NCBI GenBank assembly: GCA_051362555.1
Contig: CM120648.1
Span: 7,002,587 to 7,066,586, forward strand
DNA length: 64,000 nucleotides
Direction: 5' to 3'
DNA from: Lingula anatina
Lineage: Eukaryota; Animalia; Brachiopoda
Of this stretch, positions 1 through 64,000 are shown piece by piece. The translations under genes and the position numbers were made by a program. The notes under the pieces are model-generated. The model was not told the DNA's origin. It did not search any database and saw only the letters and a list, made by a program, of their open reading frames with translations. How positions within the stretch are numbered: the first letter of the stretch is position 1; each line of letters opens with the position of its first letter.

Positions 1-147
1 CGTGATTCAGCTATTTTAACAAAAGCACTTGCTGGAATGAAAGCGCGGAGAAGGCTGGGAAGTTTTAGGGTAAATTTTGGGAAAAGTATCCATCGGATCG
101 CTTTCTATACCAAGTGTTCATAAACTGTTTGTAATTACTCGCTCACG

Positions 148-152
<5 letters not shown>

Positions 153-189
<37 letters not shown>
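153..189. repeat. (AG)n microsatellite
   Basis: Seen directly. Other microsatellites: (TA)n 1241-1290 and 61191-61255; (AAT)n 1529-1569; (ATT)n 11717-11759 and 12095-12179; (TTTA)n 16834-16885. Confidence 0.95.
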
Positions 190-192
<3 letters not shown>

Positions 193-721
193 GAAAATGT
201 GGTACATACACAGGATTTAGGCAATGATAACTTTTATAAAAAGTATTTATTTTTAAAAGTGAAATGATTAAAATCATAAGATTTTAATTGTAAGTTAACA
301 TCCTCTGTAATGACAGTACAGAGAAACAGCTGAAATATAGCACTCTTTGGAAGCATGGATACTTCGCAAATTTTTATCAAACAAAAACTGCAATTGTTTT
401 GCATAAAGTTAGTGCCAATTTAAGTCCTCCTTATTCTTATATCACTTGTTTCCCTTAGTAGTGACAATTCTTTTGTGCCGAAATATGTAGGAGGAGAGTT
501 GCTTGTTATATAACTAAGAAGTTTTTCGGTTATTTTTTACCATTGCTAATTCTCTGCACGTAGTACTTCTGACCAGCCACTTGTACATTTTACAAATTTC
601 CAATAATTAACAAATTGTCAAATCACTCGGGTTCACTACACCAGTTTTCTCTTCAAGACTTCAGCTCTGCTGACAATCTTTTGTTCACAATAAATAATTA
701 AATAAATTTTCCATCACATAT

Positions 722-1236
722 TCACTTCCTTCCCATGGTGGCGGCTATTCTTTTGCGTATGTCGGCTACGTTGCCCCCCTTAAATTTCCCAGGCGTCTTG
801 GCTCTGTCTCCGTCAAACCCCATGGTGGTACTGGTACTGCTCATGTAGGAAGGCAGAGACGCAGGTTGGGGTGGAGGGTGCGGCACGCTGTAACTGTTTC
901 CCGCGCTATTGCTGCGCTGACCCGGACTGTCCTTGGGACTGTCCTGTCTTGCTGCAGAGACCCCTGGTGACAAGCTGGCGGCCCGCTGACTCTGGCCATA
1001 CCCAGCTGAAATCAAAATGATGAAGAAAATGATGATATATATGTAATTGTTTTACATACAATTTCCCGACAAATCCAAATTCCTCGAAAATTAGAAAAAA
1101 ATAATTCCCTCTACTCATGATTAATTGCAAGGCCCATAAGGTACCTGCATTTAGGCTTGATGTTTGATACCATATCTGATTTTTGAATTACTTTGTACCT
1201 GTATCAAATTCTGAAGCTGTGCAAATAAATAAATAA

Positions 1237-1292
<56 letters not shown>

Positions 1293-1525
1293 CTCAAATT
1301 TGGTAATTAATTCTTACTTGCTGGCTTTTTATACTGCAGAAGCTCTTCTTTCAGTGCACTCAAAGCCTCCGTCAGTTCAAACCTTTCCTCACACTCCCTG
1401 CGTACAGTGTCCTGTAGTAAATCATTCTGAAAAAGAAATTATTATATCACAAAATGTTTTTTATTTCTCATTTTTACCATGAATCTAATGTTCCAAGTTT
1501 TTTTCTTCATTGCTTTAATGTGCTA

Positions 1526-1571
<46 letters not shown>

Positions 1572-4500
1572 TACACATGCAGAATTAACCTCAGTACCAT
1601 ATTAAACTTCTTTATCAAATCTTAATGATATAAAGTACTTTCATGTGATTTTTAGAATCATTAACCAGTCAATACTCACATCTTCTTTGGCGTTCGCAAG
1701 CTGCTGTTCTAAACTGCTGACTTCACCCCTAAGCTCTTCCATCATCTGATCCTTCCCCCTCAGATCTCCTTTCAGTTTGAGGGCAACTTCATCACTTTCA
1801 AAATCAACTTTACCTAAATGGAGGTATTATTATAATTGTTAATTATGGTTAATTCTGCAGACACTAAAGTAAAACTTTTTTTCTTTTTGGGCAACTTTTA
1901 ACACAAATGTCACTTTTAAGTAGTGGTACATGTATACATATGTTAACAGAAGCTGTTAAGCAGATTTTTTTCATCACTGAAGTGTTAAAGATTTAGTGGT
2001 CAGTACCTTGAGAAAAGTGCCATTTGTAAAGTTCACCTTTGGACTTAAAAACTCCAATATCATTTCCCAATGTTTGTTTTTTCATTTTATAACAATACAA
2101 TACAATACAATACAATAAAATAAAATATTCATCCAAACACAATCACCCCCCCCCCCAAAAAACAAAAAAAAAAAAAATACAAGAAAGAAATACACTTTTC
2201 TACTAAGATGCTAAAGTCAGCTATAATCTTCAGTTTTATATCACGCTAGTCGCTCTCCACACCTAGCCTCTCTTCCAGCTCAGCTATGATAGTTTTCAGA
2301 TTGCCAATCTCCTCTCTCAGAGAGTTCTCCATGTGTGTGCTGTTAGCTCTACACTCCCTGAGCTGTCTCTGAACCTCCACCATTTCAGCTTTGTGCTTAC
2401 TGCCGAGCATGGTCAGTTCAGACTGGACCTGGAAGGGAACGGGATGGAGTTGGGTGCATGTAGACAGAGACATGAACCAGTCTGGGTTTTGTTCCTGTCT
2501 GAATCCACAGATTGTCATTCAGTGCATTCAGACAGAAAAGTAGAGTGATTTTTAAATAAGTTAATTATTATTTTTATTGAAATTTGCAGATTGTCTTTCG
2601 GTGTTGAACATACTGGTGTGAATTAACATCCCTGCACGAATGCCCACTGTTCTTGGGCACATTCACACAGGAATATAAACCCTGATTGCCTTAGGTCCAT
2701 ATCACACTTAGCATGTTCAGATACGATTTATGTTGAAACTTTTTACGGTTATAAAAACATGTCAAAAGCTGACATAAATTATGTGAGTTGCAAGGCTGCA
2801 TATAGAACTCTAATAAGCAAAGATACATGGGTTGCCAGCAAAATAAAATTTCCCCACACAGAGAAACATCTTTCCTACAGTAACTGTTGTTTCTTAAATA
2901 ATTAATTGCCAGGCATCGAATGCTGGTATACTGGTTGGCGGCTGCATAATTCATAGCTTGACATTCAAGACATATATTGAACAAAACTGAGAATGCTTTT
3001 GTATTATTTTATAAAAACAATTTCCTATAAAGACATTAACAATGTTTTTGGGATATGCTATGGCATGGTAATAATCCTTCACCCTTAGTTTTATGAATTG
3101 CTCATATTAATCTATTATTTCATTTTTTAAATCTGAGGTTACTTTTTCCATGCATCATTTCTTTATATGTACTTTATAGGGTAAGGGTAAGCCTTTCAGC
3201 TCTGCACTAACATAATTTCATTTTAAAAAAATCAGTTATTTCTCTTATCAGATATGACATGTACAAATAAATATCAATGTATATAATTTACCTTTGATTC
3301 ATTGTTTTTATTTTCTCTTACATATTTTTCCACCAACTCCTGGTGCTTTTCTTTTTCAATTTGCATTTCCTACAAGAAAAAACAATCAACTGCAGAAATT
3401 TCATTATAATTTATCAAACTTGGCCAGTCACAAAATTAACAACTGCTGGCTTTTAACAGTTTTAATTTGCAATGAGTGCCAGTAATAAATAAAAAATTGA
3501 TTGCTTTTAATTAATACATTAATATTGTTTAATTAGTTTTATGTTGATAACATACATACCATGACAAAGTTTTCCTTCAACTTCTCCTCAAGTAATCTTA
3601 TTTCGGCAGCATGTTTTTGCCTTTCTGATCTCAGTGCTTCTTCAAGCTACAGCAAATACATTAGAAATATCAGCTAGAAAAGTACTCACATGTCCTTCAC
3701 TAATTAATCAACCAATTATTGGATCTCAACAACAGCTTTCAAGTTAGCCCATTTCTGGCCTCTCCTAAAAACAAGAATCCATCCAAGTCAGGCTTTAGAC
3801 TTACACCTAACAAAGACTCTACCATAACCTCCTTAATGGAGGAAATAAATTCTATCAAATTCCTGTTGCTGTTAAATTCACATGCAGAGTATGATTTTTT
3901 TTTTTTTGGTTGTGGTATTTATATACGAATGTGTAAACAGTTTTACTAGCAGAAAAAATAAGCACAATAAAGATGTCTATTTTAGAGTGCTGTTGACAAA
4001 TTTATGATAAGTGGCAGTATTATCCAAAAAACAAATCTGTTCTCAACATGACACATGCATACAAACACAAGATTACACACCCACACATACACATGCACAC
4101 ACACACATACATATACACAAGAATACACACAAAAATTACCTTTTCTGGCCATTGTTCACTGTCCTGTATCTTCCTCCTAAAGCTGTCTTTGAGCTGCTCT
4201 ATTCTATTCTGATGAGACAGGATCATGGACTCTCTAAGCATGAAACATAACAGGTGGAAATATTAGTATCTCTCAGCAAGCTACACCATGAAAAAAGGCC
4301 CTCATCACAGCACAGGTTAGTTGTTCTGAACTAAACAGCTGAGATAAGAAAAAGTGTTTTAAGATTAACTAACCTAAATATTATGAACAACATGAGAGCC
4401 ACCAACGGTGACAGTAGCAATATTAATGCCAAGGTACAAAGGCCAGTTACCTTTCTGCCTTTAGAGCCATCAGCTCTTCCTGTGTTCTATAAAGTGCTGC

Positions 4501-7500
4501 TTTCATTTCCTCTGTTTTATCTGAAATTGCAGATTGAAACCCAAGTTGTGTTCATTAAGGTCTGTTTTCAGAAAATTAATTTCATTCTGACAAGCATTTT
4601 TGGTGTTAATCGCATGCAGCTATTATTTAATGACTGGTACATGTAGGAATTAAAAATAAAGACTGACTTGTTTAAGATGAACAGCATTTTCCTTAATAAG
4701 ATCAACATCAATGGTTGGTTTCATAAAAGAACAGAAGTCAAAAGTCGAGGCTAACTTTGAGAAGATTTTTGGTTGTTTTGCACTTAGTAGGTACAGAATG
4801 ATATAATGTCAGACTCTGTTCTACCAGAAATAAAGTAAGAAAAATGGCTATTATGTAAGAAAAATAACTGCTGTATCTACACCACCTAATGTACATATGT
4901 ATATTGATCATAGGCCAATTTTTCATCCTAAATTTAGGACCCTCCTTCACCTCGAGTTCTTTTTATGAAAACCATCTCTCATTATTGTAAACTCACTTTC
5001 TGTGGCAGACGCCTTGTTTTTTATCTCCTGCTCAGTTCTCCAATTTTTTTTATCGTAAATTTAGGATCGTCCTTCAACTTGAGTTCTTTTTTCGAAAACC
5101 ATCTTTCATTATTGTACACTCACTTTCTGTGGCAGACGCCTTGTTTTTTATCTCCTGCTCAGTTCTCCGTTGCTCATCAAACCTCTTTATCAGCACATCT
5201 CTTTCCTTCTCACTCATGGCCAGCTGCGCCTCGGCCGCCTTCAGCTCACGGGTGAGTCTGGTCATGTTAGATTCTGCTGTTTGGTCTCTTTTGCGCTGCT
5301 GTGCTACGGCGTTCTCGACTTCCTGGGATTTGGCCCTGGAACAAAAAGGAAGCACTTTAACTTCAGATCTGATAATGATTACATTTTATTATGATTTTAC
5401 TAGCAATACATGTACACTCTTGATACCTTAGTTGTTCTTTATACTGCTCTGCTTGGAAAGTAACTGCTCTGCATTCTGTGACAGACTTTTCATACTGGTT
5501 TTTCAGGTCTGTAACAAGAAAATCATATGTTAAACCTTTATAAGCTGGCACGATGACTCCGGTCCAAATCAAGACACAACAAGATCCTGCCATATCACAA
5601 AACATGTAATGATTAATTTAAAACAATTTTAACTAATTCACTGGCTTATTAATAATTTAAAAATAATAATTACTACATATTAGAAAATTTCCAACTTTCA
5701 ACTCCATTTACTTTTTCAAAAACAATGGAACCAGTCTATCAAATTTTATTGAATTGTGTAAAGGGTGGGATACATGAGACATCCCACTAGGCCTCAAAAA
5801 CATAATCACTAGGTGATATGGTAATCAACTGGTGATGCTTTTAAATATGGAAAAGCTCTAATAAAAAAATCACACAAATACAAAATAATAATAAATATGA
5901 TAAATTTCAAGCTCACTTGTGAATTCCTTTTGCAATGCGTCTCTCTCCTGTAACAAGATGGCAGCTTGGTCGTGCTCAGTTTTCAGTTTGTCTTGCTGTG
6001 ATTTATAGTTTGTCACAGTGTCTGTCAGCTCTGCTAACTTCCCCTGTAACACCTGGTTCTCCTTCTCCAGCTCTGTGACTTTTGTTTTAGACTTCTGTGT
6101 TTCTGGGAGTAAACAGAAAATCAGTTAATTATCAAGGATGGGGGCAGTTAATGTCTCATAATTTTCACTGATATTAGCTGCACAAAATGACCCTAGCATA
6201 CCTGAAAGTTCAGCAGAACAAATCTTGTGGACAGCGGTCTTGACCCTGGCAAACTCCTCCTTTGTTATGCGGTCTCTATGTTCAACAAATGTCTGGATGT
6301 TCTGAAGACTGGATTTCTGCTGTTGAAGGGTCAGTATCAAAGGGGGAAGACTCTGACGCAGGGAATTCAGCTTTAACCTGTATTTGCATAGTAAAAAAAT
6401 TAATTAGTTAAATGAATAAATAAATATATTAAATAAATGAATAAATAAGTAAATAAATAATATTTATTGAATGGGACACTTATGTTCATTCGTCTACACA
6501 AGAAATTAAGTTTTGAAAAACAAACAAATTAATAAAATTTACATTTATCATTTAATAATTGATGGAATGGATTTTATTTCACCAGATATGTTTTTGCTGA
6601 GAACCCCAAAAATATTGGTTTAAATTTCACATACAACAATTTGCCCAAAACATATTAATGCTCAACTAGGCCAAAAATAGTTATCTCCTCATATTTTGGT
6701 ATACATTTTGGTATACAACTGTTGTAGTAAAAGAGTTAGAAAACTGCTACAGATTATGCATTTACACTAAATCTCAGATATAACAGTATTCTTCCAACTT
6801 CAAACTTTTTTCAATACCTGCACTTTTCTCCATCTTGAATGCTTTTTCCAAGCCTTTCCTCCAATTCTTTTGAAGATGATTTTAATCTGTTTATGTTTTC
6901 TTCTTTGTCACTGACTTGTTGTTTCAGTTTTGACAAACTGAAATTATCATGCACATTGATAATTCCAATGTAAATGAAATTGTACACAATGACAATGAAA
7001 ACGCCGTAATATAGTTTGATTTACTTTATAAAAATCAAGCGACAGCTGCACTGATGCTAACTGGTTTCTAGAAAAATTGTTGAAGATAAAACTGCCAGAA
7101 TAAGATGTGCTATAATGGTGAGCCCTAAATATTCCATCAAGATTCTTTCTGTCTTTTACAATGAGCTGAATGATATAAATATAATCACCATCAATGAAAA
7201 AAAATATTCCATAGTTAAGAGCACAGGCCACAATACATACATGGCATCTTTAGCTTCTATTGTTTGTTTTTGTTCTTCAAATTTATCCTGAACAACTTTG
7301 AGCTCTTGTCTCATCAGTCTTTCTTTTTCTTCGCATCCCTAGAAGTTGAAATAAAGTTCTGAATGATTTACAAGCATTTTAGATTTGTCAGCCATCTTCA
7401 TTTCAGCTGTTAACTCTTGTGTACCTCCAAAGCTCCCAACGTGATGGAACTCAAAATGTGCAGACTTAAGAACCCTCCCTCCCCCTTTTCCAAAGAACTG

Positions 7501-7880
7501 CTTACTGACCTGAGCTTTTTAATGTATAAATCTCATTTAGATTAGTTTTTAGCACAAACTCTTTGTATTGATCATGTCCTTGATATTAAGGCAAATATCA
7601 ATAAAAGTTTCAATATACCAATATTTTTATTCCAGCCAAAATACAATTAGTAAGTCTAAGAGAAAAAATTTTCTTTAAACATGGCACTTACTTTATAGCG
7701 CTCCAGCTCCTTCTGTGTCGCTGTTAACTTATCCTCTAAAGCCTTGATCTCTCGATGAATGAGATAACTGACACCACAGAACTTGCAAACAGTTTCACCA
7801 CGCTCCATTTTCTGGATCTCCTCAGGGAGCGGGTGCTCGGGTGTGTGATACTCAAACTTCTCTCCATCATTATTTGCCAT
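722..7880 (-). CDS. LEKR1: Leucine-, glutamate- and lysine-rich protein 1 (coiled-coil), 15 coding exons
   Basis: N-terminal HPLPEEIQKMERGETVCKFCGVSYLIHREIK and C-terminal LQDTVRRECEERFELTEALS match my recollection of LEKR1. Phase-consistent GT-AG exons: 7880-7692, 7338-7241, 6937-6818, 6377-6202, 6102-5917, 5508-5427, 5335-5124, 4520-4451, 4233-4140, 3646-3560, 3369-3292, 2428-2263, 1813-1680, 1426-1318, 1005-722. Start is ATG 7880 if the AG at 7887-7888 is an acceptor, otherwise 7892. AATAAA on the minus strand at 246-251. Confidence 0.9.
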
Positions 7881-8316
7881 TGCAGTCTTCATTATGGTGG
7901 GGAATATAAAATTAATAAATATATAAGTATGCCAACTTCATATGCAGAGAAAGAGAGAGAGGGGGGAGAGCCAGAGAGAGAGAAACGGGGGGACGATAAT
8001 TATGAGTGAGTTTGAAAAGTTATTATGAGAGAGAGGGGGGAGAGAGAAAGGGGGAGAGACGTTGAACGTCGGAATAAAAATAAATAAAAATAAATAAAAC
8101 TTTTTTTAAAAATACAAAGGTAGTTAAAGTAAAGAATCCACCTATCTGGATGCTACTGGTGCTCTGTGCTTGTCCTTTAAAAACTAGCCTTTGATTCCTT
8201 TATTTCATTAGTGGACTGTAAAGTTACCTTCAACGGTCAACTTCCTCTCTTGTCTGTCTGAACCAGGGGTAATCCTAGAGAGGGGTAAGAAACGTCCATT
8301 GTTCTCGTCAGTGAGG

Positions 8317-8655
8317 CTAACCAAATTCAGGGTATGTACGCACAGACAGAAAACCATGTATTGTGGGAACGTAACTAATGAAGCCACTGGTAGTACTAGT
8401 AGATATCAGTCTGTAGTCTTGAACAAGCACCTCCTTGACGAGTGAACAGTTGTCAAAAACAAAAGACCCAGGTGTGGTAGATCGACTACTGTTCGCGCGT
8501 GCCGCAAAGACCAAGCCTAATTGCCCCTCAAGGTCACTAACTAATATCCGGTGCTGACGGTTAGGCTCGTCATAATCATATAAGTAGCGCGTTTCCACCC
8601 CCTGTCTGAACTTCAAAGGAGGCGGCCATGATGAATCCAATGAAAACAATTCCAT
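8317..8655 (-). CDS. Candidate 112-aa upstream ORF or small unknown protein in the putative LEKR1 leader exon
   Basis: ATG-initiated, non-repetitive ORF in a GC-raised segment. The segment ends at a good donor (GAAG/GTAACT, exon end 8228) pointing to LEKR1 exon 2. No family recognised. Confidence 0.35.
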   Translation of the reverse strand: MELFSLDSSWPPPLKFRQGVETRYLYDYDEPNRQHRILVSDLEGQLGLVFAARANSSRSTTPGSFVFDNCSLVKEVLVQDYRLISTSTTSGFISYVPTIHGFLSVRTYPEFG

Positions 8656-8659
8656 CCGG

Positions 8660-8901
8660 GTACCTGATTCTTACTGATGTAAGAAAAGTGCACAAACATT
8701 AGGTGATATATGTCACAAGTCTATCAATAGTTGTAACTGAGTCAGTAATTTAGAATGTTTTGCATAAGCTTATAAATTTTGCTAATATATTTATTTTTAA
8801 AACGGAGAACAAAGCACTCTGGGTAAAGCGGGAAGTATGGCGACCGAGAGCAGACAATTTTCTGTCATAGAATCAAGAAAACATATTTCTTTCCGTTACT
8901 G
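8660..8901. promoter_or_regulatory. Bidirectional promoter region LEKR1/USP48 and first USP48 leader exon (to donor at 8901)
   Basis: Head-to-head genes. ETS-like GCGGGAAGT and YY1-like ATGGCG motifs at 8828-8842. Donor CTG/GTAAGG at 8901/8902 and acceptor CCAG at 9387-9390, two nt before the USP48 ATG. Confidence 0.55.
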
Positions 8902-9392
8902 GTAAGGATATTGAATCAGCTGCACAATTTATTTATTCATGATATACCATACAACAATTGCAATTCTATGAAATGATATTAATGGAATGTAAACTTTGTG
9001 TTTTGGTAAAACAATTCATTTTCCTACGTTTGCTGTCACAGCTGCAATGTTTATAATTTTTCGGCTTTGGAAGTACAGAAGCTTTCTCGTCAGAATTTTC
9101 ATATAATATTCTAACGGGTTAAACGAATGGTGTATCCAAAAATTCATGCGTTTTACTATAAATGTCGCAGCTGGAAAACGAGAAGAGTGTAGTATTTGTA
9201 CCACCACCACACGGCTTAACGTTAAAAAAGTAACTTTGTACATTATTGTCACAACATACATGAGTATTACGGATGAGCCTGGCCCAATGCTTTACCATTG
9301 TCTTTGGCGATGGCAAAATGTATTATGTCAGAGAATGGAGGATTGCCTTGTTTTCTTTTCTTGCTTCCCATTTCTGATTTGTCAATCCAGAC

Positions 9393-11716
9393 ATGGCGCC
9401 CAAGCAGCAGTTGGACAAGGCAGCATGGCAGTGGGCAGAGACAGTGGAGCCAGAGGCAGTGACCTGGGAACATGTGGAGACTGCATACAGGATACACCTG
9501 AAACCTTGTAAACGAGGGGCATGCAGGTATGGTTCTGTTTGTAACCATTCTGACAAGGACACCACCAGTGTTGTGATGTTTTATCTGTAGTCTGATGGTG
9601 ATGATGAGTCTGATTGATATGACTGATATTTTGGGTATAGGATGGCAAAAGATTGGATTTTTTAATGATTTTATTCAATTAAATTAGCAGAATTTTAAAT
9701 TTTCTTTTTGGATCGGTATTTCATTATCTGGTAAATTTAGACTCTGTAGTTACCTCTAGTACATCTGCTAGCAACCAGATTGAGTTTTTGTCAGCTGGCC
9801 CAGGAAAAGTCTTTGGTCCAACAAATGTTCCATAATTGCTGGTTTTGAATATTTGGCTATTTTTAAAAAAAGTTTTCAGCATGCCTGATAATTCATTTCA
9901 GACGTAACTGCAAAGGTAACCCAAACTGTCTGAATTGTCTAGGAGAGAGAGAGTGGCTGGGGGAAATTGATGACTCCAACTGGCATGACATTGAGGATCC
10001 AGAAACTGAAAGACGAAAAGAGGTGATTACATTGGAATATTAAAGGCAACCGTAAATTGAAATGTAGCTCAAAATCCAAAATTCAGTTCTAGATATGACT
10101 TTTACATTTTCAAGTAATTTGTGAGGAAATACATATATATATTTTAAGTAATAACAAAAAAGCAATCTTTAAATCCAATTATCACACAATTAATAAATCA
10201 GTTTATTTATTTGTATTTCAGAATGCATTTGTAGGACTCAAGAACCTTGGTGCTACTTGCTATGTGAACACTTATCTTCAAGTTTGGTTTCACAACCCAA
10301 CATTCCGTGCTGCAATTTATGAATACCAAGATGAAGAAAACAGGAGTGCACTGGGTAAACCTTCATCACTCTAGCCTCTCAATTCATTCCACTTTATACT
10401 AAACCAGAAATATTTCTCACACAATTCTTTTATTAGCAGGACATATTTTAAATTTTAAATTTAAAATTTTCTGTCTGGTAGGCAAGAAAAAAATCATCTA
10501 CGTAACTTTTAATTAGTTATCTCTATTCATGTATTCAATCACAGCAGTGTTTGTATGATGAACACAGTTATTTCAGATCTTTTTACAAAACTTCAGAATT
10601 GTTAGCCAGTGGGTCAGCTGCTGACACATCCTTATATGGTTCTGTCAAACCCCAAAGTGCAGTGACTAAGTCCTCAAGATCGTGCCATGTAGTCAGTAAC
10701 AGTGAGGCTGTGACAAGCTCAGTTCAGAAAGCTTCCAGTGATAGCCAGCTTTGCAGAAGACAGAACAGGTGTGAGTCCTCTCAGCCTCGGTATCAGAGTG
10801 AGGCTAATGATGTTGATGATGATAATGTCCAGTTTGTGTCCACTCAAAGTGCAATCAGTGACGGCCGACCTGGTTCCTCACAGAATGTGGTCCAGCAAGG
10901 GTTCTCACAGAGTTCAGCTGGTGGAGTTGGGTCAGTTTCGTCTCCAAGTGCTGCCACTGATGTCCAGTCAGGGAGTGCGGTCAGTGACGTCCAGTCTGCT
11001 TCTTCTGGGAGTTTGGTCAGTGATTTCCAGCCCAAATCTCCTTGTGGTCAACTTCAACTCATCTTTGCTTTGTTGCAGCGCAGTAACAGAAGGTAAGATT
11101 TCTCTGCAAATTAGATAAGAATTGGAGGTACAGATACGCACATATAGGCATCAATATGTCCTGCATGGGTGTGTGCGTGTGTGTGTGTGTGTGCTTGTGT
11201 GTACGTGTATGCATGCACCACATAAACTATTTGCAAAGTTGTCATTGTTTATCAAAGAAGTTTATGTTGGCTGACTTTGTCCTATTGAACCTGTCTCATA
11301 TGAACAGCAACATAGGATCATTTATTTCTTTATCAGCCACTGTGTTATACATTTACCAGGTATATTGACCCCTCTGGCCTAATCCACTGTCTGGGTCTGG
11401 ACGCAGGTCAGCAGCAAGATGCCCAGGAGTTCTGCAAGCTGTTTATGTCCCTGCTTGAGGAGAGCCTGGCCACCCAGGCCAACCCCGCTGTCCGTCACAT
11501 TGTCCAGCAGCAGTTTAGTGGACAGTATGCCTATGTAACCAGGTAGGATTAAGACTTTCACCTGGTGTGCCTCGCCCAGCCAGTGGTACATACCCAGTTA
11601 GTGGTGTTGCCCTTTAGATCTTGTAGTTGGTAGATAGGATGTTGTTTTGTGTGATAAGAATATTTAGACTTACGTGTACAGAGTCATTCTACTGTGTTAA
11701 TAGTATATGGTATAAA

Positions 11717-11759
<43 letters not shown>

Positions 11760-12094
11760 GGTGTCAAGGCTGTGGCAGGTGCTCTGAGAGGATGTCAGAA
11801 TTCAATGAGTTAGACCTGAACATCAAAGGCCACAGAGAACTACCAGAATGTATTGAGGAATTCTTGGAGGTATTGCCATCTGTCACAAAAAGGGCTGAAA
11901 ATAGTGAATATAAATATATATACATTTTGCTGCTATTTTTTTTTTTTTCAGTGCACTGGTATTTTTTTAATAATGTGAATTTTTAAAGCTCTGGTCTTTT
12001 GTACACTTGAATCTGATTTGATGGAAATCAACTGAAATAGCCTCACGCAAACAAGGCGGTTGACACTTAACATCATACAAGACTAGAAAGCATA

Positions 12095-12179
<85 letters not shown>

Positions 12180-15100
12180 TGAAATTGATAGGAGGAGAAG
12201 CTAGAGGGAGACAACCAGTACATGTGCCAGCAGTGCGGCTCCAAACAGAATGCAACAAGGAAGATCAGCCTGAGGTCCCTGCCCCCAGTGCTGAACTTAC
12301 AGCTGCTTAGGTTTGTCTTTGACAGGTAAGAATACCTGCAGCGCCTCAGGTGTGTCTTTGACAGGTAATACATGCAGCTCCTCATCTGTGTCTTTGACAG
12401 GTAAGAATTCAGTCCATTTGATATATTATCAGGTATGTCTTTGACAGGTAAGAATACAGATCATTTGATATATTTTTTTCAGGACAACAGGACACAAGAA
12501 GAAACTGAACACATACATCCAGTTCCCAGAGATATTAGACATGAGCAAGTACATAGAGCTGCCAGGTATGGTATTACACTGGTGAGATGGTAGTGCTATT
12601 TCAGATTTAAGTTAATGTGCAGTTATATAGGCCATTATAAGGATGCATTTAGACCCTGTTAGTACTAAATTGTACTATTTCTTTACAAAGTCTATATAAG
12701 GAACACTGTTCAGTATTCCAAAGGCCCTTTTCACTTCAAGAGGTACAGCTTCCTATACTACGTCTGTACACACTGGTCCTAATGTGTTATTACGGTATGC
12801 TACAGCTGTTTTCTCCTTTTCACAAGCCCCAATGAAACTTAATGTGGTTAACCAGTTGTGTTGATTACAGGGAATCTTTTAAGGTGACTCTTCTGTAATA
12901 GCAAAGCTACTAAGTAGTCTATCTCTCAATCTGGGGCTGTATACAAAACTAAAGCTCGATTCGAAAAGCAGGGGTGGATTTAGGCCCTCTTCTGGGTCTT
13001 CCGGAAGATGGTCAGATTTTCAAGTTTACATTGACAGGTATCTAATTTTTTTTCTGTCAGAAGACGGTCAAAATGAGGATGGATCAACAAAGATAATTTG
13101 GAAGAAAATAGCTCTGGATCCGCCCCTGAAAAGGGCTTTAATTTACTAATTCAGAGAACAGTGTACAGTACAGTACAGCATGATCTGTGTGCAGTGTCAA
13201 TACACAATGCCTACAGTGGTAAATATGTAAACATATTATATATATTCATACACTGATTTAAACTAACTTACTGTTTCAGAGCACAGTGTCCAGTATGATC
13301 TGTGTGCAGTGTTAATACATAGAGGCCCCAGTGCCTACAGTGGCCACTACATAGCACACATTCAGGACAGAAGCAGGGGCACCTGGCACAAGTTCAATGA
13401 TGAGGAGATTGAGAAGATGGGAGGAAAGAAACTGCAGCTGGGAAATGAGGATGAGATCCCAGGTAAAACTGGAAAAGGACTGAGAGTTAACAGACCTCTG
13501 CCAAAATAGTTCACAATGCAGACATGCTGAAACTTTAGTCCAATCGGTCATGACCGGCAAAATTTGTCTGGACCGGTAAAAAATTGGACTTGGTCCAAAG
13601 GACCGACAAGAGTTTTAAGAGCCGAAATTTTGAATCTACAGTCATCATTCAACATACTTCACTAATAAAATTATATCAGAGCCAAAGCTTTTTTCCTTCC
13701 ATTTCAAACCTATTACAATCACAAACAAAGTAAGTTACCCTGATAATACTGGTACTATCTTGTTCAAACGAATAGGGTGATTTTCGGTCCGGCAAATTTT
13801 TCATTGCTGCCGGTCCAAATGTCCGACCATTTTGAATAGTTTTCAGCTTGTCTGCTCATTATTAGTAATGATTGATCAGTGGATCACCAATAAAATCATT
13901 TCTGGCCCATCTTGAAAATCCTATTAAACTCCATCAGTAACTTTTTGAAGTATGTTGTTTTTTTTTTGACAAGCCAACAAAGGAAAATACAACTTTCTTG
14001 GTGAAGGTAGTTATGCTGTTAGTGAGTATGTAAATGAATAAATAACTAACCAAGCAAACTACAGAATAGAAAGATAAATGATAAGTAATTTCTTTAATTT
14101 AAAATCTGATTAATTGATTGACCCATTTAAATGTAACCTAGATGCTGGTAGTAAGGGGCCAGCCAAACCCAAGGCAGCCAAAGGATACCATGCCTCCAGA
14201 AATGCTTATATGCTGGTGTATCGGAGGAGAAACATGGATGGTAGTGACAGGGAAAAACCTGAAGGTTAGTGTATGACTTCTTGTACAGCCTGGCTTCTTG
14301 TGAAAGAATACTTTTTCTCTAGTGTCACCAGGTAACAAGGTTCATTTATTTATTTATCTATTTATTTATTTAATTATTTATTGAACTATTTATAAATTAA
14401 GCTGTTTATTTATTGATTAAGTAATTGAATTGAATGATTTATCAATTTGTTGCTAAATTTTTATTTATTTATTCATGTTTTTTTTCATTTAATATTTATT
14501 CATTTAATACTTATTTAGTATTTATTTATTTGTTTAATATATATTTCAGCAGGTGCAGATATCCAGATGCCGGCCTGGCTGGAAGGATGTGTGCGTAGAG
14601 ACAATGCCAAGTTTGAGGATTGGGTCCAGGACATGACAGTGATGAGGGTAACTGGCCACATTGTGCCATATGGAAGCAAGGCTTTCCCCAGGGAACAGTT
14701 TGGTTGTCATTTGGACGGCCATTGGCCTCCAAAGACAGCCTATATTTTCAAAAATTGCTAAACGGTTTATGAACTTATTGGGAAATGATGGTATACTTGT
14801 AGTTGAACTCCCTGTAAAGTTTTGACTAAGTTACAGATTACCATTTTGTACTCCCTCTACCCCAAATCCTGGGGAAAGCCCTGTATGGAAGTGGCATATC
14901 AGGGCTCGACACTAATGACTGTCCGACTGTCTTGGACAGGCAAAAGTTAAGTTTGGACAGGTGAAGTTAAAGGGTGGGCTGTCTGATGGACAGGTCATGC
15001 TTTTTGAGTATTTTGGGAAGGACAGGTGGTCTTAAAAGCTAGTGTCGAGCCATGCATATCATTTTTTTTCTACTAAAGTTTGAACGATTTAAGATGGGTT

Positions 15101-16830
15101 AATTTAAAGGTATTTAAAGGTTATCAAATGTGCATTCATTTAACCATTGTCACAAAAAAAAAAAAAAGAAAGAAAAGAAAAGTAAAATTGTCCTGCATTG
15201 ATATTGAATACTTATAATTGTAGGATAAAAATGTAGCCATGGGTCGGGCCAGACACCAGGAGATTTTGACTTTATATGACAAGATGCAAGTAAAAGAAGG
15301 TATGGTAGAGTATTTTGGGTGAAGGAAATTTTATATTAAACTTGTTGCAAGACTCTTAAGACTTGTGAATTAAGTGATTAATAAAAATGATATACACTTT
15401 GGGCATGTTGTTTAGTAACTTGTACAGGCTTTAAAGATATTCTGGATAACATTTCTGTTGTTAGCTTACAATTATTTTTTATTCAGATAGTGTTAATTGA
15501 AAACAAAGTAGTCAGACAAAAAGGTTAAGTGCAATTGTCTTAAATAATTTATAGACTCCTTGAGTTGAAGGAATGATTGAAACGAGTTTGGTTAAGTATG
15601 TGAAACTCAACATATTCAATTAATAAGTAAAATGAATTCTTTTTTCTTCTTCTTTTTCAAACCAACATACCATCAGAACACTAAGAGATAATCATGATCA
15701 GATTTGTTTGGCTTTGATGTGTATTGAGCTACATTCCATTAATTTTGATATGAATTTATGTGAGAGACATGATAGTGAACCATCATTCATCCAGGTGCAG
15801 ACTTTGAGTGGATTGAGACGGCTTGGGTGTCAAAATGGCTCCAAGATGACCTCCAACCCCCAGCAGTAGATAATTCAACATTGCTGTGTTCACATGGAAG
15901 GTAAAGGAATGTGTTCTTATATCTCAACTATCACATTTATTGATTTATTCATTTTTTGCCCATTTGATATTTTAATTAAGTACCACATGTGCCGGTCAAA
16001 TATGTTTGGGAACATTGATTTATTTCTTATTTTGAAAGATTTGCCAGTAGGATATTGTAGTGGTTTATGATAATATTACCACCATATCATATTTTTATTA
16101 TTTTGTCCACAGAATCAATCCAGACAAAGTACCACAGATGAAGTGTATAAGTGTGGAGGCAGTAAGTGATTTCTTTACTGTCAGATTGCTAGCATACAAG
16201 CAGAATTTCCATCATAGAAAGTTGAAGTCTGTATTATGGATTTCATTTGACGTTAAAGATTTTTTTTCCAAGCAAATTTCCAAGTTCATCATTACCTTTA
16301 AACTTTATGAAAATTACTAGTCGTCTTGCAGTTTTATTTTCTAGAATGTGAATTTTCAGTGAGGCACACAGAAAGATATCTTATTTGTATATATTTTCAG
16401 GCAGAGACAATCTATGCCAAATACAAAGGGAGCCCAAGACTGAAAAGGTAGATTTTATTGTGTTTGTGATTGAAAGGTCCAACTTCATTGCATAAAAAAT
16501 TTATTCAGGAAAGCACTTACAAGTGAAACCTGGAAGTACTATTGTAATTAAAATAAAGGTTATTACCTATTAATTAATTGATTATCTATTTATTTGCTAT
16601 TACCAGCAGTCAGATGTGTCTAGACTGTGTCAAGGAGCGGTGTCGAGTAATAAGGACAAAGACGAGAATGACTGAGGACAACAAGTACATCACAGCTTTA
16701 CTGAAAAATAAAGTGCAAGTGGACGGGTATGTGCACCATGGCAGAGGTGGAGACTGGCCTATTGCTGACATCATTCTGATTTTCACAATTTGTTAGATTT
16801 TTGTGAAATATTAATTAATTCTACAATTTG

Positions 16831-16889
<59 letters not shown>

Positions 16890-19800
16890 TTTTTCTTGAC
16901 AGTAATTTCTTTATATTTCCTGAAACTTAAGCATTAGGTAAGGCTGTTAAGTTCAGTGGTTCTGTCAAGGGGTTAGGGGGAAGGATGGGGGGAGGGAGGC
17001 TCTGTTTAGGTGAGTCTCTTACCTAATAGCCAAGCTGTAAAGCTGTTGGTCTCTTAAAGTGGTCCTGTCCAGTTAGATGTTCCTCTCAATTTATAAAAGG
17101 CCCCCCCCCCAAGTCTGATGCCATGTTTTAGACATAAACCCATTTTGCCTTATGTCTGAATACCTATTTCTTACTTTAGACCAGGCAGCTATTGGGTGGG
17201 CAAAGCTTCCCTGAGAAGTTGGAAACGCCTCGTGCTGGAGGATCTGGAATCCAGTCTTTTAAAAAATGGTGCTAGCAGCTTGAACGATGAAAACCAAGAT
17301 GAACAAATTTCCTTAAGTAAGTGAAAATGTTCCCTTGTAAGTAACGTATAAAATGACAGAAATAGAAAAAGGTTTGAAGATGTGAAATTGAAGCCTTTCA
17401 AAATGGGATCAGTGCAGAGTTATTAGATTTTGTTGGTTGCCTTTTAATAATTAATTAATTTTTCAATTAATCAGTAATGAGAATTAAGCTGCCTTGGTGG
17501 AGGTCTGTGCTTTCTGGGTGATTTTCTAATGAAGCGTATGTTCTGTAGGTGGTAAATGTGAGAGAGACTCTATGGATGGTGATGGTCCTGATACGGTTGG
17601 ATTCTCCTTCAACGAAGATGCTCTATGTGAAGCACATGGTATGTTTTTTACCAATGAGAAATTTTCTAAACACAAGCAGTGAAAAATTTTATGCTTTGTT
17701 GAATTGCAGCCTCCAAGACTTTCTAAAATTGATAGATAAAAGAGTTAGATATATGCCACCCTTAATTTGCCTGTGGTTGGCTGTAAGTTAATGTGTTAAC
17801 CTTATTTATGTTTTGTTTGTGTGCATATAACAATGTTTGGGTTGCAATCATATTTGTTGTATTTTTGTAGGTAATCTGAGTACAGATGATGCGTGTAGGC
17901 GGTTGGTTTCGTCAGATATTTGGACGAGATTGAAGGTCTATTTTCCCCATGCACCAGAGTTTATATACGGCACAGAACCCTGTGTAACGTGCATGGTGGG
18001 TTACTACTTATTGAAGTAAAATTTAAGATTTTTATCCTTAATTTTTTGGAGCCTGAAGTCAACACAACTGAATTTTCTTTGAATCCTCAACAGTTTTCTC
18101 ACTATCAAATTATTATGTTTTAGAATCGGGTTAGCCTTATGAATTTATGTTTTTCAGGTGCCTTTTTACTTAGAAGTATAATTATGGAAACCTGGTAAAA
18201 AGGGCACCTCTATTTTATTTTCTATAAGTTTGTTGTCTTCAAATTATATAGAATAATAATTATACCTGAAATTTGAAATGTTTTAGCAAATCCAGAGGGA
18301 AGTCCAGGAGGCTCAGAGATTGAACAAGACTCTTGCAATGACCCAGCGCAATGCACTCTCTGACCTGTTCCATTCTCGCAATCGTCCTGCCTGGAAGATG
18401 GGACTGTCGGCGCTGAACATTGTTAACAGAGGGTTCCTGGAGCAGTGGACAAAGTTTATCAGGTAAATGTTATGGACTATATTGTTACTTGTGTGTAAAT
18501 GTTATGGATTGTATCTTTACTTGTGTGTTAATGCTATGGACTGTATCTTTACTTGTGTTTAAATACTATGGATTTTGTCTTTTTTTTGTGTATTTTTTTT
18601 TTCCTTTATATTTTGCCCTGCGCCTCAAATGTAATGAAATTTCTTTGTAGGAATTTATCTATTTAAATTTTCTTTTAATTTAAGCTGAACTTAAAGACCA
18701 AAAAAGCTCCAATTAAATTATTCACCAACAAGTTCAAAAATACATTATTAAACTTGTTGAGAAGCAACTCTGCTATATTTTAAACATCCTCTTTGTTACT
18801 TCTGATCACATTTTGTTTTTGTTAGAGATCCTCTGAGGTTTGACACAGTCCCTGCGATTCAAAACAGCCTCCTTCTCTGTCCACATGGAGGCTTCATGTT
18901 CCAGCCACACCTGATAGAGGACAAGACTGACATGTAAGTATGGATCAGTAGCTCAGTGACATTTGATAGAGGACAAGACTGACATGTAAGTATAGATCAG
19001 TAGCTCAGTGACATTTGATAGAAGACGTGATAATAACATTATTAATCCATTATAAAGGCTATGCCCTGCTGTTTCAGACTATCCTTGGTGTGGCCTCAGG
19101 AATGGGAAATCTTGAAGAAAGCCTTTGATGTGGATGTGGAGATTCAGTTTTTGTCTGTCAAGCAAGAAGAGAGCGGGAAAGTTTCCTTTTCTACAGTACC
19201 AGGTAACTCGCACCTGCTGTATCCGGTCAAGTGATCATATTATGTGCACCTTATTCTGTTCATTACATTATTCTCAACTTGTTCAAATTTAATAAGGAAT
19301 AAATGATTCAGTCAGTAAACTCCTTGATTTCTGTCCCCTGTCTCTCTTAAAAAGAAGTCTCTTCCCCCCACCCCCCACTCCCCAGTGACTTGCACTCGGT
19401 AGGTAAACTCCTTGATTTCTGTCCCCAAACCTGGCTGTCTCTTAAAAAGAAGTTTCTCTTTCCCCAGAGACCTGCACTGACTGCTGCCAGGCACGCGTCC
19501 AGCAAGAGCAACAAGAAAGACAGCAGTACAGAGACGCCAAGATATTTGTCCGGAAAATTACGCCAGACTTTAAGAACGGAGCTGCCAGCTCAGCAGAAAA
19601 CTCTGACAGGGATGACCCTGAATTTATGCAGGTATTCTGTAAGCTTTTGTAAGGTGCATTCTCACTGAAGTTGAGCCCATATTACTTAGTACTCTCCTTC
19701 TGAGTAGACTTTATGATGAAAGTTTCTATTTTAAACATGAAAAAATATAAATATTTCAATGGCACACAACTTGTATCAGTTACAATGACAGTAGTTGGAA

Positions 19801-21675
19801 AAACCGTGATTAGATTGGCTTACTTAAGTGAGCTAATCATGATTTAGACGCATATTAAACAGTTTTACTTTATGATGGCAGCCAGCTGGACAACAGAAAG
19901 ATTAGGTGAGGTAATCATAATTAGACATAAGATAATTATGAAAACCCATTTCAGTGGCACACAACTACCATCGGTTACAATTAAAGTGGAAGGGACAGTA
20001 GAATAATGAGATTGTTCTATGGTGAACTAATCATAATGAGACAGTTTAACATTATGGTGGGTGGTGCAACACTGGGATTGGACTGGCTTAATATGGAGTG
20101 CTAATCATAATTATAATTAGACTGTCTGTACATAATAAACATTGTGTCCTGGTAAATTATTTTCATTATTTGCTAGGCAAATGGAGGGAAAAGAAAGAAG
20201 TCAGAGGCATTGACAATAGCCCCTGAGAAGTTACAGAAGCTTGACTCTTGCCAATTGCGAAGAAGTGGTAGACATAGGAAAGTGCGAGGGGAGAAAGATT
20301 TCATAATATCCTCTGATAACAGTCTCAGAGATCTGAAATTACAGGTACGTAGCAATTTCACAAAAGATTTCAAATTGAATAACAAAATAGAAATGACTTT
20401 ACATGTAAACTTTGAGTTCAGCGATGTATAAATAACTTTAATGAGATTGCATGAGTGAAAACCATGGTAACCCTTAGCAAAAAGCAGGCTTGCTGCAATA
20501 TTTCTGCAAACTGCAGTTCCTTCTTGCAATTTTGCTGCAATATGGCTGCAAATTAGCAGCAGCAAAATTTTTCTTGCGAACCTCTTGCCACATACTGTAC
20601 TTTTCATTTTGATAAGGGAACACAGGCAGGCCAACATATTAACAGAATCTCCCCTTGAACAGGTGTCCCCTGAATCAAAGCTTGATCTGATAGATTCTAT
20701 GCCATTTTTCAAGTTAGGTCAACTACACATGCAAGATGGTAAGAAGGTCCACTTTTCCATAAATAGACCCCCCCCCCCCCCTTTTGAACTTCCTAGCTAC
20801 AAACCTGACATGCTTTCTATTTGTGTATATTTTCTTGTTATCATTTCAGATAATGAGGCAGTTCTCGGTGGCTCCATTTGACCAGCACCTTATGCTTGGT
20901 GGTCAGCACTTAACAGATGACCATGCTAAACTGGGCAGTTTGAATATTTTTCCTGGAGATATCCTGTACCTGAAGGTTGATGAGCCCACGGAGGAAGCCC
21001 TGATGATGGATGACCTTGCCAGAGGTGGGTCGTGATGATGATGATGATGACGATGTATCCATAGTGTATCAAACAAGATTTATATTTATAATGGTGGTAA
21101 AGGTATAAAATCTTGTGAAGAGAATGACATACTATTTAGATCTTAAAGCCCAGTAAGAAATGATGATAGGCTTTCAAATGGACTAACTGTAGTGTATTCC
21201 TCTTGTATGAAATGCACGCCATGTACATTTGTGATGGGGAGGTCACAAGAGAATGTTGGAGGGTGGTAAAATTAAAGATGGTCCTTACTTCAATATATAA
21301 TACTTACTGGCATACTTACAAGCATACATAACACTTATCTTTGAAGACAGTGCAGTTGGAGACTCCAGATGAAATTAATACTTTTAGGGGAAACATAATA
21401 TAATATAATAGATTGTTTGACAAAATAACATGATATAAAAGGAGAGCAAATTTTTAAGAAATGGAGATAAAGAATAACATTTGGACTGTACCAGTCTACC
21501 TCTGTCCTGATAGGTTGCTTTGGTAACTAAGCAAACTTTGTAGACATAATGTTATATTCTAGCTGCCTGTCCAGAGCAAACTGTGTACACATCATTTTAT
21601 TTCTGCTATATTCTAGCTGCCTACCCAGAGCAGGGTTTCAAGGGAACTGGGCTTCATGGAAGTATGCAACAGTGA
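9393..21675 (+). CDS. USP48: Ubiquitin carboxyl-terminal hydrolase 48 (USP domain, DUSP-like region, C-terminal UBL), 26 coding exons
   Basis: Recognised motifs: [19 protein letters not shown]-terminus, RNCKGNPNC, Cys box [20 protein letters not shown], His box [26 protein letters not shown]-terminal [10 protein letters not shown]. Exons: 9393-9526, 9902-10022, 10222-10354, 10597-11092, 11360-11542, 11761-11869, 12192-12325, 12483-12565, 13280-13462, 14142-14264, ~14550-14647, 15224-15299, 15795-15900, 16113-16161, 16401-16447, 16607-16726, 17180-17316, 17549-17638, 17871-17995, 18287-18462, 18826-18933, 19078-19202, 19468-19631, 20177-20344, 20850-21024, 21617-21675. All phases are compatible. 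Confidence 0.96.
12969..13128. mobile_element. ~160-bp MITE (CAGGGG(C/T)GGAT...ATCCGCCCCTG) in a USP48 intron
   Basis: Terminal inverted repeats with flanking AAAAG duplication. A closely similar copy lies at 24832-25000. Confidence 0.8.
13519..13855. mobile_element. Probable MITE, CAG...CTG termini
   Basis: CAGACATGCTGAAAC at the left and TTTCAGCTTGTCTG at the right form imperfect inverted repeats, with GGACCG/CGGTCC subterminal motifs. No clear TSD. Confidence 0.55.
14677..14883. mobile_element. hAT-type MITE, 207 bp
   Basis: TIR CAAGGCTTTCCCCA / TGGGGAAAGCCCTG. Exact 8-bp TSD TATGGAAG at 14669-14676 and 14884-14891. Confidence 0.85.
14900..15054. mobile_element. MITE with 5-bp TSD
   Basis: TIR CAGGGCTCGACACTA / TAGTGTCGAGCCATG, with CATAT on both sides. 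Confidence 0.8.
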
Positions 21676-21704
21676 TAACATCAGACACCATAGGAAATGC
21701 ACCA

Positions 21705-21990
21705 TGTGGTGCCATGACAGATCGAACCTTGTGGTACCATGACAGATTGTATCAATGGTACCATGACAAATTGCACCAGGTGGTACCATAACAAGTTAAC
21801 CAAGTTGTATCCTGCCAAATTACGACTTGGGGGTGCCATGACAGTCTGCACCAAGTGGTGCCATGACAGATTGCACCAAGTGGTACCATTACAGTCTGCA
21901 CCAAGTGGTACCATTACAGTCTGCACCAAGTGGTACCATTACAGATTGTGCCAAGTGGTACCATGAGAATTGTGCCATGATAATGGTACC
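21705..21990. repeat. 25-bp minisatellite in the USP48 3' UTR (~10 copies, GTGGTACCATTACAGTCTGCACCAA)
   Basis: TGGTACC recurs at 21881, 21906, 21931 and 21956, with more diverged copies upstream. Confidence 0.85.
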
Positions 21991-22390
21991 CTGCTTTGCC
22001 ATGACCGTGGCACCCTTTGGTACTCTGGTTCATAACAAATGCGCCTCAGTACTAAGGTTTAAAGACACCTTGCATGGCAACTATCATGAGCCACAAGCAG
22101 GCTGTTTGTGGAACTTATTTTCTAGAGCTAGTGGTTACAGAAATCAGTAGTTATTATCATTGAGAATTCACAGTATCTTCTCTCACTTGGAATAATTTAG
22201 TAAACATAGATTGTATTTGTAGCCTGTGGTTTATCTTGCTTGCGAGTGACATCGATGTACAGATACCAACATATACTTAAAGTGATAGGGTCATTGCATG
22301 GCTGTGGCCATACTCCCTTTTAATAGGCAGTTGATTACAAGTTGACGGAAGATACGCCATGATCTGACACTTGCACAGCTGCAGTAAATG

Positions 22391-22629
22391 GCCCTTGCCA
22401 CATCAAGCGGTGCATTTTTTATTACAACAGTTTGCTGACTACATTTAATTATGCTATCAGAATGCTTTTTTTACTCCCTTTCACAAGCTCCAGTGTATGA
22501 AATGGCTCAACGCGCATAAAAACTTGATCCATTTAAGTGATTCTCCTATCTAAAAGCCATACTATTCATTTGTTTATCGCTCGAACTGGAGATGCGCAGA
22601 AAACTGTAATGCTCGATGTGGAAAGGGCC
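22391..22629. mobile_element. Probable PIF/Harbinger-like MITE
   Basis: GGCCCTTGCCACATCAAGC and GCTCGATGTGGAAAGGGCC form imperfect inverted termini. A related left end is at ~12723. Confidence 0.5.
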
Positions 22630-24795
22630 TAATTGTGTCATTGTAGCAATGTGTATTACACCAAAAATCAAACGTCTTCAAAACAAAGGTACTGTGCTGT
22701 AAGTGCTACCTATGCTTCATCAAAAATTCTGTCATTTTTTTTTAAGACAGCATGCTGTTATGAACAAAGCTGAGAACAAGAGACGTTCTTGTTTGTTGTA
22801 ACTGTTTTTTTTTTTTTTTTTTTTTTTTAACATTGGGAACCCTGGGAAGTGAGGGCAGCCACATGAGTGTCTCAGAAAATTCTGTTATCATTATTTTAGT
22901 CTGGTCATGAAAGCAACAAAAGTAAGTTGTTACTGCCAGTGTAATTAGTTCATATGATCGTAACTGAACATGTACATCAAATCCAAGTCTTTTTATTATT
23001 TTTTTTTTATTATTATTTTTTATTACATAGATATTTCAGTATGTATATAAACTGGCATGTTAAAAAATTACTTGAGTAATTATGATATAAAAGGTAATCT
23101 CTCTCAAGGATTTGATGGTTCTTGAGAAAAATTATTGCTTTTACAGTGTATAGCAAGACTGATGACATACAGCTACGAACAATCAATAAATGTATCATTG
23201 TAATATGTGTTCCTGCGTCAGAAGTCCTGAGTTTTATAGATATGTATTCAGATTTGTTAACCGTGTTCATATTGGGTTGAATTGAATTGATAACATCCAA
23301 AAATTTTATCTTTATGTGCAATGCACGAGAATATTCTCTTCATTATTTTGCTCGAAGTAAATTGACTTGAGGGGAATAACTCAGCAAAATAGTTTTAAAA
23401 AACCGGTGCTTATTATAATCATCGCCATCAGACTTGTCATTATTTTTTGTAATCACAAAAGTTAAAGGTACATACAAACCGAGCATCGGTGGAGCGTGGA
23501 TTCCCTGTAACCAAGGAGTTATAACAGTAATAACTCCTTGCTGTAACACATATGAACCACTTCTACTATTTTTTATACGACTCAAATAAATTCGACATGC
23601 AGAGCGATAAACTGAATAGATCACTCAATCAGCCGTAAAAGAGCTGCTCCTTTAATGTTTTTGGTCAGAAATTTAACCTACTTTCATGACCTACTTTTCT
23701 GCCCCATTGACATACAGCATAGAATGCTAGCAGAAAAATCCCTTCAAACATTAAAATTAAACAATGCATTTTGGTAATTCTCTTAGTTATACTATTTGAA
23801 ACTAAATACTGGCATTTGGTTGGCTTTTGTAGAAAGAAACTGACTTTATATGCATCTTAATCGGTACATTTACACTTAATTAGCCGATTAAGTCAACTTC
23901 AACTTGATTGTGTTGAGGAGGCAAAAAGTGAAAAAACGGACTATCCAGAGTTTTTTCTAATTTTTCATTAGTGCCTACCACCTTTTTCACCATGACCTGC
24001 TTGCGCAGTAATATAGAATCTTTGGGAGATGTAATACAGAATAAGAGAAAAAATACCCCCCTCCCTTTTTTTTAAATTTTCACAATGCTTATCGCCACCT
24101 TCTATCAACTACAAGCCCCCAAAGTACCAGCCTTGTTTGGAGTACGTTAGCTTTATTCTGGGTTCATCCAGTTTAAAGCACTTTATATAATAACAGCTTT
24201 GCCATTTAACATGCATGTTATTTGAAATTATATGAAAATATACAATAACAATTTCTACCTTCATGTATGTCGCGTTTATTTAAACGCGTAAGATTATACA
24301 GTTATGAAATCTGATAGCGAAAGCATATATTTATCATTATGCAAGGAACAAGATTTGGCGTGGGGAATCCTGTAATACAGTCAGCTAAGGTTAAAAGTGT
24401 ACAGTAACGTACAGTAAGGTAATATTAGGTAATCGTTTCCACGCCCACCAAATGACGTTCACATGGCTATCAGAAACGCACATCTAAAATCGTGCCTCTC
24501 TTTCTCTCTACTCCCACGGCCGAGCTGGGTTTATTGAGATTTAAACGGAACGCACTCGTTCATTATAACGTCTACATACTCAATTACGACAGCGCAGTAA
24601 CACGCACATAGGACATGCGACGAACGCACACCCCGAGTTCAAGATGGTTCTATCTCAGTTTTCCTACGATGCTGATCAATTCGAATGCAGTTGTTTCAGT
24701 AAGGAACTCTTTGACCCTTAAATTAATCAAATGACTAAAAATTGGTCATTTTAAGTTCATGATAAAATTAGTCTATTTCAGTTCACTTCACAATA

Positions 24796-25251
24796 CAGGG
24801 GTGGATTCAGGATTATTTGAAGGGGGGGTGGCAGGGGCGGATTTAGGCCGTCTTCTGGGTCTTCCGGAAGACGGTCAGATTTTCAAGTTTACATTGACGG
24901 GTATCTATTTTTTTCTGTCGGAAGACGGTCAAAAATTGGAAGTTGGCTCAACAAAGATAATTTGGAAGACTGTCAGAAAATATCTCTGGATCCGCCCCTG
25001 GGTGGGTCCGCAGATGCGAAGCCGACCCTCCCTCCCCCCCCCCCCCCTTTGGCGTGGGGTTCGGGGCTTGCTAAAGGGCCCCGAGAAATTTTGGTATTTT
25101 AAAGGTCAAACGGTGCCATTTGATTCAGCTGATCAAAATTTCAATTTCAAGATGGGACCATTGGTGGGATTTTTTCAGAAATCGAAGGGGATGGGGTCAG
25201 GATTCCCCTGCGCCCCCCCCCCCCCCCCCCCCCCCCCCAAATTCGCCACTG
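24796..25251. mobile_element. GGCGGATC-family MITE carrying a nested MITE (24832-25000)
   Basis: The outer element resembles uninterrupted copies at 58966-59180 and 59202-59477. The inner copy matches 12969-13128 and is flanked by a GGTGG duplication. Confidence 0.8.
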
Positions 25252-25504
25252 CAAAAGGCCACTTTAATGAAGTATTGGCTTAAGATTACCGGTGTCTTTT
25301 TTTTTTTTTTTTTTTTTTTTTTTGTATCAGGCGCACGAGTAAAATTCTATTTGATTGGTCAACTACTCATTTTTCTTGAGTTGGATTTAAGACAAATTTC
25401 TGGTTAATAGTTGCTTTGCGAAACAGGTTCTACGAACACTGAGGAGCGTCCAAAACCGGGAAGGAACAATTTTTGAAATTCAGGGTACAGGTGCAGCGCT
25501 TACA

Positions 25505-25598
25505 CATAAATACCACCACGAATTGCTGTCGCCATCACTGCTATTTTTGTCGGCTGTCCGCGCATAATATCAAACGAATTTTGGGAGTTCTTGAGAAG
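25505..25598 (+). promoter_or_regulatory. TATA-like box, initiator and short non-coding first exon of the Gln/Gly-repeat gene
   Basis: CATAAATA at 25505-25512 and TCACT initiator-like sequence ~30 nt downstream. Donor GAAG/GTGAAT at 25598; acceptor CCAG immediately before ATG 25773. Confidence 0.5.
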
Positions 25599-25772
25599 GT
25601 GAATTAAATTGGAATTTCTGTTTTAACGGTAAGATGAAAGATGTAATGGCAATTTTAGTACAGGTTTTATTATTCATAAAATTTTAACGGGTTAATATAT
25701 TTTGTCCTCTTTTTTGTGCTCTCGTCCTGGCTTTTCACAGTAATTTTCATTTGAATATTTATTTTCTACCAG

Positions 25773-26441
25773 ATGTCTCTTATCGCCTCGAAATTGCTGG
25801 CGCAGCTGATGATACTTGGCATCGTCGCTCTACAAACACGGCCAGCCGCGTCTGCGGTTTTCTTACCGTTTCAAGGTTTCCCGTTTTTTGGACCATTTGG
25901 GAACAACTTTGCTCAGCTCATCTCGCAACTCTTTTCTCCTGCAACCAACGCAGGGCAACTTTTTGGTGGACAGACGCAGGGAAACGCTCTGCAACAGCTT
26001 GCCTCGCTCTTCCAACCAACCTCAGGTGGACAGCAGGGAACGCAGGGAAACGCTCTGCAACAGCTGGCTTTGCTCTTCCAACCAACCTCAGGTGGACAGC
26101 AGGGAACACAGGCAAACGCTCTGCAACAGCTTATTGCTTCGCTCTTCCAGGGAGCCGCAGGTGGACAGCAGGGAACGCAGGGAAACGCTCTGCAACAGCT
26201 GGCCTCGCTCTTCCAACCAATCTCAGGTGGACAACAGGGAACGCAGGGAAACGTTCTGCAACAGCTGGCCTCGCTCTTCCAACCAACCTCAGGTGGACAA
26301 CTGGGAACGGCCACCAACAGCATTCAATCCTTTTTCCTCACCTTGATCCGGCTAGCCGGCCAGTTCTGCCCGCAAAACCGTACATTGCCAATTTGCGTAC
26401 TGTTGTGTCAAAACTTCCCGTTCTTGACTTTCTGTACATGA
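25773..26441 (+). CDS. Secreted-type Gln/Gly-rich tandem-repeat protein, 222 aa, unknown family
   Basis: Hydrophobic signal-peptide-like N-terminus, five 22-23-aa repeats QGNALQQLASLFQPTSGGQQGT, and a C-terminal 4-Cys segment. ATG follows a splice acceptor directly; AATAAA at ~26710. Confidence 0.75.
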   Translation: MSLIASKLLAQLMILGIVALQTRPAASAVFLPFQGFPFFGPFGNNFAQLISQLFSPATNAGQLFGGQTQGNALQQLASLFQPTSGGQQGTQGNALQQLALLFQPTSGGQQGTQANALQQLIASLFQGAAGGQQGTQGNALQQLASLFQPISGGQQGTQGNVLQQLASLFQPTSGGQLGTATNSIQSFFLTLIRLAGQFCPQNRTLPICVLLCQNFPFLTFCT

Positions 26442-27096
26442 GGGCGGTGACATTTTTTATACCCTCTACCAGGGCCGCAGAGATGATCTGATCGCTATAT
26501 ATTCACAGAGAATGCTAAGGTTTTTCCTCTGCAAATTTCTGTACTGTCCATTTTGAAAAAAAAAAAAGTAATTAGTGACGTCATCACCCAGCTGGGTTTG
26601 TAGAAAAAAGACAAACTGTTAGAATCCTGTTATAGGCCTGATGTTAAATAGAACTTAATCTCATTAATAACAGATTAACTTTTGAAAATGTTGAGGGTTA
26701 AAAATTGAAAATAAATTTTCGTCGCACAAATTGAAATTATGATGTTGAATTAAATTTTTGTCACTCGTTTGAAAAAATTAAAATTTCGAGATTTTTTTAT
26801 TATAAAGTCAATTAATATAAATACGACTTTGGTTTGAAGCTGACGAACTGATTTTATTTTGTAGTGTGATTGTGATCTGGACGGCTAACTAGCTAAGCTA
26901 GAAGCCCAACCGTGTCGGTTGATAGGCCTACTAAAAAGCCTTAAATCGGAAGGGACGTAGCTCGCACTCGGCTTGGTCGGCTCGACATTTATCCATTGCT
27001 ATATATTTACCTGACAGTGTTTAAAATGGAAAATAAGGGGTTACAATTGGAAACAATCAAGGGTTCATTGGCCCGAAGGTTCTATATAGCGACTAA

Positions 27097-27298
27097 GGCT
27101 GTATTCCCAGAGCTTTTAGATCGATCTATCCCCGCGGGGAGTCTCACTAGATTACGGCTTAAATGTCCGTCCCGCCTACTACAAGCTGTAGGAGGGTAAT
27201 TAACTTTCGTGTCCGCTCGGCTGACAGCTATTTAGCGTGAACCCCCAGGGAGTTAGGTCGATCTAAAGTAGATCGATCTAATCTCTGGAAATGGGGTC
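27097..27298. mobile_element. Tourist/Harbinger-like MITE, ~202 bp
   Basis: Imperfect palindrome (ATTCCCAGAG..TAGATCGATCTA / TAGATCGATCTA..CTCTGGAAAT) with TAA on both sides (27094-27096, 27299-27301). Confidence 0.6.
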
Positions 27299-27681
27299 TA
27301 ATTCGGACAAATGAACCTTCGGACTATTGCTACGGCCCGAACCCGCCAATGGGGGTCAGGTCAGCTTTGTATTTGAGGCCTGTCATTCCTAAATAATCCT
27401 GGATACTGGATGCTTTAACAGTATGTCCCCATTGTCCGACAAGATCCCGTGTGACGTGATGGAGAGCTGGACCAGTCCCCATTAATTTGCACAGGTGAGC
27501 CTCGTCATATATTTTGGTCACTTACAGGCTAACCCTAACCTGTATAATTAAATATGGAGGGTTGAATCTTTGTTATGCGAACCCTCAGTTTCGTCACACC
27601 GACCCTATCTGGATCTTGTGTTTTTCGTGAAGAAGCTCCAAGCCCTGATGTGACCACTACCTCGTACGGAGATAAACATAT

Positions 27682-27928
27682 TGTTGTGTTCGTGCATTTT
27701 CCTACCTTCACCCGGTGTGCTCTCCCTGCGCGGAGAGCGCGCAATTATGGTAAGTACTGCGCACACCAGGTGGAGAGTCCAACTTCCCTGCCTGATCCCG
27801 GTGAGTACAACTCAACCACAGCTACCGTGCAGACGTGTACGGTACAGCCGACGAAAATAATCAGAATTGAGACACAATACACAGTGATCTACAATCTCAC
27901 TCCGTAAGTAGAACCAGTGAATACTTTA
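27682..27928 (+). repeat. 5' LTR
   Basis: TGTTGTG...ACTTTA. No difference from the 3' LTR found by eye; the incidental ORF translations across both copies are identical. Confidence 0.95.
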
Positions 27929-28531
27929 TTGGCGACAAGGCATTCGTAACTTGTAATTTTGCGGGCCTAAAGCTTAGTTTTCGCTGCGATCTAGCTGAAA
28001 GTAGATTGCGCGGGAAATTCCTTTGTCTAACATCCTTTTGAATAATTGGGTGGAGCGGCGGTCAAAATTGTAGTTTCAATTTTGGATCATAAAGGTTACC
28101 GCTTCAGGAGACACTGGTATTTGTTGCGTATCTACTGTATTTTCAGTGCTTACGTGTGTGAATTGTGATATAAAGGAGACGTTGGTCTCATTCCCCTGTG
28201 TGTTGTTATCAAAGCTGAATTTTTCCCAAGACTGAGGTGCACACGTAATATTTTAGTTTCTTTGTTTCTTTAGTTTATTTGAAAGAATAAAATATTGACT
28301 TCAGTGTTGTTGTTGATTATTCTTTTGTATTTTAGATAGGATTCTGAACAGAATTTCTGTCTAAATTCAACTTATTGCGTTGTGTGCCGAAGTCTTCTTT
28401 CCCCGAATTTGAATTAACTGTACGTTTTTGGATTCTATTTATAGTGAATTTCGCTATAAGCTTGGTAGTGTATTGTGCTTTGATAGGTGAAATTATTTTG
28501 AATCAATTTAATTTTCGCTTACAAATGTACA

Positions 28532-30574
28532 ATGGCGAGTGCATCAAGGTTGCCAATCAATCGTGCGACTTACGATGAGCTCGTTACGCTGCCGGGTATA
28601 GGTCCTAAACGTGCAGAAAGGATAATATACGCTAGAGAGCAAGGGATCCCCGTGACCAGATCCAACATTTTGAAAAATTGTGGATCCAATACCGGATCAA
28701 ATAAAAGCAAATATTTCTCTTTTGGGGGTACTCACAGTAGTGAATTAGGATCTGAAGTCAACATAGGTGACCTAGACCCTAGCGTATTATCCACTCAAAA
28801 AACTCATTACACAACTTCTAAAGTGACTTCCTACATTCAGCATGAAGGAAGAGCGGCTGCTAAGAGATATAGGGCGGAATTTGAAAAAATTCTCAAACTG
28901 GGTGAGAAAATTCAACACCAAGAACAAATTTCTCGCAGTAAAAATATAAAAAACGCTGCTAATTATTCACCATCAACGTATTCTAAATTAAAATCTTCTT
29001 CAAAATCCCATTTTCACTCAGCTATTGACCCAAAATCTTTCGCATCGCAGCCAGCTACTTTAGCCTCTGAATACGACATTTTTGCTCTGCCTTTTGAGAG
29101 GCTGCGTGCCAATAACAAAGATAAAAAAGTAACATCTTCTGTGCATGCAAAGTCTCCAGGCCGCGTCATGAACCCTGATACTGTTACTTCCTTGCCGAAT
29201 GGTAAAGACAGTAGTCGGCACTTTGCTCCGTCTGTCCATAAGGGTGATGTGAATTGTGATCTGTATCAGTTTCATGTTCCTAAACCCGGACGGCGGCAAC
29301 GACATGTTGAGCAAAATTTTGCCGATACAGTTCAACAAAATCATGAATACCGGTCTAGTTCAATAGGAAAACATTATACGCGACCCAGAATCTCGTCTCC
29401 CGTTTTCTGTGACGAACCACTAATTTATGAAAGGGATAACAGTGAAAAAGAATACTTTCGGCTACCCAAACCAGAAAAAGTAGGTCCAAAAAGTAAAAAG
29501 GACAGAGTAGACCCCAGTGATTTACCTAAACAATTATCATTTGACGGAAACAGTGACGACTGGGAGTCTTTCAGAAAAAGATATGAAAGTTATCGCCAGA
29601 TAAAAGAGTGGTCAGAAAACGAGTGTCTGGACTACCTTCTGTGGTGTCTTGAAGGCGAGGCTTTGGCACTGTATAATAGCCATCTCAGAGCAAATAAAAA
29701 TGTGTCGTACACATCTATAATGAAAGAAATGGACTTAGTGTTCGGGATTAAAAAACATCCCGATTCGGCTCGCCTGGCATTTCATACTGCCATTCAATCG
29801 CAAAACGAAACGCTAAACCAATGGCTGTGCCGCGTTTTGTTATTGGTCAGAGATGCTTATCCTGATAAATCGGAGTCTTTTAGGACAAAAGAAACAATAT
29901 CAAAATTTTGTCAAGACTGTATTGATCAGGATGCTGGGCGTTATACTAGTTTAAAGCATCCAGCAAGCATCAGCGACGCAATAACACATATGGTGGACTA
30001 TCAACATGTTTGTAAACCCACGAATAGTCATAAACAAACGAGAAAAATTCGTGAAAAAATTCAAATATGTTCTCTCAATCTTACAGCTAGAGAAAATCAA
30101 CAATCTCCATCTGAAAATGTTGAAAAACTAGTTGAGTCCATCATAGAGAAACGCGTCAGCCAGCAGCCAAAATTGAGCACAATTCAATTTAATTCAATGG
30201 CTGACTTGAAAAAAACGGTTGAACATTTGGTCAGGAAGTCCACACCTAAAACATCAAGTGTGTGTTTCTTCTGTAAAAGAAAAGACCATTTTAAAAGAAA
30301 TTGCCAGAAATATAAAGAGTTCTTAAAACGAAAAAATACTGAAAAAGAACTCGAAAAACAAGAGCGAGCTGATAACGCTGAGTCATTTAAACTTAAGGTT
30401 CGAGCGTCGAGTACATGTTCAAAAACACCGTCTCAAATGCATGGCACTAAAAAACCTCACCTAGTAGAACACTCATTGCAGCAAAATCAACGTAGGGGCG
30501 TAGAGTGGGATTCTGATCCTAGTATAGGTAAAAAAGCTGGGCCTTTAAGAAAGTTTTCGTGGTCTCGGGTGTAG
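28532..30574 (+). CDS. gag: Gag-like protein, 680 aa: N-terminal ComEA-like helix-hairpin-helix, capsid-like domain, CCHC zinc knuckle
   Basis: PINRATYDELVTLPGIGPKRAERII (HhH, LPGIG hairpin). FDGNSDDWESF..W..LEGEAL..QSQNETLNQW (retrotransposon Gag pattern). CFFCKRKDHFKRNC (CX2CX4HX4C). Confidence 0.9.
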   Translation: MASASRLPINRATYDELVTLPGIGPKRAERIIYAREQGIPVTRSNILKNCGSNTGSNKSKYFSFGGTHSSELGSEVNIGDLDPSVLSTQKTHYTTSKVTSYIQHEGRAAAKRYRAEFEKILKLGEKIQHQEQISRSKNIKNAANYSPSTYSKLKSSSKSHFHSAIDPKSFASQPATLASEYDIFALPFERLRANNKDKKVTSSVHAKSPGRVMNPDTVTSLPNGKDSSRHFAPSVHKGDVNCDLYQFHVPKPGRRQRHVEQNFADTVQQNHEYRSSSIGKHYTRPRISSPVFCDEPLIYERDNSEKEYFRLPKPEKVGPKSKKDRVDPSDLPKQLSFDGNSDDWESFRKRYESYRQIKEWSENECLDYLLWCLEGEALALYNSHLRANKNVSYTSIMKEMDLVFGIKKHPDSARLAFHTAIQSQNETLNQWLCRVLLLVRDAYPDKSESFRTKETISKFCQDCIDQDAGRYTSLKHPASISDAITHMVDYQHVCKPTNSHKQTRKIREKIQICSLNLTARENQQSPSENVEKLVESIIEKRVSQQPKLSTIQFNSMADLKKTVEHLVRKSTPKTSSVCFFCKRKDHFKRNCQKYKEFLKRKNTEKELEKQERADNAESFKLKVRASSTCSKTPSQMHGTKKPHLVEHSLQQNQRRGVEWDSDPSIGKKAGPLRKFSWSRV

Positions 30575-32010
30575 ATCAATGGAAAAGTGGACTTGGCTGC
30601 GCAGATTTCTGTAATGTCAGGAAGAGTGCATTGCGCGCATTAAGGTTAGCCACCAGTTTTTAGTTATATTGACTTACTATCTCTTGCTGCAGGGAATTGG
30701 AAATTTAGAAATACAGGTTTGCGACAAAATTTAGTGGTGAGATTAACTCTTGTACATGTAGCACCAATGACTGTTGAAAATTGAATGCATATGCTCAGTG
30801 CAATTTGGGTATTCTGGAAATTGACGGAAAAATGATATAAAAAGAAAACAGATTCACAGATAAAACAGCACCAGTAAGTGTAGCGAAAAGAAAAGGACAG
30901 TGGTATCCCCAAAATCGGAACATAATTCCATGCGAAATCAATAAACAGACTGAAAGATAGTCATGGAAAGAAATAAAGAGTAAAAAGGGGTCACTGATTC
31001 AGAGAATGGTGCTGTCCGAAAATTCCGATCAATAAAGAAAACTTCGTGTGGTAAAGTCATGTGGTAGCTACAGTAGCAAATGACATTTTGGAAACCTCTA
31101 AATTGGATGGGTATTAGCTTAGGGGGGTGGATTATAAAGTTAAAAAAAAAATCTGTGCCTGCATTATCAGTTACAAAGCTGATGAGACAACATGTACCGA
31201 TGTACCGGTGGGAACACCTGAAATTATTCGTAAAATCAGCTGTTTCTAGAACCGGTATCGAATCTTAAAATACGCTTGTGGGATAAAACATACTAGTGGA
31301 GGTTTTCATTCACCCTCCTATAACTGGTAACATCCCTAGAACAAGTGTACACCCGAACAAGACTTAACTTGTGGGATTAAATTCTGCAGGGGTTTCAAGT
31401 GTTAATTCCCCTAATTTCGAGAATATCCCTAGAACAAGTAACCGATTGAAAAGGACTAAATGTCACAGACTCTGAAGGTGGGTGGAAGCACTAAGGGCCC
31501 TTCAAGTGCCCCATTCACTGGAAGACGTTTGTAAAACTAAAAATTAACACAAAACTACCGGTAGTATAACATCTTTCAAGACTCCAAACATCGGGAGTCC
31601 AAACTTAAATAAAACCGCTGGTGACGTTCACTTTGGGCTAGACTCTTCGGGTTGCGTGTCTCTAGTAAAACGGGAAATCCCTGAACATCTGGAAGTGATG
31701 TTTAAAGTATCTAAAGGGAATAGTGTAGAATCAAATTTAGAAGGGGTGTTTTCTAAATTGAAAGATGTTTTTAATAGAGACAATTTTGATCTTGGTCGGT
31801 CTTAAGTCACTCAACGTGGAAATGAAGCCGGGAATGCCGAATCCCTTAAATCGCGTATGCGGTGGATGCTTGCGTGTGACATGCAGAAAGCATAGGGGGC
31901 ATTGTTAACGGAATGTTAACAACCGGATTCATGCAAGGCTGACAAGAGTCTCAGTCTGTGTGGATATTAGCACCAGTGTTTAATAATAAAACGTGACGTC
32001 ACGGTGAAAA
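30575..32010 (+). pseudogene. Decayed pol remnants (protease motif and start of RT only)
   Basis: VDLAAQISVMS at ~30588 resembles the D(T/S)GA protease site. KDVFNRDNFDLGRS*VTQR..AESLKSRMR (~31760-31860) and QESQSVW..APV..IIKRD (~31940-32000) resemble the Gypsy pre-RT/RT N-terminus. Many stops and frameshifts; no RT core, RNase H or integrase seen. Confidence 0.7.
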
Positions 32011-32060
32011 TTTTCCAATAGGGAAAATTAAATATATTGCTAGCAATATCCTTGAAGAAT

Positions 32061-32546
32061 TAGACTATCACTTTGTGATGTAGTTTATTTTTGTGTTTAA
32101 GAAAAATGGCTACAGTCTATTGAGATCAATGGACTATAACTGTTATGTAGCTTATTTCTGTGTTAACACATGACTACAGTCCATAAGACTATCACTCTGT
32201 GATGTAGTTTATTTTGTGTTAATAAATCGCTACAGTCTATTGTCATTAATGGACTATAACTGTTATGTAGCTTAATTTTGTGTTAACACGTGACTACAGT
32301 CTAATTTGATGAAATTTTTGAAAAACCGGGATCTTATTTTAGCATTCCATTTTTCTTTTCATTTATTTATGAGAATTTTTGGGACGGACTATCACTATAT
32401 TTTTGGTGATGTGACTGGCTGGTGAATGAACAGCCTATCACAGTCTGTTCTACTGTTTATTTATTTTTTGTATTTTTTTTTTTTTTCGGCGGACTATCAC
32501 CTCGGTGATGTTGTTAGCACTAACAGCTAATGACAGTCTGTACGAA
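32061..32546 (+). other. Array of six predicted three-way-junction RNA motifs in the 3' region of the retroelement
   Basis: Units at 32061-32119, 32129-32184, 32186-32238, 32250-32303, 32381-32451 and 32485-32546. All follow GACU-AU(C/A)AC-loop-GU(G/U)AU-GU..stem..AC-AGUC, with compensatory changes and G-U pairs. Confidence 0.75.
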
Positions 32547-32654
32547 TATTTCAACTGGAATCCACTTTATTTTATTTATCGAAAGGAATTTTGAGTTTGT
32601 ACATGGACAAACATGTATTTATAAGTAGCTCCTTTCAAATAAAAGTGGGGGGAA

Positions 32655-32901
32655 TGTTGTGTTCGTGCATTTTCCTACCTTCACCCGGTGTGCTCTCCCT
32701 GCGCGGAGAGCGCGCAATTATGGTAAGTACTGCGCACACCAGGTGGAGAGTCCAACTTCCCTGCCTGATCCCGGTGAGTACAACTCAACCACAGCTACCG
32801 TGCAGACGTGTACGGTACAGCCGACGAAAATAATCAGAATTGAGACACAATACACAGTGATCTACAATCTCACTCCGTAAGTAGAACCAGTGAATACTTT
32901 A
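32655..32901 (+). repeat. 3' LTR
   Basis: Direct repeat of 27682-27928, preceded by the PPT and followed by the TSD. Confidence 0.95.
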
Positions 32902-32921
32902 ATATACATATCTCAGGGCAA

Positions 32922-35900
32922 ATGGCGGAAGTTACGAAGCGCAAGAAACTTAGCTTGAAACAGGCAAAAGCAAAGAAGAATTCTTCAGCAGTTTTAACTA
33001 CAGGCTCCGACGATCAACAAGAGATCAAAAGGCAGAAGTTGGACACAGCTGTAAAAAGTGTTCCAAGGTACGCTTCGCTGAACTTAATTGGAGACTGTAC
33101 ATCCCACCTCTCCAGGGTCTTGAACTACCCCACTCACTTCTTTAATTTAATTTTAGAGCATTCATTCCCTTAGCATTCAGCGTTAATTCATTCTTTTAAG
33201 TTTTAGACGGATTTGGTCGAAAACAGGCAGTCAGAAGCGGGCGGCCAAACGCAGTTCCCTATTATTTAACCCTCTGGGGCGCAATTACGATTTATTTGAA
33301 CTGCCTCAATTTTCTGCCTTGGCTTAGATATCAGATGTCCAAAATCCGAGACAAATATATCAAACCGCCCGCTACACTCCAGTGAAGGTGACTTAACATA
33401 ATCATCCTCTGACAAATCTTGTTTCATTGATAGCAGTGCACTAGGAAATCCCATATTTGCATTAAATCCTCCTTAATAATTGTGTATATTAGTCTTAAAC
33501 ATTTAAAAAAATAAATAAAATATAGATCTATATTTCAGGTAAATTTGTACAAACATTTTTTAGTATGTGAATAAGTTCAATCATAATTTCCCCCCATCAA
33601 GCGACAGTGATTCAGTCTCAGAAGAGGTCAGTCTCTGTCCAGGCTTGGTCAGTGTCCGAAATTTCCTGAGGACTCACAGGTGGCCACAGTCCAGTCCTGG
33701 TCAACAGGCCTTCCCAGATAGCAAGCATACGTTGGGCCAACGTAGGGGAATCGTTGGTTTGTTGGCACATAGTTGGCGTTGGTAGTAATACGTTGGCCCA
33801 ACGTTGGCCCAACCACATCATAATATGCACAACATAACTGCAATATGCTCACGTTGGCCCAACGTTGGGCCAACGTGTGCATATTTGTTGCATACGTTGG
33901 CCTAACGTTGGGCCAACGTATCCAATTAACAACTCAATAGAAATGAATAATGTTTCTGTTATAATAAAAATGTTTCTGTTCACAACTGAGAATCACATGT
34001 GCTTATCTATTGATCAGTAACATATAGTTTTTAGGATTAAATTTTTTTTTTATTAAGAGTTTGTCAAATTCCTTGGGCTAAAAAACAGTGTTCTACTTTT
34101 ATTTGTCTTCCAAGCTATATACTCTCATATATATATATTTTTCATTTTGTCTTTTTTTCTGAATGGATATAGTATATAGTACATAGACTTCACCTATAAA
34201 AAAATTACTGAGTGAACAGATTTATATTTTTAAATAATGCTGTGAAACATATTTATTATTATTGCTATTATTATTATTGTTATTGAAATCAGACAAATGA
34301 TTGAAATCTTATTATAATGTACAATTGCTCAATATATAAATTTTAAACTTTATAGTTAGCATCAATTGACTTTTGATTAAAGTACACTGGTAACTTTCAC
34401 TGGACCAGATTCATTACAAGCCAGGTGTTTATCTTAACTGTCAGTTTGATATAAACAGTTTGCCTACTGCCTGCTCAAACAGGTCAAACAACTATACATA
34501 GCACAGTCTTAAGCGCGCTGACCGTTGAGCCAATTCAAAAATCTAAGCCAGAAGGTCAGAAATGTTCTAAGGAAGAGGCAAGAATTACGGCTGAAAGCAT
34601 TGGTTTCTGGATATAGAAAGAAGACATCTTTTTGGAAATTAGAAAATGAAGAGATAAAGAGACAGGATAAGAAGTGAGCATGTACTGGTAAGTGAATTTT
34701 TAATTGTGTATTTTCCCATTATTTACTGATGCACCAGGATCCATACAGCCTTGAAAAGTGTTCAAATTTAGTCCAGCACTTTGGACTAGTTTAAATGTAA
34801 CTAGTTTAATGGCTCTAGTTTAAATGTAACTTTGAAAAGTACTTGAAAATGCTATTAGGCTTGAAAAAGGTTTGCATTTCAGCATTTTGTCTTTGTAAAA
34901 ATATTATTTAAAACTTTGTAGTTTATTGAGATGAATACAGACAATAATTCACAGATGGGGGTAATATCTTTTAATACATCATTACTTGTACTTTTATTTT
35001 CAACTTTTCATCATCAGACAATGTGTTACAAAGACAAAGTTTAAATGAAATGAGTCATTTTTCCTTTGGTATGTACACTTTAATATAACTGTATTAATGT
35101 ATAACTTGCCCTCATTAGTTAAAATCATTGAAAATGATTTGATTTAGAGCCTTAAAAGTCCTTGGAAGCCAATTGTTCTTATGTGTCTGTATGAATCCTG
35201 GCCAGTAAATTCTGTGATAGAGTTGTTGGAATGATTAAATGATGTGGAATTTAGTGGTACATTACAGTTGTCTAAAAACTGAATTCATGGTCAAGTGTAC
35301 ACGTAAGAACTAATTTAAATAAATCACTATAAATTACTGCACACAAGACACACACTTTTAAAGTTAAGACATTGGCTTTTGCCTAACTTAGAAAAGGTGG
35401 GGAGATTATCATATAATACACACCTACTAGTACTAGTTTGTATATGAAATATGGGGGAAGAGGTACAGTCATGTTATGTACCATACCAATTCTAGCATTA
35501 TATTTCAAGTGTTTTTAATATTTAAATTTGTAGGTGCAGCACACTCTTCTGTGACTGTTCAGAAAAAGATGTTGAAGATACACCTAACTAATCGTGCTTT
35601 GCCAAAGATCATGCAGGTGCAGGACAGGAAAGAGAGAAAAAACACAAGATTTAACTCATATGACCACTGATTTGATTTTTAAAGAGACAATGTCTGAGAT
35701 TTTGCCTGACGGAAGAGACTGTGATTTTATAGACTTGACATATAACTTATGAAAGTTCCTATGAAAAGCATCTTACCTGACATTAACAAGGGTTTCAGGT
35801 TTAAAATTTAATTTAATGAAAATGTTTTTAAAAATTGAAATGGGGCAAAAAAAGACTTTACTAGTAGAAAAATGCCTTGACTCCAGGAATAAGGTGAAAA

Positions 35901-38891
35901 GTCATAGGACTGTTAAAATTTTTTTGATGTGAATCATGTAACAATTGATATAAGACACACTTATTAATGTTTAAATTTAATATTATAATATCTTATAAAA
36001 ATTTTCTTTGTTGTCTTTTTGTATTATATTTCAATTCACATATCATTATTTAGTTGGTGTAATGTATTTGTTTTATGTAATGTTATGAATTAATTAAACA
36101 GTTCAAAATATATCACTAATCTTTTTGTTTCAACTACAATTATTAATTGACAATTTTCCAGGTGTAGTGTAAATGATCACAGGCAGATCAAGTCCTCTGA
36201 ATGATTCATCCCTTAGAAACCTTGCCAATTTTTCAGCCATATCTTGCAGTTTGCAGATTTCAGATGCTCAAGATATTTCATCAGGACATTGATCTGCCTG
36301 TGCATCAGATGTGTAATTACAGTGCCCTACTACCTATGTGATTCAAAAAAAAAAAAAGATTTTGCCTTTAGCTCAATGTTGGGTTACTGTAAATCACTGT
36401 GCCCCTGGTTTTAGGTTGGGTCATAATTTGTGCAAATTGCAGATAACTTGGTGACCAGTTGGCCTACCATTGGGCCAACGCGGATACATTGTTGGTTTGA
36501 GGTTGGGTAATTGTTGGACTGATGTTGGTTATTAGTAGAACCAACGTAATTGCACTGTTGGTTACAGGTTGGGTAATTGTTGGACCAATGTTGGTTATTA
36601 GTTGGCCTAATGTAGGGCCAACGCAGTTTGGTTGGGTAATCGTTGGACTGATGTTGGTTATTAGTAGGACCAACGTAAATGCACTGTTGGTTACAGGTTG
36701 GGTAATTGTTGGACCAATGTTGGTTATTAGTTGGCCCAATGTAGGGCCAACGCAGTTTGGTTGGGAATACGTTGGCAATGCGTTGGCATTAAAAAGACGT
36801 TCAGCCAACCGTTGGCCAAAGTGAGCACTTAGATGGAAACCCAACGTTGGGCCAACGTTGCATGGTCAACCAAGGCAACGTTGGGCCAACGTTGGCCCAA
36901 CGTATGCATGCTATCTGGGTTACCAGCATGGGTAGGTCTTGGCTTCTATACATTACATATATATATTTGTTTGAACTTGTTCCGAGTTTAATTAGTTACT
37001 TTGTACATTAATTGACTGCCATTTGTAATAGGCATCTAATATGGTCTTCCACTTTTATCATTTTGGCAAGTCAACAAACCAGAATGTGTGTGTGTGTGTT
37101 GGGGGGGGGGTAGTGGCAAAATGCCCAGTGCAATTAAAAAAAATAAAAATTTTGATTCAAATGGGCATCAAAGGTCATCAGTTTTTACTATTTAACTTGT
37201 AATCTCTGAAGGGTGGAGGGGGGGTCTGAGAAAAGTCAACGCTTTGCAGAAGTGAAAATGGATGACTCTTAAAGGGATAACAACTCTTCATTTTGGCCAA
37301 AAAAATGAATTTTTCTGTGGTTAAGGACAATTTTTTATTTTGAAATATGGATATCATACGCATAGTTGTTATCCCTTTAAGATGGAGTATGTCAGAGTTG
37401 TGCAAATATATCCGAACCTACAAGCATCACTGACATGACTCGGAGAGTCAAAAGCCAAGAATGAAAAGAAATGAAATTCATGAGATGTGGTACAACACTT
37501 GCACAGTGCACAAACTTCAAAATATTCTGTCCACAATGAGACACCCACAGTACATTGTTCTTTTGTATGTGCACACGAGCATGCATGCACATACATGCTA
37601 ATTGGGTTTGTCTCGCTATATACCATCCACTTTCAAAGACGTGTTTGATATAATTTGTCAAAATTTCAATTTCATTTATTTATTTATCTATGTAGTATTA
37701 TTACCTCTGCCAAGGAGGTTATGTTTTCATCCCTGTTTGTCTGTCATCAACATAACTCAAAAAGTTATCCATGGACCGATTTTGATGAAATTTTCAGGAA
37801 CTGTCAGAAGTGGGCCAAGGAACAGATGATTAGTTGTTGGTGGTGATCCGGATCAGTAACTAATCAATAATCAATAATAATCAAAAATTGCTGTCTTGGC
37901 GGAGGTCTGCACTCTCAGAGTGCTTCTCTATAGTAGTCATTTTATATATTTTCTCCTTGCAGACACAGGTCCAAAATGAAGAGGACAAATCACTGAATGG
38001 AAATCAAATACAGAAAGACACATTTTCACATAAAGTAAGAAAAGAAGATATTTTGAATAATTGGAAGCCATTGCCAAAGGCTTGCATGTCATGTCTTTCT
38101 AGACAGAGATTATCTCACTCAGAATTTACTGCAGCTCACTCTGGGCCTGGTGAAACTTATCAGCAATTAGGAGGTAAAAACTTAAGATTAGAACAAAAGG
38201 AGACTTTAAAGAAAAAAGAGAGGGACAATGAACATAAAGTGCAATACCCTAATGTTAGGGAATCGTTCCTTGTGCATCCAAGAGTAGGAAAGTTTGAACA
38301 GAAAGAGACAACCTCTCAAGTTGTAGATGAAGTTTCTGGACTCAAGGAGACAAACTCTGAACATTCAAAATTTACCTCTAGTTTAAGGGAATCAAGCTCC
38401 TCTCTGAGTGAAGCAAACTGTGCACTCGTGGCTACAATCTCCCCACCGAGGAGTACAAGTTCTTCACAAAAACTAAAGTCTTCAGGAAGAGAAAACCAGC
38501 CATTTGACCAAAACAAGGAATGGCAGGATGCAAAGAAAGCGAGGCCATTGGATGCTTGTCCTCTTTGCCAGATGAAGTTTGAAACCAGGTGAAGCATTGC
38601 TTTAAAATTCTTATTGAGGCTTTAAATCTGAAACAGGTAAATTAAGGTGATGTATGTTTAGGCATGTTTATATTTACACTACAGAGGGGTAGACATACCT
38701 TTATCTTTTTATGAAACAGTATAAACTGAAAACTTTTCCAAGATGCTCCTAAATGCCAATTATATTTGTTGGTTGCAGGAAGACAGAAGGACGTCTCTAA
38801 ATATCAATTTTATTTTAGTTGGTCGCAGATGGACATAGATGGACACATAGCAGCCTGCCTGGCCTCCTCAGAAGATGATGTCCAGTGGTGA
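32922..38891 (+). CDS. FAAP20: FAAP20-like protein with C-terminal UBZ zinc finger; this allele is interrupted by a transposon in exon 2
   Basis: Exons 32922-33067, 33602-33712 + 36922-36931 (rejoined), 37963-38588 and 38819-38891 total 966 nt (321 aa) with consistent phases. The C-terminus CPLCQMKFETSWSQMDIDGHIAACLASSEDDVQW* matches the FAAP20 UBZ pattern ending in Trp. Orthology beyond the UBZ is not demonstrated. Confidence 0.7.
33713..36919. mobile_element. Non-autonomous CACTA/EnSpm-like DNA transposon, 3207 bp
   Basis: 31-bp TIR CCCAGATAGCA(A/T)GCATACGTTGGGCCAACGT with one mismatch, and a 2-bp TT duplication. Arrays of GTTGGGCCAAC subterminal repeats at both ends; AT-rich interior with no transposase ORF. 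Confidence 0.9.
37699..37930 (+). mobile_element. Helentron-associated (HINE-like) short element
   Basis: Subterminal inverted repeat ACCTCTGCCAAG / CTTGGCGGAGGT followed by a 3' hairpin GCACTCTCAGAGTGC; AGGAGGTTATGTTTT 5' motif. Confidence 0.65.
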
Positions 38892-39245
38892 CCGATGCTC
38901 AGTGGTGACCAATGCCCAGTTCTTGCCCAGTGGTCTGTCATATCTGGATGTCCAGTGGTGTGTTGTGTCAAGTGGTGACCAATGCCCAGTGGTCAGATAT
39001 ATCTGGATATCTAAAGGTGACCGGTGTCAAGTGGTGACATGTGACCAGATCTTGCCCAGTGGTCAGTCATATCTGGATGTTAAGCGGTGACCTGTGTCAA
39101 GATGGCGTCCAATGCCCAGTGGTCAGTCATATCTGGATGTCTAGTGGTGACTGGTGTCAAGTGGTGACCAATGCCCAGTTCTTGCCCAGTGGTTAGTCAT
39201 ACCTGGATGTCAGGTGGTGATGAATGACCAGTGTTGACCAGGTGT
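38875..39245. repeat. Minisatellite (~60-70-bp unit, 5-6 copies) starting in the last codons of the FAAP20-like gene
   Basis: GATGTCCAGTGGTGACC...CAATGCCCAGT...GTCATATCTG recurs through the proximal 3' UTR. Confidence 0.8.
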
Positions 39246-40256
39246 CTTTTGCATGTGAATTCAAGACAGCCATCATTCTTTATTATTATTGTTTTGAAGA
39301 AACATATGAAAATTAAAGCCCCCTCCCTTATTTGCATTTTTTTCTTTATGAATTTGGTAGTCATCTTCATAGCTTGTAGAGAAACCGCAGTAGAAAATCT
39401 GCCCCAGAATTTTTCTGCTGAAAAACTCATGTGCATTTTGAACTTGATTAAAGTAATTTTCTTTTATGATCGACAACCAAAAAGCAGATATAGTATTCCT
39501 TCAGGCACGCGGGACTGTAGGGCATGCACTATGTGAAATTGTATTACACCTTCTTTAAAACAAAGGGCATAAGATATTGTGAGGATCTTTAGAAGGTAAA
39601 ACGCTTTTGGTGTATTTAAAATGCAACTTTTAATCATATTTGTGACTGTCAAGCAAGTTATTAAAATGGCTCAAGTGAAAGCTGTTTGTGTTTGATTTAA
39701 TTGTTATCAGTTTATTTAAGAATTATTCTTTGAAGTGCCTATTGTACTAGAAAGAATTGAAGGGAATAAGACAAGAACAGAGCTCAAGTTCCATGAAGAA
39801 ACACGGACTCTCAATTTTATTTACACTCTTACAGAATGTATTTTTCACAATAAAAGTAAACTAAGGGAAATTCTATAACTACTTAACTTGAAGAGTTGAG
39901 AGTTAATGTAAAGTTGAACTTTACTCATTATCATGATTAAATGCCTTGTAAAACTATTCTTACTGCAAGTTTCAACCTTTTCTTAACTAAAGCAGAAATT
40001 TTAAAACTAAAAGCAAGAGTACGATAAATATTCTTATTTCTAACAAACAGAAATTTGCAACAGTCTTATAAGCAACATATGCAAAGATCTAGTTTATTTG
40101 CTAAATGGCTAAAAAGACTTATTGACAATTTTTGCAAAATCAGTCCAACTAAATAAAAAATGCATGATCCCTGACAGTAACCATATTTTAATGTAACAAT
40201 ATTGATAAAATAATTTTATTGAAGATGTTACATGACAGAAGTTGGAATGGATTTTA

Positions 40257-41291
40257 TTAGGAAGGCGGTTGGGGATAATACATCGCCTGGTAACCCGTCT
40301 GCATCATGTACTGTGATTGTTGGTACTGTTGCTGTGGCAACTGTTGTTGTGGTAACTGTTGTTGTGGCAACTGATAGCCATATTGTTGCTGGTAGAAATA
40401 CTGTTGTTGCTGCTGTTGTTGTTGTAAGTCTAAATACTTCATCTGTGAATCGTAACTCTGTTCACTTTGTTCCGTGTCTGGGGGAGGGGGTGGGGGTGGC
40501 TCAGCTTCACTGGAGGGGGGCAAAGGTGGGGGCAGGGGAGGGGAGTCTTGTTCAGGAGGGGGTTGTGGGGCTGTGTTTAACAAGTTTCCAAACGAATAAG
40601 CATCAAAGAGGTTTGCAGTGCGACTGTACAACGACGAGACAGACGACGCCATGACGCTGGCAGAACTTTGACTGGACTGTGTTTGCTGTGGCTCCGTCTC
40701 TCCCTCGTCATCACTGCCACCATAGGCAACAAGAGGGTTTGAAGTTGGCACAAGTTTGGACTGATTCTGGCGGCTGTCTTTCTTCCAGACAACAGGTGCT
40801 ATCCTGGACTGTGGCTGATGGCCGATGAAGAAGGCCTCGTCCAGTTCCTCTGCTGCAAAAAATGGGACAATATGAACAAAAAAGTAAATTTTTATGATAA
40901 TATTTTGTAAAGAATCCTCATTAATGACTAAATTCCTTAACTTAAAGAGGGCTATGATATCAATTCCTTAATTTTTCTTGCAATTTCTTTCCTAACCATA
41001 CTCATTCTCAACTTATGCAGTTGAACAGGAGTTAACCTAGAGCTTTAGCAAATAAGTGGAGGCATTTCACACAAACCATAATTTATGTTTGTTTTACTTT
41101 TTATCTTTAACCTCTATCATTTAGTATATTATTATTTTATTTATTATAAATATTATTTTTACGCCATCACCCAGTCAAGAAGTAATCACAAACCTGTATG
41201 TTCTCTTTGTGTTGCTGGTTTACCATGCCCCTCAGATGGTCTCTGATCACCAGTCCCTTCACCCTGAAACCAAACAAAAATTGCCTTATAC

Positions 41292-41328
<37 letters not shown>

Positions 41329-44300
41329 CTCTTACTGGCTTTATTATAAAAAGGATACAATATAATTGGTCAGAGAGAATACATGAAATACAGACATACA
41401 TTTCAGTTCTGTTGAGAGTGTCTTCACAGTGGGATCAGAACAGACAGTAACAGATGTTTAACATTAGCAACAAGCCTTTTGCAGCTAGACGACTAGACCC
41501 TAACTTCAGTTTACCGAAGAGCTTGCACCCCAGTAAACAAGAGAATGTTGGAGAGCAAGCTTTTCAATGCACAAAAGAAGCCAACATCTAGCTACAACAG
41601 GCCTATTCACCAACTTCTTTCACAATGATCTCTCACACAGAACAATTTATGGATGTTAAACTCACCAGCTTTCCATGTTTAAGTTTGTAGTCTGCAAGAG
41701 CCTGTGTCAGAGTGTTGGACACCTGTAGAGCCACTTCAGCCTCATTGTCATTGCTGACCATCACCTGACCCTAGAGGAAAATAACAATTCCAATATTTAT
41801 CTCTATTCAAGTTGACTAGAGATGACTCAAAAATCCAATCCTGTTCAACATACTTCATTACATGAAGAGATAGACAAGAAACATTGTCACTATAATATAC
41901 TGCTTTTTTTGTAATATCACAGACTAGGAAACTTTGGATTGCTTTCTCTCTGTCAGTTAATTTTGTATTCAGTTCTCCAGGAAACTACATTTCAAGTCAA
42001 AAAGGGTCCACCTCTTGCAAGGATTTTGCTTATTCAGAAAAACTGTAATGTTCACTAAAAGTAAAGAATTTTCTAAAAAAAAAAAAACTGATATAAAGAA
42101 ACTTTTCACTGAAGGGATACTTTGCTGTGCCAGCATGAGCCTATGACAATGTCTTTTCCAATAAGGACTGAAGACAGATGGCAAATCAAGCCCTTACCAG
42201 TGTCTCCAGCAACCTTTTGGTCTCCTCATTCAGAGGAATCCCGCCTGTGTCAACCCCTAGCGCCGCCGCAATGGCCGCTGCATCAGGAACCTTGGATTCT
42301 TTGTCCTGTTGATCATCCAGCTGTCCCCTTTCCTGCAGCTCTCCCATCATTTCTTGAAATTTCCTCTCGTTGGGGTCGTCCTGGAGCCTGGGGGACCTGT
42401 CCCCCTCTCTGCTGACCACTGCGGATGTGGACTGGTGACTGTAGTCTATCACTTCCATTGGACGACTCAGTCCTGGCCTTGAAAATGCAAAGATTACAAA
42501 ACAGGGTCAAGGTCAATGTCATTAAAGGGTCAAGGCAGACAAGATCACGTTAAGTTAATTTTAAAAACGACCGGATGTCCAAACAGTGAGTTATGTGCAA
42601 TTTACCATTGCACAGATTTAATCTTGAACGGTTAACACATAAAAATATTTCTATATGCAAATGCCATATCAAAAATACTTAACGAGCATAAGTTCATTCA
42701 GTGATACATGAGATAACTGGGAATAAAAGTCATACTTCAAAATACACATCTACAATCAAACCCCTTTTTCAGCTTTTCTTAATAATTACCATAAACCACC
42801 AGCCTGAGCCTAGTTTTCCCTCTTTTCCTCTCTAACTAGTAAGTAGGCACAGGCCTGGGAAGCAATAAAATATCACTCAAAAATATTCTTGAAAAAAATC
42901 CAGGGCATACCTGTCATCCTCTCCTGGTAGTAGGCGTGCAGGAGGGTAGTAGCGGTCATAGTCAGCAGGGTATCTTCTGGGATATCTGCAATACAGAAGA
43001 AAAATTTGAAAACCACTCAGAGAGTACAGACCTCTGTGATAGCAGCTCTATTTACATTTCTTAATGAAATGATGAACTAATGAATGGATCACCGCCAAAA
43101 TATACTTGGTTCTCAGTTGGCCCATTTCTGATCTAAATAACTTAAATCTATACACTTCAAATGTTGGTATCTATGCCTTTAAATTGCCATATTTATAACA
43201 TTTTCACCCCATAAAGTGTAAATGAAGAACTGAAATATGTAATTCTTCATGTCTGTAGTGGGAATAACACCTGAATTTCTCAATACCTTTTGCATCTTCC
43301 AATTAAAAAAAAAATGCGCCAATAAAAAAGGTGCAAAAAATTCTTAATATCCATGAGGGTCTACCACACTTGTTGACCAACTAATCCAGATTTTGTCTGG
43401 CTTTAGAATTAAGTGCTATTAATAAAGAGAAGCCAAAAATGTGCTCAGCACACCTGTCATAGTAAGAGTCATCATAGGGGGCACCCCGCGCATCAGGGTA
43501 GTCTCTGTAACGTCCAGGATAGACTCCTCCGCGCTCAGGGTATCCTGGTCTATCTAGACCTTCATAGTAGTCTCTTCTTCTGTCGAAATAGTCTCTATCC
43601 GGATAGCCTCTCTCTCGTTCTGGGCCAAGATAATCGCGCCCTCTATCTCGTGGATCTCTCGGCCCACCCCTGGTGTCTCCCTGTTCTTCCTTGACATTGA
43701 CCTCTTTTCTTTGAATGTCATCCAAGTCATCGTCCCTCTCGGAGTAAGTGGAGTAGGATTCATACTTCCTAGTCAACCCTGATGCTGTGGAAGAAGGGAA
43801 AATGACATCGTCTGTTTTACAATTCATTTAAGTATATTACTGAATTATTAAAAGAACTGATGGATTTTTTCCTTTGAAATTTTGTGATATGTACATTTTA
43901 ATTGAGTACTGCAATAGTTATGGACATAATGTAATCACTGCTTTTGAGATATATTATTTATATATTATTCATATTATAATGGGCTAAGATCTAGCCTTGC
44001 ACCAGTGACATTAACACCCAGTTGATAACAACTGCTTCTCTTGCTAAAACCTGAAATAATCAAAGTGTGCTGAAAATGACGGCAAATGACTAGAAATTAT
44101 CACTTTGTGAATTCATAGGCCCCAGAAAGTACCAGTCAACACCTGCTCAGGAGATGGCTACATGAAGTCAATACCTGGTAATGAAGTTTGAATGCAAAAC
44201 AGTGTTTTTTTTTATAGTTTTAGTCTAGAAATTATTTCAAATTCTTACTAAAAAAAAGTAGTATTTTCTTTTAAAACATCTTAAACCATCCACAGCCAGA

Positions 44301-45777
44301 GCAATAATCAATACAATAAGTGAAAACCCATTAGTTTACCTCTTTCAGAAGAATACTTATCATCTTCCACCCAAGTTGCGTTTGAATCTGAAAATAATAA
44401 AGATGACAGTGTTAGTCTCAAAAGTAGAGATGGAACAGTTCACCAGATGTGTTAGATTTTATGATCTCATCACATACAACTGGATTGGCAACCCTAGAGT
44501 ACTTGATGTAAAAGGTGGTGTGAGCCTAACTGGAGAGCACCCAGGCATCTTTTTGTGCACATCTTTAAACACGTCCAAATGCATGCCATATTCATGGCAA
44601 CACACAAAACGATTGTATATATCACTGGGAAAGTTTTTAATAAATTAGTTCTTTATGTGGAAATTTAATACAAAACAGATACAAATTCAAACTGATACTT
44701 TGTTAATCAAACTGCATTGCTCTCTTTCTCTCTCTTTGAATGGGGGGGGGGGGGGGGGGAGTTAGGTAAACAACCATGAGCCATGTCTGTAAGGTACGAA
44801 CCTTTTAATAAAGGCTCCAGCACCAACTTGAGGCGTATAGGTTTCCTGCCTTCCCTTTCCTCTATCCACTTGGCATACTGCAGGGCAAGGTCAGTCCTCA
44901 CAGATTTCTTCTCACGCCGCTCGCCGAGCTCGTACAGCTTTTCGTGATACAGGGGATAGTTCTCTTTCTAAATTTACAGATTGTAAATTATTATTATTGT
45001 TATTATTATTTCCCAACCATGCAATTTCTTGCAGAGGTATTTTAACTGAAGCAGTTATAGATTACTATATCATCATCCTTGTTTGAAAAAATTAAAGCGG
45101 CTGAACATTTTTAAGTAAATATATTCCATCCCATAAAAAATGCAGAAATTACATAAAAAGCAGTCATAACTGACCACTGTTTTTTTTGTGTCTCGAGCAA
45201 GTAATGATTCCGGCCAACAAAGTTTATTTTATTTCATTTGCTTGCAGGACCTATGTTACTGACAAAGTAAATTCAGCTTAGGCAAAACAGTGGGAAATAT
45301 TCCAAAGTCAACAAAGAGAGTGTGTTAAGAACAGTGAGCTGTACCGACCATAAACCTGTTTCTGTGTCTCAAGCCGGTGACATGAGCGATGACCTGGCGG
45401 GGATCAAACTTCTGTTCGCATAGTTCGCAAACATAACGAGGTTCCTCTGCCGGGTCTTCAGGCTGGAACTCGATCAGGTAGTCAAGACCTGGCGAGACAA
45501 AAAACACACTAATCTTCTGCTATTTCTGAATCAAGTCTTCATCTTTCTATTCCTATTTTTCAATTTTTTTTTGTTTAATTTTTTTTTTAATAATCTATAC
45601 CAAAAACTTTCACATTATAAGCCATTACATTTTTTAACAGTAATAAAAGCATAATGTCATATACTTCATAGATTGACAACATTTCAATGATCCAATAATG
45701 ACGCAAGTCCAAAAATAGATTACAGTTCTTACAAAAAAAAAATACATTGACATTTACATCTGTTACAATAACAACCA

Positions 45778-45808
<31 letters not shown>

Positions 45809-48800
45809 TCTAATATCTAGTAAATACCAATCAGGGGCTCCCTGCAGTTGTCCATAGCAAGCTGGATCATCAATTCTTTCTTCCTCTTTCCTTTTCCATC
45901 TATGAAAAAATTTATATTAGAAATGAAGATTTCATAACACAACTAATATACTAATGATCTAAGAGCAAAGAGAAATTCATGTGATGACACAGGAAATGAT
46001 CCAAGAAAATTAAAATACATATATTATGATAATCAAGGTATTTGAGAATTTGTTCCAGGACCTGTTCAACATTTAAGTTTTATGCCAGATAATTTCTTTC
46101 CTTTTAGCTACAAATGTTAAATTACAATACTATATCATAAACACATTTCAAATACAATTCCGCAGTTTCAATTAGTATGAATGTCCAAAATTAATATTTC
46201 GTACAATCTTTGATTAATTATCATTTATATCTAAACACTCTATAACTGGTCTATTTTGAAGATGCTTGCAGCTAGTTATACTGCTTGAGTACTTAAGTTT
46301 ACATGAATCAAGCTTCACTAAAAACCCCACCCACAAACCCTGAGTAGGTAATCCCTCCCCCTCCCACCCCCCCAAAGAAATGCAAATTTCAGACTCATAT
46401 AAAAATATCTTTCAAACAATGGACTGCATACTTACCTTGTAAGCAATTACCCCCTCTATTACTTCTTACAAACCATCGTCATGTTTCTATTTAATACTAA
46501 AACAGCTTTCTCAGTCTCGTCCCAATTCCCATTTAAAATGACACTCAAATACATAATCATGTTCTCACGGTGTAACGGGAACATTTCATTCCTTTGTGTG
46601 ACCTTTCCACTTTTTTTCTAAATGGTATCGTTTTTTTTTTTTCGCCAATATTCACTCTACACTTTGAACAGCTACTGATATCCCTCACTCACCACCTCCC
46701 CCCCCCCCCCCCCACCAAACACACACACCTGCAATGATTCTACATATTAAAAAACTTCTACTAACAATCTCCATTTTTCAGTTAAATTAAGTTTACTTTC
46801 TCTTTACTTTACAACCCAAGTCTCTCTATATAAAAAAACCAACTTAATTCCTTTCACTTGATGAAATACAATTGTTACAGTAACTTCCTTACTATTCTAA
46901 ATAAAATATTTCCAGGTCCAAACCATACCCAGTACAGGAAACAGAATCAGTTATTTGATTTTTTGAAAATGGCCAAAATCTAACTATCACCCATTGCAGT
47001 TTTATAAAAAAATAATATTTAAAAAATCACAACAGGGTGTTTGAAATAACCCTCTTTTGGTATGGATTTATAAATTGAAAGATATTCTTTGTATAAAAAA
47101 ATAATCACCTCTTTTTGTTTTAAAACATAATATAAAAACATAATTAAACATTTTATTGAATATGTGTTCTGAATAACTTCTTATACTTACTATTCAGACT
47201 TTGAAATAAATTTGGATGTTTTCACTTGAATAGAGACAAAACAATTATATCTAATGAAATTCCCTTGCTTTTTTAGAGCGATTTTTTAGCTAGCCTCTTC
47301 CTTAGACTCTCAAAACTAGCAATTTCACATGCATTAAATGCCTACATTTTTACTGTACTCTTAGACCACATTTAGAGTCAAACATCGTACCAGCTTTTTT
47401 TAAGACTAGCCTCCCTCCTATCCCCAAACAACAAGACATTTTAATACAAACCAAGGAATCTTTCAATGATAAGTGAAAACAGCACACTAGGGATCAGCAG
47501 GGCTTCCTTAGTGTCTGTTTTACCTGTTCTTCTACAGCGGGGCAAGGAACAGTCCAATTGTGTTAGGTGAGACTTGAAACATTCACTGGTCTCAACCAAA
47601 GAACCACAGATTATTTCAAAAAAAAAAAAGAAAAAAGGAAAATCATTCTGTCCTTTAAGAGGAGTGGAACTGAATAAGAGACAAGCCCACGTGGATATTT
47701 TTTCAACCAATATACTCTTAAAGCTCAATTTTATTGCTCAACACAGAACCTAAATAAGTAACACTCCTGTAATACTTTCTCTTAATTAATATATTTGTAG
47801 CCCTGGCTCTTCTTCAGAAACAGGTCTCTTAAACCAATTAGTGTCTTATCTTCGACTATTGTCCATTCTTCAACAATGGTCCACTTCTGTGGCCAATGTC
47901 CAATTTGCCGCCAATGTCCACACAAGTGCACAGACCATCCCTTGACCACCACCACTGAGATTTGACCACCATGATGACTTCACCGGTGACCAGGACAAGC
48001 AGTGATGACCAAGGGAGGTTTTATTGAGGGAAGAGGGAGGCAACCTCAATGTTTCCAGAGATATATTGTGCACCTGGCTAAATATCCTTAAATGTTGTCA
48101 AATTGACTGGGGAGATTGCACAAAGTTTATTTCAGTGCATTTCCCAATCAAACATGCCTGTATTCACTACACAGACTTGTTATCAAGGGTACAGGCAATT
48201 CCAGGGATGCACAGCTTTTTTTTTTTTTCTTCTTCTTCCAGTGTTCTTCATTTACCAAGAGTAAGAGTATACGCAATTTCAGTTTTCATGATTCCTTCGC
48301 TTCTCCATTTTCTTCACAAAGCAGGTAGTACTTATTGTTCACGTTTCATTTGGAAATCAATAAACTTAAGTAACAAACTTTTTATTACCCCTGCAGAATG
48401 TGCTTGCATTAGTTTAAAGATAAATAGTTAATTGTATTTTGTACTTACCTACTGCTGAACCACCAGCTCGCACTTTCTGAAAATCAAATGGCATTTCTTA
48501 TATTTCTTATTAATATTTCAAAATAGAAATGAACAAATATATGAAAAAGATAAACATAGATAGACAGACAATCTGATAAGGCCTTTTTCAACTTTATCCT
48601 GTTATTTGCTTTATTTCTTCTTTAGTTGTAAAATTAACAAGCAAAAGGCTAAACATTTTTTCAATATTTTTTCTTGATATATTTCTGAATCATTGGTGTA
48701 GTAAATCATGTTATTATTTTGAGAGACTAAGTCAAAACTTGCATTGGTTCTTGGTCTTAATTATGCCACCACAGCGACTGATTAATGTAAATCACTCAAA

Positions 48801-51800
48801 GTCATAATCAATACTACATATTCATTCTACAAAAAATCATCTCATCTAGCTCGATTTATTCACTTACTTCTTTCTTTATTCATTCATTTATTTATATATA
48901 TTTTTTATTTGTTTGTCTCATGGCTTTACGTACCTTTAAATGTTTGATTCCATCCATGTGAGCTTGTAAGGAGATCTCAGAAGTGCACGTCACATCACAG
49001 GCCTACAATGTCCCAAATACAAACAAAAAGAAAATCCATTAACAAAATTACACTTATCACGGAATTATAGATATTTTGAATGGAATTTATACCCAACTCA
49101 CAATATTTTTCAGTGCTTTGTGAAAACAAGCAGCAAAGCTGTAAAATGTACAGGTATAAAAACAAATAATGTTGTACAAAATAGATTCTGTCAATTTTGA
49201 TGAGGGCTTTTGACTTATCATGTCATAACTGAAAGTGCACAGCAATGACGCTGCCACCGCCGACGGCAACAACAGATACAGGTAATGGCTATATGTACAG
49301 GCCATGTATGTCTGTACATAAATAAAGGAATTTATCTGCTATGTTAATTTCATTTCTCCTCCGAGAACTCTTGGATTTCATTTGTCACTCTTCTATTGTG
49401 CCGTCATCCGTCAGTCATAAAGAGATCTTGCTATCGTGCTGCCATCTATCAGTTGAACACACAACTTTTTTTTTCACCTGAAGTCTGGGAACACTTACAT
49501 ATGCACTATGTTAATAAGCAAATAATCCCTCTATCATGTTCAAATATCTCATAACATAAGCTTTTATTTACTTCTTTTTTTTTTCAATGAAAAGACACTC
49601 ACCTCGTAAAACCCTTAAAGTTTAAAATCCGGATTTCAGCCTCTTGCGTTAATTTGGGAAATATCAAACAACTATTAGCTACTGTACTTAATATATCCCA
49701 CATGACTTCCTTAACTTTATGGAGATGAAATGAATTTCAGAACAAAAACACTCTTCTTATTTTCATTGTCAAACACGGCAAAAATTGAAGAATTTTCCAT
49801 ATAAAAAGCTGTATTCATTATCAAATGATTGTGTGATACTTTCTCTTTCAATACCCTTACAAAGGTTTAAGTTGTAAAAACTGTTAACCCTGAAAATGTT
49901 GCTGGGGGAAGGAAGGCCATCAAAATGAAGACTGAAAATCTGGAAAACTTTCTCTCATGACCAATAAAATAATTCAAAAAGAATTCTTTTGATCAGGTAA
50001 AAACATTCTTCTTCTCAAATGAAGCCTTATTCAGTTCCATCAAAACATGTGGCTTGTGATATATTGATTCCTGACATGCTCAGACCACCACATCCCTCAT
50101 AAGACATTGAACTTTTTTCTTAATTTTTTATCAATTTCTATCAATCATTTTAACAATTTATTTATCAACTGATTTGTTTATCATATTCAAGTTTGCATAA
50201 TCCTGTTAAAGTTGAATCCCACTAAAACTGTCCTCTATAGAAAGGCAAGTCCCTGTATGTGATATTGGCAGTGGCTGCATGTGGCAGTGCATGCATACAC
50301 TGGGCGTATCACCACAGACTGAAAATGGTGGAGATCTGACCTGGAGGAGCACCATACAAAAACTAGACATTTTCTATGACAGAGAGAAGAATTTTGGCTG
50401 CCCGTAAATGCCTTGAAGTCAGTGTTTGCCTTTTAGGAAAATTAGTTGCTGGACCGAACGTCCAGCCACCTTGAAAAGTAGCTGGACCGATTGTCTCCCA
50501 GGTGAGAAAACTTCTCGGCCCGTTCTGAAAGCTGTCAGCCCCAGGCAGACGGACCAGCATTAATTTCAAACACTGCTTGAATTTTATCATACTAAGGTAT
50601 GTTTCAAACCCTGGCACTCCATTTCAACATATTTACAGGCTAAACCTGACCAAGGAAGCTACATAACTTGCCAACCTAAATGATTATCACCTTGAGAAAA
50701 TTCTGCTTTAAATATCATTTAGGGATGGCTTCTTTACGATCTGTCTCACCATACTGGATATCTACATATACCCCAAGAAGAAGAGTTAATTAAGCCTTAT
50801 TTCTTTATTAGACTTTTTTATATAATAAGTTGTTTTCCAATTTATATTGCACTGAATCTAATATATTACAATATATTAAACACACTGTAAGAATTTAGCA
50901 AAGGGAGCTAGTTTTGAAAAATATGGGCCCTATAATTGTATATAATAACCTTAACTATAATTTTTTAAGTAACAGAACTGATAGACGCCAACATTCCATA
51001 TTAGAATAAACTGATACTAAATACAAACCAGAGTTTTGCACTCAAGGACTAACAAGCTAAGCCAGTGGGTCCAGCTTAAGTATCATCCCATCAGAAATCC
51101 TTTTGCAAGTATCACCACACTGTGGTGTTTACAGACACAATAGACAAAATATTAGCTTCATATTAAATTGGAATACTAGAAAAACGCATCCAATAATGTA
51201 CGTATACGTATATATATATATATATCGATTCAAATTTATAAGCTTTCTTCCTATACCTCAGACCCCCCCCCCCACACTTCAAAAACAAATGAAAAAAAAT
51301 GAATAAATAAACAAAATTACCTTACAATAGAAGCCATCAACAAATTTTCCAATGTCATCAGGCTCCAGATCTCTCTCCGCTGCCGCTTCCCACTTCCTCT
51401 GTCTCACAGGTTCTCTCCAGGAGCCCTCCTGTAACATCATAGCAGGGAAAAATATCATACTGAAACATTCCTGGCTTCAACAACAAATGTTCTTATTTAT
51501 GACCAAATCAGGACTGTACATTAAAAAGAGATGTACTTCTTCATAAAATAGATGAAATCCCAGTGAGGCATTCTATTCCTGGAATTTGGATGAGCAGCTT
51601 CTCGAATGTATAAATACATAAATATCCCAAATTATGGGAACCCCTTACCCATTTATCACACACATTCCTGGAGTTTGCTCGAGCAGGATATTTACAGGTG
51701 AGTAAGGAAAGGAGAAAAGAATCCTTTACCTAAGAGCGACATGCACCCTACCTGTATCTCTCTCTGTCTGTCAGCCTCTTTCTGGAGTTCTGGGTTTTTC

Positions 51801-54800
51801 TTTTTCTCCTTCTCCAGGGTCTTGTGAATGTGAATCATGCCACGGGTGTGCATCCAATAGGCCTTGACAAAAAAAAGTTTTTTTTTTCTTAAAATTTTTT
51901 TCCATTTCTCTCTTTTTTAACTTCCGAAATAAACAGGACCAACTCTAAACTGAAATCATACACACTCACCCCCCCCCCCTTTCATTGCTATAAATGGGCA
52001 AGAATTAGTGTATTTATGACTCGATCTCATATTGCTACCTTTGCCATCAAGTTGTTACTTGCAAGATGAAAACAACCAGGTTTCTCACCTGTGGATTGTT
52101 AAACTTCTGGTTACATAGCTTGCAAAAACTGGTGTCTAACTCTTCATCATCATCATCATCTTCTTCTTCATCTACCTCCTCCTCTTTTTTCTCATTTTCT
52201 TCTGGTTGTTTCACAACTGGTGGCCTTGTAGACCAGCGGTGTGGTGACCTTGACCTGTTAGAGGAAGATTAAGTGGACTTATGCGAAAGGCACGTAATAA
52301 ATAAGACGTAATTTTGCTAAATAAAAAAACTAAAATCACATTACTGACAAATCAATTCACCTCAAAATTCAGTATTATTTCCATGGCAGTAACTTCAATC
52401 CATGGTACTTGAAATCTATTTTTTTTTCCATTTTCAAAAATGAATAATATCCATGTTGTTTGAATTCTTTTAGTACCTTTCTCTTCCCCTTCCATTGCGA
52501 TCTCTTTCACGACTGTGACTGTGGTATGGATCATGAGACCTTCTGTATTCCAGATCATAATCTCGACCACGCGAACGTTCGTGTGAAATACCACGCGAAC
52601 GTTCATGTGAAATACCACGTGAACGTTCACGTGATATTTCACGTGAGCGGTCCCTTGAGTGTCCACGGCGCCGGGGAGATCTGGATCGTCTGCTGTAGCG
52701 ATCTCTATCTCTCTCTCTTGAGTATGGTGACCTACTTCTCCGTCTATCTGGGCCTCGGTGTGAACGTGCCTCTCGCTCTTTTTCCTTCTCTTTTTCTCGT
52801 TCTCGGATATGTTTCTGTCTCTCTTTCTCCTCTTCTGCCTGTACATTCATGGAGTGCCACATGCCTCTGCAGTGGACCTTGAATTGCTGGGAAGACAAAA
52901 TAGTCATTTTTTTTTAAATTCTCTACCCAGAAGGCACATCATATTGGCATCACAGGAGTTCAGGGAACAGTTCCACAAAAGCATTTTATCCAAAAGCTGG
53001 TCTTTACCAGCTACTTAACTTAACTTTAACACTCAAAACCTAAAGAAAAGCAATACAATTAGGTTAAAATGGGGTGAGACTATTAGCCATTTCTTTACTT
53101 TTTTATCCAATTTATTTTTTTTATTCACTTACATTACATATTTATTTATTTATTTATTATATTTTGCTGTAAAAAAAAGTTCCAATATTTAATCTGATGT
53201 CGTCTCTTTCTACTTACGTCTATGGACTCAAAGTTCATGTTGCAAGGTTTACACGAGGACCAGTCAGTATTCTCCAGGTCTAACTTTGTCTCTGTGCTTG
53301 GAGCAGACGTGCTCTTAGCCTCTGCAAAAGATTGAATAATTTTGAAAGAAACTAAACATCTGAAAGGTCATATTAATAATACCTTGTAACATGTATTTTC
53401 TTAATGTCCAATAATACCTCCATGTCAATGTGCATGGGCGCAAGTCGTGAAAACTGAAAATTTTGAAAATGTAGCTTGCAATTTCTCATAGCATTCAAAT
53501 CATATGAAATCAGCCATAATCATAAAAACTTTCCATGACCGTGTCTGTTTCAACGGAGATAAAAAGTCTGAAACTGAGAAAGAATTTGAAAAGTTCAGCC
53601 TATATGTAAAAAAGAAAAAACATCAAGCTGTCAAATCTACACCAAGACAATGTATTTACCTCCTTTTTCCTTTTCCTTCTTTTCCTCCTCTTCCTTATTC
53701 TCCTCTTCTTTTCTTTTCTCTTCTTCTTCCTTCAACTTCTGGATCTGCCTCTGGAATTCCTCCCATTCCTTGTCCTTCTCTTGAACATCCTTGCCCTTCT
53801 CTTGAACATCCTTGTCCTTCTCTTGAACATCCTTGTTCTTTTCCTGGACATCCTTGTCCTTTTCTTTAACATCCTTGTCCATTTGTTGGACATCCTTGTT
53901 CTTCTCCTGGTCTGGTTTGTTCCCTGTTTTCTTATCAGGTGCTGAAAGTAGTGATTCAATAAAAATATTTTCTAAAGCAAACAGTAATACCATAATATAC
54001 TATGCCTCACACTGTTAGCGAAGGAAAGCACTCACAGACTACAGACCTCTGCTGAAGCAGCTCAATTATTATTATTATTATTATTACTTTACTGGATCAC
54101 CACCGAATTCTGACTGATTCTGAGTTACTAAAACCTATTACTGACAGATATCAAAGTAAGCCAGATGTTCTCTGTTTTAAGATTAGGCCTATTCTTGCCC
54201 TTAATTTTACTTTGAAAAGGGACTTTAACCCTCTGAACCAACCTGAAGTTTTCTCTTGACTAGCAGCTCCCTTTGGTGGTACAGGTTTCCATCCTCCACT
54301 TTTCTTCTGTCCTGGTGGCGTCTGTGTTGCCTGTTTCGCAGGAGCCTGTGGAGACGGCTTTACCTGTGTATCTTGCTGTAGTCTTTTAGCTAAATATTTT
54401 TCCTGCTGTTTCTTATGCCAGGCCTCCTTCTGAAGTTCGACTTCGGACTTGAATTCCGGGTTACGGTAGAACGCCTTCAGTATTGCACTGCTGGACATGG
54501 TGGGGTCTTGGTTGTCTTGGGTCTTGGCTTGAAACAGAGCATTGGAAAACAAACTTCAATCTTTTGATTCATATACTTTAAAGGATAAATATGAATAACT
54601 CAAGTATCCAGTATCAGAGGCATTTATAACTATCATTTTTTTTTCTACTGGATGACTAACGGCATTCGCTCATTAATATACCTAGTCTTGCAGCTTCTTA
54701 ACAATGTTATAACCAATATCCATGACATAATTTCGGGTTGTGGGGAAAAAGTAGGAAGAAATGGTTTTTTGGCCTTATGGCAGGTACTTGAGTCAGTTAA

Positions 54801-57000
54801 CTGCCAAGAAAAAATTGAGTGTCTAATTTTAATTGAAAACAAATGGGTCTAAATATCCACTCACATTTCTTATCGTAATGTTGTATGAGAACTCACTTGC
54901 AAGCTGTTTATGTAGACGGTGGTTGCAATATTAATGTTAAATGGTACAAGTACATGGGTAACAAAGGCTCACAGTATTGACATAGTTAACCTTTAACCAT
55001 ACCTTTTACCCAGTGTTTCCAATATCTATCTAGTTAACCACAAATCAATCCTTTTACACAATGTTCCCAATATTTCTCTAGTTAACCACCAAACCTTTTA
55101 AACAGTGTTCCCAATATTTACCTTCTTTTCCTTGCTTGTTCTTCTTCTTCTTTGGCTGCTGTAGACCAAACATGGCTGCAGCAGCTTCATCGCCATAGAT
55201 CATAGCATAGTACTGCTGCCACTGACTGGACTGGTAGAAATACGTGGCTGGGTCCATTCCTAGCCTGGTCCAGTCTCCACCAGCCTAAAAAAAATTTTCA
55301 AATAAAATTTTTCAAATTTATGTCAAGTTTATTTAAAAAACATAGATGGTATTAAAGAGACTTCAATTATCAAAGGGGGAAAAAACAGGCAGTATAAACT
55401 ATGTGTAATATAAATCATAAATTATGAGGTGTGTGCAGTTTATAAAATAAAAATCTGAATAGCTTGCCATATATGATTATTTAAACCACATCTTTTAAGC
55501 TACTAGTAGCTACAAACTAACAATCAGAATTAACCACAGGACCCCCCAGTGATGTGTAGTATCCTGACCTGGTGGTAGATGTTCCTCATGTGGCCCATCA
55601 TGGTCTCCATTTTCTGGAGATTACTGCTCATGTCTCCATTGCCAGTCATCATAGAATTCATCTGGTTCACCATGTCATGGATGTCCATGTTGCTGTAGTC
55701 TTGACCCATCATTTGCTGCTGACCATCTCCATAACCTGACCCCATCCCTCCCTGACCAGGACCCATGGGTCCTGGACCCATTCCACCAGGCCTGGGCCCC
55801 ATTCCACCACCAGGTCCAGGACCCATTCCACCACCAGGTCCAGGACCCATTCCTCCACCAGGTCCCAATCCACCAGGCCTGGGCCCCATTCCACCACCAG
55901 GTCCGGGTCCCATTCCTCCAGGTCCAGGGCCCATTCCACCAGGTCCGGGTCCCATTCCGCCACCAGGTCCCATTCCTCCAGGTCCAGGGCCCATTCCACC
56001 AGGTCCGGGTCCCATTCCACCAGGTCCCATTCCTCCAGGTCCAGGACCCATTCCACCTGGCCCAGGACCCATTCCTCCAGGTCCAGGGCCCATTCCACCA
56101 GGTCCGGGTCCCATTCCGCCACCAGGTCCAGGACCCATTCCTCCAGGTCCAGGGCCCATTCCTCCAGGTCCAGGGCCCATTCCACCAGGTCCAGGGCCCA
56201 TTCCACCAGGTCCGGGGCCCATTCCACCAGGTCCAGGACCCATTCCACCAGGTCCAGGACCCATTCCTCCTGGTCCGGGTCCCATTCCTCCTGGTTCAGG
56301 TCCCATTCCTCCAGGCCCAGGACCCATTCCTCCTGGTCCAGGTCCCATTCCTCCAGGCCCAGGACCCATTCCTCCTGGTCCAGGTCCCATTCCTCCAGGT
56401 CTGGGACCCATTCCTCCATGTCCAGTGCCCATGTCATCCATTCTATCATCAAACCCTGGCGGTCTCAGCCCAAAATCATTCCCTCTGTTAAAATTATTCC
56501 CCATGAATTCTCCTCTTGGTCCCATGTTATCTATCAAATAAAGGGTTTAGCAATATTTAATTTGCATTCAGATCAGTGATCCACAGACTAACTGGTCCAT
56601 TGATCATACATGCTGCATATCTTCTAATGGTCTCCCTACCTACCACAGGTGTCAGGCCTGCAGGGACCTAATAGTCTAACAGATTAAATCTTGGTTTCAA
56701 AGTTAAGTTGCTTGGCCCCATTGCTTGTGACTGTGGTATAAATGGTACGTTAGTAATATGTAGAATCCGGTGTGACTCATATATGATAATAATCTGGTTT
56801 GTTTTGTTTATATGTTACGATGTTAATCAGTTTGTGTTATGTGTATTGTATACTATTACTTCTGTTATTTTGTGCAACGTATTCTGTCACTCCCTTGTGC
56901 TGTTAATGTCCAATGAGACTACTGTATGCTAGTTTGTCTGTTGCATATATGTTGTAATATGTGTTTAGTGTGAAAATGTATGTTTTGTTTTGTGATGTCA

Positions 57001-57052
<52 letters not shown>

Positions 57053-58378
57053 GCTTGGCCCCTGCAGGGATGGCAGGTGTGGGGAGACCATTTGGAGATA
57101 AGACAGCATTGCATTTAAGTGGGGTTGGCCATATTTAGTCTGCGAATCAATTAGTCCTCAGATCTGTTGTGAATGTGACCTTATAAAAACATTCTAAAAA
57201 CAGGAAACAAATGAAATTTCTTGGGAAGAAAGCTAGGTTACATCTTGGCATTAGAAAATCAGAATTTGGCTTTTTGGATTAAAATTATTTTTTTCAATGG
57301 AATCTCTTTGTGGTTCGGCAAACCCTCATCTATTCTATATGTAGAGTAGGCATAATAGATACAGGAAATCTGCATACATTTATCCGGAATGTCCATGGGT
57401 GCCCACTTGTGAATCATTAGAGGTAAAATATGCAGAGAAATTGGTAAAATATTCAAAAAACAACAACTGGGTTTTTAAGTTCCATACCCATCACACAACC
57501 AATGCTATCCTGCTGCAATTGGTTTGTTGTCATAATAGGTTCACCTCAGATATGAAGTCAAGTGATAACTTTTGAATAAAAACATTGATGAAAAACATTC
57601 AAATGTTTATCACCAGATGTACCTGTTTTGGCAGTTGTTCCAATTTTCGCACGATACCAGGATGGTATTTTAACAGTTTTTTTTTTTTTTTTTTAATTTT
57701 TGATTACACAGTAGATGAATATTCAATTTAACCCTTATCTAAAGTACTTAAAATTTCCATACCTCTAGGCCCCATAGGGGGTCCCATGTTGTCCCTCATG
57801 TTTCCGGGACCCATCCCAAGGGGTCCATCAAAGCCTCTTCCACCACCAAATCCTCCTCCGCCAAAGTTGTTCATCATTGGACCTGAACAAAAATATGGTT
57901 CTATTACAAGATTGTTTCAAAACATTGCACATGGGAGTTTTTCATTTTTATTTCCACTCAGACCAAAAATTGACTAAAACACCATCTTTTTTGTCATGTG
58001 CTAAATCAGCAAGTATTCATGCATGTATATCAGAATCGTCTGCAGGAATACTGTCGCATGAATTTCGTGCTAGTGACCCATATGTTCAATTCTTTTATTA
58101 TTTTTCCCCCTTTTGGAGGGGGGCGTTAGATGATACCCTGTCTCACGGCCAAACTGCATATTCGTTCCAAAATTTAAAGCAGGGGGCGAGAAATATCAAC
58201 CAGAGTGAAATATTCACTATGGCAGGGGCAGATAGAAGAATACCAGAAAAACTGGATTCTTCTTCCTCGGCTTACCATCTCGCGGTGGGCCCATCTCTTC
58301 AAACCCAGGACCGGGTCCCATCATCCTGTCCATCCCCATGGGCATCCTTGGGCCAGGCTGGTGACCAAAGGGCCTCAT
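40257..58378 (-). CDS. Uncharacterised protein with four U1/matrin-type C2H2 zinc fingers, Gly-Met-Pro repeat N-terminus, KE-, RS- and RD/RY-rich tracts and a Gln/Tyr/Pro tail; 23 exons
   Basis: Phase-consistent exons: 58378-58276, 57882-57763, 56530-55569, 55284-55122, 54527-54243, 53941-53660, 53321-53218, 52886-52477, 52254-52089, 51862-51752, 51428-51321, 49002-48934, 48476-48449, 45899-45828, 45488-45349, 44967-44802, 44387-44340, 43784-43454, 42985-42911, 42477-42198, 41770-41666, 41263-41194, 40852-40257. Fingers: CKPC..HCRGMWH, CKLC..HTRGMIH, CKAC..HMDGIKH, CELC..HVTGLRH. The PLIGLDYLIEF..YVCELC module recalls Drosophila CG7065-like proteins (tentative). Confidence 0.85.
55740..56420 (-). 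repeat. Coding 21-bp tandem repeat (GGMGPGP)n, about 30 units
   Basis: CCCATTCC(A/T)CCAGGTCCAGG(A/G) repeats on the + strand, in frame within exon 3. Confidence 0.95.
56720..57047 (+). mobile_element. 5'-truncated poly(A) retroposon insertion (L1/Tx1-type TPRT signature)
   Basis: AATAAA running into an uninterrupted ~45-nt poly(A). 15-bp TSD AAGTTGCTTGGCCCC at 56705-56719 and 57048-57062; TT/AAG target. Confidence 0.9.
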
Positions 58379-58756
58379 ACTGCCGTTTACTCTTCTTAAG
58401 ACTTTTCGTTACTTTTCGTTGATACAACACCAATGATAAAACAACAACATCGACAAAGAGAACCCCTTCTCCTAGATTCTTTGACTGCACCGTACGGCGC
58501 ATGCGTTCATACTATGGAATTATACTATACATCGATAATGACAAATCTGGTTGATTTCAAGAGGGGCTTAACTCTGAACTTCCAAGAAGGAATCACGTTG
58601 AGTTCGTTGATGATTCTGGTATTTTGTCTCTTTTCTTTGTCCACAATATGTCGATTTTTAAAAATAAACATATAAATTAAAAAACATAGCGCATGCATGC
58701 AGGTAGGCATGTACTGAGCTCAGCAACCCAATAATATACAAATCACTGTTATATCA

Positions 58757-58861
58757 TATCATCATCATTGCTCTTCGTCCCGCGTGGGACATAAGGCCAC
58801 AGTCACTTCTTTCCACTTGGCCCTGTCTCTGGCTACGTGCTGGGCCTGTCCCCATGTAAGG
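58757..58861 (-). mobile_element. 3' end fragment of an RTE-clade LINE
   Basis: The minus strand reads WGQAQHVARDRAKWKEVTVALCPTRDEEQ* followed by a (TGA)n tail, typical of RTE ORF ends. TATCATAT flanks both sides. Confidence 0.7.
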
Positions 58862-58965
58862 TATCATATAGGCCTACTTAAATCCTATACTATTAATGAT
58901 TTCCTTCCCCTACCCCTATTTGTCTTTGTTTACAATTGAACCAAGATCCCCTACAGTTTAGTACT

Positions 58966-59477
58966 CAGGGGCGGATCCAGGATTATTTGAAAGGGGGGTC
59001 CGCAGATATGATTCCGACTCCCGCCCCCCCCCCTAAAATTTTTTGGTATTTTAGAGGGTGAACGGTGCCATTTCTTATGGTTTAGAACTATGAATCAGCT
59101 AGTCAAAAATTCTAATTTCAAGAGGGGACCATATAGGTGTGATTTTTTCAGAAATCGCCACCCGCCTAAATCCGCCAATGAGTAGGGCCTACTTATAATA
59201 GCAGGAGCGGATCCAGGATAATATGAAGGAGGTGGGGGGGGGGCGGGGATGCAAATCCGAAGCCCCCCCTCTCCCCCCCCCCCCTCCCCACTTGGCGTTG
59301 GCTGATGAGGGACCCCGAAAAATGTTGGTAGGCCTATTTTAGAGGGCAAACGGTGCCATTTGTTAGGCTACGGTTAAGAACTCTGATTCAGCTAGTCAAA
59401 ATTCTAATTTCCGGAGGGGACCAGAAATCGAAAGGGGGGTCAGGACCCCCCTGATCCGCCCTCTAAATCCGCCACTG
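58966..59477. mobile_element. Two adjacent GGCGGATC-family MITEs (58966-59180, 59202-59477)
   Basis: CAGG(G/A)GCGGATCCAGGAT starts and TAAATCCGCCA(A/C)TG ends. Internal similarity to each other and to 24796-25251. Confidence 0.75.
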
Positions 59478-59569
59478 TAATACTATACCACAGACTATAA
59501 AATAAACTGTCAAAACTTCATCATGAACTTTATGGATCTGTACAAAATAAATATTTTCTTCCAGTATTC

Positions 59570-60385
59570 TGAAGTCTGCACTTGTTCTTCATCTGAAGTC
59601 TGCACTCGGTTCTTCATATCACTACTCCTCTTTGCCTTAATTAAATTTTTCTGCATTCTTTAGCATTAATTATTTAATCAATATTCTAAGTTAGTTATTT
59701 GTGTGAAATTATAATTAAGGTAGTGTCTTTAGTTACACTGCGCAACAACGTCGCGCATTTACGTCAGCAAAGCAGTTGGTGCTGGCGATCTAACAATAGA
59801 AATCATTATCTTAAAAACAAGTTGCCATGAAGTCTGCACTTGTTCTTCGTATCACTATGACATAAAACCCCTCTTTGCCTTAATTAATTTTTCTGCATTC
59901 ATTTATTAGCATTATATTATTTAATCAATATTTTAAGTTAGTAATTTGGCAGGAGTAATAATAAGTTGTCATTGTAACATTTTTAATGCATTCATCTTAT
60001 GATTTTCTTGTTTTTGCAATAAATAAATAAAAACAATAAAAAACAAGATTTGTGTGAATTTTAGTGAAAATTATGATTATTAAGTTAGTTTATTTAGTTA
60101 CACTGCGCAACGACGTCGCGCATAAATTTACGTCTTTTAGTTTCACATGGCGTCAGCAGAGCAGCTACTGCTGGCGATCTAACAATAAAAATCAGTTTTA
60201 TATTAAAAACAAGTTGCCATGGCGACAAAATTTGCATGGGTACCTAGCAGTTTTTTAAATAAATAAAAACAAAAAACAAGATTCGTGTGAATTTTAGTGA
60301 AATTTATATATAATTATAATTAAGGTAGTGCCTTTAGTTACACTGCGCGACAACGTCGCGCATTTACGTCTTTCAGTTACATGTG
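59570..60385. repeat. Degenerate tandem triplication (~240-350-bp units)
   Basis: TTTAGTTACACTGCGC..AACGTCGCGCAT recurs at ~59728, ~60093 and ~60333; GAAGTCTGCACTTGTTCTTC at ~59571 and ~59829. Confidence 0.75.
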
Positions 60386-61184
60386 GCATCGTTTTTGAAC
60401 TGTGCTCCGCCATATTTAGTCGGCGGATCAGTTAGTACTCGGATCATCCATATTGAATGGGGCCTTAGTTGCCTAAACATATCTATTTACTGAGAAGGAT
60501 CAAACTGAGCAACCGGACCAATAGTTGTCCTTATTATATAATATCTGAAAGGCTTTGTTTCAGAATTGATCCGGGCACTGCACGTGAAAATATAGGCCTA
60601 TATCATGTATATCCATTGTAGATCCTTGATAAATCTCTTTCATTCGCAACCCAGTATATATGCATATATCATTTTCAATGTATAGAATAGCAGACAATAA
60701 GCGCCTTATTCAAAAGAAAGAAAAGAATTAAGGAGTATCTCTTCTGATTTCACTTCACTCTTTTTTTTTTTTTTTTTTTTTTTCAGAACGGCAGCCTGCT
60801 TTAGTAACAGAGAATTACGTTACCCCGTGCAAATACCTTTTTTGTCACGTGTATCTTCAAATACAAAACACTAACAAACCACGTTAAAACCCACTTCAAT
60901 ACTAATACAAAATATTATTGTTTACATCGTCACACATCCATAAAAATTATAAATATTCTGTCGGACTTGCATTCAGTACTAGCATGCACTATAGTTATTA
61001 CTTCACCACAAAAAGCAAAGGACTGGCGTTATACATATTTGTTTCTAAAATTGATACAATTAAGCTATGGAACACGATAAAATCAGCCTGATCAAATGCC
61101 CAATTGACACAAAGACTCAGGGAAATTTAAGCCAAATGCAGATCAAGCCGCTTAGAAAATCTACGTATGAAGCCATCTAACAGT

Positions 61185-61256
<72 letters not shown>

Positions 61257-62972
61257 TGGGTATATATGTATGTGTAACAACCTGCAAAAATCGAATTTAA
61301 TACCACCTACAATAAAGAGCAATAAACAAAACAGCTTGTTCAAGTTAATACTTTCAAGATACATTGCTTGTGGTAAATGAATGACGCCCTGGCGCTGTAT
61401 ATCGACTGTCTTTAATATAATACAGACTTGACATTTAATATGGAATATTTTTTTCCAAGTAATTTTTCGTCAGTTTTTTTTTTTTTTTTTTTTACCTATT
61501 TTGCTGACTGATGAATGAAAATAAGGATTAAAATCGTGTATAATAACTTATAAATTATCTCTTTGATGACATGGTGACATCAGTTCATTGATTGGAATCG
61601 ACAGTGAAGCAAACAGAAATACATTGCCTATTCTATGTCATAGTCATACGTTAAAAAAGATATTTTGGATCTCCATATTTTCCAAATTATCGTCTGTAAA
61701 AGAGTTAATTGCTCCACAAAAGACCCTCATGTCAGTTTCTAGTCACAGTAATGGTCGCTGTTACGCCTGGCCTCTTCTGGTTGTTACCCGCGCTCTCAAG
61801 CGGCAAAGCATTCCTTGGGGTAGGTTTTTAGAGTTCAATCTGTAAGAACATTCCAGGAATCGGTCAAAAGTTGTCCAATTTGGTCCAGTTTTGTTGTAGG
61901 GCATGTAGGCAGTTGATTTGGTGAGTAATGACCTACTCACATATTGTTTATGTGGTTCAAATGTGGCGATTTTGATGACCAGGGTAGCTGCTCATTCCCT
62001 TGGTTCTGTAAGTTATCTGCTATTAAAAGTGCTCTGTGTGAACCGGCAACCTCACCGTGCAACCTAAAATTGTTCCTAAGGTGCCCCCTGTCAAATGATA
62101 GTCAAGTCGTTCCGAAATTATCCCTTTATTTGATCTGATTCAGTGGTACCCACTCCAAATACTGACGCTGTCAATGATCCTTGTCACTTTTGACCCGGCA
62201 CATGCTTCGTCGTAGGCCTCTGCTGGGTGTCTGTAAACTCTGTTTTGACTAATTGGGCGGTGCAAGTTAAATTTGACCTCAATAAAGAAAGCCACGCGGT
62301 TTCAGTGTTCTACCCAGAAACGGTCATGGCCCCCAATTAATTATAGAAACAGACGACGATGTTTTGCTGTTTGCAGTGGGTGCCTCGGAGGTCGTTTGGT
62401 ATTCTAACCTGCTAAAACCAGTTTGGTGGTCGCTAAAGGCTTTGAAAAATGCGTTTTGGTGGCAATTTACCCTTCGTTCTGAACGGACTAGGTGTTTTTT
62501 GTTTACCGGTAGTTGCAGCAGCGTATTCCGACAGACAGTGGGTCCTGTACCCTGTAGGTAATATTTCGATACATTGGGGGTGACCTCTGTGTAGGTACGT
62601 ACATCAGTCTGGGCATTACTCTATAAAACTGTGGGTACCGTTCCGTTTGGCGCTATAATCTGTCTGGTAATGTCTGTCTTTTTCGCGCCATTCTGCCACA
62701 GATTAACAAATTTGTAATGCACTACTTAGCTCATTTAACGCACTGCAAAACTGACCGCTTGCATGCAAAATTTCAAATTCTTCTATCCAGTAGTTGCCGA
62801 CAAATGGATACTTTTTTGACAGAACCAAGCTTTGGCCAGCCCAAAGGAGCACTACCCAATAAAACCACTGCATATTACATAATGTAGCAGCGCAACAGAC
62901 ATGAAAGTCAGTACATTGGTAGCGACACACCTGACTACACACTTCTCCATTCACAAATCTTCTATGAGATCG

Positions 62973-63011
<39 letters not shown>

Positions 63012-63117
63012 ACGAATTTTTACCTAGGCATAACTTCGAAACTGAAATATTCCATATTAAATGCCAAGTCTGTAGATAACGTGTATTCAAATATATTGTT
63101 ATAAAGCACTTCAACAT

Positions 63118-64000
63118 CTAAATAAAATTGTTCTCTACAGTTTGGGAGGAACTATCTCCACGTCGAAAACAATAATTATTGGCGATTTCGTGAACTAAAG
63201 AGCCAAGACGCTTCCGAAACACACGGGACCTCAGTGTATATATGTAAGGATTAGCACATGTATTAATAAAAGCAAGTGCGCCTGCAATTATACTTGCAAT
63301 ATACTGGTTTTTACTAAGATTTGACGCTTGTAATTCGAATACCATATTAATGATTAGAAAAGGCAAAATGCTAATTAGAAATGTGGCTAATACAATTAAA
63401 CTAGACATAATAACTTGATGGTCTTTCTGTATGAGTTTGACATAATGCATGTCCGAACCTGTGCGCACCTCCATAGCGTCGGTCGTTTCTTCTACAAGTA
63501 TATCTATGGCGTCAAGAGCAGGGTTCTCGTTGGATCTTGTCCGTCGAATTTGGACACTCGCGGAATTTCCTCTTTGGGAGAATTGCACTACGTTTGCTTG
63601 CTGCGAGGTGGAGGAGGATGAAACTTCTGGCAGTCGCTGATCGTCCTCATCCAAAACATCTTCTATACTGGACTGCGCCTTTCCTGAATATTTTTCTATA
63701 CGATCGCAAGCATTACGCCTTTTTTGATCCTGTCGTGAGGCACGCCCTAATTGAGTAAACGTTGGAGAAGATGATTCTCTTGTGTTGTCGCCAACTTCCG
63801 CCAGAAACATGTCAGCGACATTCCTGGATACTGTATGGACGGTATGACCAGTGTAATAAGGTTTAATCATTATGCGTTGCTTTAAAATTTTCTTCACTAC
63901 CGACAGATAAGATACGATTGTTACTATAACGCAAGTTATCCCTAAAGTATAAGTAATAACGAATAAAACCCCGAGTGGCCGATCTTCGCCCTTGTGACAT
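63118..64000 (-). CDS. Rhodopsin-like (class A) GPCR, 3' part (TM5, long ICL3, TM6, TM7, tail); N-terminus outside the window
   Basis: The frame is open to the window edge (LGVLFVITYTLGITCVIVTIVSYLSVVKKI = TM5). TM6 FLISILPF; TM7 INTCANPYIY (NPxxY) then helix 8 SRVFRKRL. No introns in the visible part. Confidence 0.9.
   Translation of the reverse strand, partial: CHKGEDRPLGVLFVITYTLGITCVIVTIVSYLSVVKKILKQRIMIKPYYTGHTVHTVSRNVADMFLAEVGDNTRESSSPTFTQLGRASRQDQKRRNACDRIEKYSGKAQSSIEDVLDEDDQRLPEVSSSSTSQQANVVQFSQRGNSASVQIRRTRSNENPALDAIDILVEETTDAMEVRTGSDMHYVKLIQKDHQVIMSSLIVLATFLISILPFLIINMVFELQASNLSKNQYIASIIAGALAFINTCANPYIYTLRSRVFRKRLGSLVHEIANNYCFRRGDSSSQTVENNFI

Follow-up and report, generated by a model that had tools for sequence, protein, structure and literature searches.

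A repeated core with predicted three-helix RNA junctions ahead of the polypurine tract in a gag-only LTR retrotransposon from Lingula anatina

Anatomy of the LTR Retrotransposon

The window, that is, the whole stretch of 64,000 nucleotides of Lingula anatina DNA analysed here, contains an LTR retrotransposon of 5,220 bp (~5.2 kb). The expected features of such an element were found, namely two LTRs of 247 nt, a target-site duplication, and sites resembling a primer-binding site (PBS) and a polypurine tract (PPT). The LTRs are 100% identical, which points to a recent insertion. The features are as follows:

27678..27681, + strand: left target-site duplication (ATAT, 4 bp), the same four bases outside both LTRs
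27682..27928, + strand: 5' LTR, 247 nt, TG...TA ends, 100% identity with the 3' LTR
27930..27940, + strand: primer-binding-site-like TGG stretch directly after the 5' LTR, from the sequence
28532..30574, + strand: intact gag ORF, from Pfam and the sequence
28556-28675, + strand: N-terminal helix-hairpin-helix (HhH) of Gag, Pfam HHH_3, E 5e-8, above cut-off
29597-29851, + strand: PNMA-type capsid region of Gag, Pfam PNMA, E 7e-8, above cut-off
30263-30304, + strand: CCHC knuckle of Gag, from the sequence
30575..32060, + strand: closed-frame region, broken in all frames, probable pol remnant (protease-like start, pre-RT linker)
32638..32643, + strand: AATAAA, the sole copy within 32541-32928, outside the LTR
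32641..32654, + strand: PPT, adjoining the 3' LTR, from the sequence
32655..32901, + strand: 3' LTR, 247 nt, from identity with the 5' LTR
32902..32905, + strand: right target-site duplication (ATAT), from the sequence

The LTR ends are TG...TA instead of TG...CA, and the target duplication is the 4-bp ATAT. No tRNA genes were found in the 64-kb window. The AATAAA near the 3' end (32638-32643) sits just before the PPT and outside the LTR. Were it to serve as the polyadenylation signal, transcripts would stop a few bases inside the 3' LTR; this would imply that U3 is nearly absent and that the promoter is internal, and the 5' LTR would then cause no premature polyadenylation.

The Gag of the element has a capsid region and a CCHC knuckle (aa 588-601), as expected of LTR retrotransposons. 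A full HMMER scan returned 1834 Gag relatives at E<=1e-3, with none returned by the word-indexed protein searches or by two viral scans. Of 20 relatives that were looked up, the eight with a species name come from Lingula, Dreissena, Mytilus, Mya, and Nucella. These Gag relatives suggest a Ty3/Gypsy-type placement of the element. The HhH stretch is matched by 26 of 157 stored proteins, one of them a non-Gag protein, and its nearest neighbour among solved structures is ComEA; the literature search on HhH combined with gag returned no description.

The intact gag between identical LTRs, followed by a region closed in all frames, agrees with the gag-only retroelement described in an earlier reading of this DNA made from the letters alone (the sequence-only reading). 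The three frames of the closed region carry 37, 23, and 38 stops, with a longest open stretch of 85 aa. That reading had also placed a decayed pol here, which the position fits; however, Pfam gave no match in the 1.5 kb 3' of gag, and the weak colinear similarities of this segment (22-26 bits) equal those of a reversed-sequence control (24-25 bits). Its start resembles a protease motif and its end resembles the linker before the RT, and from its position the region is likely a pol remnant. Non-autonomous elements reduced to LTRs and gag are reportedly known as TR-GAG, a term from plant work; the element described here likewise has LTRs and gag only, but it belongs to an animal and carries an HhH-Gag.

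The contigs of three DNA runs cover the 3' region described below at summed depths of hundreds to thousands (not an estimate of copy number), so the element belongs to a repeated family.

The Six-Unit Array

Between the closed region 3' of gag and the PPT, the element contains six matches to a 22-nt core, GACT-ATMAC-x-GTKAT-GT-x-AC-AGTC, at 32063-32117, 32132-32181, 32187-32237, 32252-32301, 32387-32445, and 32492-32538, all on the + strand and with none elsewhere in the 64 kb. The array lies 100-580 nt ahead of the PPT, its end being ~100 nt upstream of it. The core pattern had no matches in 100 shuffles; as it was derived from these units, this shows only that the repetition is non-compositional. 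The units, as modelled with an outer helix P1 and two arms P2 and P3, and two folds that span neighbouring units are:

32061..32119, + strand: junction unit 1 (type A), P(junction) 0.74 alone
32129..32184, + strand: junction unit 2 (type B; P2 weak, 4 bp), P(junction) 0.002
32186..32238, + strand: junction unit 3 (type A), P(junction) 0.70 alone
32250..32303, + strand: junction unit 4 (type B; P2 weak, 4 bp), P(junction) 0.000
32380..32452, + strand: junction unit 5, robust, with P1 of 11, P2 of 7, and P3 of 4+5 bp; z -5.9, P 0.74-0.77 in context
32489..32541, + strand: junction unit 6, robust, with P1 of 7, P2 of 5, and P3 of 9 bp; z -3.5, P 0.74-0.75 in 520-nt context
32114..32135, + strand: 9-bp linker hairpin from the unit 1 P1 3' strand to the unit 2 P1 5' strand (permuted P1), from folding
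32172..32209, + strand: circularly permuted junction formed by the unit 2 AC-AGUC strand and the unit 3 arms; this 38-mer has the junction as its minimum free energy (MFE) fold, with P 0.17-0.40 in context

When folded alone, units 1-6 have junction probabilities of 0.74, 0.002, 0.70, 0.000, 0.75, and 0.75, and the MFE fold is the three-helix junction in four of the six (units 1, 3, 5, and 6, with z of -2.9, -1.9, -5.9, and -3.5). The contiguous pairs in P1/P2/P3 are, from unit 1 to unit 6, 6/5/6, 7/4/4, 5/5/5, 6/4/4, 11/7/4, and 7/5/9. The strongest folding of the element, among 43 windows, was also found in this part (z -5.6 and -3.9 at 32362-32600). The sequence-only reading had described six perfect three-way junctions. 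The core is indeed present six times and the P1 and P3 stems that it quoted are in the sequence; units 5 and 6 fold robustly and units 1 and 3 do so alone only, but the junction is not predicted in units 2 and 4 (P<0.01). In these two units, the five-pair AUAAC/GUUAU P2 that had been drawn is mistaken, since the loop would have 1 nt and P2 can hold at most four A-U pairs.

Units 1-4 form a tandem repeat of period 120 with 89% matches (AB-AB), as had been noted before, and they probably descend from one unit through two local duplications (unit to AB to ABAB). In the interior of P3, A and B share 70-80% identity with each other and only 37-52% with units 5 and 6, which keep the core and the fold and little else, also as previously read. 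Because A and B are related, the six units represent only three independent lineages. The spacers are U-rich (50% and 76% U). In model R1, the six training units score 58-72 bits, and a scan of the window with this model gave no seventh unit, the next best score elsewhere being 11.2 bits; when the window was scanned for perfect junctions in general, AT repeats swamped the output.

Folding of the Array in Context

In a 520-nt context, units 5 and 6 hold the junction at ~0.75, the P1 of unit 6 dropping to 0.38 in a 1.2-kb context. Units 1-4, in contrast, have ~0 probability as separate junctions in the 520 nt, and strand-swapped junctions appear instead, so that the description of six separate folds holds for units 5 and 6 only. 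The unit 1 junction has a probability of 0.90 in a prefix ending at 32122 and of 0.02 once unit 2 is present, and the arms of unit 1 combine with the last strand of unit 4 at P 0.50 in the 520-nt context, where the last strand of unit 2 joins the arms of unit 3 at P 0.40. Each AB pair favours a nested fold, with an outer junction (0.31 and 0.72) and a 9-bp hairpin over the A-B linker. The swapped folds of units 1-4 use the same three junction strands in another connectivity, nested or circularly permuted. Units 5 and 6 are therefore predicted to be autonomous, and units 1-4 to build the junction mainly through strand swapping.

Search for the Motif in Other Sequences

No family of Rfam 15 reached its gathering threshold with the array (best score 22.9 bits against a threshold of 60), in line with the sequence-only reading, which did not recognise it as a known motif. 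The scans of the collections gave strict core matches at 2 viral, 43 metagenome, and 22 prokaryote loci, a permuted pattern at 4, and a looser pattern at 120 or more, 80 of which were retrieved; none of the loci had two strict core matches. The contexts of 16 + 6 matching loci were coding sequence, a minisatellite (L038), or AT-rich repeats. The metagenome, prokaryote, and viral scans gave no second element family with the motif, the matches being single and context-free.

Some candidates were considered individually and rejected. Loci L012, L019, L025, L027, L036, and L044 scored at most 31 bits with model R1, but their P3 ends after two core pairs; they are AT-rich repeat loci whose GTGAC-rich stretches match the core without P3. 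Upstream, L012 has what we take to be a piece of an integrase-like ORF. On an animal-like contig, L035:3882-3937 folds into the full junction at P 0.73, but it is single, without an LTR or gag nearby, and was taken as a chance match.

The literature search, which did not extend to Repbase, Dfam, subscription journals, or supplements, returned no description of the motif, and none of an export or packaging cis signal for LTR retrotransposons of marine invertebrates. The array would be an undescribed motif of a known kind, found so far in one family.

Variants and Transcripts of the Family

Forty of the 44 rows of DNA-contig variants were available, and 32454-32570 (unit 6) lies outside their coverage. 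The core is hit by 7 of the 40 rows, against 11 (28%) expected from its length, all of them in units 2 and 4 and none in units 1, 3, and 5; the divergent contigs concentrate on unit 4. Common variants break peripheral pairs (unit 3 P1 pair 5, unit 5 P2 pair 7, and unit 5 P1 pair 5), and another one preserves a pair of the unit 5 P1. The RNA reads show two unit 6 variants, both within the P2 loop.

Four RNA runs, of which 6-25% was sampled in each case, gave 45, 38, 147, and 95 reads on the element, and since most of these are 90-99% alike to it, their source would be copies of the family. Nearly all of the depth in runs X15 and X16 has the first mate on the - strand, array bins included, which by the usual mate-orientation rule normally corresponds to low-level sense RNA of the family; the reads of X18 run in both directions and those of X12 are mixed.

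The 5' LTR has donor-like GTRAGT sites at 27750, 27801, and 27904, with copies in the 3' LTR at 32723, 32774, and 32877, and acceptor-like sites lie ahead of gag at 28273 and 28335. In X16 and X18, RNA reads stop matching the element at 27901-27905, where a GTAAGT donor lies, and continue as several unrelated sequences; this looks as if LTR copies start transcripts that are spliced into host exons. The joints listed for the RNA reads, at their low depth, include no spliced one inside the element. Five X18 reads share the PPT and LTR and have a different sequence upstream of 32628; these possibly belong to a related element with another 3' region, maybe an autonomous partner, and such a relative may lack a need for the 3' region described here.

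Evidence for a Probably Selected RNA Structure

An empirical null was built from 57 distinct core matches outside the element, obtained in the collection scans. Among them, 24 have P1>=5, 30 have P2>=4, 5 have P3>=4, and only 1 has all three, compared with six of six units of the element; likewise, a junction probability of at least 0.5 was found in 4/6 units and in 1/57 null matches.

In the alignment of the six units, 84% of the cells are paired. The three-helix fold proposed by the sequence-only reading was recovered by RNAalifold unprompted, with 6 of 18 pairs altered on both sides, the double-sided changes including P1 pair 6, P2 pair 3, and P3 pairs 3 and 4. The covariation that had been claimed stands in part: its score of 0.279 was reached by none of 500 shuffles and is above all six slid controls, but the count of pairs changed on both sides was reached by 38 of 500 shuffles and is not above them, and there are only three lineages. 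Related rows can beat shuffles without structure, and the kinship of the units inflates these measures. At P3 pairs 3 and 4, each of the three lineages has letters of its own, and the pairing is kept in all; two P3 changes at the chance rate of 5/57 give ~0.01 by our own arithmetic, a figure that drops further when the long arms in units 5 and 6 are taken into account.

The G-U wobbles that extend the helices number 12 on the sense strand and 3 on the antisense strand, in a region that is G+U-rich. The sense specificity attributed to these pairs is incomplete: as the core is all Watson-Crick, units 1, 3, and 5 form the junction on the antisense strand too (P 0.63-0.72, with weaker energies), and only unit 6 loses it (0.02). 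These pairs also bear on a role of the structure as single-stranded DNA during reverse transcription, or of the core as the site of a DNA-binding protein. The Watson-Crick core would suit such a role, DNA parameters give P 0.43-0.76 for units 1, 3, and 5 on both strands, and the Gag carries an HhH of a DNA-binding type. However, the strand that becomes single-stranded here in the established model is the minus-strand cDNA, in which the G-U pairs become mismatches and the junction of unit 6 drops to P 0.08, and a duplex site would need no compensated P3 arms; a DNA role is regarded as very unlikely.

Repeats that are not under selection would give part of the same picture, if a hairpin-rich stretch had been duplicated locally and the stems were by-products of inverted-repeat mutation. 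Units 1-4 do derive from one unit by two duplications, nested folds come automatically with tandem hairpins, units 2 and 4 look decayed, and the core variants are only slightly under their expectation; tandem repeats, moreover, are said to arise from retrotransposons. Against this, the 22 core letters are complete in units 5 and 6, whose arms are unrelated and yet paired. Of the 43 contiguous pairs in these two units, 8 are G-U, a kind of pair not created by palindrome-correcting mutation. Together with the 1/57 on the empirical null, this makes an unselected origin improbable.

It is instead considered quite probable that this gag-only LTR element carries, on its sense strand, an RNA structure that acts in cis and is under selection. 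The reading draws on the invariant junction strands (6/6) with saturated flanks, the double-sided changes, the G-U bias, the contrast of 6/6 against 1/57, the low-level sense transcripts, and the lack of an Rfam match. The selected signal of the sequence-only reading is in this way supported, its six independent perfect junctions being overstated.

Comparison with Known RNA Elements

The MPMV constitutive transport element (CTE) is described as lying directly upstream of the PPT and, like the SERV-K/MER11 CTE, it is a structured 3' non-coding cis element adjoining the PPT (PMC11379458), as the array would be. The CTE is reported to bind Nxf1 via two internal loops (PMC4338338). Whereas conservation in the CTE concerns these internal loops, in the array it concerns the three paired junction strands, the loops being free, and the six-unit alignment has no conserved internal loop. 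AAGACA, which we take to be the CTE loop word, is absent from the array. By analogy, the likeness to the CTE would be one of position only.

The MusD MTE and the IAP RTE are 3' structured RNA elements of mouse LTR retrotransposons that use host export machinery, the MTE being presented as one 412-nt domain that requires a kissing loop as well as a pseudoknot (PMC5767303). The array differs in having a 50-70-nt unit six times and no conserved loop pairing; the P2 loops match at most 3 nt within the 40 nt downstream, and these matches differ between units. The Rev response element (RRE) of HIV-1 has helices around a junction which load several protein copies, according to the same source (PMC5767303). 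The likeness to the RRE lies in the helices around a junction, but the array consists of repeated minimal three-way junctions with no known adaptor. The HIV-1 RRE lies in env as one 4-5-way junction, and it combines an internal-loop site with an adaptor of viral origin.

Xrn1-resistant RNAs (xrRNA) have a three-way junction that is closed by a pseudoknot from a loop to downstream sequence; the array has no conserved loop, no consistent downstream complement, and no Rfam match to them. The ENE triple-helix element has an internal loop that is U-rich on both sides, a feature absent here, where U runs of at least 5 are found in the spacers, one P2 loop, and one P3 arm, again with no Rfam match.

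The hammerheads of retrozymes reportedly are small three-helix junctions repeated in a non-autonomous retroelement and tolerant of circular permutation, traits in which the array resembles them. Its invariant junction bases and tolerated permutation would accordingly recall a small ribozyme of unrecognised type, with junction pairs that open into a catalytic core, and the strain term suggests fraying. The hammerhead core, however, consists of unpaired CUGANGA and GAAA; the array has no conserved unpaired bases, CTGANGA is absent on either strand of 32040-32660, and no Rfam ribozyme was matched. Cleavage ahead of the PPT would also destroy the template, and the reads, at low depth, show no pile-up of ends. 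A ribozyme is for these reasons the least credible of the readings considered here.

Proposed Function of the Array

Here it is tentatively proposed that the repeated core in the 3' untranslated part of the element RNA folds into three-helix junctions that would serve as multiple binding sites for a protein that enables the RNA of the element to exit the nucleus unspliced and to last. This RNA would start with strong, apparently used splice donors; as donors in use at the RNA start imply that unspliced exit from the nucleus needs help, a signal for export or stabilisation would be required by the full-length RNA. The junction bases are kept by identity while the arm lengths and loops drift, which suggests a site read by the protein at the branch point, and local duplication may have multiplied the copies, raising occupancy. 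By analogy with the CTE position, a multicopy export or stability signal read by a host protein is given somewhat less than an even chance. Cer1 of C. elegans, a Gypsy-type LTR element, is described as having a dedicated protein/export route for its RNA (PMC10309623).

The junctions could, alternatively, bind the element's own Gag, through the HhH or the CCHC, as a packaging or assembly signal. Such a role would account for the retention of both gag and the array in an element that is non-autonomous, with gag intact while the downstream region is closed in all frames. The HhH is a family trait (the 26 of 157 proteins above) with ComEA as its nearest structure; however, the ComEA-type HhH is a non-specific DNA binder. 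The yeast elements point both ways, since packaging of Ty3 depends on UTRs or POL, whereas the Ty1 packaging signals are placed in the 5' 580 nt, and Ty1 RNA is described as reaching retrosomes without need of the 3' UTR (PMC4974528). Binding by Gag is seen as possible, though rather unlikely.

A host RNA-binding protein might also read the array in the cytoplasm, as a germline localisation zipcode or a translational enhancer of gag. The same structural evidence as for export applies, as does the 3' position with U-rich spacers, and localisation signals of retrotransposon RNA exist in insects. Nothing in the data is specific to transport or translation, and a cytoplasmic signal is rated, if anything, slightly below the unselected repeats.

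A broader proposal is that the array represents a new minimal RNA class, a three-way junction with no unpaired bases that is recognised through the sequence at the branch point whatever the strand connectivity, arrayed across the HhH-Gag LTR retrotransposons of molluscs and brachiopods and bound by the HhH of Gag. This is speculative and doubtful as a whole. If true, an invertebrate Gypsy-type lineage would have its first defined 3' signal for Gag binding or export, and a ComEA-like HhH its first RNA-junction ligand; cis signals for export and packaging have been mapped in a handful of vertebrate retroviruses, in LTR elements of the mouse, and in Ty of yeast. With 50 nt, the unit is short enough for probing, pull-down, and reporter assays; its core is fixed, its arms are free, and both weak and strong copies occur naturally. 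A 22-pair model of the unit can be applied directly to mollusc genomes. Fully paired natural three-way RNA junctions are expected to be strained, and a conserved strained junction, either a protein-stabilised fold or a junction with rearranging closing pairs, would be of interest for structural biology.

Other Features of the Window

Inverted 58-nt arms lie 3.1 kb apart at 33713-33924 and 36436-36919, with clusters of CCAACGTTGG palindromes as well as subterminal repeats of 66/129 nt, and the whole looks like a non-autonomous DNA transposon. At 25688-26491, a 66-nt coding-like repeat is present five times, with overlapping open frames. Finally, at 55530-56579, a 21-nt unit repeated 32 times is open in all six frames and would encode a Gly-Pro-rich repeat on the + strand.
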